Source of the DNA: an uncultured virus (IMG/VR IMGVR_UViG_3300033406_000383)
Taxonomy: Duplodnaviria; Heunggongvirae; Uroviricota; Caudoviricetes
DNA length: 64,000 bases
IMG/VR virus record: IMGVR_UViG_3300033406_000383
Direction: 5' to 3' (one strand)
This document shows positions 1 to 64,000 of the stretch, one piece after another. Position 1 is the first letter of the stretch. Each line of letters opens with the position of its first letter. Below the pieces are notes generated by a model, which saw only the letters and a list, made by a program, of their open reading frames with translations, was not told where the DNA came from and ran no database searches. The position numbers were made by a program, and so were the translations under genes.

Positions 1-378
1 ATGAACGTCATTGAATTCGGAAAGAAACTAAGAGAACTAAGAATAATGAAAGGTGTGCAGCAGAAGGAAATCTCTAATGCCCTAGGGATCAGCAGACCTG
101 GGTACGCAAAATTGGAGAATGGAGGCAATGTAAACCTGCCATCCAGAGAAAACATTGAGATTATCGCTAGAGTCCTTGGGGTTAAACCAGAAATATTAAT
201 CGGTGATAACTCAGCATTCTTTGAGCGTTTCACAGAAGAAGAAGCTGCTGCAATGCAATCTGAGGAATCTACTGCTTATATAAAGGTTGCAATTGCTAAA
301 ATGCTGAAAGACAAAGCAGATGCAGAAGCTGCACTGAATGCTAAATTTAAAATTGATATGTATTACAAAAGAGTCTAG
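1..378 (+). CDS. XRE-family helix-turn-helix transcriptional regulator (repressor-like)
   Basis: N-terminal FGKKLRELRIMKGVQQKEISNALGISRPGYAKLENG is a typical Cro/CI HTH; upstream context lies outside the window. Confidence 0.85.
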   Translation: MNVIEFGKKLRELRIMKGVQQKEISNALGISRPGYAKLENGGNVNLPSRENIEIIARVLGVKPEILIGDNSAFFERFTEEEAAAMQSEESTAYIKVAIAKMLKDKADAEAALNAKFKIDMYYKRV

Positions 379-386
379 TGTAAAAG

Positions 387-1022
387 CTAGGCTTTATTTA
401 TTGATGCATCATATGAAAATTCTCCATGATACTTAGTCTCAGCAGACTTACGTAGGTCTATTGCTTCTTGTATATTGCTGGATGCACCTAGATATATACT
501 TTTGCCATTTATCATTATCTGTGCTACCCATTGATTCATCTTCTTATGCCATGTAACTCCTTTAAATCCAGAAGTATTGTTAGATTTAATAGACTGATTT
601 AATTGATTTTCACTTCTTGTGCAAACTCTTAGGTTATTATCAAGGTTGTTAAGTGTACAGTGATCTTTATGGTCTACCTCCATCCCTTTAGGAGCATTGG
701 TTATTAGGCGATGCAACAAAATTCTATCGCCACTCATTGCATACCCACTGTTGTTTAAACGCCACTTATATTGCTTAACAACATCTAAGTGCTTAGTGTT
801 TATTATGGTTCTGCCTGTCTCATTATCACCACGCCCAACTAATACAATTTCAGTAATATCACCATCAATTATATATTCATTGTGATCATGAATTGTCTTT
901 TCTAGTAGTTTACCATATTGATACATTTGACTATAATGCGTATTACATAAGTCCATCCCGTATTTACCTCCCTTTCCTCGGACACCTTTGGTACTTCCAC
1001 AGTACTCACAATGTTTTATCAT
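387..1022 (-). CDS. HNH homing endonuclease with C-terminal AP2 DNA-binding domain
   Basis: LLHRLIT...EVDHKDHCTLNNLDNNLRVCTRSENQLN (HNH_3) followed by NNTSGFKGVTW...WVAQIMINGKSIYLG (AP2); AT-rich relative to neighbours. Confidence 0.88.
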   Translation of the reverse strand: MIKHCEYCGSTKGVRGKGGKYGMDLCNTHYSQMYQYGKLLEKTIHDHNEYIIDGDITEIVLVGRGDNETGRTIINTKHLDVVKQYKWRLNNSGYAMSGDRILLHRLITNAPKGMEVDHKDHCTLNNLDNNLRVCTRSENQLNQSIKSNNTSGFKGVTWHKKMNQWVAQIMINGKSIYLGASSNIQEAIDLRKSAETKYHGEFSYDASINKA

Positions 1023-1136
1023 TAATATATCACCGCTTTCAAAAATTTCTTATTGCCTCTCCAGACTTCCTATGCGAGTCCTGGAGAGGCTTCTTTGTGT
1101 CTGGTTTTCTTTGGTTTACTAAATTGGCATAGGAAA

Positions 1137-4100
1137 TCATCGCTTCCACTGTTTTCTCTCTGGCTTTCTATAGACTACACCGTTCACACTGATTTCTTCT
1201 AGGTTATATCCAAAATCAGTGTTCTTTGCTACGAACATATAGCTCCCCCCGACTACAATGAGATCCTTGAATTGATTCCAATGCTCTTCAAAGGCACTAC
1301 ATCGGAATTCACCATAGTCAGACTTGAGTGTCACCCAACCCATAGTCTTTCCATTGCTGACTACTTTGGAGTATACATTGGTTAACTTGCCTACCTTGAC
1401 ATTCGGTGCGATACCTTCGGAATATCCAAGGACTTCGATTTCGCCTATGGTGTTATTGAAGCTACTAAGTTCATCACGGACAGCTAATGCTTTCCTTAGT
1501 TTTTCCTCCAGTTTTGCAATGTCATCTTTGCGATTCTGGAGTTTCTTTACATTGTCTGAGTATACTTTAGTAGCGGTGTTTGTTCTGGATGCTAGGTCTT
1601 CAGTGAGTGCTTTGATACTGTCGTGATTCTTAACAATCGCAGCTTGTGCCTTGGCAATTCCTTGTTCAACTTGGAGTACATCGGTCAGCATGTCCATCCT
1701 TGATCTTCCAAAACAGTCCATTGCTCCACCTTTGATGAGTGCAGTGGATACACCTTTATTGTTCTTGGATACCACGGATTCATAGGAAGTAACATCGTCT
1801 AGCTTTAGATTACCGCCGATGCCTTTGATGTAGTGAAGTCCCATACGGATCGCATTGCCCTCAATGATAAACTCTGGATTACACTTTGAAATATCTGGTG
1901 GTAACAATGCAATACTCATCTTCTTAAGTTCCTTGATGAATACTAAGATTTTCTCTTGGTCAAAATCCTCATTATTCATTGATGCACACATATATTCCAA
2001 TGGATAATTCGCCTTAAGGTATGACGTTTGGTACGCGATAAGACCATAAGCTGCAGAATGAGCCTTATTGAAGCAGTATGCAGCGAATTCTACTATTTGC
2101 TTTGTGATCTTCTCCATGACATCACGAGGTATCCCATTGGTTACCCCACGTTCAATCATTGTATCAATCGCAGGAGTCATCTCATCGATCTTCTTTTTAC
2201 CTATGATACGGCGTAATACATCAGCTTCACCCAATGAATATCCACAGAGAGACTTAGCTATTTCAAGGATTTGCTCTTGGTATAATATGATTGAATACGT
2301 CGGCTCAAGAATTGCACGTAGCTTATCATGGAGATACACAGGTTCAATTTCCCCAGACCTTACTTTGACATACGTGGCAACCATTGTATCCCCAGTTTCT
2401 TCTACGATAGCATTGAGACACCCTGGCCTATACAATGCGACCAAAGGAATAAGGTCATTGAAGTGACTAGGTTTAATATCCTTGACTAGTTGTGTCATAC
2501 CTGGGCTGCCAATTTGGAAGCATCCTTTGGTTTTACCTTCGCATAACATATCGAATGTCAGTGGGTCATCCAATGGAATTTTTTCGATGTCAATGTTCTG
2601 CCCTGTCTTTTCTATGCAATCAGCTATAACATCCAATGTTTTAAGGCCAAGCACATCTGCCTTCATTAGTCCCATGTCTTCAAGCAATGGGTATGCAGTG
2701 GATACGATGTAACATGGTTTGTTAGTCTTGGAATCATTCTGACGTTCCACAGATGAATACTTTGAAATATCATCGTTTCTATCTAGGACAAGTACACAAC
2801 TCGCATGTTTTCCGAAACCACTAATGATCCCTACGAATCGTAATGCTAGATCAATAAGTTCTGAGTTGTCATTGTCCCTAAGGTGTTCTACGATCCATCG
2901 CTTTTGTTCATAGGTGCTTAGTTGTTCTTCGTCTTCATCATCGGATTCATATTTTGACGCACCTTTGAGTAAGTCGCCTAGTGATTCCTGTGACCATCCC
3001 AATGCTGCCCCTGCTCGTCTTATGGCTCCTTTGGCTCCAATGGTTTGAAATGTGCGAACTTGGTATACTTCACCATATGTTTCTTGGATCATATCAATGA
3101 TTTTTCCACGGTGTCTACGGCTTACATCGCAATCTATATCTGGCGGTGCAATCCGTTCGTTGTGAGCAAACCTCTCGAATGTCAGATCGTACTTGATACT
3201 ATCCAATGCAGTCATTCCCATGAGGTATGCGATCATAGATGCCACAACACTTCCTCTGCCTCTACCAATGGGAATCCCTTGATCCCTTGCGAATCTTAGG
3301 TAACTATTGGTGATCAAGAAGTAACTACAGTAATCCTGTTTTTCTAGGACTTCCAGTTCATACTTGATGCGTTCACCGTATGCCACTATATCCACATCGG
3401 AGCCTACGATTAACTTGTTCCATCCTTCGATACACTGTTGTCTAACCTCAGCAAGCGGTGATTCACATGGATAGCTAGGGTAATTCTTAGATCCGAAGTC
3501 AATAGTTACATTGGATCTGTCAGAGAGCACCTGTGTATTAGCAATGGCTTGTTCTACGATATCACATGGGAGATAGCTTAGGTTCCCACGTATTTCATCG
3601 GCACTTTGGATATATAATGTTTCATTGAGGTGCTCATCGCCTTCTTGGACTTTCGATGTATTCTTGAAATGTTTATGAAGGTCAGCGTCACCCTTAAATG
3701 CAAAGTGAGCATCAGTAGCTACAATGAGTTTTATACCGTATTCCTTAGCTAATTCAATGAGTATTCTATTGTATTCGTGTTGTTCTTCGCACTGGTATGT
3801 ATGTACTTCAAGGAATATATCATCGACTCCGAAGATACTTATGAATTGCTCAAGTAGTTTAGTGTTAATACTATAGCTAACCACCTTCCCCTCAGTATCT
3901 TTCACTGGAACCCTTAGCCACGATCCAAGACAGGCTGACCCCAAAAGAAGCCCTTTGGAATATTTACGGATTAGATCAATATCGACACGACCTTTGAAGT
4001 AGAAGTTATCTGGGTATTCACCCTTGTTTCCATGGGATTCAGTGGTGAGCCTGTAGAGGTTTTGGAGTCCTTCGTTGTCCTTTGCCCAGAATGTTATGTG

Positions 4101-4352
4101 TCGAAGGTCTCTTTGTTTAATACTGAGATCGCTTGTTAAGTATCCCTCCATAGCTGGAATTAACTTTATTCCAACTTTCTTGGACTTTTTGTATGCTTCT
4201 GCTATTCCTGAGCAAGTTCCATGGTCTGAGATCGCCCATGATGTCGCGCCGATTTCCTTAAGTCTAAGCAAGATATTATCTATGCGATTTATTGAGTCTT
4301 GCATAGAGTAGTTTGAGTAGTCAGTATGGACATGGCATGGAGCATATGACAT
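1137..4352 (-). CDS. dnaE: DNA polymerase III alpha subunit (family C) with PHP domain
   Basis: HVHTDYS, ISDHG, TDAHF PHP ligands; GRGRGS; catalytic PDIDCD; KADVLGLKTL; YCFNKAHSAAYG. Confidence 0.95.
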   Translation of the reverse strand: MSYAPCHVHTDYSNYSMQDSINRIDNILLRLKEIGATSWAISDHGTCSGIAEAYKKSKKVGIKLIPAMEGYLTSDLSIKQRDLRHITFWAKDNEGLQNLYRLTTESHGNKGEYPDNFYFKGRVDIDLIRKYSKGLLLGSACLGSWLRVPVKDTEGKVVSYSINTKLLEQFISIFGVDDIFLEVHTYQCEEQHEYNRILIELAKEYGIKLIVATDAHFAFKGDADLHKHFKNTSKVQEGDEHLNETLYIQSADEIRGNLSYLPCDIVEQAIANTQVLSDRSNVTIDFGSKNYPSYPCESPLAEVRQQCIEGWNKLIVGSDVDIVAYGERIKYELEVLEKQDYCSYFLITNSYLRFARDQGIPIGRGRGSVVASMIAYLMGMTALDSIKYDLTFERFAHNERIAPPDIDCDVSRRHRGKIIDMIQETYGEVYQVRTFQTIGAKGAIRRAGAALGWSQESLGDLLKGASKYESDDEDEEQLSTYEQKRWIVEHLRDNDNSELIDLALRFVGIISGFGKHASCVLVLDRNDDISKYSSVERQNDSKTNKPCYIVSTAYPLLEDMGLMKADVLGLKTLDVIADCIEKTGQNIDIEKIPLDDPLTFDMLCEGKTKGCFQIGSPGMTQLVKDIKPSHFNDLIPLVALYRPGCLNAIVEETGDTMVATYVKVRSGEIEPVYLHDKLRAILEPTYSIILYQEQILEIAKSLCGYSLGEADVLRRIIGKKKIDEMTPAIDTMIERGVTNGIPRDVMEKITKQIVEFAAYCFNKAHSAAYGLIAYQTSYLKANYPLEYMCASMNNEDFDQEKILVFIKELKKMSIALLPPDISKCNPEFIIEGNAIRMGLHYIKGIGGNLKLDDVTSYESVVSKNNKGVSTALIKGGAMDCFGRSRMDMLTDVLQVEQGIAKAQAAIVKNHDSIKALTEDLASRTNTATKVYSDNVKKLQNRKDDIAKLEEKLRKALAVRDELSSFNNTIGEIEVLGYSEGIAPNVKVGKLTNVYSKVVSNGKTMGWVTLKSDYGEFRCSAFEEHWNQFKDLIVVGGSYMFVAKNTDFGYNLEEISVNGVVYRKPERKQWKR

Positions 4353-4406
4353 TATTTATTCCTCCTCGTATTCCCTAGTTTCCTTTGGTTTCCCAAGCAG
4401 ACATAG

Positions 4407-4652
4407 TTAACCCTTGACCATCCCTCGGAAATCATTGAGTCCAAAGTGTCTCATGCAGAAAGCATCGTCATCACTGACATTACCAACGACTACATAGTAT
4501 TGCCCCTGCCATCCATCCATGAGTATTCTTTGATTATCTACGATAGCTTGCTTCACTGCATCAGTGTCCCACGCAAGAGTATCACCGATATCTACGATTC
4601 CACCACTGTAATATTTCCCTGTGTCTTTGTAGAAATCAACTTGGATTTTCAT
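4407..4652 (-). CDS. hypothetical phage protein
   Basis: 81-aa ORF with GGAGGTG RBS, co-directional with the operon. Confidence 0.7.
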   Translation of the reverse strand: MKIQVDFYKDTGKYYSGGIVDIGDTLAWDTDAVKQAIVDNQRILMDGWQGQYYVVVGNVSDDDAFCMRHFGLNDFRGMVKG

Positions 4653-4878
4653 TGGACACCTCCGTACACCCTGCTTCCCTTAGTTTTGCCTTGAGATCAT
4701 CGAAACTAAGGTTGTCAAAGAACTCATCGACCTCGCAGTTTCCTTTGGTTTCCTCAATAGGCATAGTAAAGCTATCCGCGCATACACTGCATTCGCATTG
4801 AACCTCAGTACCTCTATAGACTACTCCATGAATAACCTTGCCACACCACTTGCATTTAACGCGATAAACTTTGATCAT
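4636..4878 (-). CDS. hypothetical zinc-ribbon-like protein
   Basis: CKWC...CECSVC; AGGAGG RBS; carries an internal copy of the 31-bp motif. Confidence 0.65.
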   Translation of the reverse strand: MIKVYRVKCKWCGKVIHGVVYRGTEVQCECSVCADSFTMPIEETKGNCEVDEFFDNLSFDDLKAKLREAGCTEVSNENPS

Positions 4879-4892
4879 CTTAGTTTTCCTCC

Positions 4893-5467
4893 TTAATTCA
4901 CAGATTTATATGTTCTTCCACAGTGCTTGCAGTACCTTAGTTCAACATTGAAAGTCCTAACGTAAGGATAGCTGTCGATAACCACATACTCGCAGTAGCT
5001 ATGGTTACATTGTTCTCTTAGAAATCCAAGCATTCTCTGTTCCTCCTCATATTCCCATGTCTACCTGTGTAACAACCCACAGTCCTTCAGCGTAATACAG
5101 TGTATCCATCGCGGACTGTGAGATTACCTTGAATATTACATTGTTCTTGTCAATGAACAGTATCATAGGTCGTCGCCGTCCTCGCAGAAACATAGTTCAT
5201 AACATTGCCCACAACGACCACATCGGAAATCATCTAGTGAATCAATACCATATAGCCACGGTATCACATCGCTTAATTCCATGTTGTCAAGTTTATCCTG
5301 TTGTTCGTCGGTTAGTTTCATTGTTATTCCTCCGATCTCATTATTTCGAAATATCTATCGCTGTGCTTCCTCATGTACAGCCACGCCTGCAATCTTCGTT
5401 TTACTAATGTAAATTTAAAGTTTTCATCTTTGAAACTAGCAAATACCCTGTGTCTATGTTTCATCAT
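4893..5467 (-). CDS. cluster of four small ORFs below the ORF-track cutoff (5324-5467, 5163-5321, 5047-5166, 4893-5033)
   Basis: Each ORF is either preceded by a GAGG/GGAGG-type RBS or coupled by an ATGA overlap; directly downstream of the sigmaA promoter at 5499-5527. Confidence 0.6.
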
Positions 5468-5498
5468 TTCCTCGCCTCCTTAGTTTCCTTATGATTCT

Positions 5499-5527
5499 AT
5501 GATAAACCATTTAGTTTCCTATGTCAA
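5499..5527 (-). promoter_or_regulatory. sigmaA-type promoter with AGGAAACTA box in the spacer
   Basis: TTGACA-taggaaactaaatggtt(17)-TATCAT on the minus strand. Confidence 0.8.
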
Positions 5528-5550
5528 CATATTTATTTCATAAATAAACG

Positions 5551-5602
5551 AAAAAAGCGAGGACACCACGTTTAGCTTACGCTAAATCCATGATATCCTC
5601 GC
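5551..5602 (-). terminator. intrinsic terminator ending the late/lysis operon
   Basis: Minus strand GCGAGGATATCATG...CGTGGTGTCCTCGC stem followed by TTTTTT. Confidence 0.75.
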
Positions 5603-5626
5603 ACGTTCATTACATTCACTAGAGCC

Positions 5627-6160
5627 TTACCATTCAACTATGGTTCTAACATAGGTCGCCCCGTATTTCTGTGATACTGGAGAGTAATGCAGTATGACCT
5701 CGTTTTTCCCTTGCTGATACCCAAGGTCAACATAGGCTTCTTTGTCCAGCACTGTGACTCCTGCTTTCACTTTGTGATTTTTCTCCGTATGCACAGAGTA
5801 AAATGAGTTGGTCACAGGACTCGTGGTTTCTTTGATTACTAAGTCACCTTTATCTGCCTTGGTGAGTTCCTGAGCACGAGCCTCCGCTTGCCCCTGCGTG
5901 GCAGTAACATAGACAATCTGTGGAGCCCCTTGTTTAACTTCTGTAATCTTCTCGGTGATTGTCTTGATTTCCGCAGGAGTAGCATCAGGTTTCAATGTCG
6001 CCATAGCCTTAGCCACTTCGTTATAATCCACGGAAGCCACTGTTGCCATAGGGACGTTCTTGGAGCTTCGGTATTCATAGTAACCCACGCACAAAACTGC
6101 GATTACCAAGAGTAACCCTAGTAGAAACTTCCATTCTCTCTTGAAAAACTCTAGTATCAT
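5627..6160 (-). CDS. membrane-anchored lysis-cassette protein, candidate spanin-like
   Basis: N-terminal TM helix (FLLGLLLVIAVLCVGYY), helical middle, beta-strand-like C-terminus ending in Trp; last gene of the lysis cassette. Confidence 0.55.
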   Translation of the reverse strand: MILEFFKREWKFLLGLLLVIAVLCVGYYEYRSSKNVPMATVASVDYNEVAKAMATLKPDATPAEIKTITEKITEVKQGAPQIVYVTATQGQAEARAQELTKADKGDLVIKETTSPVTNSFYSVHTEKNHKVKAGVTVLDKEAYVDLGYQQGKNEVILHYSPVSQKYGATYVRTIVEW

Positions 6161-6243
6161 AATTACCTCCTTTCTAGCAGCGTCATACAGAGGATTAATT
6201 CTGCACCTGCTTAGTATTGCCTTGGCTAAACCCTAGAACGTCT

Positions 6244-6393
6244 CTATTGGACTCCTAGGGTGGTCATACGCGATTCCACGGCTTTCACAAGGTTCTCGTG
6301 GGCTTCCACGATCTCAGGGATAAGCCTTGGATACTTCTTTAGCATCTTGTCACGGTTATCATTGATTATTGCGAGAAGGTCTATGAGTTTCAT
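6244..6393 (-). CDS. small hypothetical protein (49 aa, MKLIDLLAIINDNRDK...)
   Basis: ATGA-coupled to the endolysin stop; not in the ORF track. Confidence 0.55.
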   Translation of the reverse strand: MKLIDLLAIINDNRDKMLKKYPRLIPEIVEAHENLVKAVESRMTTLGVQ

Positions 6394-6833
6394 AGGGCAC
6401 ACGCACGAATTGTCTGCAGTATTTTCTCCGCATACTCTGGATCAGTGGCATATATGGGAGCCAATGTTCTAACAAAGGATTCAAGGTCATCTCTGTAGTC
6501 AAGGCACTCTGCATAGCATGGCTCCTCAGTAATTAGGATACACCAGTCTCTCACAGCCTCGTCCATTGAATCGTATGATTTAAACGCAGCTTCGATGGTT
6601 ACCCACTGACCGTCATAGCATTCTTGGGTTTCCACGGTTACCGAGGCATCACCATCGACTGCCTTGCGTCCAAAGATATTGAAGCCTCCATTGCCTAATC
6701 CGTAGGTTCCCCATTGGGACTCTAAGGCTCCTTGGGCTACACAACATTGCCAAGGTAGGCTGAATGACGCACAGACCTCCTTAGCAGGTTCTATGATCAT
6801 CTCTAAATATTCATCAGGTGTCATTGTTATCAT
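6390..6833 (-). CDS. endolysin, GH73 glucosaminidase/FlgJ-like catalytic domain only
   Basis: AQGALESQWG, FNIFGRKA, TQECYDG, FKSYDS, YATDPEYAEKI. Confidence 0.9.
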   Translation of the reverse strand: MITMTPDEYLEMIIEPAKEVCASFSLPWQCCVAQGALESQWGTYGLGNGGFNIFGRKAVDGDASVTVETQECYDGQWVTIEAAFKSYDSMDEAVRDWCILITEEPCYAECLDYRDDLESFVRTLAPIYATDPEYAEKILQTIRACAL

Positions 6834-7242
6834 CCTTTCGTTTTGTTGATTTCTGTGCTATCCACAGAGGGAATGACATATCATGGATTCCATGGTTATT
6901 TTCGATATGATGGCGTCTACATAGCACAAGCATGTTTCTAATGTCATCTGGGGAAGTCACAGGAGTGTCCTTGAGTATCGCTGAGTACCCGTAGAAATCA
7001 AAGAGTTCACAGAGTTCCTTGACTTTCTCATAGTCCGCTATGTTCGCCAAAGACCACTCAATGCAAAAGTGGTGCACCTGGAGTTCTTCCAATGCACCAC
7101 ATATGAAACACTTATAATGCCCATCGCTCCTGAGCTTTTCTTTGGAATGTCGGAATTCTGATGATTCCTTGCGATCCTCGTGTCCTGGGATTACTATAGA
7201 TTCAGTAAATGTATGTTTCTCTAGGTGTTCTGCGACACTCAT
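6814..7242 (-). CDS. HNH-like zinc-binding protein within the lysis cassette
   Basis: CFICG...LQVHH...NMLVLCRRHH...GIH; start placed at the ATG overlapping the upstream stop. Confidence 0.7.
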   Translation of the reverse strand: MSVAEHLEKHTFTESIVIPGHEDRKESSEFRHSKEKLRSDGHYKCFICGALEELQVHHFCIEWSLANIADYEKVKELCELFDFYGYSAILKDTPVTSPDDIRNMLVLCRRHHIENNHGIHDMSFPLWIAQKSTKRKDDNNDT

Positions 7243-7559
7243 GGCTTCACCAAGTGGCTTGCATAGTACGCGAACATTACTGCAGATACCACGCAAGTCC
7301 CTGCGCCACCAATGACCCATAGTTTCATTTTGTCTTCCAATGTTTCCATCTTGAGTGCCATGTGTTCCTTGGATACATATTTTTCATCGAGTTTGCCAAT
7401 GAACTCATTGATTTTAGCTTGGCCTTCTAAGATGTGTTTGATATCTGTGGGAAGTCCTGAGAATGTATCAAAGATTTTCTCAATGTCAGCTTTGTTTTGT
7501 CTTATGGATTCATCGTGTGCATAGAAGTGTTGTGAGCATTGGTTATCCTCTGGTGGCAC
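7239..7559 (-). CDS. coiled-coil protein with C-terminal TM helix (holin/XhlA-like)
   Basis: Coiled-coil N-terminus, hydrophobic LWVIGGAGTCVVSAVMFAYY; lysis-cassette position. Confidence 0.55.
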   Translation of the reverse strand: MPPEDNQCSQHFYAHDESIRQNKADIEKIFDTFSGLPTDIKHILEGQAKINEFIGKLDEKYVSKEHMALKMETLEDKMKLWVIGGAGTCVVSAVMFAYYASHLVKP

Positions 7560-7773
7560 TAGGCATCTCTCCTTTGTTACTATTAAATGCAGAGTCTATC
7601 CCATGTTTAATACTGAGTTGTCCGAAGACAAATGTGGCAATGTCAGTGAGTTCTTTGATGACAAAGTGACCTCCGTAGATTCCATTGTAGAGTTGCTCGG
7701 AGATGCCTAGGAAAGCAAAAAGACCAACATAGAGGGCTATGTCAGTCTTTAGGTATGCTATGAATTTGTCCAT
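7543..7773 (-). CDS. putative holin
   Basis: Small hydrophobic protein MDKFIAYLKTDIALYVGLFAFLGI...; AAGGAGGT RBS; first gene after the tail tip. Confidence 0.6.
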   Translation of the reverse strand: MDKFIAYLKTDIALYVGLFAFLGISEQLYNGIYGGHFVIKELTDIATFVFGQLSIKHGIDSAFNSNKGEMPSATRG

Positions 7774-7783
7774 GGTTACCTCC

Positions 7784-10700
7784 TTAAAATGCCCACGATT
7801 TACCACCGCATTCTTGGTATCCATCTTCCCATACGTGGTAATCAAGGGTTATATTGTTCCTTAGTACTCTGTCAGTCGATGAATAGTACTTAGTAGTTCC
7901 ATCAAAGAACATTGTTACAGTGCCAGTCTTAGATACCATGTAAATCCGAAACGCATAGTTGTGACCACTGATAGTACTAGGGATGGCAAAGGTGGCAGTG
8001 TGTCTTCCTAGTGCCTGTGCTGATGAGGTGTACCCAGTTTCCCATGTACTATCAGTGTCATCTGCGTCCTTCCATTGTATCTCTGTGACCACCGCAGACC
8101 CTGTCCCACTGGTTACATAGTCTACTGAGACACTAGCATTGCCACCATCGATGACACCATAGAATGTCTTAGCATACGATGTGCCAACGGCTGTAATGTT
8201 GCCAGTGATGTCAGCGGTTGAACTTTGTAACGCTGTTCCAGTAGCCACCGCAGGTACATAGATTTCTCCTACGACTGCCATGTTGTTGTCACCAAGATTT
8301 TCATTTCCATCATTGGATAACCCAGTTTTACTACGAACTCTATAGGACACATAGGCATGTTTGTTTATCAATGGGTCTTTCAGTGGCATACTGCGTGGCA
8401 CAAAGATTCCATTGAGTGGCATATGTCCTGGAATGTGAGAACTAGGAATAAGCATTGCAGACTGTCCTAGTGTCCCTGTGTAGTGCCTACCGTGGTGCGT
8501 CTGTGCTGACTTTGTATTCCACCATGTTGCACCACTGGTATCATAGTCACTAATGTAAAGTCCATTGTAACCAAGGGATGTTGTACTAGTCCAATCAGTG
8601 GAGTTTTGCATAGTTCTCTTATAGGTAACACCATCGTCTGTCAGGTTCAATCCGTTGTATATCGTGGAAGCATTGGTGTTACTTGGGAAATTCATAGTTC
8701 CTGAGAATGTTGCATCGGCTCCAATGAAGCACTCGGCATTCAATGTTCCCTTGATGGTACAATCAGAATCAAACACAGATTGCCCTGTGATATGAACATA
8801 CTTAGAATCAATGGTTATTCCCGATGGCTCGATGTTTAATAATGACTTCACTGTTCCATCGGATGCTCTGAATTGTAGGTTATCTAAGGTTTGGCTTATT
8901 GCAGTGTATGTGCATTCTGCCAATGGTTTCCCAAGTTCCGTAATTACTGAGTTCAACCCTGTGCTAGTTTGAGTTATCTGAGACTGTATCCCCGTACTCA
9001 TGTATCCCTGTGGAATACCGTTGATAACTTTGGTATATATTTCAGCATAAGGAGCAGTGGCATCTTGGGTTGTAAATCTTTCCAACGCTGTGCCTTTGCC
9101 TAATCCTGGGGTTCCTATGAGGGCATAAGGTAACCTACCGTAAACATCGAATCCTACTCCGCTACTTCCGCATCTAATCAGAGCATTAATTAGGTTTTCC
9201 GACCATCCAACGGCATCATAAGATGACAAGATTACTATGTCGTCATTGGTAGCTGCGTTTAATGCTGTTGCTAGAGCTTCCCTAGCATTGTTGTCTCCAT
9301 AAGTATCAAAGGTGGTATCATAATGCACAACTAAGGTATCTTTGTATACTACGGTTAATCTAAGTCCCCTACCACTTGTATCATACATAGTAGTACCATT
9401 GATTTTCAGTAATCTATTAGCATCTCTGTTTAAACCTGTGCCTTTCACATAAATACCATTAGATATATCATAGTTCTCCAGTGAAGTCGTAGTGAATCCC
9501 TTGGCGGTCTGTAATGCCTTAGTAATCGCATGATACTGCCCTGCTGCATCTGGTTCCCCTGCGAGTACACTGGTAATCGACGAGAGTCCTTCGGATAAAT
9601 CAGTAGCATCTATGGCGACCTGAGCCTTTGCTACGGCCTCTTGTATTTCTGTGTCCATCATAGTTAATGACAGGTTTTCCAAGACTAATAACTCAGGATC
9701 AATAGTTGATTTGACCACTTTTTGATATGTGGTAGACATTGTACCTTCGCCAAAAATATCCAGATAACAGAGTTTAACTTCATAGATACCTGCAGCAACT
9801 TTCATTGTATACATATTGTTAGGACTAAAGTATGCTTGGTTATTAATGTAGACATCGATACCTGTGCAGTACGTTGGTAATGCCGAACATGACACAGTTA
9901 ATTCACTAGCTGCATCGGTAACCAGGACGTTCGTTGGAGCACTAGGGGGCACTTTGTTATACTCAAATACACAAGGCAAACTATAGTATCCTGCGGTATT
10001 GTGAGCATATAGATACACTGTGGAATGTCTCGTAGGTGGAACCATAAATGCTTGAGTAGACGATGTTTTCACGAGGAGACCTGTGGTTGATCCTGGGTTT
10101 TGATCAAGTCTTAACTCCGCATAATCACAGTCTTTATCCAACGCATCCCAGTTCCATTCACAGGTGTTCGTAATATCAACAGTGAGCCCAGTGGGTGTCG
10201 ATGGTGCTGTGGTTTTCCCTTGAACAACTACGGACACCGTAGGCGCAGTATCGAAGGTGGCCTTGCGTCCTAATGAATTCACCGCGACCACTTTGAATGT
10301 TGCGGTGGTATCTTTGGTCATGTTGGAGATAAGGAGTTTTTCATAGGCTTTACCCATAAGCTTCCATGTGGTGTCCGAAGACAACATATAGACCTCAGCT
10401 TCTCTATAGAAAGTGTCTATGTTGTCCCATGTCACCTCGACATCATTAGCAATTACTCCGCTACCAAGGTCTCTCCAGCTTTCTATGATATCAAGGTTAG
10501 TTACATCCGATACATCCTCGGTTATCGCAGATTCTATGGGAGTGTATGTTTTAATCTGGACTTCATCAGTGATATCACCGTAGATGCTTGAATTATACTG
10601 TTGTGCCTTGATACTCCATGTGCCATTCTGCTGCTGTATCTCAAGGATTCTCCATGGCATATCTTCGATTAAATGTGTGTTAACACCGTCTACAACCTTA

Positions 10701-12328
10701 TCATAGGTTAGATTAATGACATCTCCAGGCTGCAAATGCATAGCGAAGAATGTGGTCTTGAAGTTTATCGTGAGCGAACATAGTTTATTCTTGAGCTTGT
10801 AAAGCCTTCCCAAGCGTATAGCTTGGGATTGCGATGTACACCCTGAGAGTGTTAGTTCCTTTTGTATTACTTTGCCTCGCCCTATTGGAGAAGGTTGTTG
10901 ATCTATGGTATCCTCTACTAAACACCGTACCTGTGTCCAATTCTGTGATGGATCAAAGTAGCCAATGCTATATTGGTTAGGTGTTTCATCGATGCTAAGT
11001 TGTTTAAAGGATACTGAGTTTTCTATGATGCTGTCGTTTGTAAATGTATACGATGATGTCTCAGACTTCTCTATGCGAAGGCTAATTTGTCCATTAGCGA
11101 ATACTAAGAATCCACCGAAGTTTGCGAAAATATCATCAAGCATCTCTGAAATGCTTTGTTTTTGATCTAAGATTATATTCAGTGAATATCTTGGTTCTTG
11201 GTGAGTAAATCCATCTGAATCCTTATAACTCACTAGCTCATCACAGTAATCCGCAGCCTCTTTAAAAGACTCTTCATCGAGCATCTCTGCGATTCCAGGG
11301 ACAAACTTAGCTACACCGTACCTCTTAGATAACAGAAGATCTCTTGTGATCATCGCAGGGTTCGATGATACTGCATAGGTATTTGTCCTTGTGTCTTCTA
11401 TGATCTTGCCTTGGCATATATAGGTAATCGTAGGATTCCCACCAGATAACCTATCGGACTGAGCAAGGATGACACGGAGATATGACATGTTCTTGTAGCC
11501 ACCAACGGTTGTATAGTTACTAGGTGGTTCCTGAGTTGGACTGCCGTTATGAAAGGTATACGAGCAATCTGTGAGCCCTTTGACTCCTATGGATTTCAAT
11601 GAGTTATAGCAAGGTACTGTAGCGGAATACGCTATCGCAGGTTCACCAGTCTCAGGGTCGCCATCTGAACTCTCGACCACAGTCCAATCATCGCCGATAC
11701 TAATGAGTTCTGTGGTTAAATTAGCGCATCCCACGGGATCAACGACAACCCATCCATTCCCAAGCCTTCCTATGTATGCGATGAGCTTCCCAACATCAAC
11801 ATTGTAATCAAAGTATGTGATGTCATCCTGTGTCTTGTGTAGCTTAATATTTGTAGCAACACCGTTAGCATAGAGCCTGAGATTTCCATCGGTGAGCCTA
11901 ATGGTCGCATCAGGATAATCTATGTTCTTTATCTTCATTACCGCACCCTTGGTAACCATTAGATCATTCGCGAGGACTCCATAGACTCCTGAGACTGTTC
12001 CTTCGCCTACTAGGATATCCTTGGTAATCTTCTTGCCTGTCTTGTTAGTCTTGTGCCACAATTGATTACCAGAGTATTTCCTAGTTCCGTATATTAGGTT
12101 TATCATTGATTCCGAGGATATCGTATTGGTTAATTGGTCAAACCTTGAATACGATGTAGCTGTTGATTTATGCGTGGCAGACCAAATATTACTACCAAGG
12201 CTCATTCCCATGAGTCCACCTTGGATGCCACCGACACCTCCAGCTATACCAAAGGGGTTCCATTCTCCTGCCCCTAGGAAGAATCCAGCGATGGAAAACA
12301 AAGCTTTGCCCGTTGAAGATTTGCCCAT
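7784..12328 (-). CDS. central tail fibre / host-specificity protein (lambda gpJ-like) with FN3-like repeats and an ILEI-like domain
   Basis: LIYGTRK..GN, SSNPAMITRDLL, DEESFKEAADYCDELV, EPRYSLNIILD, GCTSQSQAIRLG, LQPGDVI; FDTYGD...DDIVILSSYDA...PYALIG resembles ILEI/PANDER. Confidence 0.85.
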   Translation of the reverse strand: MGKSSTGKALFSIAGFFLGAGEWNPFGIAGGVGGIQGGLMGMSLGSNIWSATHKSTATSYSRFDQLTNTISSESMINLIYGTRKYSGNQLWHKTNKTGKKITKDILVGEGTVSGVYGVLANDLMVTKGAVMKIKNIDYPDATIRLTDGNLRLYANGVATNIKLHKTQDDITYFDYNVDVGKLIAYIGRLGNGWVVVDPVGCANLTTELISIGDDWTVVESSDGDPETGEPAIAYSATVPCYNSLKSIGVKGLTDCSYTFHNGSPTQEPPSNYTTVGGYKNMSYLRVILAQSDRLSGGNPTITYICQGKIIEDTRTNTYAVSSNPAMITRDLLLSKRYGVAKFVPGIAEMLDEESFKEAADYCDELVSYKDSDGFTHQEPRYSLNIILDQKQSISEMLDDIFANFGGFLVFANGQISLRIEKSETSSYTFTNDSIIENSVSFKQLSIDETPNQYSIGYFDPSQNWTQVRCLVEDTIDQQPSPIGRGKVIQKELTLSGCTSQSQAIRLGRLYKLKNKLCSLTINFKTTFFAMHLQPGDVINLTYDKVVDGVNTHLIEDMPWRILEIQQQNGTWSIKAQQYNSSIYGDITDEVQIKTYTPIESAITEDVSDVTNLDIIESWRDLGSGVIANDVEVTWDNIDTFYREAEVYMLSSDTTWKLMGKAYEKLLISNMTKDTTATFKVVAVNSLGRKATFDTAPTVSVVVQGKTTAPSTPTGLTVDITNTCEWNWDALDKDCDYAELRLDQNPGSTTGLLVKTSSTQAFMVPPTRHSTVYLYAHNTAGYYSLPCVFEYNKVPPSAPTNVLVTDAASELTVSCSALPTYCTGIDVYINNQAYFSPNNMYTMKVAAGIYEVKLCYLDIFGEGTMSTTYQKVVKSTIDPELLVLENLSLTMMDTEIQEAVAKAQVAIDATDLSEGLSSITSVLAGEPDAAGQYHAITKALQTAKGFTTTSLENYDISNGIYVKGTGLNRDANRLLKINGTTMYDTSGRGLRLTVVYKDTLVVHYDTTFDTYGDNNAREALATALNAATNDDIVILSSYDAVGWSENLINALIRCGSSGVGFDVYGRLPYALIGTPGLGKGTALERFTTQDATAPYAEIYTKVINGIPQGYMSTGIQSQITQTSTGLNSVITELGKPLAECTYTAISQTLDNLQFRASDGTVKSLLNIEPSGITIDSKYVHITGQSVFDSDCTIKGTLNAECFIGADATFSGTMNFPSNTNASTIYNGLNLTDDGVTYKRTMQNSTDWTSTTSLGYNGLYISDYDTSGATWWNTKSAQTHHGRHYTGTLGQSAMLIPSSHIPGHMPLNGIFVPRSMPLKDPLINKHAYVSYRVRSKTGLSNDGNENLGDNNMAVVGEIYVPAVATGTALQSSTADITGNITAVGTSYAKTFYGVIDGGNASVSVDYVTSGTGSAVVTEIQWKDADDTDSTWETGYTSSAQALGRHTATFAIPSTISGHNYAFRIYMVSKTGTVTMFFDGTTKYYSSTDRVLRNNITLDYHVWEDGYQECGGKSWAF

Positions 12329-13008
12329 TAGCTCACCTTCTTATTTTTAATGTTTCCACCAGCATCAAACGAAATAAAAGACATCTCATTAGTAAGATGT
12401 CTCCATGATTTTTTGTTTCTTATAGCATTTATGTTTCTTCTGCCTACCCCTACTTTGTCGGCGATGTCTCTATCTCTGTATCCATTTAATAACATATCTA
12501 TGATCTCTTTGGCTTGTTTACCTGTTAACTTTGAAGCATACGCTTCCTCACCGATAGGTTGGTTTTTATGAATCTCACTTAATTTTGCTTTAGTAGCTTC
12601 GGAAGACTTTGTGCCAAGCCTCGCCTGTCTAATATTCTCTCTATGTTCATCTGAGAATTTCATACCAATTCTGGCTTTACTTATTTTATCCCTAACTTCT
12701 TGTGTTTGCTTAGTTACGCCACAGATGTCGGTCATGTTATACCCTTTGTTTTTATTTAAACTATCAAGTTTATTTATCCAGCAAGATTCTTTACTGTTTA
12801 AATTTTCTTCTGAACATTCGTCTAAGATATCAAATAAAAAATTATCGCCTCCATGTTTATTCCATGAATTCTGAAGGTGATAATTAAAATGTCTATTTGA
12901 CCTCAATTCTTGACTATGTTGTTTCCATCTTCTTTCGATATCAATACTCTGACCAACATATATTTTGCCATTAACTAAGTTTTCTATCTTGTATATTCCA
13001 ATAGTCAA
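12328..13008 (-). CDS. GIY-YIG homing endonuclease with NUMOD3 repeats
   Basis: GIYKIENLVNGKIYVGQSIDIERRW; repeats such as SDEHRENIRQARLG and SEATKAKLSE; AT-rich insertion between tail-tip genes. Confidence 0.9.
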   Translation of the reverse strand: MTIGIYKIENLVNGKIYVGQSIDIERRWKQHSQELRSNRHFNYHLQNSWNKHGGDNFLFDILDECSEENLNSKESCWINKLDSLNKNKGYNMTDICGVTKQTQEVRDKISKARIGMKFSDEHRENIRQARLGTKSSEATKAKLSEIHKNQPIGEEAYASKLTGKQAKEIIDMLLNGYRDRDIADKVGVGRRNINAIRNKKSWRHLTNEMSFISFDAGGNIKNKKVS

Positions 13009-13080
13009 TCTTCATCACTCCTTATATTCTTAGGCATAACAAAGGACGCACCTTTGTACGCCCTAAGAACCTTATGGAAT

Positions 13081-13968
13081 TCACGTCCTTACCACTAATT
13101 CCCATGGAATCCCAGGACACCCACTGAAGTTCTTTTGATTGTTGTATTGATCTCCGCAGAACTTGAATGTCTTATTGCAACCTTGGACTACCGTGTATGT
13201 CCCAGTAGGCTCAATAAAAAAAGGAACCTCAGTTTTCACTGTGCTCCCTGCGGATTCTATGATTCCTATGGATTGACCATTGATTGTTATGTATCCATGT
13301 TTCCAGTAGTTTTCTGTCCATGGTTCATCTGTGATATCTCTCTCGATATGTATTATAGTGCCTTCGACTGCAACGACTGTTCCTGTAGCGGTAGCCTTAG
13401 TTGCACCGCAATCATCAGCATCTCCAAAAACTGCATTGCATGGCAGCATTAGTGTTCTTCCGCATGTGTAGTTTGACATTGGATCTCTAACCGCTACAGA
13501 GAACTCTGATTTACCATCGTCTAAACTTGGTTCATCCATCTGTCCACTAAATACTACCTCGTATAACGAAGAATCACTGAGACTATCTGGGTATATGATA
13601 CGTCCGATTTCCAAGGTTTGGCCTCGGAAATCACTGCCTGACAATAGGTAAATCTTAAATGCATCGGTAACATCGGATATTGTGATGTCAACATTGTCTC
13701 TCTTGTTATCTACGGTATTCTTGATAACCCCGATTTCCACAGGAAACGCAGTATATGTATTGTTATCAAAAGTAATATCTATGTCACACAGGGAAAATCG
13801 GAGGGTAGTCGTAGGGAGATATATGGTTACCAGTGGAATGAACATTATGGATTCTTCGTCACCACTGTGTTCCGATGGAAACGAAGGGGACTCGAAGTAA
13901 TTCTCCGAGTCCCTAGTGAGTGTCAAAGTTTCCTTAGCTTTCATGAATTTTACTGGGAGTATTCTCAT
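13081..13968 (-). CDS. tail tip protein (gpL-like / BR0599 family, Cys-rich Fe-S type)
   Basis: CNAVFGDADDC...GCNKTFKFCGDQYNNQKNFSGCPGIP. Confidence 0.8.
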   Translation of the reverse strand: MRILPVKFMKAKETLTLTRDSENYFESPSFPSEHSGDEESIMFIPLVTIYLPTTTLRFSLCDIDITFDNNTYTAFPVEIGVIKNTVDNKRDNVDITISDVTDAFKIYLLSGSDFRGQTLEIGRIIYPDSLSDSSLYEVVFSGQMDEPSLDDGKSEFSVAVRDPMSNYTCGRTLMLPCNAVFGDADDCGATKATATGTVVAVEGTIIHIERDITDEPWTENYWKHGYITINGQSIGIIESAGSTVKTEVPFFIEPTGTYTVVQGCNKTFKFCGDQYNNQKNFSGCPGIPWELVVRT

Positions 13969-13999
13969 TAATTCACCACCTTAATTCTGATACCCAAGG

Positions 14000-14938
14000 T
14001 TACTCACCTCCGTTGTACATAATTGCATAGGCTGAACCACAGATTACTTTGTCCGTCCCATTGATAAACCTAAGTGCAAACTCCGTAATTACATCATGGA
14101 AACTACATTGCCCATCCACGAATACCTGCGGATCACCCAAGGTCACAACTTCGTATTCATCCTTTACTACAATGTCATCCACGACTTCCGCAGCAACCAC
14201 AGCCCTTGTCACAGCATACATCTGAATCTCCAAGTCTGATTCGTGGTAAAGTTTAAAGGTTTTAGCAGGCACATCCAAGGCTATAGGTTTAGTTTGGCAG
14301 AAGCCTCCTGGCAGCACTTCGATAATCTTCATGCCAGTGTTGGCACTATGACCTTCCACAGTTAGATCCAAATCATCCTCATTGAAAAACTCGTCAGCAT
14401 AAGCGTAAGTGCATCCATTGAGTTTAGTAAGGTATTCAAACTTAGCCACAGCAACATCCATTGCATTTGTGAGTTGTACTGTTTCCTCATAGGGTTCTTC
14501 GAGGTCAGGCACAGATTCATATTCGTCCTTGACTACCTCTGTGACTACGGTATCCACCATGATCTCATACGTGCCAGCTACGGAATCTTCATAGCTGACA
14601 ATGTTTCCCTCTGTGTCAAACACAGGTTTCAAGTACACACCTTCGACTGCTACAAGGGTTTCTCTGGGTTCGATGGACATCACCATTTCACCATTGACTT
14701 CTGACCAAACCTCAGTATCAACCATAGCTGTAATGTACTTCTGTTCATATGACTTTTGTACAGCGACTTTCACAATAGTATCTTTGGTTTCGTAGATATG
14801 CAAAGGCTCTTGCGGAACCATGCGAGTCTTAGTAACAGTCTTTGTTAACTTAGTATCATCAGGAACATAAATGGAAAAACTGAGGTTGCCCTCAGTCTCC
14901 ACTTGTTCCAATGTAATTCTGTCAAATATAAGCTTCAT
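14000..14938 (-). CDS. acidic hypothetical virion-associated protein
   Basis: 312-aa ORF with GGAGG RBS inside the tail module. Confidence 0.6.
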   Translation of the reverse strand: MKLIFDRITLEQVETEGNLSFSIYVPDDTKLTKTVTKTRMVPQEPLHIYETKDTIVKVAVQKSYEQKYITAMVDTEVWSEVNGEMVMSIEPRETLVAVEGVYLKPVFDTEGNIVSYEDSVAGTYEIMVDTVVTEVVKDEYESVPDLEEPYEETVQLTNAMDVAVAKFEYLTKLNGCTYAYADEFFNEDDLDLTVEGHSANTGMKIIEVLPGGFCQTKPIALDVPAKTFKLYHESDLEIQMYAVTRAVVAAEVVDDIVVKDEYEVVTLGDPQVFVDGQCSFHDVITEFALRFINGTDKVICGSAYAIMYNGGE

Positions 14939-14948
14939 TGGAACCTCC

Positions 14949-17900
14949 TTATTTAATTAGTGGTCTGCCTGGAATTTGATAGTCTGCTATAGCATTAGTG
15001 AATCCATAAGTATTTACATCATTGGAATATCTTCCTTGCAATCGCAACATCACTTCCCCATTTGAAGTTCTTATTAATCCATAAGTGAAACTCAAATGAG
15101 GTACGGCGGTTGTAATTTTATCTCCTACTGCACTTGGAAGGTATTGAGTAGAGCCATTAACTCCTAGTGAACCATCATCAGTATAATTGTTTACGCTTTT
15201 AAATGAATAATTATATCCATATCCAAGAGCCACATCATCCTGCAACAGTTGATAATCGTATACTCCTGTAGATTTAGGAAGAAAAGGAGTAATTGATTTC
15301 ATAGTAGCATTTGTAGATAACTTCCCTGTACCACCAGTAGTCACAAACAACTTATCTGATAATGCCAAAACTGTAGAACTCGTAGCAGTATTTCCTTGAT
15401 ACGGAGTATATTCATAGTAACAAGCGAATCCATTGAGATCACCTGCGGAAATCTGTATTTGCTTACACTCATTGACGAAAGTAAACAATGAATCCTTGAA
15501 GCTGAAGTAGCCGATGCTATGGTCAGGGTTCGTGGTGTCTTGATAGGAATATGCGTAGGATACTGTGGGGTTGCTGATGGCGAAGGAGTCTACGGTGTAT
15601 GCGTATTTGTCTAGCATTTCATAGGTAACTTGGTATTGCGCTGTGGGGTCGTAGTTGACAGGAGAGGCTCCAAAATATCCATCACCACGAATTGTTTTAG
15701 ATGATGTATCTGATATAAAGGTGAAATTAGAAGAAACTTTATTAACACCACTTTGTTTTACCCTCTTTGATAAAGGATAGCTACTAGAATTTATAATCCA
15801 AGTGGATATACCTGAACTATAAATAATAGTAGGGACTTCCATCCACTGAACACCACTTAACTGCTCTACTTGTGCAATCCCTTGCGGAATATAGACTACA
15901 CTGCCACTACTAAGTATTGGTTTTGTTTGATCTCCGTTGACACAGCCAACATGAGGAATTGCTGTGGCTAACTTATAGCAGAGTGTATAATTTGTCCAGC
16001 CAGTGTATGATGCTGTGGGAAGTGTACTTGTTATTCCTGTTCCATCCGTAATTTTCTTCCAATATTTCGTTCCGCTGACATAAGCTGTACCATCACTTGC
16101 ACACATTTTCCAACCATAAAAGTAAGCTTTCCATTCAAGTACAGTTGCTGAGATTGAGTCTATGAATCCTGTGTCTGTATTTGATGCTGAAATTAATAGA
16201 GAGTTTACATCAATATTTGTTAAATCTGCCGATGATGTTGTTGTGGTATTATATGTCAAAGGAATGCCATTGTATTTAGTAACTATGGGTTTGGAGTATA
16301 GTAGCATATTAGAATCTATTGTGGATGCCATTACACACACCCTCTTAAAACCAGTATAATTTCCAAGAACTACCCACGCCAAATCTCCTGTTAACTGAAC
16401 ATCTTTAGCCCACTTCTGAACAAACACTGACTGTCCCCCAGGCATAGCATAGACAACTTCTGAGTCAGCGAGTTTTAGCGGTGTGTGAAATTGGGATTTA
16501 ACTTGGAGTTCAAAGGTTTGATCTGCGGATGCTAGGGTTAACATGGGGTTGGTGAAAGTAAATGTGCCAGAGGCAGTAGATTGAAATTCTAGGTAAATGT
16601 AATTTGTATCACTGCTTGTTGTAAATGTTATTCCTGTTGACCCTGATGTTAGCCCATTTTTAAATACCCAATTACTAGTTGTTGGAGATTCCCAAAGATT
16701 AACATATTGATTACTAATTAAAGCAGAAAAACTAATCTTATATTGTGTATTAGATTTAACATTAAGAGTAATCTTACTAATCTGATTAGCTGCCGTAGCA
16801 TTTAAAGTCAATGTATATCCGCTAGCCGCAGCATTAGCATGTAGTGAAAATTCTCCACTGTCAAAAGCAGGTATCAAGTTTTTTCCCTTAGTAGTCCCCA
16901 AAATATTTGACTTGAATTGCACAGAATCAACATAAGGGAACATCCTGCCAATAACTTCTGAGTCTGTAATTGTGGTTCCAATTGCTGAATAGAGCAATGC
17001 TCCTGTGCTGTAACCGAAGGTTTGGGCTAGGGAGTCGGTGAGTTCGTAGAGCCTTGCGCCATCAAAGTATCCATATTGACCAGCAACACCATTAACTACA
17101 CAACCACATTCAATACTAGATACCCCATAATATTTCTTATAGCTGGTGGAAAATGTTGCCCCTGTTATAAGATTTCCATTTAATATTGAAGCATTTATTA
17201 CTGATCCACACACAGCACTAACAGCAACTAAATAGTACTTAGTGCTTTCAACTGTAACTGTTTTGTAATATTCTTCTGATGTTTGACCAGTAGCGATTGT
17301 TATTTTTATACGATTTGCTCCATATACAACATTAGAACTATTCAATTCTACAGTCCCGCCATTTTTTAGTGTCCAAGATGGCAATGTCTCAAATCCGCCA
17401 TCCTTGCCAAGCAGATTAATCAAAGTCCGTCCATTGATAGCCACAGCACACTCAGCATTAATGACATCTTTTACAGATGTAGCTACATAAGGCAATCCCT
17501 GTCCTGCTGGATAGTTCGCAGAATAAGTGATTACTAATGAGTCCGTAGTTGTCGTAGGTGCTGTAGTAATAGTGTAGGTAGCTGTTTTAGTGCCAAGCCC
17601 ACTCCATGTTCCTGCGACTCCTGTTGCTGTTACTGTTGGGCCTGAGGTAGAGGCTGTGGTTTCAACAATATAAATCCATCCAGAGGAGTAACTATTGTTA
17701 TCAAAGTCTGAGCTTATAGTTATTTTATTAGTGGTCACATCAATAGCTGTTATTGTTTTAGTAGCCGATCCAGCAGTACCATTAATATTATAATGTAGGA
17801 AAGTATCCCCAACTGATAATTTAGATGTACTGTCCACAATAAAATTTCTAATATCAACCCATTGTACTATCTTAGCCAACGCTGTATCAGCATCAATCAC

Positions 17901-19985
17901 CCCTGAGATAATCCCATCGACACTAGTGATATCTACTTTGTTACCCACAGCCCATGCATTTTTCTCGACTGTCAAGCCACAAGTATCCGTGAATAATTTG
18001 GATTGGATAGTGGCACTTGCAGGGTAGTGTGTTCTAACTAAAAACCATACCTTGCCATTAGCATCTACATAATCAGCAAAACCACTTGTTAAACTTAACT
18101 CAATAGGTGTCATATTTACAGAATCAGTCTGTGCAACTTGATTATTAGACCATGTAGTCCCCTTCCAAATTGAAATATTTACTGCCCTGTCCATAACTCC
18201 TGTATTATCACTTTCTGCCCTGCCATCCCATCCAAATTTGAGTGATTTTAAGGAAGGTGCTATGCCAGCTACGGAGGTGTAGAGTTCGGTAAGGTCGAAT
18301 GAGAAGTAATGTTCTTCATAATTTCCAATGGTTGTTGATGTTGTAGCTACTGTATTACCATCTTTAGTCGCTAAAGATACATAGGAACCTGCATTGCCCT
18401 CATATCCAGAAGTAAGACTAGTGGGATTATCATTTGTTGCCGATGAATCTCTATACATCTTATGCTTCGCTGTACTAGGCTTAAACACGATACTAACATA
18501 AGGACTTACAGTTTTCACTACTGTTTCTGAGGTTTGCTGATCAGACTTTGTTCTCCGCAATGGCTCCACTTGGCGTTTTGTATTGGGCTCGAAGGTTGTC
18601 GAGGTTGATCCTAACTCTAATTGTGGCATAATCATGGGAATTTCAGATGGAAGAATATCTGTTCCAGCAGTTTTCCTTAAATATACACCGACTTTTGCAC
18701 AATTAGACAATGTAGTTATTGTTTGTGTCTGTGCCCATGACGCAGAACTAAGCGTTGCGCTGTCTATACTAAATTGAACCATTGCACATTCGTATCCACT
18801 AGCTACACTGTATGTAACTTGCTTGCTTGCTTGGGCAGTGATGAAATCAGAGATAAGTCGCAATCTTGTTGTGGAACTAGCCTCAGAGTATGTAGTTCCA
18901 ATAGAACTACCTATGCTTCCCTGTTCCCAATCTTCAGCATTAGTAGGACACATATTCTTATTGGCATTCCCCATGTATCCCTTGAAGCCAAACCAATCCT
19001 TCTGAAGCATTGTGCCATACTTAGTAGTCAATGCCCCTGAGATTAGCTTGTTGAGCGAGGATTGCAGATACTGGTCATAGTTGAATCCTGTGAGGGAGAC
19101 AAGGTGGCGTAGGTCGCCTCCTTGAATATCTTTGGCATCAATGATATTACTGTAGAGTCCTTGGGGGTGGTCGGATTTAAGGTATGACGTTCCTATTTCT
19201 GTGCCAAGTGTACTACCAGTGTTTACAACAGTTACTTTATTACTACCATCTTTTGATATTATTTTAAATGAATAATTGGAATTAGTAGTTAATACAAATA
19301 AATCCCCAACTTGATAATTAGCGTAGTCTGAGGAAGATGCAGTATATTGTTGACTTTGCCCTAACGCTATATTGCCTATCCCAGATCCTAAGCTAGTAGT
19401 AAAGTAATTCCTTGCCCCATTGGTATTAGCAACGCTATATCCTCCGCTATTCCTCCGCTTAATCCTAAACAATGGAATTGCATAAACATAGCCATCCACA
19501 GTCCCTAACGCTGTTTTGTCCCCTGCTGATCCTGTGCCAGCTATGTATAAGCCTGAGTCTGTGGATGATTTTGCGTAGGTGTAGGAGGTCAGTGTTCCAT
19601 CGGACATCATTGCTTTTACCTGCGATCCGTGGTTTATTCCTTCGGGATACGTCGAGAAATCAACGGCATCCACGACTCTTAGTCTCGTGGTTGTACCGTT
19701 GTAGCATTCGAGGAATACTAAGTTATCACTAGTTCCTGTCAATGGAGCAGCAGGAAGACTCGCTGTAGTCTGAGGAACCGCCAATGCCCATCCATTGATT
19801 ACTGCGTTAAACCCTGCAACAGTGATAGCATTGAGTGATATCGTACTTCCTGGATTTACCGTAGAAAGACTCTGAACTCCAGAGGGTACAAAGGTTCTCA
19901 CTGCAACAGGGTTATCCGCAGAAGTGTATGTGTTCGATACATTATAGGTATTATTGGTTACCTGTGGTTTCTTTGTTATACTCAT
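14949..19985 (-). CDS. large tail fibre / receptor-binding protein with carbohydrate-binding-like modules
   Basis: Ser/Thr/Gly-rich; VDGYVYAIPLFRIKRRN; NLLGKDGGFE and PQLELGS-type CBM signatures; start placed at the ATGA overlap. Confidence 0.7.
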   Translation of the reverse strand: MSITKKPQVTNNTYNVSNTYTSADNPVAVRTFVPSGVQSLSTVNPGSTISLNAITVAGFNAVINGWALAVPQTTASLPAAPLTGTSDNLVFLECYNGTTTRLRVVDAVDFSTYPEGINHGSQVKAMMSDGTLTSYTYAKSSTDSGLYIAGTGSAGDKTALGTVDGYVYAIPLFRIKRRNSGGYSVANTNGARNYFTTSLGSGIGNIALGQSQQYTASSSDYANYQVGDLFVLTTNSNYSFKIISKDGSNKVTVVNTGSTLGTEIGTSYLKSDHPQGLYSNIIDAKDIQGGDLRHLVSLTGFNYDQYLQSSLNKLISGALTTKYGTMLQKDWFGFKGYMGNANKNMCPTNAEDWEQGSIGSSIGTTYSEASSTTRLRLISDFITAQASKQVTYSVASGYECAMVQFSIDSATLSSASWAQTQTITTLSNCAKVGVYLRKTAGTDILPSEIPMIMPQLELGSTSTTFEPNTKRQVEPLRRTKSDQQTSETVVKTVSPYVSIVFKPSTAKHKMYRDSSATNDNPTSLTSGYEGNAGSYVSLATKDGNTVATTSTTIGNYEEHYFSFDLTELYTSVAGIAPSLKSLKFGWDGRAESDNTGVMDRAVNISIWKGTTWSNNQVAQTDSVNMTPIELSLTSGFADYVDANGKVWFLVRTHYPASATIQSKLFTDTCGLTVEKNAWAVGNKVDITSVDGIISGVIDADTALAKIVQWVDIRNFIVDSTSKLSVGDTFLHYNINGTAGSATKTITAIDVTTNKITISSDFDNNSYSSGWIYIVETTASTSGPTVTATGVAGTWSGLGTKTATYTITTAPTTTTDSLVITYSANYPAGQGLPYVATSVKDVINAECAVAINGRTLINLLGKDGGFETLPSWTLKNGGTVELNSSNVVYGANRIKITIATGQTSEEYYKTVTVESTKYYLVAVSAVCGSVINASILNGNLITGATFSTSYKKYYGVSSIECGCVVNGVAGQYGYFDGARLYELTDSLAQTFGYSTGALLYSAIGTTITDSEVIGRMFPYVDSVQFKSNILGTTKGKNLIPAFDSGEFSLHANAAASGYTLTLNATAANQISKITLNVKSNTQYKISFSALISNQYVNLWESPTTSNWVFKNGLTSGSTGITFTTSSDTNYIYLEFQSTASGTFTFTNPMLTLASADQTFELQVKSQFHTPLKLADSEVVYAMPGGQSVFVQKWAKDVQLTGDLAWVVLGNYTGFKRVCVMASTIDSNMLLYSKPIVTKYNGIPLTYNTTTTSSADLTNIDVNSLLISASNTDTGFIDSISATVLEWKAYFYGWKMCASDGTAYVSGTKYWKKITDGTGITSTLPTASYTGWTNYTLCYKLATAIPHVGCVNGDQTKPILSSGSVVYIPQGIAQVEQLSGVQWMEVPTIIYSSGISTWIINSSSYPLSKRVKQSGVNKVSSNFTFISDTSSKTIRGDGYFGASPVNYDPTAQYQVTYEMLDKYAYTVDSFAISNPTVSYAYSYQDTTNPDHSIGYFSFKDSLFTFVNECKQIQISAGDLNGFACYYEYTPYQGNTATSSTVLALSDKLFVTTGGTGKLSTNATMKSITPFLPKSTGVYDYQLLQDDVALGYGYNYSFKSVNNYTDDGSLGVNGSTQYLPSAVGDKITTAVPHLSFTYGLIRTSNGEVMLRLQGRYSNDVNTYGFTNAIADYQIPGRPLIK

Positions 19986-20731
19986 GCGCCTCTCACCCAC
20001 ATTCTAAAAGTATTGGCAGCAGTGGTTGTTACCGAGGTAAACTGTGGAAATGCCTCGTCCAACACTTCGCCAGCTTTGATAGTCATTGTGAGACCTGAGA
20101 CAGTCAATGTCATATCAGTAGCACCGTCATTCATAAGCAACACGGAATACATAGGGGTATTATAGGTGCGTGTAGTGACCCCAGATGTTTGTATGTAATC
20201 CCTGACTTTGTTAGGAAGCTGTGTATACAGTGGAGTCCCTGAGTCATTCTTGATCTCTACCTCTGGAATACTGGAGACTACTACAGATCCAATGGAGTTT
20301 GTGCCTGGGGGTAACGGTGGTAAACTCAGAACATCTACATCGTTTAACCCTGTTACTGAGACCGCCAATGGATTGCCTGAGTCATTCTTAACTTCAACTT
20401 CTGGTAAACTTGTGATAGCAACGAACCCAGGGAAGCTCGCGGTGAAACACTCAGTACCGTCAGGTTGACGATTGACTACGGTGATGCTACCGTTAGAATT
20501 CACTAGCATTACATCGGTTCCATCAGTGAGTTTCACTTGGCCTATAAGGTTAGAACCCACAGGCAACGGTGGTAACTCAGATACGGTGACATCCTTAGAA
20601 CCTGTAATGCTCACCGCGAGTCCACCGTCATTACCTAGTGCTGGCTCAAATTTATCTGTGGTTACATTGAAATACTGGGGGATCGGCTTACCATTGAGGT
20701 CTGTGAGTATCGTATTGCTTGCATAGGACAT
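19982..20731 (-). CDS. virion structural protein with internal duplication
   Basis: Repeats LPPLP(V/P)G(S/T)N.IG.V and PEVE(V/I)KNDSG(N/T)PL. Confidence 0.6.
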   Translation of the reverse strand: MSYASNTILTDLNGKPIPQYFNVTTDKFEPALGNDGGLAVSITGSKDVTVSELPPLPVGSNLIGQVKLTDGTDVMLVNSNGSITVVNRQPDGTECFTASFPGFVAITSLPEVEVKNDSGNPLAVSVTGLNDVDVLSLPPLPPGTNSIGSVVVSSIPEVEIKNDSGTPLYTQLPNKVRDYIQTSGVTTRTYNTPMYSVLLMNDGATDMTLTVSGLTMTIKAGEVLDEAFPQFTSVTTTAANTFRMWVRGA

Positions 20732-20743
20732 TCTTTGGCCTCC

Positions 20744-21088
20744 TTATATTCTTTCTAGGACTACCTCTGCGGTGTACGCGACGTATTCTTGGATCTGCCG
20801 TTTCACCACAGTATCTAAGACATCATTGGCAAAACGAACGGTTTCTTGGACTCCATTGATCATGTAGTAAAACGCAGTTGCGTCCCCTGCACGAGCGTTA
20901 AAAAAGTCTTCGAGGTACTGTCGATCAGCTTCGAGTCCTACAAAGTTGAACGTCCATTTAACCTCTGGTTTCACACGCTTGCGTTGCTTCTGCTTAACCC
21001 CTGACGCAAAGGTGACTTCCGTTGTATACCACTTAGTTGATTGCTTGATTTCTCCATAGGGTTTAATGGTTAACATTGCTAGGCTCAT
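20744..21088 (-). CDS. distal/minor tail protein (lambda gpM-like)
   Basis: F.SGVKQKQR...WTFNF...LEDFFNARAG..AFY...VRF; AAGGAGG RBS before MSLAML. Confidence 0.7.
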   Translation of the reverse strand: MSLAMLTIKPYGEIKQSTKWYTTEVTFASGVKQKQRKRVKPEVKWTFNFVGLEADRQYLEDFFNARAGDATAFYYMINGVQETVRFANDVLDTVVKRQIQEYVAYTAEVVLERI

Positions 21089-21500
21089 GGTTCGCCTCCT
21101 TTCGACGAAATCCCATGACAAAGTAAGGGAGCCACTGAATCCCACGATATACGCAGGACTTAGTGACTCCATAGATTACAGGGATTTCTTGAGTTAATAT
21201 CTTGTTGTATCTTAGATACACCGCTACATGGTGTTCGTTCATTACCTTTGTAAGTACTATGTCTCCAAAGGTTAAATCATTGACATCTTCGACCTTCTCA
21301 AAGTTTGCTAATAGGTATCTCAGCATCCTCAGTGGTTTTTTCTTTGATGTTTCTACGGTTCCAATAGGTAGCCCATCGTCTATCACGTATCCAAAGATCT
21401 CCTTGTAGAACAGAGTGCAAAGTCCTGCACAATCACAGGCGTCTTTGTCACTCCTTCCGTATTCGTGGACAATTCCAATGAATTTATTTAAGTCTTCCAA
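21063..21500 (-). CDS. NlpC/P60 tail-associated peptidase
   Basis: GRSDKDACDCAGL...GDIVL...HHVAVY; TTG start after AGGAGGTGA. Confidence 0.85.
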   Translation of the reverse strand: MEDLNKFIGIVHEYGRSDKDACDCAGLCTLFYKEIFGYVIDDGLPIGTVETSKKKPLRMLRYLLANFEKVEDVNDLTFGDIVLTKVMNEHHVAVYLRYNKILTQEIPVIYGVTKSCVYRGIQWLPYFVMGFRRKEANHEPSNVNH

Positions 21501-21696
21501 AAGTTCACCTCCTGTAAGCCTCGTAGCGAAGATTTAACGTAGTACATAATGCAATCCTATGCATCACTACGCTATTCCTCTGTATCACGCTGTAAACGTG
21601 GTTAAACTTGATTTAGACGAATTTCCAAAGTTTCTATGTATAATTATGGAAGAGTTGTGGTATACTGTAGGTAACAATGAATACGGAGGGATAACT

Positions 21697-22068
21697 ATGT
21701 TGAAACGTGTGATAACGATGATTTGTGCGGTGATGTTTTGGACAAGCGTGGGGATGGCTGCGGAGAACTGGGAGTACTGCGGAATGCATAATGACACTCC
21801 AAGATATATAGATACTTCGAGCGTAAAAGTGTTTACCATAGGAACTAATGAAATTATCAAAGCAAAATTTAAGTCCATTAAGAGTGATACTAAGTACTCA
21901 ATTGACTACTACAAGGTGGACAAGGATTCCAAGAACTATATGCTCTATCAATGGGAAAACTTTGAAAATGATAAGTTAGTGTATCAGTATATTTCTAAGA
22001 ACCCATCATGGAATACATATGATATTGACAACATTATAGTCAATGAAATACTTAAGAGAGCCAACTAA
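21697..22068 (+). CDS. secreted/periplasmic moron protein inserted antisense in the tail module
   Basis: GGAGGG RBS; signal peptide MLKRVITMICAVMFWTSVGMA-A; upstream TG-N-TATACT extended -10; AT-rich. Confidence 0.75.
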   Translation: MLKRVITMICAVMFWTSVGMAAENWEYCGMHNDTPRYIDTSSVKVFTIGTNEIIKAKFKSIKSDTKYSIDYYKVDKDSKNYMLYQWENFENDKLVYQYISKNPSWNTYDIDNIIVNEILKRAN

Positions 22069-22082
22069 GGCTCTCTTTGTTT
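22053..22082. terminator. hairpin terminator between the converging moron and tape-measure genes
   Basis: AAGAGAGCC-aactaa-GGCTCTCTT followed by TGTTT. Confidence 0.7.
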
Positions 22083-25000
22083 ATATATTGTAGTTATTAC
22101 GCTTCATCCGAGTAATCTGTGCGTATAGATCATCATCGGACTGTGCCATCGTAATCGGCTGAAGTGCAGTGATACCACCTTGGTTACTACCTTTCTGAAT
22201 CATCGTCATCAACATTTGATTCTGAGTTCTCATGAGCGCATTTTGTTCATCGAGTTTACTTAGGTGTTCTGCGTTAATACTCGCGAGTTGCTGAGTTGCT
22301 GATGCTTGACTTGCGATGGACATTGTTTTCTCAGATACGTTTGCGGTGACCTGAGTACCTTTGCTGATTTTACTATTGGCATAACCAAGTAATCCTTGTT
22401 GTCTCTTGTCACCCTTAGCGAGTTTTGCAAGGTTAATTATAGTTTCCTCTTCATCGGTCTCTCCAATAAGTGCATTGGTAGGTCTATTAACTAATCCACC
22501 GTCAGCAAATGCTGTTGAAGGGAAATATTGCGATGCATTGCTTGCACTATTGGTAAGGTTGGCAACGCTAGTATTGGTTGTTCCACCACTTACACCAAAG
22601 AGTCCCAAAATACTACTGAGTAATCCAGGGGTGCTATTCTGAATCTTAAAGAGTGCCTTTAGCGCATCATTGGCAAGTCCCTGCCATAAGTTATTCCATA
22701 CGGACTTCAATGAATTACCTTGGATCAACACTTCCTGAGTTATACCATAGAGACCATCTTTGATCTTGGAATTCTTATCATACTCAAGTTGTTTGATGGC
22801 ATTAGCATTGTTAGCAGTAATGGCACGTTGTTTATTCGCAGCATCCTGAGCTAGCGTAAGATTTCTTTGGATACTCGCACGTTTCTCTGCGTCTTTTTCG
22901 TTATCCAAAGCAGTCTCATAATCTTTGACTTCCTTATCGAGTCGCTTTTGAATATCTGCGTATACTTTGTCATCCTCTTGTCTCGCATGGAGTCTTATAG
23001 CATTCAAAGTTATATCATTATTTGGATCAAATTTATTCGTAGAGTTCGCCAAAAGAATATCTTCAGTTACCTTGTTGCGATCTAGTCTGGCTTTCTCAAG
23101 TTCCTCTTCTTTGAATGGTGACGATAACTCTCTGATATCATTGGATATCTTAGTTTTCTCTTTGCGAGCCTTGCTTGCGTCTTCTTCCCAAGCATAGAAA
23201 GCTGCGGTTTCTGCTTTGATATCAGCATGAGCATCCATGACATCCCTGCGTTGAATCTTAAGTCCTGCCTTAGTAACCTTATTCATTGCATCCCAGTCAG
23301 CCTTAGAAGGAACGCCGAATTCCCTAAGTAATTCCTCAGAATTCCCTATTTTTTCATCGAGTTCCTTACCTAACTTTTCTGCCATGAAATTACTGTACCA
23401 CTCTTGGTTATTCAGTTCTTGCCTACGATTTTGCATAAGTGATAATCGTTGTACTACAGTTTCCGCAGTTTTACCTTCGATTTTCTCATTAGTGTTTAGA
23501 GTATCTATGGAGTCTGCATAAGCATCGGTTGCGAGTTTTGCCTTGTGAAGTGCTAAGGTTACATCGTCTTTATAGGCATCTCTCTCGATTTTCCGTGATG
23601 GATCTGAGGGAAGTACACCACCATTGGTAGTGTCTTTGACTTTCTTAGGGTTTCCGCTTGGTTCATAGTTATCTCCACCTGCACCGATTTCCTTGAAGTT
23701 AACATTGCCAGCAGTGATACCTTTGCGTTCTCCCTCGGCTTTCGCAAGGTCAGCTTTGTATCTATCTAGTGGTTCATTAACTATTGCCTTACCAGCATCC
23801 CTTGACTCCTCAGCTTTACTAGCTAGTTCTGCGATGTTTCTTTGGTATGTAGCGATAACACTAGGATCGCTACCGCCATCTGCAATGTATTTGTCTAGTC
23901 TCGCCTGGGTTGACTCTTGTCCCCTTTCGAGTCCAGCAGTATTCCATTCTTGCATTGTTAACATCGCTGCTTTCCATACGCCAAGCAATGCAATCTTTTT
24001 ACTTATTGAATCTTTAAATGCATCAACTTCGTCATAATACGCAGCTATACAGTTTTGTAACCAGTATATCTTATTATCCAAGTCGGTTTTCATTGCATTT
24101 TTCATGTCATTCAATGAAATTTTCTTAGTATCTTGTGCCTTTGTAAATGTATTCTTTTCTATTTCAATTTGCTCTACAGACCACCCACTTTGCCTAATTC
24201 TTTCCATAGCAGCTTCACCGAGAACCTTGGTTAATTCTTGTTCAGTCGCTGTTATGTCTTGGTTTATCAATATTTTCTTTTCAGCAGATTTAGATTCATC
24301 CTGAGACTGTAGTAAAAGTTTCTCCCTAGATGAAAACATAGCGTCTACGAATTCGCCTTGTTTCTTCATTTGTTCCATTTGTTGCTCTTGTACCGCTATA
24401 GCATCTTGTTTTGTTTGTATAGCGTCTCTATCAGCATTATTAGCTTTTCCTATGCTTTCAGCGTATGTTCCAATAACCGTCGCTGCTACACCAAGGAGTG
24501 CCATGATAATATTTGTTTTACTAAGGAATGCCGATGCTCTACCGAATGCCGTGGTTGCCACTGCTGCTTCCGTTGCTGCTATAGCTACACTATTGTAAAC
24601 CTTCGCCAATAACCCTGCAGTTATTGATAAAACTGTAAGTGTCACTACGGTATCTGTAACTGCCTTTGGGACACTTTTTAAACCCATGACTAAGTTATCT
24701 ACACCTGCGAGTTGTTCTTTCCAATACTTAGTTAAACCATTGTTACCACCATCTACTGCGAGCCCTTGGAGGTCTGCGGTTAGGCGTTGAATTCTTCTGG
24801 CAATTGTGTCAATCTGTATTTGTACTTGGTCTGCTGCGAATCCCGTAGAGTTTACAGCTTCTCCCCAAGTTGCAATAAATGTCTTATAGTCCCCAAGCAT
24901 TGCTGCAGTTTTAGCCCATTGAAACTTTCCTCCGCTGACCGCTTTGAACAAATCCTCAAGGTTCTTCTCTGAACCTTGTGCAAGCACAGCGATGTCAAGA

Positions 25001-26493
25001 AGAACGTCTTGAGCTTTCCTAAGCTCTACTGTGCCATCTTTGCCGACCTTCTTAGTAGCAACACCAAGGGCTTCTATTTCATCAGTAGCTTTTTTACTAT
25101 GAATACTACCGAGTACGGACTTAAACATATTACCGATATTTTCACCTGATAACTGAGTGCCCCTTGTTGTCGTAGCTATCATAGCATTAAGAAATTCAAA
25201 ATCTACACCTGCTAACCTTGCGACTGACCCTGTACGAGATATAGCAGCAAAAAGATCCTGTGCTGTTGTACCTGCAGTATGTGCTAATTTTGTTACGACA
25301 TCTATGACCTTTCCTGAGTATGCCATAGCTTCCGTAGTATCCTTGGCTACCATGCCATATTGAAACATCGCTGCCTCAACACCTCTATTAGCATCTATAA
25401 GGCTCATATTATCCGCAACTGCAACTATGGCAGACTGGTGTGTTAATGCGTTTACAATGTTTAAATCCTTATACATTCTGCCCCATGATGTCCCAGCCTT
25501 AACAATGTTTTCAACGCTCTCTCCGTATGTTGCTGCGATATCTATGAATTTCTGTGCTTCAACATTGATGGCTTGTTGATTACCATGTAAATCTTTACTA
25601 ACCTGTTGCATCCCTGCCATCGCTTGGTCTACCTTTTTAATAGCTTCAAAGCTCTGCATAGGAATACTAAAAATTCCAGCAAGTAACAGTCCGCTGCTCA
25701 ACCATTCTAAATGGCTCTTAATACGCCTACCAAAACCATCAAGCATTGTGGTGGATCTTGCAATAGAGTTTGTATATTCATTCTGAGTTGCGACAAGCCT
25801 CCTAAGATCAGCTTGTGCTCTGTTGTACGCAGTAATGTCTCCAGATGTCCCAGATTTCTTTTGAGCAACATATAATCTCTCAGCTTCATCTGCTGCCTTG
25901 CGGATTTGTGTTTGTAAATTAATGTAGGACTGTGGAGTCATTTGTTCTTTTAGTTGTGCGGAGAATCCTTGAGATCCCCTAAGTTGATCTTTATAATATT
26001 GATCCTGTGCAGCAACATTGGTTCTTTCCTTAGCAGAACTTATAAGCCCCACGTTTGCATATTGTTCCTTCATCTGAGCTACAAAGTTAGCATCATAAGC
26101 ACCCTTGGCTCTGTCAGCGTATGCTTTGTTTCTCGCAGTTTCCCAAGATTGTACAACTTTGGCTTGCTCTTGAAGTGCCTTTGAATTATCACGGATTGCG
26201 GTAGCTTGATCCTTGAGTCTTTGGTTTTCCGAAGCTACTGCAGTACGTTCTTTGGCTTGACTAATGGAATTCTGTAATGCCTTGTAATTCTTTAGCTCTG
26301 CTTGGGCTTGCTTAAGACCTTCTTGTAATTCCTTAAGGGATTTAAGTTCACCATAGAAAAGTGTAGATTTATCATCGCTTTTCTTAGCAGTTGCTACAGC
26401 TTCTTTGAAATCTTGGACTTGCCGAGTAGCTTGAGTAACCTGAGTTGTGTCTATCACGATTTTACTTGAGATAATACCTGGAGTATCTGCCAA
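22081..26493 (-). CDS. tail tape measure protein (TP901 core-like)
   Basis: 1470 aa helical protein, central TTAQDLFAAISRTGSVA...GENIGNMFKS, C-terminal AFADGGLV; follows the tail chaperone. Confidence 0.92.
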   Translation of the reverse strand: MADTPGIISSKIVIDTTQVTQATRQVQDFKEAVATAKKSDDKSTLFYGELKSLKELQEGLKQAQAELKNYKALQNSISQAKERTAVASENQRLKDQATAIRDNSKALQEQAKVVQSWETARNKAYADRAKGAYDANFVAQMKEQYANVGLISSAKERTNVAAQDQYYKDQLRGSQGFSAQLKEQMTPQSYINLQTQIRKAADEAERLYVAQKKSGTSGDITAYNRAQADLRRLVATQNEYTNSIARSTTMLDGFGRRIKSHLEWLSSGLLLAGIFSIPMQSFEAIKKVDQAMAGMQQVSKDLHGNQQAINVEAQKFIDIAATYGESVENIVKAGTSWGRMYKDLNIVNALTHQSAIVAVADNMSLIDANRGVEAAMFQYGMVAKDTTEAMAYSGKVIDVVTKLAHTAGTTAQDLFAAISRTGSVARLAGVDFEFLNAMIATTTRGTQLSGENIGNMFKSVLGSIHSKKATDEIEALGVATKKVGKDGTVELRKAQDVLLDIAVLAQGSEKNLEDLFKAVSGGKFQWAKTAAMLGDYKTFIATWGEAVNSTGFAADQVQIQIDTIARRIQRLTADLQGLAVDGGNNGLTKYWKEQLAGVDNLVMGLKSVPKAVTDTVVTLTVLSITAGLLAKVYNSVAIAATEAAVATTAFGRASAFLSKTNIIMALLGVAATVIGTYAESIGKANNADRDAIQTKQDAIAVQEQQMEQMKKQGEFVDAMFSSREKLLLQSQDESKSAEKKILINQDITATEQELTKVLGEAAMERIRQSGWSVEQIEIEKNTFTKAQDTKKISLNDMKNAMKTDLDNKIYWLQNCIAAYYDEVDAFKDSISKKIALLGVWKAAMLTMQEWNTAGLERGQESTQARLDKYIADGGSDPSVIATYQRNIAELASKAEESRDAGKAIVNEPLDRYKADLAKAEGERKGITAGNVNFKEIGAGGDNYEPSGNPKKVKDTTNGGVLPSDPSRKIERDAYKDDVTLALHKAKLATDAYADSIDTLNTNEKIEGKTAETVVQRLSLMQNRRQELNNQEWYSNFMAEKLGKELDEKIGNSEELLREFGVPSKADWDAMNKVTKAGLKIQRRDVMDAHADIKAETAAFYAWEEDASKARKEKTKISNDIRELSSPFKEEELEKARLDRNKVTEDILLANSTNKFDPNNDITLNAIRLHARQEDDKVYADIQKRLDKEVKDYETALDNEKDAEKRASIQRNLTLAQDAANKQRAITANNANAIKQLEYDKNSKIKDGLYGITQEVLIQGNSLKSVWNNLWQGLANDALKALFKIQNSTPGLLSSILGLFGVSGGTTNTSVANLTNSASNASQYFPSTAFADGGLVNRPTNALIGETDEEETIINLAKLAKGDKRQQGLLGYANSKISKGTQVTANVSEKTMSIASQASATQQLASINAEHLSKLDEQNALMRTQNQMLMTMIQKGSNQGGITALQPITMAQSDDDLYAQITRMKRNNYNI

Positions 26494-26511
26494 TGTTCAC
26501 CACCGTCCTTT

Positions 26512-26745
26512 CTATGCCAAAAACCCAAGTTCCTTGAGCCTATCAACGGCATCTTTGCCTTCCAGTGCCTTCTTGGGTTTATCCTCAGCAATATCATCAT
26601 TGACTTCAGCGAATGCCTGGAATAACTTTTCAATCTGTGGAATCGTGAGTTTGCCAATGGATTCTGTGGTTTCGCTCGTGTTCTGTATTAGGCTTGCACA
26701 GAGAACCCAGAAGTCAAAATCTTCTCCTCCACTTTCCGCTTTTTT
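26512..26745 (-). CDS. gpT-like extension reached by -1 frameshift at A_AAA_AAG (26739-26745)
   Basis: GTA AAA AAG slippery heptamer; the -1 frame continues KKAESGGEDFDFWVLC...LTIPQIEKL to the stop at 26512. Confidence 0.75.
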   Translation of the reverse strand, partial: KKAESGGEDFDFWVLCASLIQNTSETTESIGKLTIPQIEKLFQAFAEVNDDIAEDKPKKALEGKDAVDRLKELGFLA

Positions 26746-27113
26746 ACGAGGAGACCACTGAGTCCCTGGAACATATGAAGGACTTCTTCGATTTGACGAA
26801 TGGTGATCCATGAATCCGTAGTTTCCCATGGCTCTTTCAGTGCAATTTCAAGTAACTCTTGCATAGCATTGAATGCCTCAGTGTCCATGATTTCTTCGCC
26901 ATCTTCGTTTAGCATTAAATTACCTTGTTCATCCAATAGTGGAGATGGATAATTGCTAATGATATATTCAATGTTTATTTTCTTGAATAGCTCTTGGACT
27001 TTTAGGTAGTCTCTTGATAACATCGCATGTACATAGTGCTTCTTCTTGGTATCTTTATCTAGTACGTATTCTAAGGTTCCTAAGTATTCCTCGGTTCTCG
27101 TATCAGTTGCCAT
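26688..27113 (-). CDS. tail assembly chaperone (gpG-like)
   Basis: Between major tail and tape measure genes; AGGAGG RBS. Confidence 0.8.
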   Translation of the reverse strand: MATDTRTEEYLGTLEYVLDKDTKKKHYVHAMLSRDYLKVQELFKKINIEYIISNYPSPLLDEQGNLMLNEDGEEIMDTEAFNAMQELLEIALKEPWETTDSWITIRQIEEVLHMFQGLSGLLVKKRKVEEKILTSGFSVQA

Positions 27114-27202
27114 TGTATACCTCCTATTTCTTTGCTTATTCAAGAGCTCAACCTAAGTTAAACCCTTGAATAAGCAAAGGGAACCTTTCGGCTCCCAGTG
27201 AG

Positions 27203-28000
27203 TTACACTGCTAACTGAGACATCTGTAGAAGAATTCCGTCAGTCCTTGTCGTATCATAAAATACTTCAAAGTCTAACTTCTGAGCATCTGCGGATTGAC
27301 GTTTGTGATTCAATGTTAGCTTGCCATCGCTTTTTGCTCGGTGAATTACAGTATGAATAGTGTTCTTCACACCATCGCCCATGTCAATAGCCTTAGAAAT
27401 ATGGCGAATACTTACGAACCCAGGTACTCCAGCGTTAGTCACTGTAGCAGCACGAGAAACTGTGTCAGTATACAGTGCATTTACGCTGATATACTTGTTA
27501 GTCACCGATGCACCCAATGTTATTACACCTGCTGCGGTCATTGTAAATTCTGTAGCTGACGGTGCAGTCGCCTTGTACTTTAGGGGTGTAGGATTAACTA
27601 AACCTAAAGCATCATCAGAGATAATCACTACGGCACTCGTAGGAATCAATGTAGTCAATGATCCTGGTACTGTAAACGCTGTTCCTGTGGCGATCAAAGT
27701 AGCAGGAGTATTGCTGATGAGAGTGCCATTGTTTGACATTGTTGCGCCTTTGACAAAACTCAGCCAATCGAGAGAAAATCTGGCTTCAGTAAATGACACC
27801 TTGCATTCTTGATCTTTATCAATGATATACACAGGATAAGGACTGTCTGACCCGTAGATTTTTTCTAGGGAACCTGAGAATTCCAAAGTCATATCTTGGA
27901 GAGTCCCCAGTGGTACTGTTTGTGTCACTCCATTGTTGACTACGTTCAAATATGCGGTTCCTACGCCGTTTAAGCAAATAGGATTAGCGTTGTTTCCCAT
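27203..28000 (-). CDS. major tail (tube) protein
   Basis: Position, size, beta-rich sequence (LGTLQDMTLEFSG..EKIYG); flanked by terminator hairpins at ~27179-27197 and ~28040-28067. Confidence 0.8.
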   Translation of the reverse strand: MGNNANPICLNGVGTAYLNVVNNGVTQTVPLGTLQDMTLEFSGSLEKIYGSDSPYPVYIIDKDQECKVSFTEARFSLDWLSFVKGATMSNNGTLISNTPATLIATGTAFTVPGSLTTLIPTSAVVIISDDALGLVNPTPLKYKATAPSATEFTMTAAGVITLGASVTNKYISVNALYTDTVSRAATVTNAGVPGFVSIRHISKAIDMGDGVKNTIHTVIHRAKSDGKLTLNHKRQSADAQKLDFEVFYDTTRTDGILLQMSQLAV

Positions 28001-28066
28001 TGTATCTACCTCTTTCTTTGTTTATTTTAGATATAACAAAGGAGACCACCGTTTCCGGTGGTCTCC

Positions 28067-28516
28067 TTAAGACTCTACGAACTGTTTTATTCTCATTGAA
28101 TAACAATATATTTCTGGAAGCGGAACACTGCGTTGTCCAGAGTAATAACACTGTGCGTCTTCAAAGTTTGCCTTAAGAATTCTCTTAACTGCTTTGAATA
28201 CCTGAGATGCCTGATGATAATTCACCGCATAGATATTGATCTCAATGTTTGGTCTGGATACTAGGAAATTCCCAGTTTCACTATATGATTCCAAGAACGA
28301 CATATCGATGAACGGCAGATCACCGGGGACAATCAAAGTCGGGTCAGCGAAACTACGTCTCACATTAGCGTCTGCTAGTGCTATATCTTGGTCTTCTGGC
28401 ATCATCGGAGATGCGAAGGTTACTTCGGGAACCCCTAGTAATCCCATGAGCTCAGAGTCCCCCGTGAAAACCGAGAACAATTCATTGAGTTTGTCAAATG
28501 AATCCATAGGCATCAC
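28067..28516 (-). CDS. tail terminator-like protein
   Basis: Synteny; P.IEINIYA motif. Confidence 0.55.
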   Translation of the reverse strand: MMPMDSFDKLNELFSVFTGDSELMGLLGVPEVTFASPMMPEDQDIALADANVRRSFADPTLIVPGDLPFIDMSFLESYSETGNFLVSRPNIEINIYAVNYHQASQVFKAVKRILKANFEDAQCYYSGQRSVPLPEIYCYSMRIKQFVES

Positions 28517-28522
28517 CGTCCT

Positions 28523-29074
28523 TCATATGTATATCTGTAGACTCATTGTTAACTGCTGTTGTACATAGGACGCTACGGCTTGCTGTATATGCATGATTAG
28601 CTCTGGGATTTCCTTCATGATTTCCTCTTGAATCACATGACTCGGCAAAAATGCTTTGTATCCTGGGTAATTACCAGATTTCCCGATGTCATGCTCAAGT
28701 CTTAGTCCTTCGGCTTTACCAGTGGATTGATATGTAGTACCATCAGGTCTATATACTGTTTCACCTTTGGCACGACCTACGAATTCATTGCCGTCGTTGT
28801 CACGACGAGGATTCCATCGGTCTGAGTTCTTATACTCTGCAAAGTATGGACTCGAAGTATCAATGAGATGACCACTTCCAAATTCCTTGATGAACGCAGC
28901 TTCTCCACTGGCATTTATAGTGGCAATCACAATGCTTCCAACGATGGTCGGAAGGCCACTATAGATTTCCTCTTTACCAATAATGGCTGACATGGAATTC
29001 CATCGATTCTTTACGTTAGCACATATGATATCAGTGTGAATCTTAATAACTCCTGCGATTATCTGCTCTATCAT
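28523..29074 (-). CDS. neck / tail completion protein (HK97 gp10-like)
   Basis: AAFIKEFGSG resembles the A.Y.EFGTG motif; synteny. Confidence 0.55.
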   Translation of the reverse strand: MIEQIIAGVIKIHTDIICANVKNRWNSMSAIIGKEEIYSGLPTIVGSIVIATINASGEAAFIKEFGSGHLIDTSSPYFAEYKNSDRWNPRRDNDGNEFVGRAKGETVYRPDGTTYQSTGKAEGLRLEHDIGKSGNYPGYKAFLPSHVIQEEIMKEIPELIMHIQQAVASYVQQQLTMSLQIYI

Positions 29075-29637
29075 CTTGTTACCCTAGAGTCAACCATAGT
29101 CTGCACTTGGAGTAGCCCTGGGTAACTCGATGTATTCATTGCGATAATCTGCATCGCTTCGCTATTAAACCTTATGCGATCCGAGAGTTTTACTTGCGAT
29201 AACAGAGGCATCAGGAATCGTCGAGTGGACTCCTTGAGCAACCCTGCGTCATACTGTATCATACGACCCGTAATGTCCTCGAAGAAACTAGGAACCGCGA
29301 GGGATACCTCGACTTCCGTAAGGTAGTCTTGGGTTGATCCTGTGTAGTGCTTGGAGACTCGGAAGATGTCTATGGTGGCATTGGTCTTCTGTAGTTGGCA
29401 CATTATAGTCCCAGTGGACGATGTTCTCATTGCAGTAACAAAGTATGAAACACTGTCAATAACAAAGATATCACCATCAGATGCTAAGGTATCACTTTGA
29501 AGCAATGCCTTGAATACATTGTTGAGCGCAGCTCTCGATGTTCCTTTGCTAAACCTTGATAAATTAAGATATTCTTCACGCTTGCCTATGATTGTACCAA
29601 GTATCTTAGATCCTTTGAAATATGCTTCGATTCCCAT
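29071..29637 (-). CDS. head closure / head-tail joining protein
   Basis: Synteny within the neck module. Confidence 0.5.
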   Translation of the reverse strand: MGIEAYFKGSKILGTIIGKREEYLNLSRFSKGTSRAALNNVFKALLQSDTLASDGDIFVIDSVSYFVTAMRTSSTGTIMCQLQKTNATIDIFRVSKHYTGSTQDYLTEVEVSLAVPSFFEDITGRMIQYDAGLLKESTRRFLMPLLSQVKLSDRIRFNSEAMQIIAMNTSSYPGLLQVQTMVDSRVTR

Positions 29638-29639
29638 GA

Positions 29640-30191
29640 TTACATCATATCCTTGTATTTTTTTAATAACCTACGGACATCAGAAGGTACAAAACTGTCA
29701 TCCCAAAATACTACGGATACATCGAGATCCTGTAATTGCTTAGATCCACTAAAACTCCCTGCTTGCGTGATATTCTGTGCAATCATAGCTACTGCGTGTT
29801 TAAGGTCTTCTGGTGCTTCTGCGAAACCAGAGGTATAACTAATATCAACCTTGGATATCGGAATGCCAAACATCTGTGTATCCATACCTACGAACTCAAA
29901 GTATCCGTAGTCATCTAAGATAATGTCAGTAGCTGCATAGGGGTACTTTGAGAATCCAAGAGGAGTTCTTGCGTATCCTTGGACATCAGTGATAACTATA
30001 TCTATATGGTTCTTTAGCTTACCTTTACGCTTACGATTGAGCGCGTGGGATTCAACATAGGATTTAGCTAAGATGTCCTTGTTGATAAATGAGTCAACAA
30101 TGGCTTCAGCCACAGTTACTTCATAGTCGGTAACATTGGTTATCATTAGACAGTATAGTGGAATCTCAAGTTCATCCAGGTATTTACCCAT
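29640..30191 (-). CDS. head-tail adaptor
   Basis: AEAIVDSFIN...ISYTSGF...PEDLKHAVAMIA...VRRLLKKY; start placed at MGKYL. Confidence 0.75.
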   Translation of the reverse strand: MGKYLDELEIPLYCLMITNVTDYEVTVAEAIVDSFINKDILAKSYVESHALNRKRKGKLKNHIDIVITDVQGYARTPLGFSKYPYAATDIILDDYGYFEFVGMDTQMFGIPISKVDISYTSGFAEAPEDLKHAVAMIAQNITQAGSFSGSKQLQDLDVSVVFWDDSFVPSDVRRLLKKYKDMM

Positions 30192-30192
30192 G

Positions 30193-30381
30193 TTATTCCA
30201 CCTCGATCCCAGATTCCTTAATAAGTGCATAGATTTTAGCGGATACCAATGCTTCACCGTTTACAAAGTTAACATATGAATTTCCAATATGTGCAGAGGT
30301 TATCTTCTTATCTTTCAAAGTGACTTTAAGTTCTTCCAGTGCTTCTTCAGTTGTTTCTTTGATCATCTTAATTTTCGCCAT
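30193..30381 (-). CDS. small head-associated protein
   Basis: AGGAGG RBS; FVNGEALVS motif; directly after the capsid gene. Confidence 0.6.
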   Translation of the reverse strand: MAKIKMIKETTEEALEELKVTLKDKKITSAHIGNSYVNFVNGEALVSAKIYALIKESGIEVE

Positions 30382-30429
30382 CGTATTCCTCCTTAGAATA
30401 AATTAGGGAGTCCGAAGACTCCCAGTGGA

Positions 30430-31482
30430 TTACTTAGTGAATTGACGAGTGATTAACTTATGACCATAAGTTGCATTTCTAAGGATAATATTGTCGAACA
30501 TTACAGCAATCTTATCGCTAGTTAATTGGTTATTGATCGCCATATCGAATACCATAGGAGTGCTTTGTCCAATGTATCTACGTTCGATCTGACGTTTGTT
30601 CAATAGAACGATAGGGTGATCATCAGATCCATTGGCTGTATTGTCTTCAATAACCAATTCATTGTCAACAACAATACCTACAAGTCCTTTAGCAGTCATA
30701 ATGGCAGGGATCTCAAAGCCAGGAACAATCTGTACAGTATAGTTTACAATATTGGTATTTCTAGCTCTTTCCTCTTTGATCCATTTATCCATTGTCATGC
30801 CATTCATAGCGAAGAACAGGTCACTACCAGCACCAGTGTTTTGCTTGGTATTAACATCCATTTTGGCTACTTCAGTTTCCATAATGTCAGTAAGTGTCAA
30901 AGTACTAGCTTTAGGGATAACTACTTTAGTTTGGATCTGAGTCATAAGACCAACATATTCTTGTGTTGTAGGAGTAGCTAGGTCAGTATCAGTACCATAC
31001 CAGAATTTATTATTTTGGAAACTAGCGATTTCCGCAGCCCAATCACCGATATCCTTAGTAACAAAGTCAGGCAATACACCTTGCTGTCTAGCGGTGATTG
31101 TATTGAAGAAGGGGTAAGAATATGTGCTAGTGACACATTTGATCATCGCAGATTTCGCTACACGACCATAGTCTTCATCGCGAGTCTTGTATGTTAAAGT
31201 TGTAGGCGATGAGAACTGAGTGTTATTAGGTTTCTTAGTTTGATCAATAAACATTGTAGGTTGTCCAGTGGCTTCCAGTGCAGGAACAATGTTAAAGATA
31301 CTTAGGTAATTCTTTTGGTAATCGTATATAGTGTCCTCGAACACCTGTAGGTGCATATTGTGACCTTCGTTTAACGTTGGATTCGTAAGAGCAGCAGCGC
31401 GAAGCTGAACTCTCTCTTGTACTGCATTGAAATACTTATTGAATCCATCGGAGCCATACGCTGCAAATTCCATTTTTTTCAT
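30430..31482 (-). CDS. major capsid protein
   Basis: 350 aa, follows protease/scaffold, followed by a GGGAG/CTCCC terminator hairpin at ~30406-30425. Confidence 0.8.
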   Translation of the reverse strand: MKKMEFAAYGSDGFNKYFNAVQERVQLRAAALTNPTLNEGHNMHLQVFEDTIYDYQKNYLSIFNIVPALEATGQPTMFIDQTKKPNNTQFSSPTTLTYKTRDEDYGRVAKSAMIKCVTSTYSYPFFNTITARQQGVLPDFVTKDIGDWAAEIASFQNNKFWYGTDTDLATPTTQEYVGLMTQIQTKVVIPKASTLTLTDIMETEVAKMDVNTKQNTGAGSDLFFAMNGMTMDKWIKEERARNTNIVNYTVQIVPGFEIPAIMTAKGLVGIVVDNELVIEDNTANGSDDHPIVLLNKRQIERRYIGQSTPMVFDMAINNQLTSDKIAVMFDNIILRNATYGHKLITRQFTK

Positions 31483-31554
31483 GTGTTATATCATCCTTTT
31501 CATTGTTTATTTTTTTATGCGTAATAAAAGGACACTCAATGGTGTCCATAGGGA

Positions 31555-32511
31555 TTACTTTAATTCAGCTTGGAATACTAGGTTGAACCTTGCTCTGGCT
31601 TTTTCCTCGATTGACATTGAGGACGCATTGATTTTTGCCAAGCTATCCATTGCATCTGCGCCAAACTTAGGATTCGTAGTTTGGGCACTAGGTGTCGCTG
31701 ATGGTGCAGGGATTGCCGATGCTTCAATCTTGGGTGCTTTAGATAATTCCTCGATTTTAGCTAAGAGTTCAGCATTGGATGCTTCGAGTTTCTCTAGTTT
31801 AGCTTTGGCTTCCTCATCAACCACTGGAGCTACTGGTACTGCGGATGCTAGGATTTTTGCGTCCTGCTCTGCTAACTTTGCAGTCATTGTTGCCATCATT
31901 TTTTCTAGTGATGCGTCTAACATTTCTTGTGTTAATTCCATATGATTATCTACCTCTTTCATCGTTTTATTTCTGGTTGCTACCAGTTGTGTAATAAAGG
32001 TGTCATTGTATGCAGCTACTTCACTCCAACATACGCAGAGTCCAGTGAATTCTAATGATGTAATATGTTCATACCCATCAGCTTCTATGGACGACCCAAG
32101 GGGATATACCTCTACTGAGAAACCTAGTGCCTTAGATGCATTTTGGATCATAAATGCTACATCTGGAAAATTGTCTTTCCATATGATTCCACTGCACATT
32201 AAGTAATCACCATCGACCCAAACCTTATGTACTGCACCGATAACGAAGCGTTCATCATGTCCTGTTAGTGCATATGCAGGATTACTAAACCAATCACTAG
32301 ACCATTCGCAGTTTAATGGCATATTTACCATGCTTTCCATATTAGCTTCAATGGCACTGCGTTCCCATACTGTTTGTACTGTGCCACCGCCAGGGACTCC
32401 ATCGGACGGTACGCCAATTTTGGTTACTGCGCCTTCCCAAAGCATTTGATTACTATGTTTTTGTGATGTTGTGAAGGTTAAATTTTGAATACTGTATTGT
32501 AGCTTATCTAT
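31555..32511 (-). CDS. prohead protease / scaffold fusion; probable ATA start at 32511
   Basis: GH...VIG...SGIIWKDNFPD..ALGFSVE protease-like N-half, Ala/Glu/Lys-rich C-half; AGGAGGTG SD 7 nt before an in-frame ATA. Confidence 0.75.
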   Translation of the reverse strand: MDKLQYSIQNLTFTTSQKHSNQMLWEGAVTKIGVPSDGVPGGGTVQTVWERSAIEANMESMVNMPLNCEWSSDWFSNPAYALTGHDERFVIGAVHKVWVDGDYLMCSGIIWKDNFPDVAFMIQNASKALGFSVEVYPLGSSIEADGYEHITSLEFTGLCVCWSEVAAYNDTFITQLVATRNKTMKEVDNHMELTQEMLDASLEKMMATMTAKLAEQDAKILASAVPVAPVVDEEAKAKLEKLEASNAELLAKIEELSKAPKIEASAIPAPSATPSAQTTNPKFGADAMDSLAKINASSMSIEEKARARFNLVFQAELK

Positions 32512-32513
32512 GT

Positions 32514-33824
32514 TTACCCACCTCCTTTCTTAATGGCCTCACCATTATCTTTAGTATCGCCTTGTCCATTGAATCCCCCCGTTTGAGCTGGAAAATCCAT
32601 ATTGATCATGGCCTTAGCTTGGAACACTGAGACATCAGCGTAAGGGCTTTTCACAGGTTCATACCCAAGTTCTTTCAATGCTTGATTCTGGGTAATAATA
32701 CCATTGAGATAATCATTGTTTATCCTGTCAGACTTGGCTTTCTTTTGAGCCTCAGTTTCAGCATAGTCATACTTAAAGCGCAAAAAAGAATAACCAAGTG
32801 TATCTAACACATGGTTATTAATGGCTTTGGCTATGAGGTTTGCATAGGGCTTTATTGCATTCTGAAGGATATACTCTGACTCTTGATCAGTGGTATTCTT
32901 GTCGTTCGTTGGTTGACCAATGAGAACTTTCTCAGGAAGACTGAAGCCCTTCGCAGTCAATATCAGTAGAAACTTTTGCCACTCGACGAACAATGCATCA
33001 CTGTTTATTGCCCCGATTTGGCATGAGCTTACACCATCTCCTGCGACTACTGGGATTGCACCTGTGCCTTGGATTTCCTCTTGCATGTACTTACGAAACT
33101 CAAGGACTTTATCAGCTCCTACGTCCTTCCCTAGATTCAATAGGAATTTCGATGTATCTGAGGCAGCTACGTCATTCGCAGTATCGTTAGAGTCAATGAA
33201 GAACTGGAAGTACTTAAATATCTTTTCCACAGGACTAAGTCCATAAGGAGTATGAGTAAAATAGTTCATTTGGATATAAGCTATGTCGTCAGAAGTGAAC
33301 CATTTTTTCTCTAAGTAATTCGTGGCTTGTTCATAGCGAAGACCTTGTGGATTAGTGTAATCAAATGGCTCAAGGATTCCCATTGTTGTTCCATCGACTG
33401 GATATAAATACAGAGGTTTCAATGGATTACCTGACTTACATTTATTTATTACTCCAGCATCGAGTACTAAGATATCTTCAAGAATCATATCAATAAGTGC
33501 ATCGAAGTCCTGGATGATATTAGGTTGACTTAGAATATTCTTAAGCACTTGGCGTTCCCTTAGATACTTCTTCTTGTCCGATGGATCTGCGTTAACTATG
33601 GAATAATCAAGGTTTTTTATGCCTTTCTTAATATGTTCTATGGCAATCCTTATCATTCCACTACTTGCCATGTTTCTCAGAATTTTACCTTTGGATAAAT
33701 TACGGTTTCCACTTTGGTATTTCCTTGGCATCATACGCTGATACGGTGATAGCGTAGTTTGATCTGCGGAAGGAACAGGGACATTCTTAGGCCTAGCGAA
33801 CCATCGTTTTATCTTATCAAACAT
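32514..33824 (-). CDS. portal protein (HK97-family-like)
   Basis: DILVLDAG, LYPVDG, PYGLSPVE, IKPYANLIAKAIN, GIITQNQA. Confidence 0.9.
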   Translation of the reverse strand: MFDKIKRWFARPKNVPVPSADQTTLSPYQRMMPRKYQSGNRNLSKGKILRNMASSGMIRIAIEHIKKGIKNLDYSIVNADPSDKKKYLRERQVLKNILSQPNIIQDFDALIDMILEDILVLDAGVINKCKSGNPLKPLYLYPVDGTTMGILEPFDYTNPQGLRYEQATNYLEKKWFTSDDIAYIQMNYFTHTPYGLSPVEKIFKYFQFFIDSNDTANDVAASDTSKFLLNLGKDVGADKVLEFRKYMQEEIQGTGAIPVVAGDGVSSCQIGAINSDALFVEWQKFLLILTAKGFSLPEKVLIGQPTNDKNTTDQESEYILQNAIKPYANLIAKAINNHVLDTLGYSFLRFKYDYAETEAQKKAKSDRINNDYLNGIITQNQALKELGYEPVKSPYADVSVFQAKAMINMDFPAQTGGFNGQGDTKDNGEAIKKGGG

Positions 33825-33857
33825 CGATTCACCTCCTTACTTCTTTAATGTGATTGG

Positions 33858-33950
33858 CTACTTAGATGGGCGAGGTGTTGCGGTGGATGTTCCTGATTGC
33901 GCTGGAGTTGCTGTGGATAGTGAGCCTTGAGATGGTGTTGCGGTTGACAT
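33858..33950 (-). CDS. 30-aa peptide MSTATPSQGSLSTATPAQSGTSTATPRPSK
   Basis: AGGAGGTGA RBS, three STATP repeats; between terminase and portal. Confidence 0.6.
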   Translation of the reverse strand: MSTATPSQGSLSTATPAQSGTSTATPRPSK

Positions 33951-33954
33951 TGAA

Positions 33955-35622
33955 TCACCTCCTTAGTAATCTTTGAAATATGTTAGAATTACTCTGTTGC
34001 TTCTTAGGTGATGGCAGGGATGCAAAAGAAAAAGATTGCAGTGAGGTTCCCATGAATCCAGTAACTGCAATCCATAATGCATCGAGGGTATTATCTGATT
34101 TCCCTTTGGGAAATCTACGCATTTCATCGAGTAACCTACGTTGATCCTTGCGAACTTTGATCCATCCGCTTCTCATTGGTATAATTAATGATCTAATCTT
34201 GGTCTGCTTTGAACCAAACTGTTTTACCTTGATGCCCTCGAATGGTAAGTATAATCCAGCGTTAAGGCATCGGCGTTCCATATTATCCTTGACAGCCAAT
34301 AGCTGGAAAACAACATCTTCTATGGCTATCCTACGAATCTTGCCATCCCTGTGATACTGGATTCCATAGATTATCATTTGTTCACTCAATGTATCTATTG
34401 TTGCTTTCTTGGCAAATACATCGAGTACATAGAAGTAGTTGTCCACGCCTTTCCCAACGACTACAATAGCTCCATCGTCACTCTTACGGTTCGCGGTGGC
34501 AGCAGCGTCTACTCCGATGTAGATATCAGTGAGTTCTGGGAGTTCATCAATTTCATAGGTGTTCCTGTCAATCCAATCTTCTTTGAACTCCCTTGTGGCA
34601 TCGGTTACTGGGTCATTCTGCATCTCTGTTCCCCATGCTTCTTCACCGATCTTTTGGCGTTCTTTCATGAGGTGCAAATATGTGTCTGCGTATCTATCCC
34701 AAAGTACCTCAGTGCCTTCCAGCATTTCTTCTTTGTTATCAAAGTAGAAATCATCGGCATCCTTGATGCGTCTGTGATTACTAAGGTTATTCCTAATGTC
34801 AGTCCATTGATCCCATAGGTGCGATGTTGAATATTCTTTGATCGCTTGGTATTTCTTCGTGTAGTAATCAGAGAATTGTTCATCGTTCATCATACGAGCC
34901 AATAGACAAGCATCGTTTAATAAGGTTCCTATGACAAACACATGGCAGAACTTAGAGCCACACTTGTAGAGAACCTTGGTGTACCAATCGTAGAGTTTTT
35001 TGCGTTGGTCATCGTTATCACTATTTTCATTGTTTAAAATGTCATCACATACGATAACTGTAGGACGAACTCCGAACATCTTAACGCCACGCATGGATGC
35101 CCCTGCACCCTTGGAGGATACACAGATTCCATTGGAACATTGTAGCTTCTCGGAAGTCCATATTGTTGCTCCAATGAGGCTTCCAAAGTCAGCAATGAAT
35201 TTCTCATTATCTTCAAGGAACTGTCGTATGTCGACGATAAACTGGCGACCCAGCGATGATTCATTGGTAACAATGAGGATATTCCGTGTATGCTTGTATG
35301 CAATGCACCACAATGGAAATGCGAAGGAAGTCCAGAAGCTTTTTCCATGACCACGAGGACTTAATATGCATGACTCTGTACTCTCTGTTTTTCTATTGAG
35401 TACAATGTCTTCAAGGCGACTAGATATTTCATAATGGAATTCACATAGTTCATCCAATGGCTCCCCAGAACCATCGTTCAAGTAGGTTTTCACAAATTCC
35501 ACCAATGAATATCTGCAACGTTCAACATCGGACTGTTTTTGTTCTTCTGTGAGTGTCCCTTGGGTATCTGAAACACCCTGGAACAATTCATCGAGTATAC
35601 CCAAGTTATCACCGACTTTCAT
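33955..35622 (-). CDS. terL: terminase large subunit
   Basis: SPRGHGKS Walker A, VIVCDDI Walker B, IGT coupling motif, YIGVDAA...DDGAIVVVG...DNTLDAL nuclease. Confidence 0.93.
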   Translation of the reverse strand: MKVGDNLGILDELFQGVSDTQGTLTEEQKQSDVERCRYSLVEFVKTYLNDGSGEPLDELCEFHYEISSRLEDIVLNRKTESTESCILSPRGHGKSFWTSFAFPLWCIAYKHTRNILIVTNESSLGRQFIVDIRQFLEDNEKFIADFGSLIGATIWTSEKLQCSNGICVSSKGAGASMRGVKMFGVRPTVIVCDDILNNENSDNDDQRKKLYDWYTKVLYKCGSKFCHVFVIGTLLNDACLLARMMNDEQFSDYYTKKYQAIKEYSTSHLWDQWTDIRNNLSNHRRIKDADDFYFDNKEEMLEGTEVLWDRYADTYLHLMKERQKIGEEAWGTEMQNDPVTDATREFKEDWIDRNTYEIDELPELTDIYIGVDAAATANRKSDDGAIVVVGKGVDNYFYVLDVFAKKATIDTLSEQMIIYGIQYHRDGKIRRIAIEDVVFQLLAVKDNMERRCLNAGLYLPFEGIKVKQFGSKQTKIRSLIIPMRSGWIKVRKDQRRLLDEMRRFPKGKSDNTLDALWIAVTGFMGTSLQSFSFASLPSPKKQQSNSNIFQRLLRR

Positions 35623-35751
35623 AGTTTATTTAAGGAGGAGGAAAGAAAGGAGTCATAGTTAGACTTATGACCATGCAAGGGATACCGAGAATCCTCAGTA
35701 CCTCTAACACAGGGCATAAGAAAGCCCTCGGTGTCCTAAGACTTCCGAGGG

Positions 35752-36099
35752 TTATCTAAGAAATATCAATAATGCAGTGTTTATAACTATGTGACATCCT
35801 TGGTCTACATATAAATCCATAGTTAATGTCTTGGACTTATCTTTGATACTGCACTTCCATGAATCTATAAGGTAATGCGTAGTTAATATAGTAAGACCTG
35901 CGAATAACAATGAATGCCAAGGAACTCCAGATAACCATAGTCCCAATGTCAATACAAAGGCATATAGCATACAGTGGCAGAACATTAGATATTTATTGCT
36001 TCCTTTGACTTGCGCTAGAAACTCACCTTGCAGTGGGTAATCAGCGAGCATATGGAGTCCAAGGAGTCCGAAGAATAACAATATAATGTCGTAGGTCAT
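35752..36099 (-). CDS. DUF3307-like membrane protein
   Basis: HMLADYPLQ...HC.LY...THYLID..K...DQ..H. Confidence 0.75.
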   Translation of the reverse strand: MTYDIILLFFGLLGLHMLADYPLQGEFLAQVKGSNKYLMFCHCMLYAFVLTLGLWLSGVPWHSLLFAGLTILTTHYLIDSWKCSIKDKSKTLTMDLYVDQGCHIVINTALLIFLR

Positions 36100-36101
36100 C
36101 C

Positions 36102-37082
36102 TTACACCTCCAAACGATACTTTGATTGATGCTTATGAATCTTCTCTAGTCTCCATCGCTTTAACTGCGGATTGTTTTCAAAGAATTCATCGACATCCAA
36201 TGTTCCCTTGGCTTTATTACAAATTCCACAGCTACATGTGATATTACCGATGATGTCTACGGCTTCTGGGTTGCTCTGTGATAAATATGACTGACTCACG
36301 ATATGCTCTGGAATCAATGCCTTCTCTGATGTTCCGCAGTATGCACATGAATTATCCCAGTGACTCAGTATCTTCTGCCATTCAATGTTATTTCCACCGA
36401 ATCCATGGAGATTCACATAGAATCCTTTGATTGACTTGATAATCATTGCTGATTCTATGCCAAGCACAAATTGCTGTAGTTCATCCATGTCAAGCTTAGC
36501 GATTATCCAGTCCTTTACTGTGACATTTATGGTTGCACTGTATGGCACTGTGACTCCAAAGTAATTTCCAATAGCATCATAGAATCCTCGGTGTCCATCG
36601 TCTCCTGTGGCAATCTTATAGCGTACATTGAGACGGTCAAAAGTGTGCCTATCGCTTACGCCAGTTCGGAGGACTCCACTGTCAATCAATAACTTCTTTA
36701 GTTGCTCCTGTCCTTCTTTGAGTTCAAGGATAGCTTTATATTCTGCGGTTTCGTAGTGTCCTGTCTTGCGGATGGTCGGTAGAACTTCGTGAGTTACCCA
36801 CCGCTTGAATTCCTTAGCTTCAGCCTTACGACTCCTAAGTATCAACGAATACATCCCTGGTTCATTCACGAGCTTAACTTCACGGTTCTGACCTGACACG
36901 AATAGTGTTCGGGTCAGCTTTTCGTCGTCATCAAGGCCTTGTAATGCTTTGTTTGTATCACTGAGTCCTAAAGAAATACATAAATCTCTAGCAATGAACC
37001 ATGGACTACCATTGATTACCTCAGTTCTAAGCTCATTGCTACCGTAGTTAAATACTGTTAATTCATTGTTAATACAGATCAC
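36102..37082 (-). CDS. BRO-N antirepressor-like protein fused to a C-terminal HNH domain
   Basis: PWFIARDLC, VNEPGMYSLILRSRKAEAKEFKRWVTHEVLPTIRKTG; CAYCG...EHIV...CSCGICNKAKG; real start may be ATT at 37073. Confidence 0.85.
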   Translation of the reverse strand: MICINNELTVFNYGSNELRTEVINGSPWFIARDLCISLGLSDTNKALQGLDDDEKLTRTLFVSGQNREVKLVNEPGMYSLILRSRKAEAKEFKRWVTHEVLPTIRKTGHYETAEYKAILELKEGQEQLKKLLIDSGVLRTGVSDRHTFDRLNVRYKIATGDDGHRGFYDAIGNYFGVTVPYSATINVTVKDWIIAKLDMDELQQFVLGIESAMIIKSIKGFYVNLHGFGGNNIEWQKILSHWDNSCAYCGTSEKALIPEHIVSQSYLSQSNPEAVDIIGNITCSCGICNKAKGTLDVDEFFENNPQLKRWRLEKIHKHQSKYRLEV

Positions 37083-37195
37083 TCCTTAGATATTGATGGT
37101 GGAGTGCCAGGAACTTACCCTGGCTATCATCGCTCCATCTCATAAGGTGGCAGGGAATTATCCTGCAAAGTCCTTCTGCGATTCATACGCATAGC

Positions 37196-37241
37196 AAAGA
37201 CCTCCAAAGAAATCAGCATCAGCTTGACTTTGGAGGTCTTT
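37196..37241 (-). terminator. long-stem hairpin terminator
   Basis: AAAGACCTCCAAAG / CTTTGGAGGTCTTT 14-bp inverted repeat. Confidence 0.7.
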
Positions 37242-37519
37242 AGTTCACCTATGAAATTCAATGTATCCAAGATATCTTGTGAGCAGCGTCATTGGATTCG
37301 CTGCAGTATTTCAGTGCTATTCATTGAGGCTCATAGCAAGCCTTGGCTGAACACAGACTGATTTAGTTACCCTCAGTCACGGGTGCTTCGTAGTAATTAT
37401 CGTCCCTACGCGGAATACGCTGTGTTCTTAGCATACATGGTTTTCCATCGAACATTTTTTAACCCTCAGTTATGGTCGAGGTTTACCATGGCAACTCCTA
37501 AGTCCTTTGAACACCGATG

Positions 37520-37747
37520 TTATTCACCGCAGCAACAACAGATATCCAGGTCTTCCTCTAGTGGCTCTAGGAAATCAAGCTCATCCTCAAGGCTCTCGAT
37601 GTATTCAGCTTGATACTCATTGAGATCCAGCAGAGCGCCTATGAGCAAATCCTTGAGTTCATTGTTCTCTTCACGTAGTGAATCATTGGACATCTCGGTA
37701 TCATCCAGCATTTCTTCGAGTTCACAGATTACACATTGTTCGTTCAT
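37520..37747 (-). CDS. very acidic small coiled-coil protein
   Basis: AAGGAG RBS; Glu/Asp-rich with terminal Cys clusters. Confidence 0.6.
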   Translation of the reverse strand: MNEQCVICELEEMLDDTEMSNDSLREENNELKDLLIGALLDLNEYQAEYIESLEDELDFLEPLEEDLDICCCCGE

Positions 37748-37804
37748 AGTATTCTCCTTTATTTACGAGGTAACTTAGGACTCCCTAAGCTCCTAAAGAC
37801 ATAC

Positions 37805-38521
37805 TTATATTTCTTGGGACATCCTTATGATCACTTGCTTAATAAAGTCATCTCTTACAATATCCTCAGTATTATCCATACGAACACTGCCGACTACATT
37901 GAGTCCTTTGAGTTTTTCAAAGAGAAAACTAAGTCCATCTTCGCCAAACTTAATGCTGCGATTAGTACATTGTCCTCTCGCAAGAACATCACCCTCAAGG
38001 ACAATCTTTGTGCCACCGCGAGTAACCAGGATATACATCTCTTCTTTGGTAAGGGTCTGAGCCTCGGTAACAATTATATACTTATCAGTGAAATCCATGC
38101 CTTGTACATCGTATAAACCACAGATAATCACTTGCTCTGTCTGTATGAGAGTCTCAATGTCCGTATTGGTGAAGCTTTGGATGTATCTTAGTATTTGCTT
38201 TAGCTTTGGCTCATTTTTCTCATAAGAACTCCCTGGGTACGCGCCAGGATTTTTACCTACACCCTCTAGGCTTCTAATGAGAACTATGCCATTTACTTTG
38301 CCATCTAATAATGCTTGGGATGCATAGTAACTCGATGTACATGATTTACCTGTGCCAGCCCATCCTGTGCATACTACGACTTTCTTTGAATCATCTTTGA
38401 GAAGATTGTGGTATTTCTTATGATTTGCAGTGATAGGTTTGGGTACATCATAAATTACATAGTCTGGTTTAGGTTCTTTCGGTTGCATGAAACTTGGTGT
38501 TTTCTCAGGTTTTTTCGCCAT
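37805..38521 (-). CDS. phoH: PhoH-family ATPase
   Basis: GWAGTGKS, PGAYPG..EK, GMDF...IIVTEAQ, TRGGTKIVLEGD, DIVR. Confidence 0.9.
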   Translation of the reverse strand: MAKKPEKTPSFMQPKEPKPDYVIYDVPKPITANHKKYHNLLKDDSKKVVVCTGWAGTGKSCTSSYYASQALLDGKVNGIVLIRSLEGVGKNPGAYPGSSYEKNEPKLKQILRYIQSFTNTDIETLIQTEQVIICGLYDVQGMDFTDKYIIVTEAQTLTKEEMYILVTRGGTKIVLEGDVLARGQCTNRSIKFGEDGLSFLFEKLKGLNVVGSVRMDNTEDIVRDDFIKQVIIRMSQEI

Positions 38522-38647
38522 AGTTTCTTTGACCTCCCTATATTTGTTCGTCTCTTAGGATGGTTCTGGTGGTTTCCTACGTGCCATCAAGATTCCTCCT
38601 AAGTTTACTTAAAGTATTCTACATAACTACTAAGGAAGGTTGGTAAC

Positions 38648-39283
38648 CTACTTAGTTTCCTCCTTGATCTTCCGCAGCACCTCAGCTAACAATGGATCTT
38701 TGGCGATATCTCTGACAACCTGCATATACCATAGCTCATCCTTCGCTTTCATCTCGGTTTCAAAGCGTTCTAAGACTGTACTGAAGTTCTGGTAGGTATA
38801 TACCTTGGCTTGTATTTCTCCGATGATCCCTGTTAACGCAGATTTTCTCATAGTAAGCTGATTAAATGTCGCGGTCATATCATTGACTACCTTAGACACC
38901 TTGATAACCTCGTCTACATTGGATACAGAGGCATTAAGGTTATCTAAGTACATCTCAATCATCTCAATTTGCCTCGTGATAGACTTTAGGGAGCTTAGGT
39001 ATGAGCCATAGATGTTCACACGATCTTCTGTGGGATCATCGTCATCCTTGTGCTTATTCCACCATCTCCATATGTCCATAGCATTGATTTTTTCCTCGGA
39101 GTCCTTAAGTATCCCATTGTTAATATCCTCAGCAATCGACATATCTCCATAGCGACTACTGCGTTTCTTCATTGCTCGTATAGTGCTTTCGAGTCCCATA
39201 GTTGCTATCTTGGATACCCCGGCTCCAAGGATTTTACAGTTTTCCTTAGTGTTACGTGGTGGATTTGCCATGTTTATCATCAT
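38648..39283 (-). CDS. putative terminase small subunit
   Basis: SKI..L.L N-terminus, HTH-like segment then coiled coil; upstream of terL; assignment by position and architecture only. Confidence 0.45.
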   Translation of the reverse strand: MMINMANPPRNTKENCKILGAGVSKIATMGLESTIRAMKKRSSRYGDMSIAEDINNGILKDSEEKINAMDIWRWWNKHKDDDDPTEDRVNIYGSYLSSLKSITRQIEMIEMYLDNLNASVSNVDEVIKVSKVVNDMTATFNQLTMRKSALTGIIGEIQAKVYTYQNFSTVLERFETEMKAKDELWYMQVVRDIAKDPLLAEVLRKIKEETK

Positions 39284-39367
39284 TCCTTTCGATTTTAAGT
39301 ACCCTATGAGCCCGTTGTAGCGTAGTTAGCGCAGGATGCATAGGTATGTCTATGTGGTTTCCTTTGG

Positions 39368-39835
39368 TTACTCAGATGGGCATAGAAGTGCCTCCCAGTG
39401 TTCCACAGTCTTTACCACGGTTTCCACACGCTTCCTAAGTACCTCTCCGCACCACTGGCATACCTTGGTATCATCGTCAAGCATAGTATACCTATGCTCA
39501 TCACCTTGTATCCATGGATGACTGTGACTTAGGAATACGCAACGACCTTTGGCGACATAGGACTCCCAGAAAGTGTCAGTGATGTCGGCATAGGTGTCCA
39601 ATGGAAACGCAGAGTAGCAATAGGTATCACCTCTGACATTCCACATAATACTTTGTAAACTACGACCTATGGTTCCCTGGAGTACATAGATGTACATTGG
39701 GTTCAGTTGTTTATCCTTAGAATTGTCCCATAGGATTCTGTGGGTTCCTCGGTTCTTCTTTAGATATGCGTAGAGATTCCATGAGTATTTGTCGGATTTA
39801 CCTTGGGTCTTGGGTTTGATATCATTGATGTTCAT
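39368..39835 (-). CDS. hypothetical protein with C-terminal CxxC
   Basis: AGGAGG RBS; SDKYSWNLY...GRC...CQWCG. Confidence 0.7.
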   Translation of the reverse strand: MNINDIKPKTQGKSDKYSWNLYAYLKKNRGTHRILWDNSKDKQLNPMYIYVLQGTIGRSLQSIMWNVRGDTYCYSAFPLDTYADITDTFWESYVAKGRCVFLSHSHPWIQGDEHRYTMLDDDTKVCQWCGEVLRKRVETVVKTVEHWEALLCPSE

Positions 39836-40213
39836 AGCTCCTCCTTAGTGATTTGTCGTATATCACTGAAATAAATGTCGTCCCTAGTTTTACTATTGTA
39901 TTTACTAGAGATATCCATTGATAGACATACATCTTCAATGCGTGTAACTTTGCCAGCATAGGTAAAATCTCTGTCAAAACTACCGTCTCTTTCCTTCCCC
40001 CGATATCACTATAATATCATTGCGTTCTACTATGATTTTCTCACCTGATTTATTGGTGAACGCAATGACTTTGTATGCATTATCTACTTTCATTCTTTAG
40101 CATCCTTCAGTTCACTACAGAATCCATCGCGATCAATGTATAATCCTTCGATTCCAGGGCATTCACAGATACATTCAGAGTTATGAACACATAATTCAAA
40201 GTAGCAGCGTAGT

Positions 40214-40847
40214 TTAATTTCCATGGTTGTCATTGGCCTCCTTATCTATTCCTTTGTAAGACTCTGGTAATTCAACGTTCAGCAATAAAGTAACAGTGTC
40301 CTCTACAGCTTTTCTCCATAAACCTTTGTCATGCCTAAGTTGTTCGATGATTTTATTAAGCTCTTCAATGGTATTTGCTTGAGTAAACACTGTAGACTCT
40401 AGCTCCTCAATGATACCTTCGAGGAACTTTGTGTTATCATGTTTCATATGTTCTCCTCCAGTCTCTCAATGATTTTCTTCGTCTTCCTAATATCACACTG
40501 TAGTTCCTCGATTCTCTGGAGCCTCTGCTGCATCCTGAGTTCATACATTGACTCTCCACAGAAGAACGGTGATATAAAGCACTTGGTGGATTCTAGGTGC
40601 TCTAGGACATCGTAGTGGGAACTTAGGCGACCTTTGTACCACCAGAGCTTGAGCTTTGTTAACATATTGATTCCTCCATGAGTCCAGTAAGGTCAAAGTC
40701 TACGACAATCGTAGACAATTCCAAGATACTTATGTGTCCATTGTGATCATAGAATATCGCATCGGTTATATAGGTAGCATTGTTAATTCTTACGATGTCT
40801 TTGGGTTCCAAAGTCATAAACTTAGGTTCCTTGAGTTTCATTAGCAT
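40214..40847 (-). CDS. three small hypothetical ORFs (40659-40847, 40444-40665, 40214-40447)
   Basis: Overlapping start/stop coupling and GGAGG RBSs. Confidence 0.6.
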
Positions 40848-41376
40848 TTCTTTGTTCCTCCTTATGTTCTAAAGTTACATCGGATACCAATGATATCATA
40901 GTAATTACATTGGTTTGGTTTCAATGATTTGCCTATATTGGTCATTGGGAGAACGATGAGTGACTATGGAGCCGAGGATCGTACATAATATCAACAATCA
41001 TATGTATCGTTATTGGGAAGCGATAGCGACCGACAAACGTAGTGCGTCAGCGTTCTTACCTAGGTATCATAGTTGTACATAAATATCTATGATTATATTG
41101 GATACTATGTTTATTACTCATAGGATTTCAATAAATACATAGCAACTTATATATATATATATATATTCTATGGAAGGAAACGGAGAACGAGGTCTAAATC
41201 TCATTACCCTCTGCGGAGGGTGTTATCTACATATCATTGGATAATACCTTAGATCCATTGGCATACCTTGGACTCCTAGTTCATCTATAGCATTCACTAT
41301 GTTCATGTATAGCTGTGTATAGAAAGAAGATAAACAGTACAAACCTAGCATTTCCGCTGGTTCATGGGCATTTATA

Positions 41377-41421
41377 GGTAGTCTAAATGCCAACCTTATG
41401 GTAGGGTAAATGCCAACCTTA
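41377..41421. repeat. two 22-bp direct repeats GGTAG(TC/GG)TAAATGCCAACCTTA, iteron-like
   Basis: 41377-41398 and 41400-41421, immediately downstream of the RepL-like gene. Confidence 0.8.
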
Positions 41422-41431
41422 AAACTTCCAG

Positions 41432-41926
41432 TTAATTACCAATCCATTCCTTGGAGAACTTATAGTACACTGACTTACCACTGATGAACTTATAGATAAC
41501 ACCGTATTCAATGAGACTGTTCATGATTTCTATGACATCAGCTTTGTCCATCCCTGTTAGTTTGATGATTGCCTTTTGATTCATAGGCATTCCATCGCTA
41601 TCACAGATAAAGTTGGACTCTAGGTTACAGAATGGAATTAACTTGAATAACATACGCTCTTCTCCAGGTTTAAACATGTGATTAATCACCGCCTCTTGGT
41701 TTATTAACTTGTGTACCTTGATAAATCCTGTGGATGGCTTGAGTGTCTTGCGTTTCTCTGCTTGGGACTTAAGGTACTCTTGTTTTATCTGATATTTTAT
41801 TACATTGGACTCATCCTTGTTTATGAGGTAGTCCACGGCTCGCTGAAGACGCTCTATGGTTTCATCTTTGGATTCTCCTTGGTATTCATCGATCTCTGAT
41901 TCCGTGGGCATCCATGGTTCTTGCAT
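41432..41926 (-). CDS. RepL-like winged-helix replication/DNA-binding protein
   Basis: FIKV...E.RMLFKLIPFCNLESN...MNQKAIIKLTGM...MNSLIEYGVI...YY resembles Firmicute RepL-type wHTH proteins. Confidence 0.6.
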   Translation of the reverse strand: MQEPWMPTESEIDEYQGESKDETIERLQRAVDYLINKDESNVIKYQIKQEYLKSQAEKRKTLKPSTGFIKVHKLINQEAVINHMFKPGEERMLFKLIPFCNLESNFICDSDGMPMNQKAIIKLTGMDKADVIEIMNSLIEYGVIYKFISGKSVYYKFSKEWIGN

Positions 41927-41977
41927 TGGATCACCTCCTTAGTTTCCTTTGGTTACGCAGATAGACATAGCAAGGCA

Positions 41978-42700
41978 CTAGATATTCCTACGAACCATCT
42001 CCTTTACTAAGGATTCCAAGGTAGCCTTGGTTTCAAGGTTTGGAACTTTGGATTTGTAGGTTTCTTCGAGTCCAAGGAAATACTTAGTGTACATTGTATT
42101 AACCATGTCTTTGAACTCTGGCAGCGTAAATTCTCCATATTTAATACTAAAGAGTGCTCTGTGATCATAGTTATCATAGGTCATAGCCTTAGCAAAATCC
42201 CAGTTAAATTCATGGAACCTCACAATAAAATCTAAGATTCTAAAGGCATGCAGAGCTTGCTTTGTATCATATCCATGTTTATCCATGAGCTCCTGTGTAC
42301 CCGATGTTGGACTTTGGATTCTCTTCATCTTCTCATGGAACATACCCTTGCAAGCAGAGTATAAATATGGAAGGTTCATAGTTACGATGTCTTGCTTCAT
42401 TGCTAACATTGGAAGAATCCAGTGGTCATATCCTGGAAATACCCTTTCCTTAGAATACAAGACTTCCAAGAAGTTCACATTGGCTTTCCAGAATAACTCA
42501 GTGAGCTTACGGATATCATGGACATCATAGTCTTCCTCTGTACCTACTTTGGACGTGCTGAACTTAGTACCACTATAGAGATCATCGAATGTCGGGAGCA
42601 CAAAGTATTTCCAGTCTTTATCACTGGTTTCATCATTGAGATTGTAATTGTGAGATCCTACGAGAGCCTTGAATACAACTTTACGATCATTGAACATCAT
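41978..42700 (-). CDS. predicted nucleotidyltransferase (pol-beta superfamily, Nuc-transf/RlaP-like)
   Basis: VGSHNYNLNDETSDKDWK (GS..D.D), KANVNFLEVLYS, YDTKQALHAFR. Confidence 0.85.
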   Translation of the reverse strand: MMFNDRKVVFKALVGSHNYNLNDETSDKDWKYFVLPTFDDLYSGTKFSTSKVGTEEDYDVHDIRKLTELFWKANVNFLEVLYSKERVFPGYDHWILPMLAMKQDIVTMNLPYLYSACKGMFHEKMKRIQSPTSGTQELMDKHGYDTKQALHAFRILDFIVRFHEFNWDFAKAMTYDNYDHRALFSIKYGEFTLPEFKDMVNTMYTKYFLGLEETYKSKVPNLETKATLESLVKEMVRRNI

Positions 42701-43242
42701 TGTTTCCTCCTTATAATTACATTGCAGCCATCGATCACCTGGGTATACCTACGATTAATAATGTCCTCCAGTGACACAGGGTAATACTGGGTATTCTCTA
42801 AACCTAAGAGCACATGACGATCACAGTAATACGGATAGTAAGCCTCGTCCTGCCTATGTTTACCACTATGCATATGACCATGGACATTGAGTCCTATGTC
42901 ATCACTGAGCATCATTGGAGCATGACTTAGAAGGACTCCACGGATTGTCATTGAATCACAGACCATGTTGAATCCTTGGTTCATTAACCATGTGTCTGTG
43001 AAGTGTTCATCGTGATTCCCTCGGATTAGTACTTTGGATCTGCATGGAATCCTACCTAGGTATCCTCGCAACTCTGACTTCCTTGCAAATATGGTATCTC
43101 CAAGATGAATCAGTGTGTCCTCTGGCTTGATAAGTTTGCAGTGATTAACAATGATTAATTCATTGAAGTTGTCTGGGCGACCCTCGAATGCTTTGATGTT
43201 CTCGTGGTTAAAGTGAGTGTCTGTGGTGATCCATGTATTCAT
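42697..43242 (-). CDS. calcineurin-like metallophosphoesterase
   Basis: DTHFNH, HLGD, GNHD, SHAP, HGHMH. Confidence 0.92.
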   Translation of the reverse strand: MNTWITTDTHFNHENIKAFEGRPDNFNELIIVNHCKLIKPEDTLIHLGDTIFARKSELRGYLGRIPCRSKVLIRGNHDEHFTDTWLMNQGFNMVCDSMTIRGVLLSHAPMMLSDDIGLNVHGHMHSGKHRQDEAYYPYYCDRHVLLGLENTQYYPVSLEDIINRRYTQVIDGCNVIIRRKQ

Positions 43243-43329
43243 TATTACCTCCTTAGTTTCCTTTAGTTACCTAGTTAAGCATAGAAATTCCACAGTTCAC
43301 ATCCGCAAACCATGTCCATCCCTTACTAT

Positions 43330-43358
43330 ATGATACTACTTAGTTTCCTATGTGTCAA
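43330..43358 (-). promoter_or_regulatory. leftward sigmaA promoter with AGGAAACTA in the spacer
   Basis: TTGACA-cataggaaactaagtag(17)-TATCAT. Confidence 0.8.
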
Positions 43359-44148
43359 CAGTTTCCTAGAAATATTTATGTTATTCCTGGATAATCTTTG
43401 TAACACATTGCTTCCTATGTAAATATCACCGCACCCTATGTATTTTCTATGTTCAGCACTAAACTGCATTGGTCACTACAATAACACCCACTGGTGCTGC
43501 CTTGAGACCATGATTTCTATGGTTCCACTGGTATTCTGATGGTTCTCAGGTATAACTAGGTATCACGTAGATATAACTCTGGATTATACGGGGGTAAACT
43601 TTGGAATATCACCATATAGGTATGGTTATTCGGAGGTGTCCTGTGCATAATCTTAGGTAAACTTGGTGGGCAAAGTAAGCCGAGGCAATACCGCCCTCGC
43701 AGCTCTCAAGGTCTCCCAGTTTGGTCTGTGAAATATCACCGTACCCACCGCGAAGCCTTGTATTATGCGACATTTCACAATTCTAACTAACGATAATCTT
43801 ACATTATCACTAGTTTAATATGTACCATTGCAGTATAGTATTAGTTTACTATAATCTATGTTAACTATGATCAATACTGTACAACATAGGTATAGCCACG
43901 GCTATACATGGGCACTCCTGGCTATATGCGTATATGCAAATGTAATCATATGCAATGGTATGGAATATGCGGGACACTATTTGTCCCTAGCATCCCTAGA
44001 TCCTTTGTATATTTATGCATAATCTATGTATATCTATGCATCGCTAGGATGCCCAGTGTATGACTATGTATAGCCTATGACCTTCCGCAGCTACTATGCT
44101 CAACCCAATAAACTTATAAGAAAACTATGCTATTCAATGAAATAATTC

Positions 44149-44177
44149 TTGACTCTTAGGAAACTATATAGTATAAT
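44149..44177 (+). promoter_or_regulatory. rightward early sigmaA promoter with AGGAAACTA in the spacer
   Basis: TTGACT-cttaggaaactatatag(17)-TATAAT, AT-rich upstream. Confidence 0.85.
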
Positions 44178-44230
44178 AAAGATAGTTAAGGAACACCTTA
44201 ACACATACATAACTAAGGAGGTGAAAGTCA

Positions 44231-44377
44231 TTGGACTACATAGGCTATATACTGCAAGTCATTGGTTACATACTGCAGTACGGTGCATACCTTGCGTCTA
44301 TCATATGGTTCATACTGAATGTCATTGATAGACAAAAGAAAAAGAGCCAGACACCAGGCAACGGTGAAAAGCTCTAG
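44231..44377 (+). CDS. 48-aa hydrophobic peptide with basic tail, type I toxin-like
   Basis: AAGGAGGTGA RBS, TTG start; MDYIGYILQVIGYILQYGAYLASIIWFILNVIDRQKKKSQTPGNGEKL. Confidence 0.7.
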   Translation: MDYIGYILQVIGYILQYGAYLASIIWFILNVIDRQKKKSQTPGNGEKL

Positions 44378-44420
44378 GGAAACACTGGAGTACGGAGGGC
44401 ACACAAGCCTTCCCTACTCA
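44334..44420 (-). ncRNA. putative cis-antisense (antitoxin-like) RNA
   Basis: Consensus TTGACA-18-TATAAT promoter on the minus strand (44426-44455); two hairpins; final AGAGC...GCTCT stem followed by a T-rich tail. Confidence 0.6.
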
Positions 44421-44456
44421 CCTAAATTATAGCCTATGAATTCCTATGATGTCAAT

Positions 44457-44609
44457 ATGAAAAACATAATTTACCCTTTGATCATTATGTCATTCGTAGT
44501 AATTCAAGTACATTCCCAGTATAACAACATATTCACAGAGGTGCTGCTATGGGTAACCCTGGTTCCTACGGTCTACATTGTAGTCAAAGAAATTCTAAGG
44601 AGGCGGTAA
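44457..44609 (+). CDS. 50-aa two-TM membrane peptide
   Basis: MKNIIYPLIIMSFVVIQV...VLLWVTLVPTVYIVVKEILRRR; no clear RBS. Confidence 0.5.
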   Translation: MKNIIYPLIIMSFVVIQVHSQYNNIFTEVLLWVTLVPTVYIVVKEILRRR

Positions 44610-44611
44610 TA

Positions 44612-47600
44612 ATGAAGCTCAAAGATTTACTATGGCATTTAAAAGGAATGCACCCAGACAGCGAAGTATACTTTGAAGATCATAGCACTGGTAAGGAAGT
44701 TCGCTATGAATTCTCCGATACCATGGTTGATGAACTAGGAGACATATGTATACATAATTACAATGATTATAACAAAGTAGACTAAGCTAACACAGTATCC
44801 AAAGGAAAGGCGGTGGCATCCATGAGGTAAGCGCAGTTCGTTTCACTCATAAACAATGAAAGCGAGGTGAGACCATAATGGAACCCAGGAGGCGAGGGTA
44901 ATTCATAGCCCTCCATAGAGGCCATTGAATGTCAGTGGCTTGTATGGTAGTCTATGAAATTCAAAGGAGTGTTAATGGTGAATGCAAAGGTTTATATCTT
45001 AGAAACAATCAATAAAACCAATGGCTTCAGAGAAACTATACAATACACTGGAAGCCTAAGAAATAAGCCGAAGGGCTACAAAGTAATAAAATGCATTGGT
45101 GACAAAGATAACGATGCAAATCCACCATATGGCAATGGTTTACAGTATTAACCTGCCCGATGAGTCCTGAGTAGTTCTTAGGCGAAACTCTTAGAATGTA
45201 GGGAAATTCTAGGAGTCGCAGGAAACTATGATACACTGGTAACAATGCTTGCCTAGTATCATCCTCGAATCATTGGTTATCACATGACCGCGAGACTGCT
45301 CAAGTCGAGCTTTCGCATATGTGACACTGTATAGCATAGAATTAGACCTTGTTAATGTCCTGGACGGGTCAACGTCTTTTCTTATGTGTATATGGGATAC
45401 TAAAGGAAACTAAGGAGGTCACAATGATAACAAAGCAAACCTTTGATAAACTATATGATAACCTGTCTATTATACTAGGAAACTTATGTGCCAATGATTA
45501 CAAACAGGCTAACAGCGGTAAACGTCGGACCACGAAGACAGGTAGAAAGGTCCATATATCATACAGTCTATCCGACGAATCCCTAGAGGCTAAAGAAACA
45601 TTGGACCTACTCTGTAAACATGGCGAGTCAATGGACCTGGCAATCGAAGAAATTATCAAAGGTTATATCATGAGGATTCGCCTACTATTCCCTAGTTACC
45701 TTGAGAGGCCCGCATCATGATCAAATACGCAGTATTCAAAGGTAAAGCCAAGGATTTCAAAGGATTCAGTGAATTCAAAGTAATAACGAAAGGCAAGGTG
45801 TAAACGATGAATAAAGAGCCAAAGTTTAATATTGGAGATACAGTGGAAGCAACATGGACTGGAGGTCATACATCAGTACACATTATTACTGTAATTGGAG
45901 AAAATCATCATGGGTACTGGTATTCATGGAAATATAGTAAGTACGGCAACGGTTTACATGAAAAGTATCTTCGCAAAATCAAAGGAGCAGTGCTTAACAA
46001 TGATTAAAATTAAGATCAACACAGGTAACGAGGCATTCGATGGAGATCAAAGAGACTATGAAGTCGCAAGAATACTAAGAGAATTAGCGGATAACTTTGA
46101 AAATTGCACTGGTAGATTCAAGGGACTTTATGATGCCAATGGTAATCAGTGCGGAACCGTGGAATACACAGGAAAGGACAGGTGTTAAGCAATGGAAGCT
46201 ATGACTAGAACCTTCGACATCCATTATAACGACGGTGCATACTACGGCACAGTGACATTCAATGATTTATCACAGAAAGACATTGAAACTGAGATACAAA
46301 GGGAAATCAGTAAAAACAATGCTCACATGGACAAATATGCAGATCATTCAATGTATCATATTTCAAAGAAGAACTTCAAGGAGGTAACACCATGAACACT
46401 CAGCGTATCAAAGTAGCACTGGACAACCTCGAATACTTAGACAACCAATTATATACATTGATGACCAATAAGAAACTCCGCAGGGTTGACTATGCAGAAC
46501 TAAAGAAAAACATTGACCATACCAAGGGACACCTGCAGGAATGCATCAAAGAAAGCGAGGAATCACAATGTTAACAATATATTCCAATGGCTCAGGTTTT
46601 GACGATGAAAAGCCGTGGCTTGCTGTGCCTCCCTGCTCAATCGAAGTATTGTTACAGGTACTCGCAGAACATGCACTAGATAAAACATTTGAAAAATACG
46701 GGAACTTCATAGAACGCAATGTAGTGTTAAGAGATGGAACAAAGTTGCCAGAGGGAACAGTGATATTCTTTGGTAATTTCCGCAGTTACTCCCATGTATT
46801 CCGCATTGTTACCGATGACACAGAGATTATCCAACAGTTAACCAATGCTATCAATGAAAATAAACTAAGAGAAGACTATATTTCACAGTGAACACTGTTT
46901 TATTATGCCATCCCACGCTACCAAAGGAAACCAAAGAAAGGAGGTGATAACATGGACAACCAAATAACCTCAGTATTTGACTCAGAGAAAACTCAGTCAA
47001 CCCTAAGCACTGTCTTCGTATCCAATGGCTGCATTAATAACCATGATCTAAACTCAGCAATCATCACAGAAATTAAGACTAACAAAGAGCTCCAATATCA
47101 AGCAATGAATAAACGTATGAGTCCCTCGGATATCGTATGGCGAGCATTGGTGGTCATTGCTAACCAGTGCCTTACCGAAGACTATTCGAGGAAATATACT
47201 GCCTCCCTACCCCATCTTGAGCACTGGTTAGCAATGTATAATGGGAACATTAAGGAGTCCGTGGAATACGTGGAAAGACTCTGAAGTCTGGAGTATGCCA
47301 ACGAATAAGCCTATGAAATTCGTTGGTATCATCGAGAAATTAGAGAAAGGCAGTGATAACAATGACAAAATATAACGTATACAGTGGTAACTCAGAATAT
47401 CCAATAATGACATGCGACAATTTCAAGAAAGTACAAAAGATAATGCAAAGTGTTACCCATCCACACATGATAATCACGTATAACAGAGTAGTATCGGAAA
47501 TGGAAATCAAAGGGTGGTCAAGGTCTCGTATGGTTGAACTATGGAAGTCAGCGGAATCATGCCTATACAGTGGTTATGTCCCTAGAGGCTATAATACAAA

Positions 47601-48063
47601 GGAATCTTTAGAATTACAAGCAATCGTAGAATTAAACTGTGGTTATATGATGGAAATTATGGGACATCTACAGGAATACAGAGATCAAACATTATAAAGG
47701 CGAGGTGTTAACAATGGATAACAAGATGTATACAGCAGCCCAGGTTCTAGCCTATGCATCAACTATGTTAAAGCCAGGACTATCTACAGATACCAAAGAT
47801 AGCATTGAAGAAAACCAAAGATTACAGGTATTTATAGGGTGCTTTACATTGAATGACAGTAGTGGCATTGATAAATTCTTAGAATCTGAGAAATCAAAGA
47901 AATTAATCAAAAGATACACTGAACAACCGTATTAAGGAGGTCAACCAATGAAGCTCAAAGAACGCCTAGCATTACTCCTAGTACTCACTGTAAAGGCGGT
48001 GAAATAATGCTACACTTATGCTTATGTGCCTTTGTACTCTTAGTATTCTTCGGTAACAAGTGA
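44612..48063 (+). CDS. cluster of roughly 12-15 small early genes of unknown function (host-takeover-type region)
   Basis: Tightly packed 55-120 aa ORFs with GGAGG/GAGG RBSs (e.g. 44612-44785, 45424-45720, 45807-46007, 46000-46188, 46192-46395, 46392-46574, 46568-46891, 46952-47284, 47353-47697, 47705-47935). Confidence 0.7.
45152..45229 (+). ncRNA. type I hammerhead ribozyme (variant core CCGAUGA), predicted cleavage after C45217
   Basis: Stem I CCTGC/GCAGG; core CCGATGA...GAAA; stem II CCTGAG/CTTAGG closed by G-C; stem III CTCTTAGAA/TTCTAGGAG; GTC triplet; loop II TAGTT complementary to downstream AACTA. Confidence 0.75.
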
Positions 48064-48071
48064 TAAACAAT

Positions 48072-48099
48072 GAGACCTACGTTAATTCGTAGGTTTTTT
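48072..48099 (+). terminator. terminator of the early operon
   Basis: GACCTACG-ttaatt-CGTAGGT followed by TTTTT. Confidence 0.8.
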
Positions 48100-48219
48100 C
48101 AGGCCATTACAGCGGTTCAATCCTAGTACCCTTATAGTAAGCCTAGGCAACTATGTAAAACAGCGTGGCGAGGCTCATAGGGTGGTCTAAATGGATTCTA
48201 AGATATTTACAGAATATCA

Positions 48220-48248
48220 TTGACAATTAGGAAACTATATAGTATACT
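48220..48248 (+). promoter_or_regulatory. sigmaA promoter with AGGAAACTA in the spacer, facing the antirepressor 3' end
   Basis: TTGACA-attaggaaactatatag(17)-TATACT. Confidence 0.75.
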
Positions 48249-48295
48249 TATATACATAGAGAAAGACCTACGAATTAACGTAGGTCATCCAATGA

Positions 48296-49108
48296 CTAAG
48301 CCTTGAGTCTATCTAAGACCCTCTGTACATCTTCTATGGTTTCAATCTTTGTTATCCTTGGAGGAACTATGTTCCTATACGTGGAATTCATCACTTGATC
48401 TATGAATCCAATGCCACTCGGAGTAACCAAAGTTTGAAACTGACCATAGCCTCTACTGACTCCCTCGGTTACAGTGAAATACCCTGCAGTTATGAATTTC
48501 TGATAAGGCTCATTGGTACTCATGAGGATTCCACGGCTTCTAAGGAATGCGAAGAGCCTATCCCTGCCAGTACCTAGAGCCTTGGCTGCTTGTGAAATCG
48601 TTTGGTTGCCGTGGGAATTCATGAATTTATCAAAGGCATTAACTTTGGGAGCATTGGCTTCTATGGTGTCCTGGGAATCCGCGAGCATACGCAGAGCTTC
48701 TTGAAATGTCTGTGGTAATGTAGTATACTGAGAATTAGCTTGTGGGTTGATATGTGAAACGAAGGCGGTCGCTAAAACATCCTTGCATTTCAATTGATAT
48801 TCTACAAGCTTTTCCTGTGTATCGGAGTTTACTATATTAGCATTGATCTTAGCAAGCCATAGAGGAAGGTATGTAATTTCTATACAATAAGCATCTTGAT
48901 CACCGCCATTCGAAGGAGTGACAATTCTTTGTATCCCCTTTGATAACACAATATCTCCTTGAATCTTCGCTATCTGGTGCTTACCTTGACGATCACTAAG
49001 TCCTAATCCCTTACATATCCATCGAATACCTACATAAATACCTTCGTCATTCTTAACACATGTCAAGATATCTCCCATGAATTCAACGTTCTTAACTATG
49101 TTAGACAT
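48296..49108 (-). CDS. phage antirepressor (P22 AR N-terminal-like + KilAC/ANT domain)
   Basis: VEFMGD...YVGIRWICKGLGL...LPLWLAKIN...YQLKC; LPQTFQEALR..PKV..FD...GRDRLFAFLR...TLVTPSG. Confidence 0.88.
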   Translation of the reverse strand: MSNIVKNVEFMGDILTCVKNDEGIYVGIRWICKGLGLSDRQGKHQIAKIQGDIVLSKGIQRIVTPSNGGDQDAYCIEITYLPLWLAKINANIVNSDTQEKLVEYQLKCKDVLATAFVSHINPQANSQYTTLPQTFQEALRMLADSQDTIEANAPKVNAFDKFMNSHGNQTISQAAKALGTGRDRLFAFLRSRGILMSTNEPYQKFITAGYFTVTEGVSRGYGQFQTLVTPSGIGFIDQVMNSTYRNIVPPRITKIETIEDVQRVLDRLKA

Positions 49109-49319
49109 TATGAACCTCCTCCCCATATACAAAGAGTTCGTTGATACAATCAGCATTCTTCGCTACTACAAAGTAGCACTCAGTAAACGCAATGGAAATC
49201 CCTTCGAATACAAAGGTATCCGCTGCTTTCATGGTCTTCAGCAAATGTAATGCTTTCTTTGTGCTCATTGTTCTTGTCCCGATTTCTCCCATGTCATTGT
49301 TAAAGGTGATCTTAGTCAT
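49101..49319 (-). CDS. small hypothetical protein upstream of the antirepressor
   Basis: AAGGATGTG RBS; MTKITFNND...; overlaps the antirepressor start. Confidence 0.55.
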   Translation of the reverse strand: MTKITFNNDMGEIGTRTMSTKKALHLLKTMKAADTFVFEGISIAFTECYFVVAKNADCINELFVYGEEVHNV

Positions 49320-49345
49320 GTTGTTGCACATCCTTTTGATTAATT

Positions 49346-49400
49346 CGTGGTTAACAACCACGTTATCTTTATTATAAACGTGGTCAATGACCACTGTCAA
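49346..49400 (-). promoter_or_regulatory. consensus promoter with two palindromic operators GTGGTY-N3-RACCAC
   Basis: TTGACA-18-TATAAT on the minus strand (49371-49400); palindromes at 49346-49362 and 49380-49394. Confidence 0.8.
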
Positions 49401-49413
49401 GGAGAAATATGCT

Positions 49414-49644
49414 ATGTTTAACAAAGATATTTTAGTGGAAAGACTTAATGTATTAATGAATGATAATAAGATTACAAAGCAAGCACTGGCTAGTCATATT
49501 GGTATACATAGATCATCAGTGAGCCAAATATGCCATGGTGTAAATTTACCTTCTATAGATACTCTTGTGGCTATCGCAGAATACTTCAATGTAACCACTG
49601 ACTATTTACTAGGAATATCAGAGAACCCTAAGAGCCATAGTTAA
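49414..49644 (+). CDS. XRE-family repressor
   Basis: ERLNVLM...ITKQALASHIGIHRSSVSQICHG..LPSIDTLVAIAEYFNVTTDYLLG. Confidence 0.9.
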   Translation: MFNKDILVERLNVLMNDNKITKQALASHIGIHRSSVSQICHGVNLPSIDTLVAIAEYFNVTTDYLLGISENPKSHS

Positions 49645-49700
49645 TTCTGTGGCTCTTTTGTTATTTTATGGTATAATCTGTATAAAAGGCAGGTATACCT

Positions 49701-49889
49701 ATGATCATTATCTTTGTGATTCTTATGGCATTCGTAGCACTACTAAACCCGAACAAAGGATTCTTCTCTGTCATCCTAATGACCATAATGTTAGCTATTG
49801 GACTCATTCAATTCCCTAGTCTATTTGTAGCTATCATTGTAGGCACTGTTATTTATGGAATTTACTATGTACTTAAGAATAACCTTTGA
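49701..49889 (+). CDS. small membrane protein
   Basis: Almost entirely hydrophobic; own TG-N-TATAAT element upstream. Confidence 0.6.
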   Translation: MIIIFVILMAFVALLNPNKGFFSVILMTIMLAIGLIQFPSLFVAIIVGTVIYGIYYVLKNNL

Positions 49890-49990
49890 ATACGAGGACA
49901 TTCCTATGCGTTCCATGATAAAACCTTACCACGGGATTCCTATGGTGGTCTAATGTCATTCCAAGGAAACCAGCCATGATAGAACCTTAT

Positions 49991-50092
49991 AAAATCACTG
50001 GAGCGATCCCACGGAAATCCCATGGTAAACACTTCGAAATCCCTGGAAGGTTTCTCTGAAATCCCTGGACATATTCATGGAAATTACATAAA
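49991..50092. repeat. five degenerate direct repeats AAATC(A/C)C(T/A)(G/T)G at ~22-bp period
   Basis: AAAT cores begin at 49992, 50015, 50037, 50059, 50081 (the last is the most degenerate). Confidence 0.6.
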
Positions 50093-50125
50093 GCATAGGG
50101 TATACTATGGATAGGAGGTGTCACT

Positions 50126-50443
50126 GTGGATTTACTAAAATATCTCACAGGAGAACTTCGCTTATCCATAGTTAAAGCATGGAAGCGAGGTTACGGATTT
50201 AACGAAGATGAGCTCCTTGATATCTTCGATAAACTAGGTAGTATCAATAGTAAACAAGAACTTCTTAGATCACTCTTTAACATCAACGAAAATACTAGTG
50301 GAAAGATATGTAGCAATTGTAAGTTCTATGTACTCTTTGGCGACTCCTATGTCTGTAAGAAATGGATGATGTTAATCTTTAGTCCAGCAGGGAACCCTGT
50401 ACCCATCACCGATAGATGCCATAAACGCAGGGCAGGAACATAG
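50126..50443 (+). CDS. hypothetical Cys-containing protein
   Basis: AGGAGGTG RBS, GTG start; CSNCKFY...C motif. Confidence 0.65.
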   Translation: MDLLKYLTGELRLSIVKAWKRGYGFNEDELLDIFDKLGSINSKQELLRSLFNINENTSGKICSNCKFYVLFGDSYVCKKWMMLIFSPAGNPVPITDRCHKRRAGT

Positions 50444-50501
50444 AATATCCTATGTATATTTCCTTGACAATCGTGATATAATCATAGTAAAAGCCAAGGA
50501 G

Positions 50502-50939
50502 TTGACAACAATGGAAAACATAGTTCGCGTGGTAGATCAATCGAAATACATAGCCATCTTCGCACTAGCACAGCAAGGCATGGTAGCCAAGGATATCATC
50601 GAAATATCTCCAGATAACATTAAAGTGTCCGAGGGAGTCACCATCGTAAACATCAATGGTAAGACTGCGGAATTATCCTTGGATGAAGCTAAGGTATTCG
50701 CGAAGTATATCAAGGACAACCTCAGTAAGATCAAGGAGTACAATGTACTATTCTTCGGTAAACTAGGCAAACTCAGCGTCCCCAATGTTACCAAGGGATT
50801 CCGTACATACCTAGCTAAACATAAAGGTCTCACCTTGCATGACGTTGGATGGATCACAGTCGCGCAGAGTCGCGCAGTGGATACTCCGATTGAGACCATA
50901 GATGACATCGCTGCAATCATAGGGAAATTACATGAATAA
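50502..50939 (+). CDS. degenerate tyrosine-recombinase-like domain lacking catalytic residues
   Basis: AIFALAQQGMVAKDIIEISPDNI and VLFFGKLGKLS...LTLHDVG align by eye to integrase boxes I and II. Confidence 0.45.
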   Translation: MTTMENIVRVVDQSKYIAIFALAQQGMVAKDIIEISPDNIKVSEGVTIVNINGKTAELSLDEAKVFAKYIKDNLSKIKEYNVLFFGKLGKLSVPNVTKGFRTYLAKHKGLTLHDVGWITVAQSRAVDTPIETIDDIAAIIGKLHE

Positions 50940-50957
50940 GCTAAAGGACTCGAAGAA

Positions 50958-51671
50958 TTAACTTCGAGTCCTTTTACATTGTATGCCACAGTAGGTACAT
51001 CGGACATCAGTACGTCCGAAGCATCCTTGGAAATACTCTGGAACAACACAGTGTGTCCTTGTTTTCCACACTCGTTTGTCCTTAGTTTTACCCCAGTAGC
51101 TACCATTGTACGATTCCATGGAAGAATCAAAGTTCCACCTTAGCATTTCCTCTGGTACATGGGCTTCCAAGATACTCTGTGGAGGTTGTAGGAATTTATC
51201 CCAGTTAACCAAGTGACCTCCTTGGCATTTTAGGATTTTCTTGGGAATATTTCTGATACGCTTGATGACTCCTGGATGTGTTATGCTTACCTTAGCTGCG
51301 ATGACTCTCTGTGGATACCCAGAGACATACATGGCAAGTATCCTGCGATCCCTACGATCTAGCGCAGGTTTTCCGTTGGGTAATCTGAGGGAAACTACGT
51401 CCCACAGGAAGTCAACGATATCCCTGCGTCTTTCCTGTTCCACGAGGATCGCCAGCGCATCTTCACCAGCCATGGAACCCATGACATTATCTAAGTTGCA
51501 GAGGTGATCTTCGAGGTCTCCGAGCCAATCTTGGAGATGCGACGAGATTCTACGTCCTTCTTGCGATCCAGGAGTTGCCCTTGTGCTCTCTTTGTCGATA
51601 CGATCATCTCCCTTTGTTGTTGTAGGAATGGCTTTGGGTGTTGTTGTTTTATCGTTATCATCTGTTGGCAA
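50958..51671 (-). CDS. sigma-70 region 4-like HTH regulator with Cys-rich tail
   Basis: LDRRDRRILAMYVSGYPQRVIAAKVSITHPGVIKRIRNIPKKI; C-terminal C...C...CTYCG..C; start uncertain. Confidence 0.6.
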   Translation of the reverse strand: MPTDDNDKTTTPKAIPTTTKGDDRIDKESTRATPGSQEGRRISSHLQDWLGDLEDHLCNLDNVMGSMAGEDALAILVEQERRRDIVDFLWDVVSLRLPNGKPALDRRDRRILAMYVSGYPQRVIAAKVSITHPGVIKRIRNIPKKILKCQGGHLVNWDKFLQPPQSILEAHVPEEMLRWNFDSSMESYNGSYWGKTKDKRVWKTRTHCVVPEYFQGCFGRTDVRCTYCGIQCKRTRS

Positions 51672-51918
51672 TGCTTCACGGTGACTACGGTGGCATCCCC
51701 ATGCTTCCGAGTACCAATGCCGACTCCTTGGTCTATATCGGATTTCAATGGAAGCAATAGGTCTCCGATATGTGCGATGTCTGCCACTGGATGATCTTTG
51801 TCTGTTCCCATGAGTGTTAGGAAAGCACAGTGCTCATCCTTGGTTCCTCCATGGAAACCTACGCGAACCTGCCAATCCTTAATTCTGACAATGTAATATT
51901 CACAGGGCATCTCTGTTA

Positions 51919-52368
51919 TCATAACGTTCCTCCCATGAGTAACCATAGGATATACCCTGCGTACACAGTCCAAGTTAGGGATGCGATGGTTCCATTGAAT
52001 GTCCGATATTTAGCATTGGCTATTTTTAGGACTAACCTTGCTCTCTTTTGTTCTCCTGTGTCTGACTCATGGTTCCTCATCGCCCATGCGAAGTTAGCCA
52101 AGGTATATCCTAGGATAATCATCGTAGGCCATCTCAGGATATCAATGTCATTCGCAACGTATATAAAGATGAATCTAAGGACTACATAGAATATCGCGAA
52201 GAAGAACACTAATACGATGGGAGCATAGGTTTCTCCTTTGACCTCCTTGCCATCTATCTTGTCAATCTCTGTTTGATGCATGGAATTCACTGTGTCGTAG
52301 AAGATATTCCCTCGAATCAATGTCATCATTGACATCAAAAGTATAAACATTGTCATCATAAATATCAT
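51919..52368 (-). CDS. multi-pass membrane protein
   Basis: Four hydrophobic segments; preceded by the 31-bp motif and AGGAGG. Confidence 0.7.
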   Translation of the reverse strand: MIFMMTMFILLMSMMTLIRGNIFYDTVNSMHQTEIDKIDGKEVKGETYAPIVLVFFFAIFYVVLRFIFIYVANDIDILRWPTMIILGYTLANFAWAMRNHESDTGEQKRARLVLKIANAKYRTFNGTIASLTWTVYAGYILWLLMGGTL

Positions 52369-52412
52369 TGTGATTCCTCCTTAGTTTCCTTTGGTTTCGC
52401 AGACGGGCATAG

Positions 52413-52979
52413 TTAAGCACCAGTAGATCCCCATCCACCATTGCGTTCAGTGGTTACATTGTCATCATCGGTTACAAGGTATTTATGGAAGATTCCCTGG
52501 GCAACCCTGTCACCTTTGGGTGCATGGAAAACTTCATTCCCTGTGTTCGTCAATGCGATCATAATGTGCCCACCGTTATCACTTTGGATGTAATCAGAGT
52601 CAATTATGGATGTTCCATTGGATAGCACTACGTTGCTATAGATCCCTATGGAAGACCTAATGTGGATCTCAAGGACTTCATCGGGTTGCATATAAGCACA
52701 GAGGCCAGTGGTATAGGCTTTGGTTTCCCCAGGAGCCAAGGTTATGTCATCGGTGACTCTGAGATCATACCCTGCGGAATGCCGAGTAGCTCTGGTTGGC
52801 AGTGGAATGTCTAGGAAGCCTATGATGCGTTGGAAGCCACGGATTTTCTTAGGAATCACTTCGAGTTCATGGGCTGCATAGTAATACCCATTATCAATCT
52901 TGGTAATTATTCCTATGTGCCCCTGTGGGTCTGCACAGGTGTCATCTACGATAACCTTAGCTTTATCACCTAGCTTCAT
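52413..52979 (-). CDS. dut: trimeric dUTPase with an extra N-terminal SH3/KOW-like segment
   Basis: SAGYDL, IRSSIG, IIDSDY, RVAQGIF, RNGGWGSTG. Confidence 0.93.
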   Translation of the reverse strand: MKLGDKAKVIVDDTCADPQGHIGIITKIDNGYYYAAHELEVIPKKIRGFQRIIGFLDIPLPTRATRHSAGYDLRVTDDITLAPGETKAYTTGLCAYMQPDEVLEIHIRSSIGIYSNVVLSNGTSIIDSDYIQSDNGGHIMIALTNTGNEVFHAPKGDRVAQGIFHKYLVTDDDNVTTERNGGWGSTGA

Positions 52980-53199
52980 TGTTCCACCTCCGTTATCATA
53001 GAAGTCCTAATGCTTCTCATGGTTGCACCGTCGTGATATTCAATGAGTAACATATCGCCAACTTTGGGAGTGCCTTTGTATGGAATTGAATATACAGTGT
53101 CCATTCCACCAATGAACCTAATGTTATCAGTGTAAAGTACTCCGTTCTTCCATAGTTCATTATCTTTCACTATGTATTCTGAGTTTAATGTCTTGATTT

Positions 53200-53823
53200 T
53201 CACTGCTTACCTCCTAAGAAATCTTCATTGGCTGCTTTGTACCTCTCTGTAATACTTAGCATATCGATGTCGCTATGTTTTGCAGTGAACGACTCCCACC
53301 ACCCACATGGCACAAACTCAGGACACCCACAGCGATATACGCAGTTCTTCTGCATTACTGAGGCAATCTCTGGTTCATGGGAGTACAGTGTCCTCTTTAG
53401 GTCTTCCATGTGCTCCCTTGTTTCATTCTGGGAGCAGTAACACAGTCTAACCCTTGCTATGTTAATGAGTGCCTGTGCATTTGCCTCGATGGACATAGGG
53501 ACTATGGTATCCTGTCTAGCTGAGTCTCTAGTCACCAGTGGCGCAACGGAGTCTCTGCTTGGAGATTTTCTGTCATCCCTCTGTGTCCCTATCCACTTCT
53601 CCCAGCCAATGTGATGCCTAGCAAAGTGCGTAGCTACCCATGACTTCAATGACCATTTCCACGAAACTCTCAGTAGCCTAATCGGTGAATGCTCAGAGAT
53701 CAACAGCTTCTCCTTGAAGCTCTTAGTGGCTTCTATTGTAGACTCTGATTTGTTCACTGTAACCCTGCATTTATTCTTGACATCAACCCAGTCTGTACAT
53801 AGTTTACCAATAGTAGTTTTCAT
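53200..53823 (-). CDS. thyX: flavin-dependent thymidylate synthase-like (Thy1/ThyX family)
   Basis: EHSPIR, VATHFARHH....GTQR, NAQALINIARVRLC..Q.E.R, CPEFVPCG. Confidence 0.75.
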   Translation of the reverse strand: MKTTIGKLCTDWVDVKNKCRVTVNKSESTIEATKSFKEKLLISEHSPIRLLRVSWKWSLKSWVATHFARHHIGWEKWIGTQRDDRKSPSRDSVAPLVTRDSARQDTIVPMSIEANAQALINIARVRLCYCSQNETREHMEDLKRTLYSHEPEIASVMQKNCVYRCGCPEFVPCGWWESFTAKHSDIDMLSITERYKAANEDFLGGKQ

Positions 53824-54379
53824 ACTTTCCCTCCGATCCATTGTATTAACTTAAGCACCCTAGGTATCAACCCTTCGCAGTAATACATTCCACCGAAGAT
53901 TCCCATAGCTAAATATGGAAGTGCCAATGCCCACATAAGTATCTCAGTTTTGGTCACTCGCTCACCTCCGAATGCTCTAATTTACACTTAGAAAGCGCAT
54001 TGTCTAATTCTTGTCTTTCTACGTATTGTCTACTGGCATCCCTTGGAACTTCCTCTGTATCGTCCCAGATCATGGCATTGCACCGCATACATCTATAGAC
54101 TGCATAGTAAAATTCATCGTTACTATCATAGGCAGCAGTGTATTCATAGGTAGCTCTTTTGTGTCCGAAGATTAAGCATAGTAATCTGTGTATCATTCGC
54201 TCACCTCCGCATTCTTCGGAATATCATAAGCAAACTCTAGCTCCTTGATTCTTCTTTGGAACATATCGTTCTCACTGGTTAACCGTAGTATCACTTGATC
54301 CTTGAGTAGCAAGGTTTTCACATATTCATCGATGATTCCTACGGATGTGTGTAACGCACTGCGAGCTTCGTCTACATTG

Positions 54380-54988
54380 TTAAACATTGTCTACCTCCTT
54401 AGCTTTCACTAATTTGAACATTGGATCATCTTTGAAAGTAGCATGAAATACTATGGTGTCACCACAGACTCCACATTGGCAATTTCCCTTGGATGTCCAG
54501 CATAACTTTAGACACCCTGATCCTATGCTTCCTCTGACGCTATCTTTGGTATCGTGGTAGAACACTGTACCTTTTGGCATCCCTCCAAAATCCTGTGTAG
54601 TTTCATAGTAATCTGTGTATGGATCTTGGAATGCCAAAGACTTTACCTGTGTATCCTTGTCGATTACTCGGATATCACCGCTTGGCTTTGGATACTCCTT
54701 GGCGACATCTACTGACTCCACTGGGAAGTTCTTGACTAGGAAGTCTCTGAGCTTCATTGCGGTTTCCCTTGGCATATCGATGAATATAAAAGACTTAGTG
54801 CTGATGTTCAATGAATCATCCTTAGCTATTCTCATATAGACATCGTTCCCAGTGTCCTTTTGTTCACCTAGATATTCTCTATCGATGGACTCAAGGATTT
54901 CTATGCGCTCAAGGAGATTATCTATGGTCTGCTGCGATATATCCTTGGGACTATTCTTGGTTCCAAAGTATTCCCAAAAGTTAAACAT
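54380..54988 (-). CDS. hypothetical protein
   Basis: GAGGAGG RBS; within a run of small coupled ORFs (53954-55169). Confidence 0.65.
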   Translation of the reverse strand: MFNFWEYFGTKNSPKDISQQTIDNLLERIEILESIDREYLGEQKDTGNDVYMRIAKDDSLNISTKSFIFIDMPRETAMKLRDFLVKNFPVESVDVAKEYPKPSGDIRVIDKDTQVKSLAFQDPYTDYYETTQDFGGMPKGTVFYHDTKDSVRGSIGSGCLKLCWTSKGNCQCGVCGDTIVFHATFKDDPMFKLVKAKEVDNV

Positions 54989-55144
54989 TGGTTACCTCCT
55001 CACAATAATCATAGGCTTCTTTGAAGCTATGGTAGTCTATAGCTAATTCTGTGTTGTCAATGCCTCTATGGGTGATATTGAGACATCTGCGGTATTCTGG
55101 GTTGTTCACTAGGAAGCTTAGGATACAAGATGCTGGGTTATCAC

Positions 55145-57394
55145 CTAATCGCACTTTGAAAACCCACAATTACTACATGTAGGACACTTAGCCGAGGATA
55201 GCATTGTTAGCTCATGACACTCAGGGCAAGCAAGGAATTCCTTAGACTCTGTGAATTCATCAATAACCTGTGATCCCTTGTATATCTCTTCGATACTCTC
55301 GGCAATCGCAGCACCGCAGGATATCGAGATTCCCTTGGCTCCTTTGGATTTCATTACAGTACATGCGGAACATGTGTTACTGCGGAGCTCTTTGATGACT
55401 TCCTCGACTTTCACGCCTGATCTCAGTGACAAACTCGCCATTCTGGTGATTGTATTGATATTGCTTTGGCATCCTTGGGAGCTATTGGTAAAGACTTCGA
55501 ATACATTGTCATCCTGAGAATTCACAGTAATATACATGTTGGGACTACAGGATGTGTGCTTAACTATGGTTTGCCCACTGGTTGTACCGATGGATCTGCG
55601 TTTTACTGGAGAGATATAGTTAAGCTTAGGAATCTTAGGTTCTTTAGGTTTCTCCTTGCCAAGTATAGAAGTCCTAGCGCATCCATCACGAAACACTGTA
55701 AGTCCTTTGCATCCAGACTTCCATGCCATCATATAGGTGTCAAAGATATCCTGTGGAGTCGCAGTATTCTTGAGGTTAACTGTGGAGCTTATGGCATTAT
55801 CCACGTATTTCTGTATGGTTGCTTGGAGTTTCACACGATCCATAGGGTTGATGTCGTGGGATACTGTGATGTATGGGAATTCTTTGAGGAATTCATCGGT
55901 AACCCCAGGATTGTTCTTGTTAATTCCTTTGGCTTCTATGAAATCACTGACGGACTTAGCAAATACCTTGAAAGTTCCACCAGTTTTCTCTAAGGCATGT
56001 GTTGTGCGATCATAGGACACTGCGTAGAGTGGTTCTACGCCACCACTTAGGCCAACCATGGTCGCTATGGAACCTGTGGGAGCTATAGATAACAGTGAAC
56101 CATTGCGGAGACCACGACCTTCAATGTCATACCATAGATCTGTTCCCTCGATGGACTTAAGGAACGGTGACTCCTTAACGTAATCCCAGTTATACTTTGC
56201 GAAGGTTCCCTTAAGGTCTGCAAGATAGCACGATGTTTCTAATGCAGTTCTTAGCATCACATCCATGACATAGGTTATAAAGTCAATGGACTCCTTAGAA
56301 CCATAGGTAATCCCTAGTGCTATGAACATATCTGCGAGTCCAAAAACACCTAAGCCTACTGCTCGGTAATCAATGACCGCCTGTGCATTCTCTGGAAGTG
56401 GTTGTGAATCTAAGCCATAATCAAGGATTTCATCGAGTGCTGTGATCCCGAGTTTTACCATTGATCTGAACTTATGTATATCAAAGGTTGCCTCGCTGGT
56501 GAACGGTGATTTAACCATGTTATACATATTAATGGAGCCAAGGTTACATGCGTTGTATGCTGCTCCAGTGTATTCAGCGCATGGATTGCATATGTCAATA
56601 TGGTATTCTTCCTTGGGATACCCTGATAACAAATGGTTACTACGGACATTATCAATGAACAACATCCCTGGCTCTGCGTAGTCCCAGTTACTCGCGCAAA
56701 ATCTTTGGAAGAAGTCATAGGCATCAATGGTTTTACTAATGACTTCCCCTGTGGATTCCACGGTAAAGTTGAGTTCGAAGTCTGCTTTGTCTTCCACTGC
56801 AAACATAAAGTCATCAGTGAACAGGATACTTAGGTTTGCCGATTGTATCGCGGTATCATTTTGCTTTATCGTAAGGAATTCTTCGATATCTGGATGTCCT
56901 ACGTCCATCCCAAGCATTAATGCTGCTCTGCGGTTATTGGCTCCGATTACCTCACCGACTCCATTGAATATATTAAGGAAGCTTACGGCTCCAGTGGATG
57001 TCTTGGCAGCATTGTGCACCTTGGCATCCCTAGGTCTTAGCTTAGATACATTAATTCCTACGCCACCACCCATGGAAAATATCCTCGCAGTCTTCTTAGC
57101 GGTTTCAAAGATATCTTCAATGTTATCCTGTGGACTATCCATGATGTAGCAGTTGGACATTGTGGATCTGAATTTACCTTTGGAACCTGCGGAATACAGT
57201 GATCTACCTGCAGGAAAGAAATCAGCGTCATACAATGCGTCAACTATGTCATCGTGCAACTCATCACTGAATATCCCTGCGACACGCTCGACGAATGCAG
57301 GAAAATCCTCACCTTCATGCAGATATTTCTTGGAAATAATTTCCTTTCCTACTATAGTTTCATACCAGTTACCATTGATGTTCGTGTTACTCAT
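55145..57394 (-). CDS. nrdJ: class II (adenosylcobalamin-dependent) ribonucleotide reductase with TSCPD/zinc-ribbon tail
   Basis: FFPAGR, SNCY, GGGVG, EPG.LFID, NPCAE, CNLGSIN, IAPTGS, ISSTVN, KGLTVFRDG; no beta-subunit gene nearby. Confidence 0.9.
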   Translation of the reverse strand: MSNTNINGNWYETIVGKEIISKKYLHEGEDFPAFVERVAGIFSDELHDDIVDALYDADFFPAGRSLYSAGSKGKFRSTMSNCYIMDSPQDNIEDIFETAKKTARIFSMGGGVGINVSKLRPRDAKVHNAAKTSTGAVSFLNIFNGVGEVIGANNRRAALMLGMDVGHPDIEEFLTIKQNDTAIQSANLSILFTDDFMFAVEDKADFELNFTVESTGEVISKTIDAYDFFQRFCASNWDYAEPGMLFIDNVRSNHLLSGYPKEEYHIDICNPCAEYTGAAYNACNLGSINMYNMVKSPFTSEATFDIHKFRSMVKLGITALDEILDYGLDSQPLPENAQAVIDYRAVGLGVFGLADMFIALGITYGSKESIDFITYVMDVMLRTALETSCYLADLKGTFAKYNWDYVKESPFLKSIEGTDLWYDIEGRGLRNGSLLSIAPTGSIATMVGLSGGVEPLYAVSYDRTTHALEKTGGTFKVFAKSVSDFIEAKGINKNNPGVTDEFLKEFPYITVSHDINPMDRVKLQATIQKYVDNAISSTVNLKNTATPQDIFDTYMMAWKSGCKGLTVFRDGCARTSILGKEKPKEPKIPKLNYISPVKRRSIGTTSGQTIVKHTSCSPNMYITVNSQDDNVFEVFTNSSQGCQSNINTITRMASLSLRSGVKVEEVIKELRSNTCSACTVMKSKGAKGISISCGAAIAESIEEIYKGSQVIDEFTESKEFLACPECHELTMLSSAKCPTCSNCGFSKCD

Positions 57395-57663
57395 AGAATT
57401 CCTCCTTTGCTTCGATCTTCCGAAGCATCTTGGCTCCATAGGAACTCAATGTTACCTCTCCGCTAACCACGGATTTGTTCAGCATCCCTCTGCGGATAAG
57501 CTTAGATTTGACTCTGGATACCAAGGGATCAGAGGTATCCACCTCGTCACCCTTGGAATATGCTAGGAGTACTTGGTATACTACGATTTCTAAATTATTC
57601 ATTGATTGCCTCCTTATATTCACGAAGAATGTTGGTTTCCTTTGGTTTCGCAGATGGACATGG

Positions 57664-58182
57664 TTATACTGCGGTTAGCTCCGATTCACTATGGAACACA
57701 TCTCCAGATTCATCAGCAAACCCTGTGCCTTCGTAGTCATACCCTGTATCCGTTGGGATGACTTTGGTAATGCGTAGGTACTGATGGTCTTCATTGGATA
57801 CTACGAATTGTCCTATAGAGAACTTAGGTTCTGGCTTGGGTTCTTCCCAAAGTTTCCACTTGTCATTTACGCAGTTCTCTACATGCGCGACCCATGTATT
57901 CCCATGCTTCCCTCGACCTATGAATTGTCCATTGAAATACTCAATGTGATTGTCTGGGCATTGCCCTTCGTATTGTACTGGTGTTCCCTTGATGGCGAGG
58001 ACTAATGCTTCTCCTGCGGTCAACCATTGTTCCTCTGGTACTACTTCGCAGTCCTCCTTGTGAATTCCCCAGTGTCTTTCATCTGATAGTTCATAGAATT
58101 TATCATCATATTCACGGACATCAAAGATTTTTCCTATGTAACCCTCGTACCAATAGTTATCCTTTGTTATCTTTACTTTCAT
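57664..58182 (-). CDS. multi-module hypothetical protein (SH3-like repeats)
   Basis: WYEGYIGKIFDV; PKFSIGQFVV...ESEL. Confidence 0.65.
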   Translation of the reverse strand: MKVKITKDNYWYEGYIGKIFDVREYDDKFYELSDERHWGIHKEDCEVVPEEQWLTAGEALVLAIKGTPVQYEGQCPDNHIEYFNGQFIGRGKHGNTWVAHVENCVNDKWKLWEEPKPEPKFSIGQFVVSNEDHQYLRITKVIPTDTGYDYEGTGFADESGDVFHSESELTAV

Positions 58183-58634
58183 GCTGATTCCTCCTTAGAT
58201 TTCTTTGCTTTCTTCGCATCCCTACGACATTTCTGGAGATAGTCGTAAGATACCCATGGATTCCCATCCACCGCATACTTAGTACTTTTGGTTACCCATC
58301 GTAGTTCCTCTGGATACCTATAGAGATACAGTTTTCGCCTTAGATCCCCTTGTTGCGTGGAGATACCTTTAGCATCCCAGTATACCTTAGTTCCCTCTTG
58401 GTCTATCGTGAGGAAATCAGGTGTATATGTCACTGGCAACACTGTTTTACCATCGCGTTTGAACTTAGGCTGTAGCTCTAGTTTAGGCTGCAGGATTATC
58501 TCTGTGAATTCCCCTGCTTCCTTGCGTCTAAGGAGTTCGATGTAGAAATCCTTTTCCAAAGTACTATCAAAGTTTATCCCTTGATATACACATTTGATAC
58601 TGCGTTGACCTTTGGACTTCTTTGGTTTTGCTAT
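58179..58634 (-). CDS. DUF1064-like PD-(D/E)XK endonuclease; probable ATA start at 58634
   Basis: GINFDSTLE..FY, LQPKLELQPKF, YTPDF...DAKG; the FDS motif lies upstream of the ORF-track start. Confidence 0.8.
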   Translation of the reverse strand: MAKPKKSKGQRSIKCVYQGINFDSTLEKDFYIELLRRKEAGEFTEIILQPKLELQPKFKRDGKTVLPVTYTPDFLTIDQEGTKVYWDAKGISTQQGDLRRKLYLYRYPEELRWVTKSTKYAVDGNPWVSYDYLQKCRRDAKKAKKSKEESA

Positions 58635-58991
58635 ATTCCCTCACCTGCCAATGATCCAACGATTGCGGTGATAACTTCGTTGACTACCTCTGTATTAAAT
58701 GGCTCACACTCGCAGTACCCAAGACTTGTTAGGACTCCTAAGAGCACCTGTGCGGATTCTAAGTCTAACTTCAGACTTACCTCGGTTTCCTTTGGAAACG
58801 TTGCTTTTGCTTTGATATTCATTGTATTCCACGCTCCTTTAATTGTCTGTGGACTTCCCATAGCATTTCATTGACTTCACTTGGATTGAACTTGAGTTTG
58901 TCATGGACTAGCACTCCATTCCATTCGCAGGACGATGAATTAACAAGGTCATACAGGATTTCTGCGGTATGCGTAGGCAAACGTAGGTCAA

Positions 58992-59495
58992 TCACAGTAC
59001 CACCGCAGTCAGCTTTGACTCCTCATAGGTCTTCAACGGGCACTTCTCTGCGACACTGAATTTAACTTTGTATGTTCTCTTGCCTTTGGTGACTTTCATA
59101 GGTTCAGCGATGAATCCGATGTCGCCCTGATAGTTCGCTATGAGTTGCTGTGGTTGGAACTTGGGCTTCTCATTGACACTCTCAATGACACCTTGAATAC
59201 CTAAGTATTTCTCAAGACTGCCATGGCATCCTCCGATAACCTTGACCTCATCGCCTACTTTGATCGCCATAGGTTTCTCTGCCTCCTCTTTGATTAACTC
59301 AAGTTCATCTGGTTCATAATCCCAATCATCGCCATTGATTTCTACGCCAACCATAGGCTTATCATAGCCACCACTGTTCATTTTAGGAGTATGTAGATGT
59401 ACCACTGCTCCTTTAGAACCAACCACTGCTCTGTTCCATCTTCCGACATTGAGATTTCTTGAGAATACAACTTCGTCGCCAACTTTAAATTCCAT
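58992..59495 (-). CDS. protein with two KOW/SH3-like modules
   Basis: FKVGDEVV...ELELI and IKVGDEVKVI. Confidence 0.65.
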   Translation of the reverse strand: MEFKVGDEVVFSRNLNVGRWNRAVVGSKGAVVHLHTPKMNSGGYDKPMVGVEINGDDWDYEPDELELIKEEAEKPMAIKVGDEVKVIGGCHGSLEKYLGIQGVIESVNEKPKFQPQQLIANYQGDIGFIAEPMKVTKGKRTYKVKFSVAEKCPLKTYEESKLTAVVL

Positions 59496-59525
59496 AGTAT
59501 CTCCTCCTCAGTTTCCTTTGGTTTC

Positions 59526-60137
59526 CTAGTTAGTCATAGTGAACCCTATATAAGCCATCAAAGTGTCCACGTTATGCCTGAGCTCATCTAGGGAACCTTG
59601 GTTTATTACGCGATACCCACAGAGTTCCTTGAGTCCCTTGATCTCTGACTCCGCCACATGCATCAATGAGTCAGCATCGTATCCACCGTCTCTCTGAGAC
59701 AACCTAGCGACTCTTACGTCCTCACTGCACTCCACATAGATGCTGTGGAAGTCTGAGAATGCTTGGAACTCATTGATGAATCTGCAGTCTGTGATGATGA
59801 CCGGGGTTCTACAGCGAGCTACCTTAGCTTTCACTGCGTCTATCCAGATGTCAGCATAGTATTCCCTTGCCCACATGCCGAGGTCTTGAAGTAATCTACG
59901 GTCTTTCCCTTGATCCTCTGGGTAGCACATGAATTGCCGTAGTCTTCTTCGGTAGTCCGAGGGTTCCTTGCCATCAAAGAGTTGACCCATGTACGCTATG
60001 GCTCCATTGATGTCGCGGATTCTAAGGAGTCTCGCGACCAGCTTGAGATCATCTGCGAAGGCTATGCGAGTCCCTGGGAGCAACGAGGATACTGTGTCCT
60101 TCCCTGATCCTGCCTCGCCGATTATAATGTAGTTCAT
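59526..60137 (-). CDS. deoxynucleoside monophosphate kinase
   Basis: GEAGSGKDT P-loop, AFADDLK, RRLLQDLG, ITDCRFINE, H..E. Confidence 0.85.
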   Translation of the reverse strand: MNYIIIGEAGSGKDTVSSLLPGTRIAFADDLKLVARLLRIRDINGAIAYMGQLFDGKEPSDYRRRLRQFMCYPEDQGKDRRLLQDLGMWAREYYADIWIDAVKAKVARCRTPVIITDCRFINEFQAFSDFHSIYVECSEDVRVARLSQRDGGYDADSLMHVAESEIKGLKELCGYRVINQGSLDELRHNVDTLMAYIGFTMTN

Positions 60138-60787
60138 AGGTTAACTTCCTTGAGTTCATCTTCGACCTTCTTAGTACCGTAGCCATCGCCTATGTATTCC
60201 TCAGTGAAATATGAAATGTCATAGGTTCCATCGTTATTAACTTTGACAATTCTGCAGTATTCTCTGTTTGTTGCTACGACTTGTCCTCGCTTAAACTTAG
60301 GCTCTGCGATGTATTCCTTGAGGAATCTCTGTTGCACAAAGAATACCTTGCCATCGCTGATTCTGCGGATTATTGTATCGTTGGATTCCTCGCATCTTCC
60401 TGGTAGTGTTAAGTTTATTCCTGTGATTTCATAAATACACTGTTTGCCATCGAGCGTTACTAGTCCTGACCACGATTCCTTTAGTTCTCCATTGACGAAT
60501 TCATAGGAATAACTTCCGTCTCTCGATGTAACCTTGGAACCCACTGTTAGCATTGATTTCTCGCTTTCATTGATTAATTCGAAGCTACTTTGATTACATC
60601 CACGCATGACTCTGCCATTGTCAAAGTTGAACCATGTCTTACTATTGATGTTGTCTATGGATATCGTGGCTTTCCATCCGATATCATAGTTAAAATAATA
60701 GGTGTCTCGGTCACTTCCTTGAGGCTTCCCAAAGTCACACCCTTGATCTACCGCGATTACCCTTTGTCCTTCTTTGAATTTACCCAT
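60134..60787 (-). CDS. protein with three KOW/SH3-like modules
   Basis: FKEGQRV, LTVGSKV, PKFKRGQVV; start placed at MGKFK after GGAGGAG. Confidence 0.65.
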   Translation of the reverse strand: MGKFKEGQRVIAVDQGCDFGKPQGSDRDTYYFNYDIGWKATISIDNINSKTWFNFDNGRVMRGCNQSSFELINESEKSMLTVGSKVTSRDGSYSYEFVNGELKESWSGLVTLDGKQCIYEITGINLTLPGRCEESNDTIIRRISDGKVFFVQQRFLKEYIAEPKFKRGQVVATNREYCRIVKVNNDGTYDISYFTEEYIGDGYGTKKVEDELKEVNL

Positions 60788-60826
60788 TGTATCTCCTCCG
60801 TTTCTTAGTTTCCTTTGGTTTCTCAT

Positions 60827-61591
60827 TTAGGCATGAGGAACCCATAGTTTAACCTCACCACTATGCCTATCATAGAGTTCTGGGGTTAATAACTTTGCCA
60901 TCCTAGCCATTAGCAATGCTTCTTCCTCGGTTTGTCCTTTGGATTCATAGATGGAAACGATGTTCTCCCAAGTTACCCCTGCTTCCAATGCAAGGCGAGC
61001 CTTCTTATCACCGATGCCCTTTGCACCACCAAAGCCATCTACTGAATCACCTTTGAGCGTCTGGTAATAATGATGCCACAATGCTGTCTGCGGATCAGTG
61101 ACTTCGAAGGTTTCACGTTTCCAGTTGTATACGGTGGTATTCCTAGTTGTTAGTAGGTCTTTATCTATAGAACATACGCAGGTATTATCCAAAGACTCGC
61201 CAAGGATACAAAGAACGTCATCGGCCTCCAAATTCTCCCAGCATTCACAGTCATACTTAGATTCTACGAAGGCTCTGACATCAGAGAGCAGCTTAGGCTT
61301 CGGTGCTGTTCTATTGGATTTATACAGTGGATTCAGTGTTTTGCGGAAGTTCTTAGAGTGACTAAGGCACATTGTTACCTTGTAATCCTCTGTCCGATAA
61401 AAGTGTTCTCTGACCTTTGCTATAATGTGAGCTACTTGGTAACTTAGGACTGCTGTAGCTTTCCCCAGGTCATATTCTTCGGTGACAATACCGTCTCCCC
61501 AGTCTACCTTGTTGCAACCTACGATGGCACTGGTAAAGCAGAGTATGTCAGCGTCAATGAGGATGTTCAGTGTTTTACTCAGGTTCATCAC
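60827..61591 (-). CDS. 5'-3' exonuclease (T7 gp6 / FEN-like)
   Basis: LIDADIL, NFRKTLNPLYKSNR, LEADD, SIDKDL, GDSVDGFGGAKGIG.K.A. Confidence 0.9.
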   Translation of the reverse strand: MMNLSKTLNILIDADILCFTSAIVGCNKVDWGDGIVTEEYDLGKATAVLSYQVAHIIAKVREHFYRTEDYKVTMCLSHSKNFRKTLNPLYKSNRTAPKPKLLSDVRAFVESKYDCECWENLEADDVLCILGESLDNTCVCSIDKDLLTTRNTTVYNWKRETFEVTDPQTALWHHYYQTLKGDSVDGFGGAKGIGDKKARLALEAGVTWENIVSIYESKGQTEEEALLMARMAKLLTPELYDRHSGEVKLWVPHA

Positions 61592-62309
61592 ACTCCTTTA
61601 GTTTCCTTTGGTTACTCACCCAGGCATAGCAAAGTTATTCCTTGTACCCAACGATATCGCAGAGATCAATGGCAAGATTGAATGTCGCTGTTTCTCTGCC
61701 ATATTTCAATGATAGCAACGAATCTTCGGATCTTACCTTGTTCTCCTTGATAAACCCTTGAACAACACTGACCAACCTTTGCAATTCTGCGAGTTCAGCT
61801 TGGGCATTAGTAAGTATTTCTTTGTGTTCATCGAGTAATCCTGGCATTTTATCATAGATATCGCCTAGATATAACTGTGATGCACTTAGTAATTCCAATG
61901 CTTCTGTGATGTGCTTTGTTTTCATTGGGTTCCCTCCTTATTCTCCAAGAATTACATTGCCATCATAGTCAATATCTACGAAACATACAATGTTATAGTC
62001 AGAGATTTCATTGTCTCCACTGCTCTTGTCATAGTACACCTGAGCATCCTGTGGCATTTCCTGGAGCTTTTCTATGAGTTCTTTGACTGTCATTGGGATT
62101 CCTCCTGTACTTCCCAAGATAAATCAATGTGCTCCCATGCCCATTCATTGACTTGCTGCTGAATTACTTCGTCTCTTTGTTCCTCGGTTTTACCTTCGAG
62201 CCATTCATCTGGTACTTCAATGACTCCCTTATGTTCGCCAATGGCGAAACCAGTACTCAATGCTACCTTGACTTTCATTGTTTCCCTCCTCGATTAACCT
62301 TATATACTT

Positions 62310-62338
62310 ATGATACTACATAGTTTCCTTTGTGTCAA
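62310..62338 (-). promoter_or_regulatory. sigmaA promoter with AGGAAACTA in the spacer
   Basis: TTGACA-caaaggaaactatgtag(17)-TATCAT. Confidence 0.8.
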
Positions 62339-62346
62339 TGGTTTCT

Positions 62347-63999
62347 TTAGGAGATTTTAAGTCTTTCTCGAATCGTTGTTTCCTTCTTGAATGCTTCGAG
62401 TTCAAAGAACTTCTGTCCAGCATCGCGTCTACATTTACCTATCTTGCAACTTATGACATTCTCAAGTTCTTGTCGCTCAATGTGGCTAAGTTCTGGGTTT
62501 TCCCCTGTTTTCCATAGTAATAATATGATATCACCAGTGGCTTCTAAGGCTCCCCCTCCCTTCATTTGCGAAATGTCAGGCTCAGACCATGATTTCACTG
62601 TGCGATTCATTTGACTCAATGGAACCAGGATAATATTGAACTTCCTTGCCATCGGCTTGAATGCTGTGACTTTCGCCTCGAATTCACTGAAGTCGCCCAT
62701 GCCAGCGATAAGTTGCACATAATCAATGAATACTACGTCCACTTTGCCATCAAAGGCATCATGGGTATTCGCGATGGCGATGCGCTCTTCGATTTGTTCC
62801 ATAGTGAGCCCAGGAGTATCAATGACTTTGAGGTACTTTTGAATCTGTGTGAATACCTTGGCATAATCAAAAGTCTTATCTCGGATCTTCTGTCGAAGTT
62901 CCCTGACTTCCATCTTATATATGTTAGCAATGATACGCTCATAGAGTGACCCAGCCGACATTTCGAGACTAAAGAATAATACATTGAGTTTCAATCGTAT
63001 CGCCATGTGCAATGCCATTTCCATAGCAACAAAGGTTTTTCCTACGGATGGCCTCGCTGCGATGAAAAACACATCAGACTTCCTGAGCCCTTCGAGGGAT
63101 TTGTCAATACTTGGGTATCCAATAGTAATTCCATCGTGATTAATAACCATATCCTGGCATTCCTTGACACATTCCATGGCATCCTTGAATTCTTTGATGA
63201 TATTGTCAGCGATGGAAGCCTTGGACATCTTTAAATATGTGGTAACATCGTCTAACTTCTGATCCCACCGTTTCGCGAGCATCTTGGCAATGTCGAGTTT
63301 TATCATTGGATTTTTCACAGTTGGCATGTATAGGTCTACCTCGCGATACTGTGCTTCAATGTCTTTACATTTGTCAAGGATCACTTCGAGACAATGGATA
63401 TCGATGTGCTTTGTGGGATGATCTGCGATTTTAACATTGTAAATCCCATAGGTATTAAGGATATGTATATCATTGGGGTCTTTGACCTTCTTAGTTTCGC
63501 CATTAGGGAACGTGAATTCTTCCTGGGGATATATAAATACTCTGATGTTAAGGTTGGCTTTGTACTTATCTAGCTTTTCCCTGAGTTTTATAACTTCCTT
63601 GACTCCTGTGGAATCATTATCCATCAACGCAACAAAGGTCATTCCCTTGTGCATCTTATCAATGTCCTTAAGGATTGCAATGTGTTCCTTGGTTAGTCCT
63701 CCGCTGAGGTATCCACAGGAATTTAACCCTTGCATCTCACATGAAGCAACATCGTAGAAGCCCTCGCAGATGTACAGTGTCTTGTCAACATGGATAGTCT
63801 TTCGGATACGATGGTAATTATAGAGAATCTTACCCTTCTCAAAGACTCCATCGGCATAACTGTTCTTATACGTTGGCTTAATGTCGCTGCCAGTGCGTCT
63901 CTTTGAAAAACCACTGCATCTCCCCCATGTATCAAAGATTGGAAAGATTATTCCTGGGAACACTGTCTCAGGTTTACTTTGGCTTGCTAGGAATGTGCC
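62347..63999 (-). CDS. DNA primase-helicase fusion (TOPRIM + DnaB-like), 5' end outside the window
   Basis: YKNS...FEKGKILY, ICEGFYDV, MDND; AARPSVGKT, FSLEM, IDYVQ, SQMNR; frame is open to the window edge. Confidence 0.93.
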   Translation of the reverse strand, partial: GTFLASQSKPETVFPGIIFPIFDTWGRCSGFSKRRTGSDIKPTYKNSYADGVFEKGKILYNYHRIRKTIHVDKTLYICEGFYDVASCEMQGLNSCGYLSGGLTKEHIAILKDIDKMHKGMTFVALMDNDSTGVKEVIKLREKLDKYKANLNIRVFIYPQEEFTFPNGETKKVKDPNDIHILNTYGIYNVKIADHPTKHIDIHCLEVILDKCKDIEAQYREVDLYMPTVKNPMIKLDIAKMLAKRWDQKLDDVTTYLKMSKASIADNIIKEFKDAMECVKECQDMVINHDGITIGYPSIDKSLEGLRKSDVFFIAARPSVGKTFVAMEMALHMAIRLKLNVLFFSLEMSAGSLYERIIANIYKMEVRELRQKIRDKTFDYAKVFTQIQKYLKVIDTPGLTMEQIEERIAIANTHDAFDGKVDVVFIDYVQLIAGMGDFSEFEAKVTAFKPMARKFNIILVPLSQMNRTVKSWSEPDISQMKGGGALEATGDIILLLWKTGENPELSHIERQELENVISCKIGKCRRDAGQKFFELEAFKKETTIRERLKIS

Positions 64000-64000
64000 C

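Follow-up and report, generated by a model that had tools for sequence, protein, structure and literature searches.

An uncultured tailed phage carries, in its plus-strand operon, a probable type I hammerhead ribozyme of a lineage undetected by Rfam models

Hammerhead ribozymes occur between prophage genes, and some 40% of hammerheads have been predicted to employ a pseudoknot between stem I and stem II (PMC3088659, Perreault et al. 2011; comparisons with this paper refer to the parts of it drawn on here). It is stated in the same paper that the core change U4C 'considerably decreases activity in vitro', that the in vivo activity of a U4C viroid variant is sufficient for infectivity (citing Ambros and Flores 1998), and that core variants can be compensated by tertiary contacts at the periphery. 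For HHphage of the haloviruses HF1 and HF2, a core-variant hammerhead in the early polycistronic transcript of a prokaryote virus, the early transcript has a 5' end that was mapped to no more than three nucleotides from the cleavage site (PMC3088659).

Here we describe an element at positions 45152–45229 of a stretch of 64,000 nucleotides from an uncultured virus (IMG/VR IMGVR_UViG_3300033406_000383); this whole stretch is referred to as the window. Like the phage and prophage type I pseudoknot hammerheads treated in the parts of PMC3088659 used here, the element has a three-helix junction with stem I open, the core segments CNGANGA and GAA, and the pair A15.1–U16.1 followed by H17. As in those hammerheads, a loop is complementary to the tail beside the partner stem, and the element follows immediately on a stop codon and is flanked by small phage genes of the same orientation. 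It differs from them in having C at position 4, an 11-pair stem III and a second conserved hairpin 5 nt after stem I, and in passing no Rfam threshold; its relative on another viral contig, L001, differs also in an extra U after A9. The viroid U4C hammerhead carries the identical core substitution, also natural, with an activity reportedly weakened in vitro and sufficient in vivo, but there the setting is a viroid RNA replicon and here it is a phage mRNA (PMC3088659, same parts). HHphage shares with the present element the character of a core variant in a (here putatively) early polycistronic transcript of a prokaryote virus; on the other hand, as described in those parts of the paper, it has insertions at 2a and 2b, belongs to an archaeal halophile host, and stands 13 nt before a start codon, compared to about 200 nt here.

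The window is from a large tailed phage, uncultured, with genes for a DNA polymerase, a primase-helicase, a ribonucleotide reductase, a terminase, a portal and tail proteins; its terminase showed a best identity of at most 34% when compared with 50,697 phage records. The minus strand carries nearly all of its genes. The exception is a plus-strand block of small ORFs at about 44.2–47.9 kb, at which both the AT and the GC skews flip; family searches assigned no function to these ORFs. A putative sigma-70-like promoter, with a AGGAAACTA box inside its spacer, would drive the block (Table 1). The first-pass annotation had placed the element in an early transcript, and this label is a putative one, taken only from that promoter (44149–44177) and from gene orientation. 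The element lies about 1 kb into the block, and the gap between it and the next gene (45424) is about 200 nt. The upstream ORF more likely begins at 44975, with an ATG preceded by an AAAGGAG ribosome-binding site. Neither this ORF nor the downstream gene gave a family match, and protein-anchored searches with both of the ORFs that flank the element found no relatives.

Table 1. Positions of the element, its parts and the neighbouring features in the window
Feature	Position	Strand	Description
Putative sigma-70-like promoter	44149..44177	+	TTGACT, 17 nt, TATAAT; near-consensus; consensus match only
Upstream small ORF	44954..45151	+	TAA stop abuts the candidate ribozyme
Segment pairing with stem II hairpin	45053..45077	+	Candidate folding competitor; lead only
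Stem I, 5' strand	45152..45156	+	CCUGC; from sequence, fold and descriptor; identical in L001
Core positions 3–9	45157..45163	+	CCGAUGA; C (45158) replaces consensus U4
Stem II	45164..45183	+	7 pairs; bulged U 45165; closing pair G10.1–C11.1 (45164/45183)
Loop II	45172..45176	+	UAGUU; from fold
Core G12 A13 A14	45184..45186	+	Invariant in L001; GAAA is 45184–45187
Stem III	45187..45216	+	11 pairs (45187–45197/45206–45216), the first being A15.1–U16.1; 8-nt loop 45198–45205
GUC triplet	45215..45217	+	From sequence
C17	45217	+	Predicted cleavage between 45217 and 45218, from hammerhead numbering
Stem I, 3' strand	45218..45222	+	GCAGG; predicted 5' end of downstream cleavage product
AACUA tail	45224..45228	+	Complementary to loop II; proposed 5-bp pseudoknot; within AGGAAACTA box 45220–45228
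Conserved downstream hairpin	45228..45264	+	Outer stem of 7 bp, then internal loop and inner stem of 5 bp; loop CAAUGC
Downstream gene, 98 aa	45424..45720	+	AGGAAACTA box and AAGGAGG ribosome-binding site in front

The first-pass annotation had read the element as a type I hammerhead. When 45152–45229 was folded without constraints, the minimum free energy (MFE) structure was exactly the three-way junction that had been proposed (−26.6 kcal/mol, z −3.63), and none of 200 shuffles was as good. In the MFE folds as well as in a descriptor scan, stem I was the open helix of the three at the core, as is the case for type I. All the coordinates given earlier agreed with the sequence, and the complementarity of loop II to AACUA and the position of this tail inside a AGGAAACTA box were both confirmed. 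Stem III was also found; its size, given earlier as about 10 bp, is 11 pairs in the fold.

Compared with the consensus C3 U4 G5 A6 N7 G8 A9, the window copy fits at six of the seven positions and fails at position 4. The segment G12 A13 A14, the pair A15.1–U16.1 (A45187–U45216) and H17 (C45217) all conform, and are invariant in L001; the pairs that flank the core (G45164–C45183 at 10.1–11.1 and C45156–G45218 at 2.1–1.1) are standard. In the methods of PMC3088659, 13 core positions are listed, and 12 of them agree, the exception being U4. U4 is a conserved core base, and the authors of that list would have discarded the window copy at first pass. Three pairs of the window copy are G–U pairs possible on the plus strand only (45169/45179, 45191/45212 and one in the 3' hairpin).

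To see how often such a motif arises by chance, both strands of the 64 kb were scanned with our own descriptor of a type I hammerhead that allowed any base at position 4. The sole site in the window was the element at 45152, and a looser descriptor added one weak site (35464–35553, minus strand). In 300 dinucleotide-preserving shuffles of the window, a site with minimal stems (4/3/3 bp) appeared in 68, and one with stems of at least 5/5/5 in three. The element has 23 helix pairs, compared to 20 for the best shuffle, so that none of the 300 reached the observed value. The motif is thus unusual for one window, and is by itself insufficient for a scan of very many windows.

Related viral contigs (L001 and L002) were reached through a nucleotidyltransferase-like gene of the window (41978–42697, minus strand). 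When the window was compared with L001 by blastn, a match of 77% over 114 nt was obtained that ran exactly from 45152 to 45264, with unalignable flanking DNA on either side. The L001 copy is located at 6023–6137 on the minus strand. Its core is the canonical CUGACGA (U4, fit at 7/7) with one extra U between A9 and G10.1, and its MFE structure has the same hammerhead junction (z −4.62). An extra core nucleotide in a viroid hammerhead was reportedly described by De la Pena and Flores in 2001, and is said to lie after A9. The hammerhead reading thus gained independent support from a homologue that has a canonical core and a stem II rebuilt from different bases. Moreover, this relative matches the consensus better than the window copy does, which is not expected of a chance look-alike.

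The two copies were then compared helix by helix. In stem II, 8 of the 15 columns differ, while both copies keep seven pairs and the bulged U; two pairs are changed on both sides and two on one side. In stem III, the differences lie at the distal tip (9 of 14 columns) and are mostly a change in length: the first eight pairs are kept in L001, the tip is shorter, and one pair is changed on one side. No differences at all were found in stem I (0/10), loop II (0/5), GAA (0/3), C17 or the AACUA tail (0/5), and GUC is identical in both copies. The most conserved part is 45205–45264 (60 nt), which is 92% identical to L001. Within it, in the inner stem of the downstream hairpin (45228–45264), both partners of one pair are changed and a single partner of another. 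The sites at which the two copies differ are those where a hammerhead can accept change.

When the alignment was scored on the named structure, 98.6% of the cells paired, compared to 31–51% when the partners were slid by 1–3 columns. Of the three pairs changed on both sides, stem II holds two and the 3' hairpin one. In a covariation shuffle control, 56 of 500 shuffles equalled the observed values; this control is weak because there are only two independent sequences, the window and L001, a metagenome contig (L016) being the window itself, identical over 3046 bases. The proposed pseudoknot can form five Watson–Crick pairs in both copies, all of them invariant. As stem I and the pseudoknot never vary, covariation speaks neither for nor against them. 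The chance of a perfect 5-base partner within the approximately 16 positions of the tail was estimated as about 0.016.

An Infernal search with the Rfam hammerhead models, which had been suggested as a check, gave no hammerhead family at gathering score in the whole window. No Rfam hammerhead match was obtained at E ≤ 10 with the 301 nt around the element. With 88 nt, the sole hammerhead row was a mis-registered type III (10.9 bits), and the other local Rfam rows at E ≤ 10 were unrelated snoRNAs and miRNAs. For the L001 copy, RAGATH-1 (RF03152) gave 22.6 bits against a gathering score of 56.3, through model positions 23–77 only. The register of this match was correct for stem I, the core, the inserted U, GAAA, stem III and GUC. 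When 351 nt around the L001 copy were searched with Rfam, nothing was found. RF03152 gave no match on the window copy and was found nowhere else in the related records; RF00163 likewise gave nothing at the site of the element in these records. A row for RF00163 elsewhere in the L001 phage (15 bits) was discarded, as the descriptor recognised no hammerhead there.

RAGATH-1 is the best-scoring Rfam model for the lineage, and the extra U of L001 is aligned to it as an insertion after A9. It is different in other respects: model positions 1–22 remain unmatched, its stem II has one pair in the model and seven here, and its pseudoknot partner is 5', whereas the partner of the loop lies 3' of stem I in the present element.

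Further copies were sought in several ways. A blastn search with 44400–46000 gave no match among the 50,697 phage records. Exact and degenerate DNA patterns, run over viral contigs, returned the L001 contig only, and so did a search with the conserved downstream protein as query. Neither L002 nor the nearest record (G001) has the element; L002 has no copy of it, and in G001 the region is absent. A metagenome scan returned 14 stretches, of which one was the window (L016) and the other 13 had no model match at E < 0.01, the best of them (L006) reaching 9.5 bits. The only stretch from a genome contig (L019) was also rejected, since it had no model match and appears inside an unrelated protein-coding region. 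A duplicated 5' part at 6342–6361 of L001 was considered as a second hammerhead and dismissed, as the descriptor was negative and the helices adjacent to the core were unpaired.

The tail of the element coincides with a 9-nt box that is common in this phage. There are 16 copies of the AGGAAACTA box in the window, compared to 0.65 expected. Five of these are in promoter spacers, at a constant distance from the hexamers (TTGACA, then 3 nt, the box, 5 nt and TATNAT), and eight are in gene leaders, adjoining the ribosome-binding site, with a GAAAC-like half-repeat one helical turn upstream. Such an arrangement suggests a DNA-binding regulator that recognises the AGGAAACTA box. The copy at 45220 was examined as a promoter and rejected, as it has no −35 and −10 hexamers at the spacing of the five box promoters. 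Pairing of loop II in trans with the box-bearing leaders was also set aside, since it involves 5 bases only and, by eye, has no extension. The L001 phage is not enriched in the box (7 copies in 80 kb, compared to 5 for the reversed control), and yet the tail is identical in the two copies, which implies that the tail is conserved for the element itself.

When the 3' hairpin was included in the fold, the hammerhead junction was retained in the window. With 361 nt, the MFE structure (ensemble frequency 0.0001) lost stem II to a long-range helix, in which the 3' strand of stem II forms nine pairs with 45054–45062, inside the upstream ORF. The hypothesis of a competing helix was formed after this fold had been seen. 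Upstream complementarity to the stem II hairpin was equalled by 20 of 1000 shuffles for the window and by 23 of 1000 for L001; in the same test against a narrower target, 33 of 1000 shuffles did so for the window and 559 of 1000 for L001. Because the tail is part of the AGGAAACTA box and the segment 45053–45077 can pair with stem II, cleavage could be gated in two ways. A ribozyme that is switched in this manner, either by a box-binding factor on the tail or by translation of the upstream ORF that frees stem II, seems to us rather improbable. If it did prove true, the element would be a natural protein- or translation-controlled hammerhead that times the splitting of an operon message.

Taken as a whole, the element very probably belongs to a true hammerhead lineage, missed by Rfam, and is placed to cut an operon transcript after C45217. 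The fold, the match to the core, the homology to a canonical-core copy and the compensatory changes in the helices are direct observations. We consider it probable that the element is a type I hammerhead of a small lineage and that it does cut the plus-strand operon RNA of the phage at this position. Considerably less likely, and still the foremost competitor, is that the lineage is true and active in the L001 phage, but that the U4C change removed useful cleavage from the window copy, leaving a hammerhead that is disabled or very slow. Its RNA would then persist as a structured spacer, either as a 3'/5' stability element or as a platform for protein binding, together with the 3' hairpin and the AGGAAACTA box. 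The considerable loss of in vitro activity reported for U4C (PMC3088659, in the parts used here) points in this direction, as does the failure of the window copy with all Rfam hammerhead models in the correct register, the L001 copy being matched weakly and in the correct register; the 3' side and the hairpin could also owe their high conservation (92% over 60 nt) to a non-catalytic reason. The window copy, however, shows no decay besides position 4: the rest of the core, each of the three helices, GUC and the complementarity between loop and tail are intact. Further, according to the same parts of that paper, the U4C viroid variant is active enough in vivo, and tertiary contacts can offset core variants.

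It may also be asked whether there is any ribozyme lineage at all. The element could be a conserved RNA or DNA regulatory module, made of two hairpins, a short closing helix and a factor box (AGGAAACTA), with a fortuitous likeness to a hammerhead. A role in protein binding is suggested by the occurrence of the tail box throughout the phage (16 copies against 0.65 expected, with five in promoter spacers and eight in leaders); no Rfam model exceeded its threshold, and minimal hammerhead-like motifs arose by chance in 68 of the 300 shuffles. We regard this explanation as quite unlikely, for a look-alike is not expected to have a better-fitting homologue, with U4 in L001, nor to vary between copies in a way that spares all catalytic positions and rebuilds stem II. 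Moreover, the tail is identical in the L001 phage, although that phage is not enriched in the box.

If the element is an active hammerhead, its action may be pictured as follows. With RNA polymerase beyond about 45228, the three stems would assemble around the core; loop II UAGUU would probably pair with the AACUA tail and so keep stems I and II alongside each other. The phosphate 3' of C45217 would then be attacked by the 2'-OH of the same nucleotide. The upstream cistrons would thereby acquire a structured 3' end with a 2',3'-cyclic phosphate, and the downstream RNA would start with a 5'-OH at G45218, with the hairpin 45228–45264 ten bases on; this hairpin may serve to protect the downstream RNA or to have it recognised. 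The operon message would in this way be split into two molecules, each with protected ends of its own. That the RNA is cut, how fast it is cut with C at position 4, whether the pseudoknot forms and how mRNA stability is affected are all envisaged here by analogy with the established hammerhead mechanism. Such a cut in an operon would match the proposal of Perreault et al. for gene-flanking prophage hammerheads and their observation on the halovirus variant (PMC3088659, in the parts used here).

Hammerheads in phage operons, pseudoknots between loop and tail, and the U4C change are already in print, as seen from the same parts of PMC3088659. What is new is a lineage undetected by Rfam, the natural pairing of a U4C copy with a canonical-core copy, the attached 3' hairpin, and a pseudoknot tail that overlaps the phage-wide AGGAAACTA box. 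If the element cleaves, natural U4C hammerheads would gain a phage member that has a sister copy with a canonical core, and the Rfam models would again be seen to miss real phage hammerhead lineages. The pair of copies would then be a natural experiment on how far a peripheral pseudoknot compensates for a defect in the core. Through the hairpin and the overlap with the box, the question whether hammerheads of phages are subject to regulation can be put to a concrete case. Otherwise, the element would be one more instance of phages punctuating their operons with self-cleaving RNAs, a fairly ordinary feature of phages.

The AGGAAACTA box, the 9-nt motif that also spans the tail of the candidate hammerhead ribozyme, was found at 16 sites between 4376 and 62329 when both strands of the window were counted. 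It was observed in two fixed contexts, a promoter spacer versus a gene leader. In the spacer context, five sigma-70-like promoters have the layout TTGACA, 3 nt, box, 5 nt, TATNAT. At gene leaders, the box lies immediately 5' of an AAGGAGG ribosome-binding site, with (C/T)TATG, 11 nt and AAC(C/T)AA upstream. Judged from these arrangements, the box looks like an operator of a phage regulator, the two promoter/leader classes being its targets. No enrichment of the box was seen in the related phage represented by L001, a contig that carries a homologue of the ribozyme.

The nearest phage record, G001 (22.8 kb, labelled as a provirus), was compared with window positions 386-23200. The positions of the box in this record are offset by 386 from those in the window; hence, it seems that G001 represents part of this phage or of a near-identical one. 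The ribozyme region is outside its coverage.

Positions of box sites, promoters and hairpins in the window
Feature	Position	Strand	Context or basis
AGGAAACTA box, promoter spacers	5520, 43349, 62329	-	motif count in window
AGGAAACTA box, promoter spacers	44158, 48229	+	motif count in window
AGGAAACTA box, gene leaders	4384, 41948, 43262, 52390, 60814, 61607	-	motif count in window
AGGAAACTA box, gene leaders	45404	+	motif count in window
Perfect-consensus promoter (TTGACA, 18 nt, TATAAT)	44426-44455	-	within plus-strand gene block
Box-bearing promoter (TTGACA, 17 nt, TATACT) and hairpin	48220-48286	+	sequence
Weak terminator-like hairpin (5 pairs and T-run)	45362-45385	+	between ribozyme and next gene

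The perfect-consensus promoter at 44426-44455 is directed back at the 44149 promoter, and may produce an antisense transcript. Less than 20 nt beyond the box-bearing promoter at 48220 lies a hairpin of 8 pairs (48265-48286). This promoter is convergent with an antirepressor-like gene (48296-49156, minus strand), and the RNA that it produces might be very short or antisense.

A second intergenic element is common to the window (44800-44958, plus strand) and L001 (5020-5185, minus strand). The neighbouring genes are unrelated between the two, and the order of the elements also differs. The element contains a 32-nt block (44805-44836) having 94% identity between the window and L001, and 3' of it a long hairpin (approximately 44903-44958) in which three pairs have both sides changed. 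No Rfam match was obtained for this element. The first ATG (44954) of the plus-strand ORF at 44954-45151, which precedes the ribozyme, sits within this hairpin and has no ribosome-binding site. Further inside the ORF, AAAGGAG is followed by the ATG at 44975, which looks like the true start and would give a product of 58 aa.

At the L001 ribozyme, a 20-nt direct repeat (6342-6361 and 6118-6137, both minus strand; spacing 224 nt) takes in the 5' part of the ribozyme, i.e., the stop codon, a stem I strand and the core. The repeat resembles a scar left when a module was inserted, or recombination took place, at the ribozyme. A second hammerhead at 6342-6361 was ruled out, the upstream copy being without partner strands.

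No conservation in L001 was seen for the terminator-like hairpin downstream of the window's ribozyme. A functional hairpin at this position could make the 3' cleavage product a small RNA of approximately 170 nt, and not the leader of the next gene.
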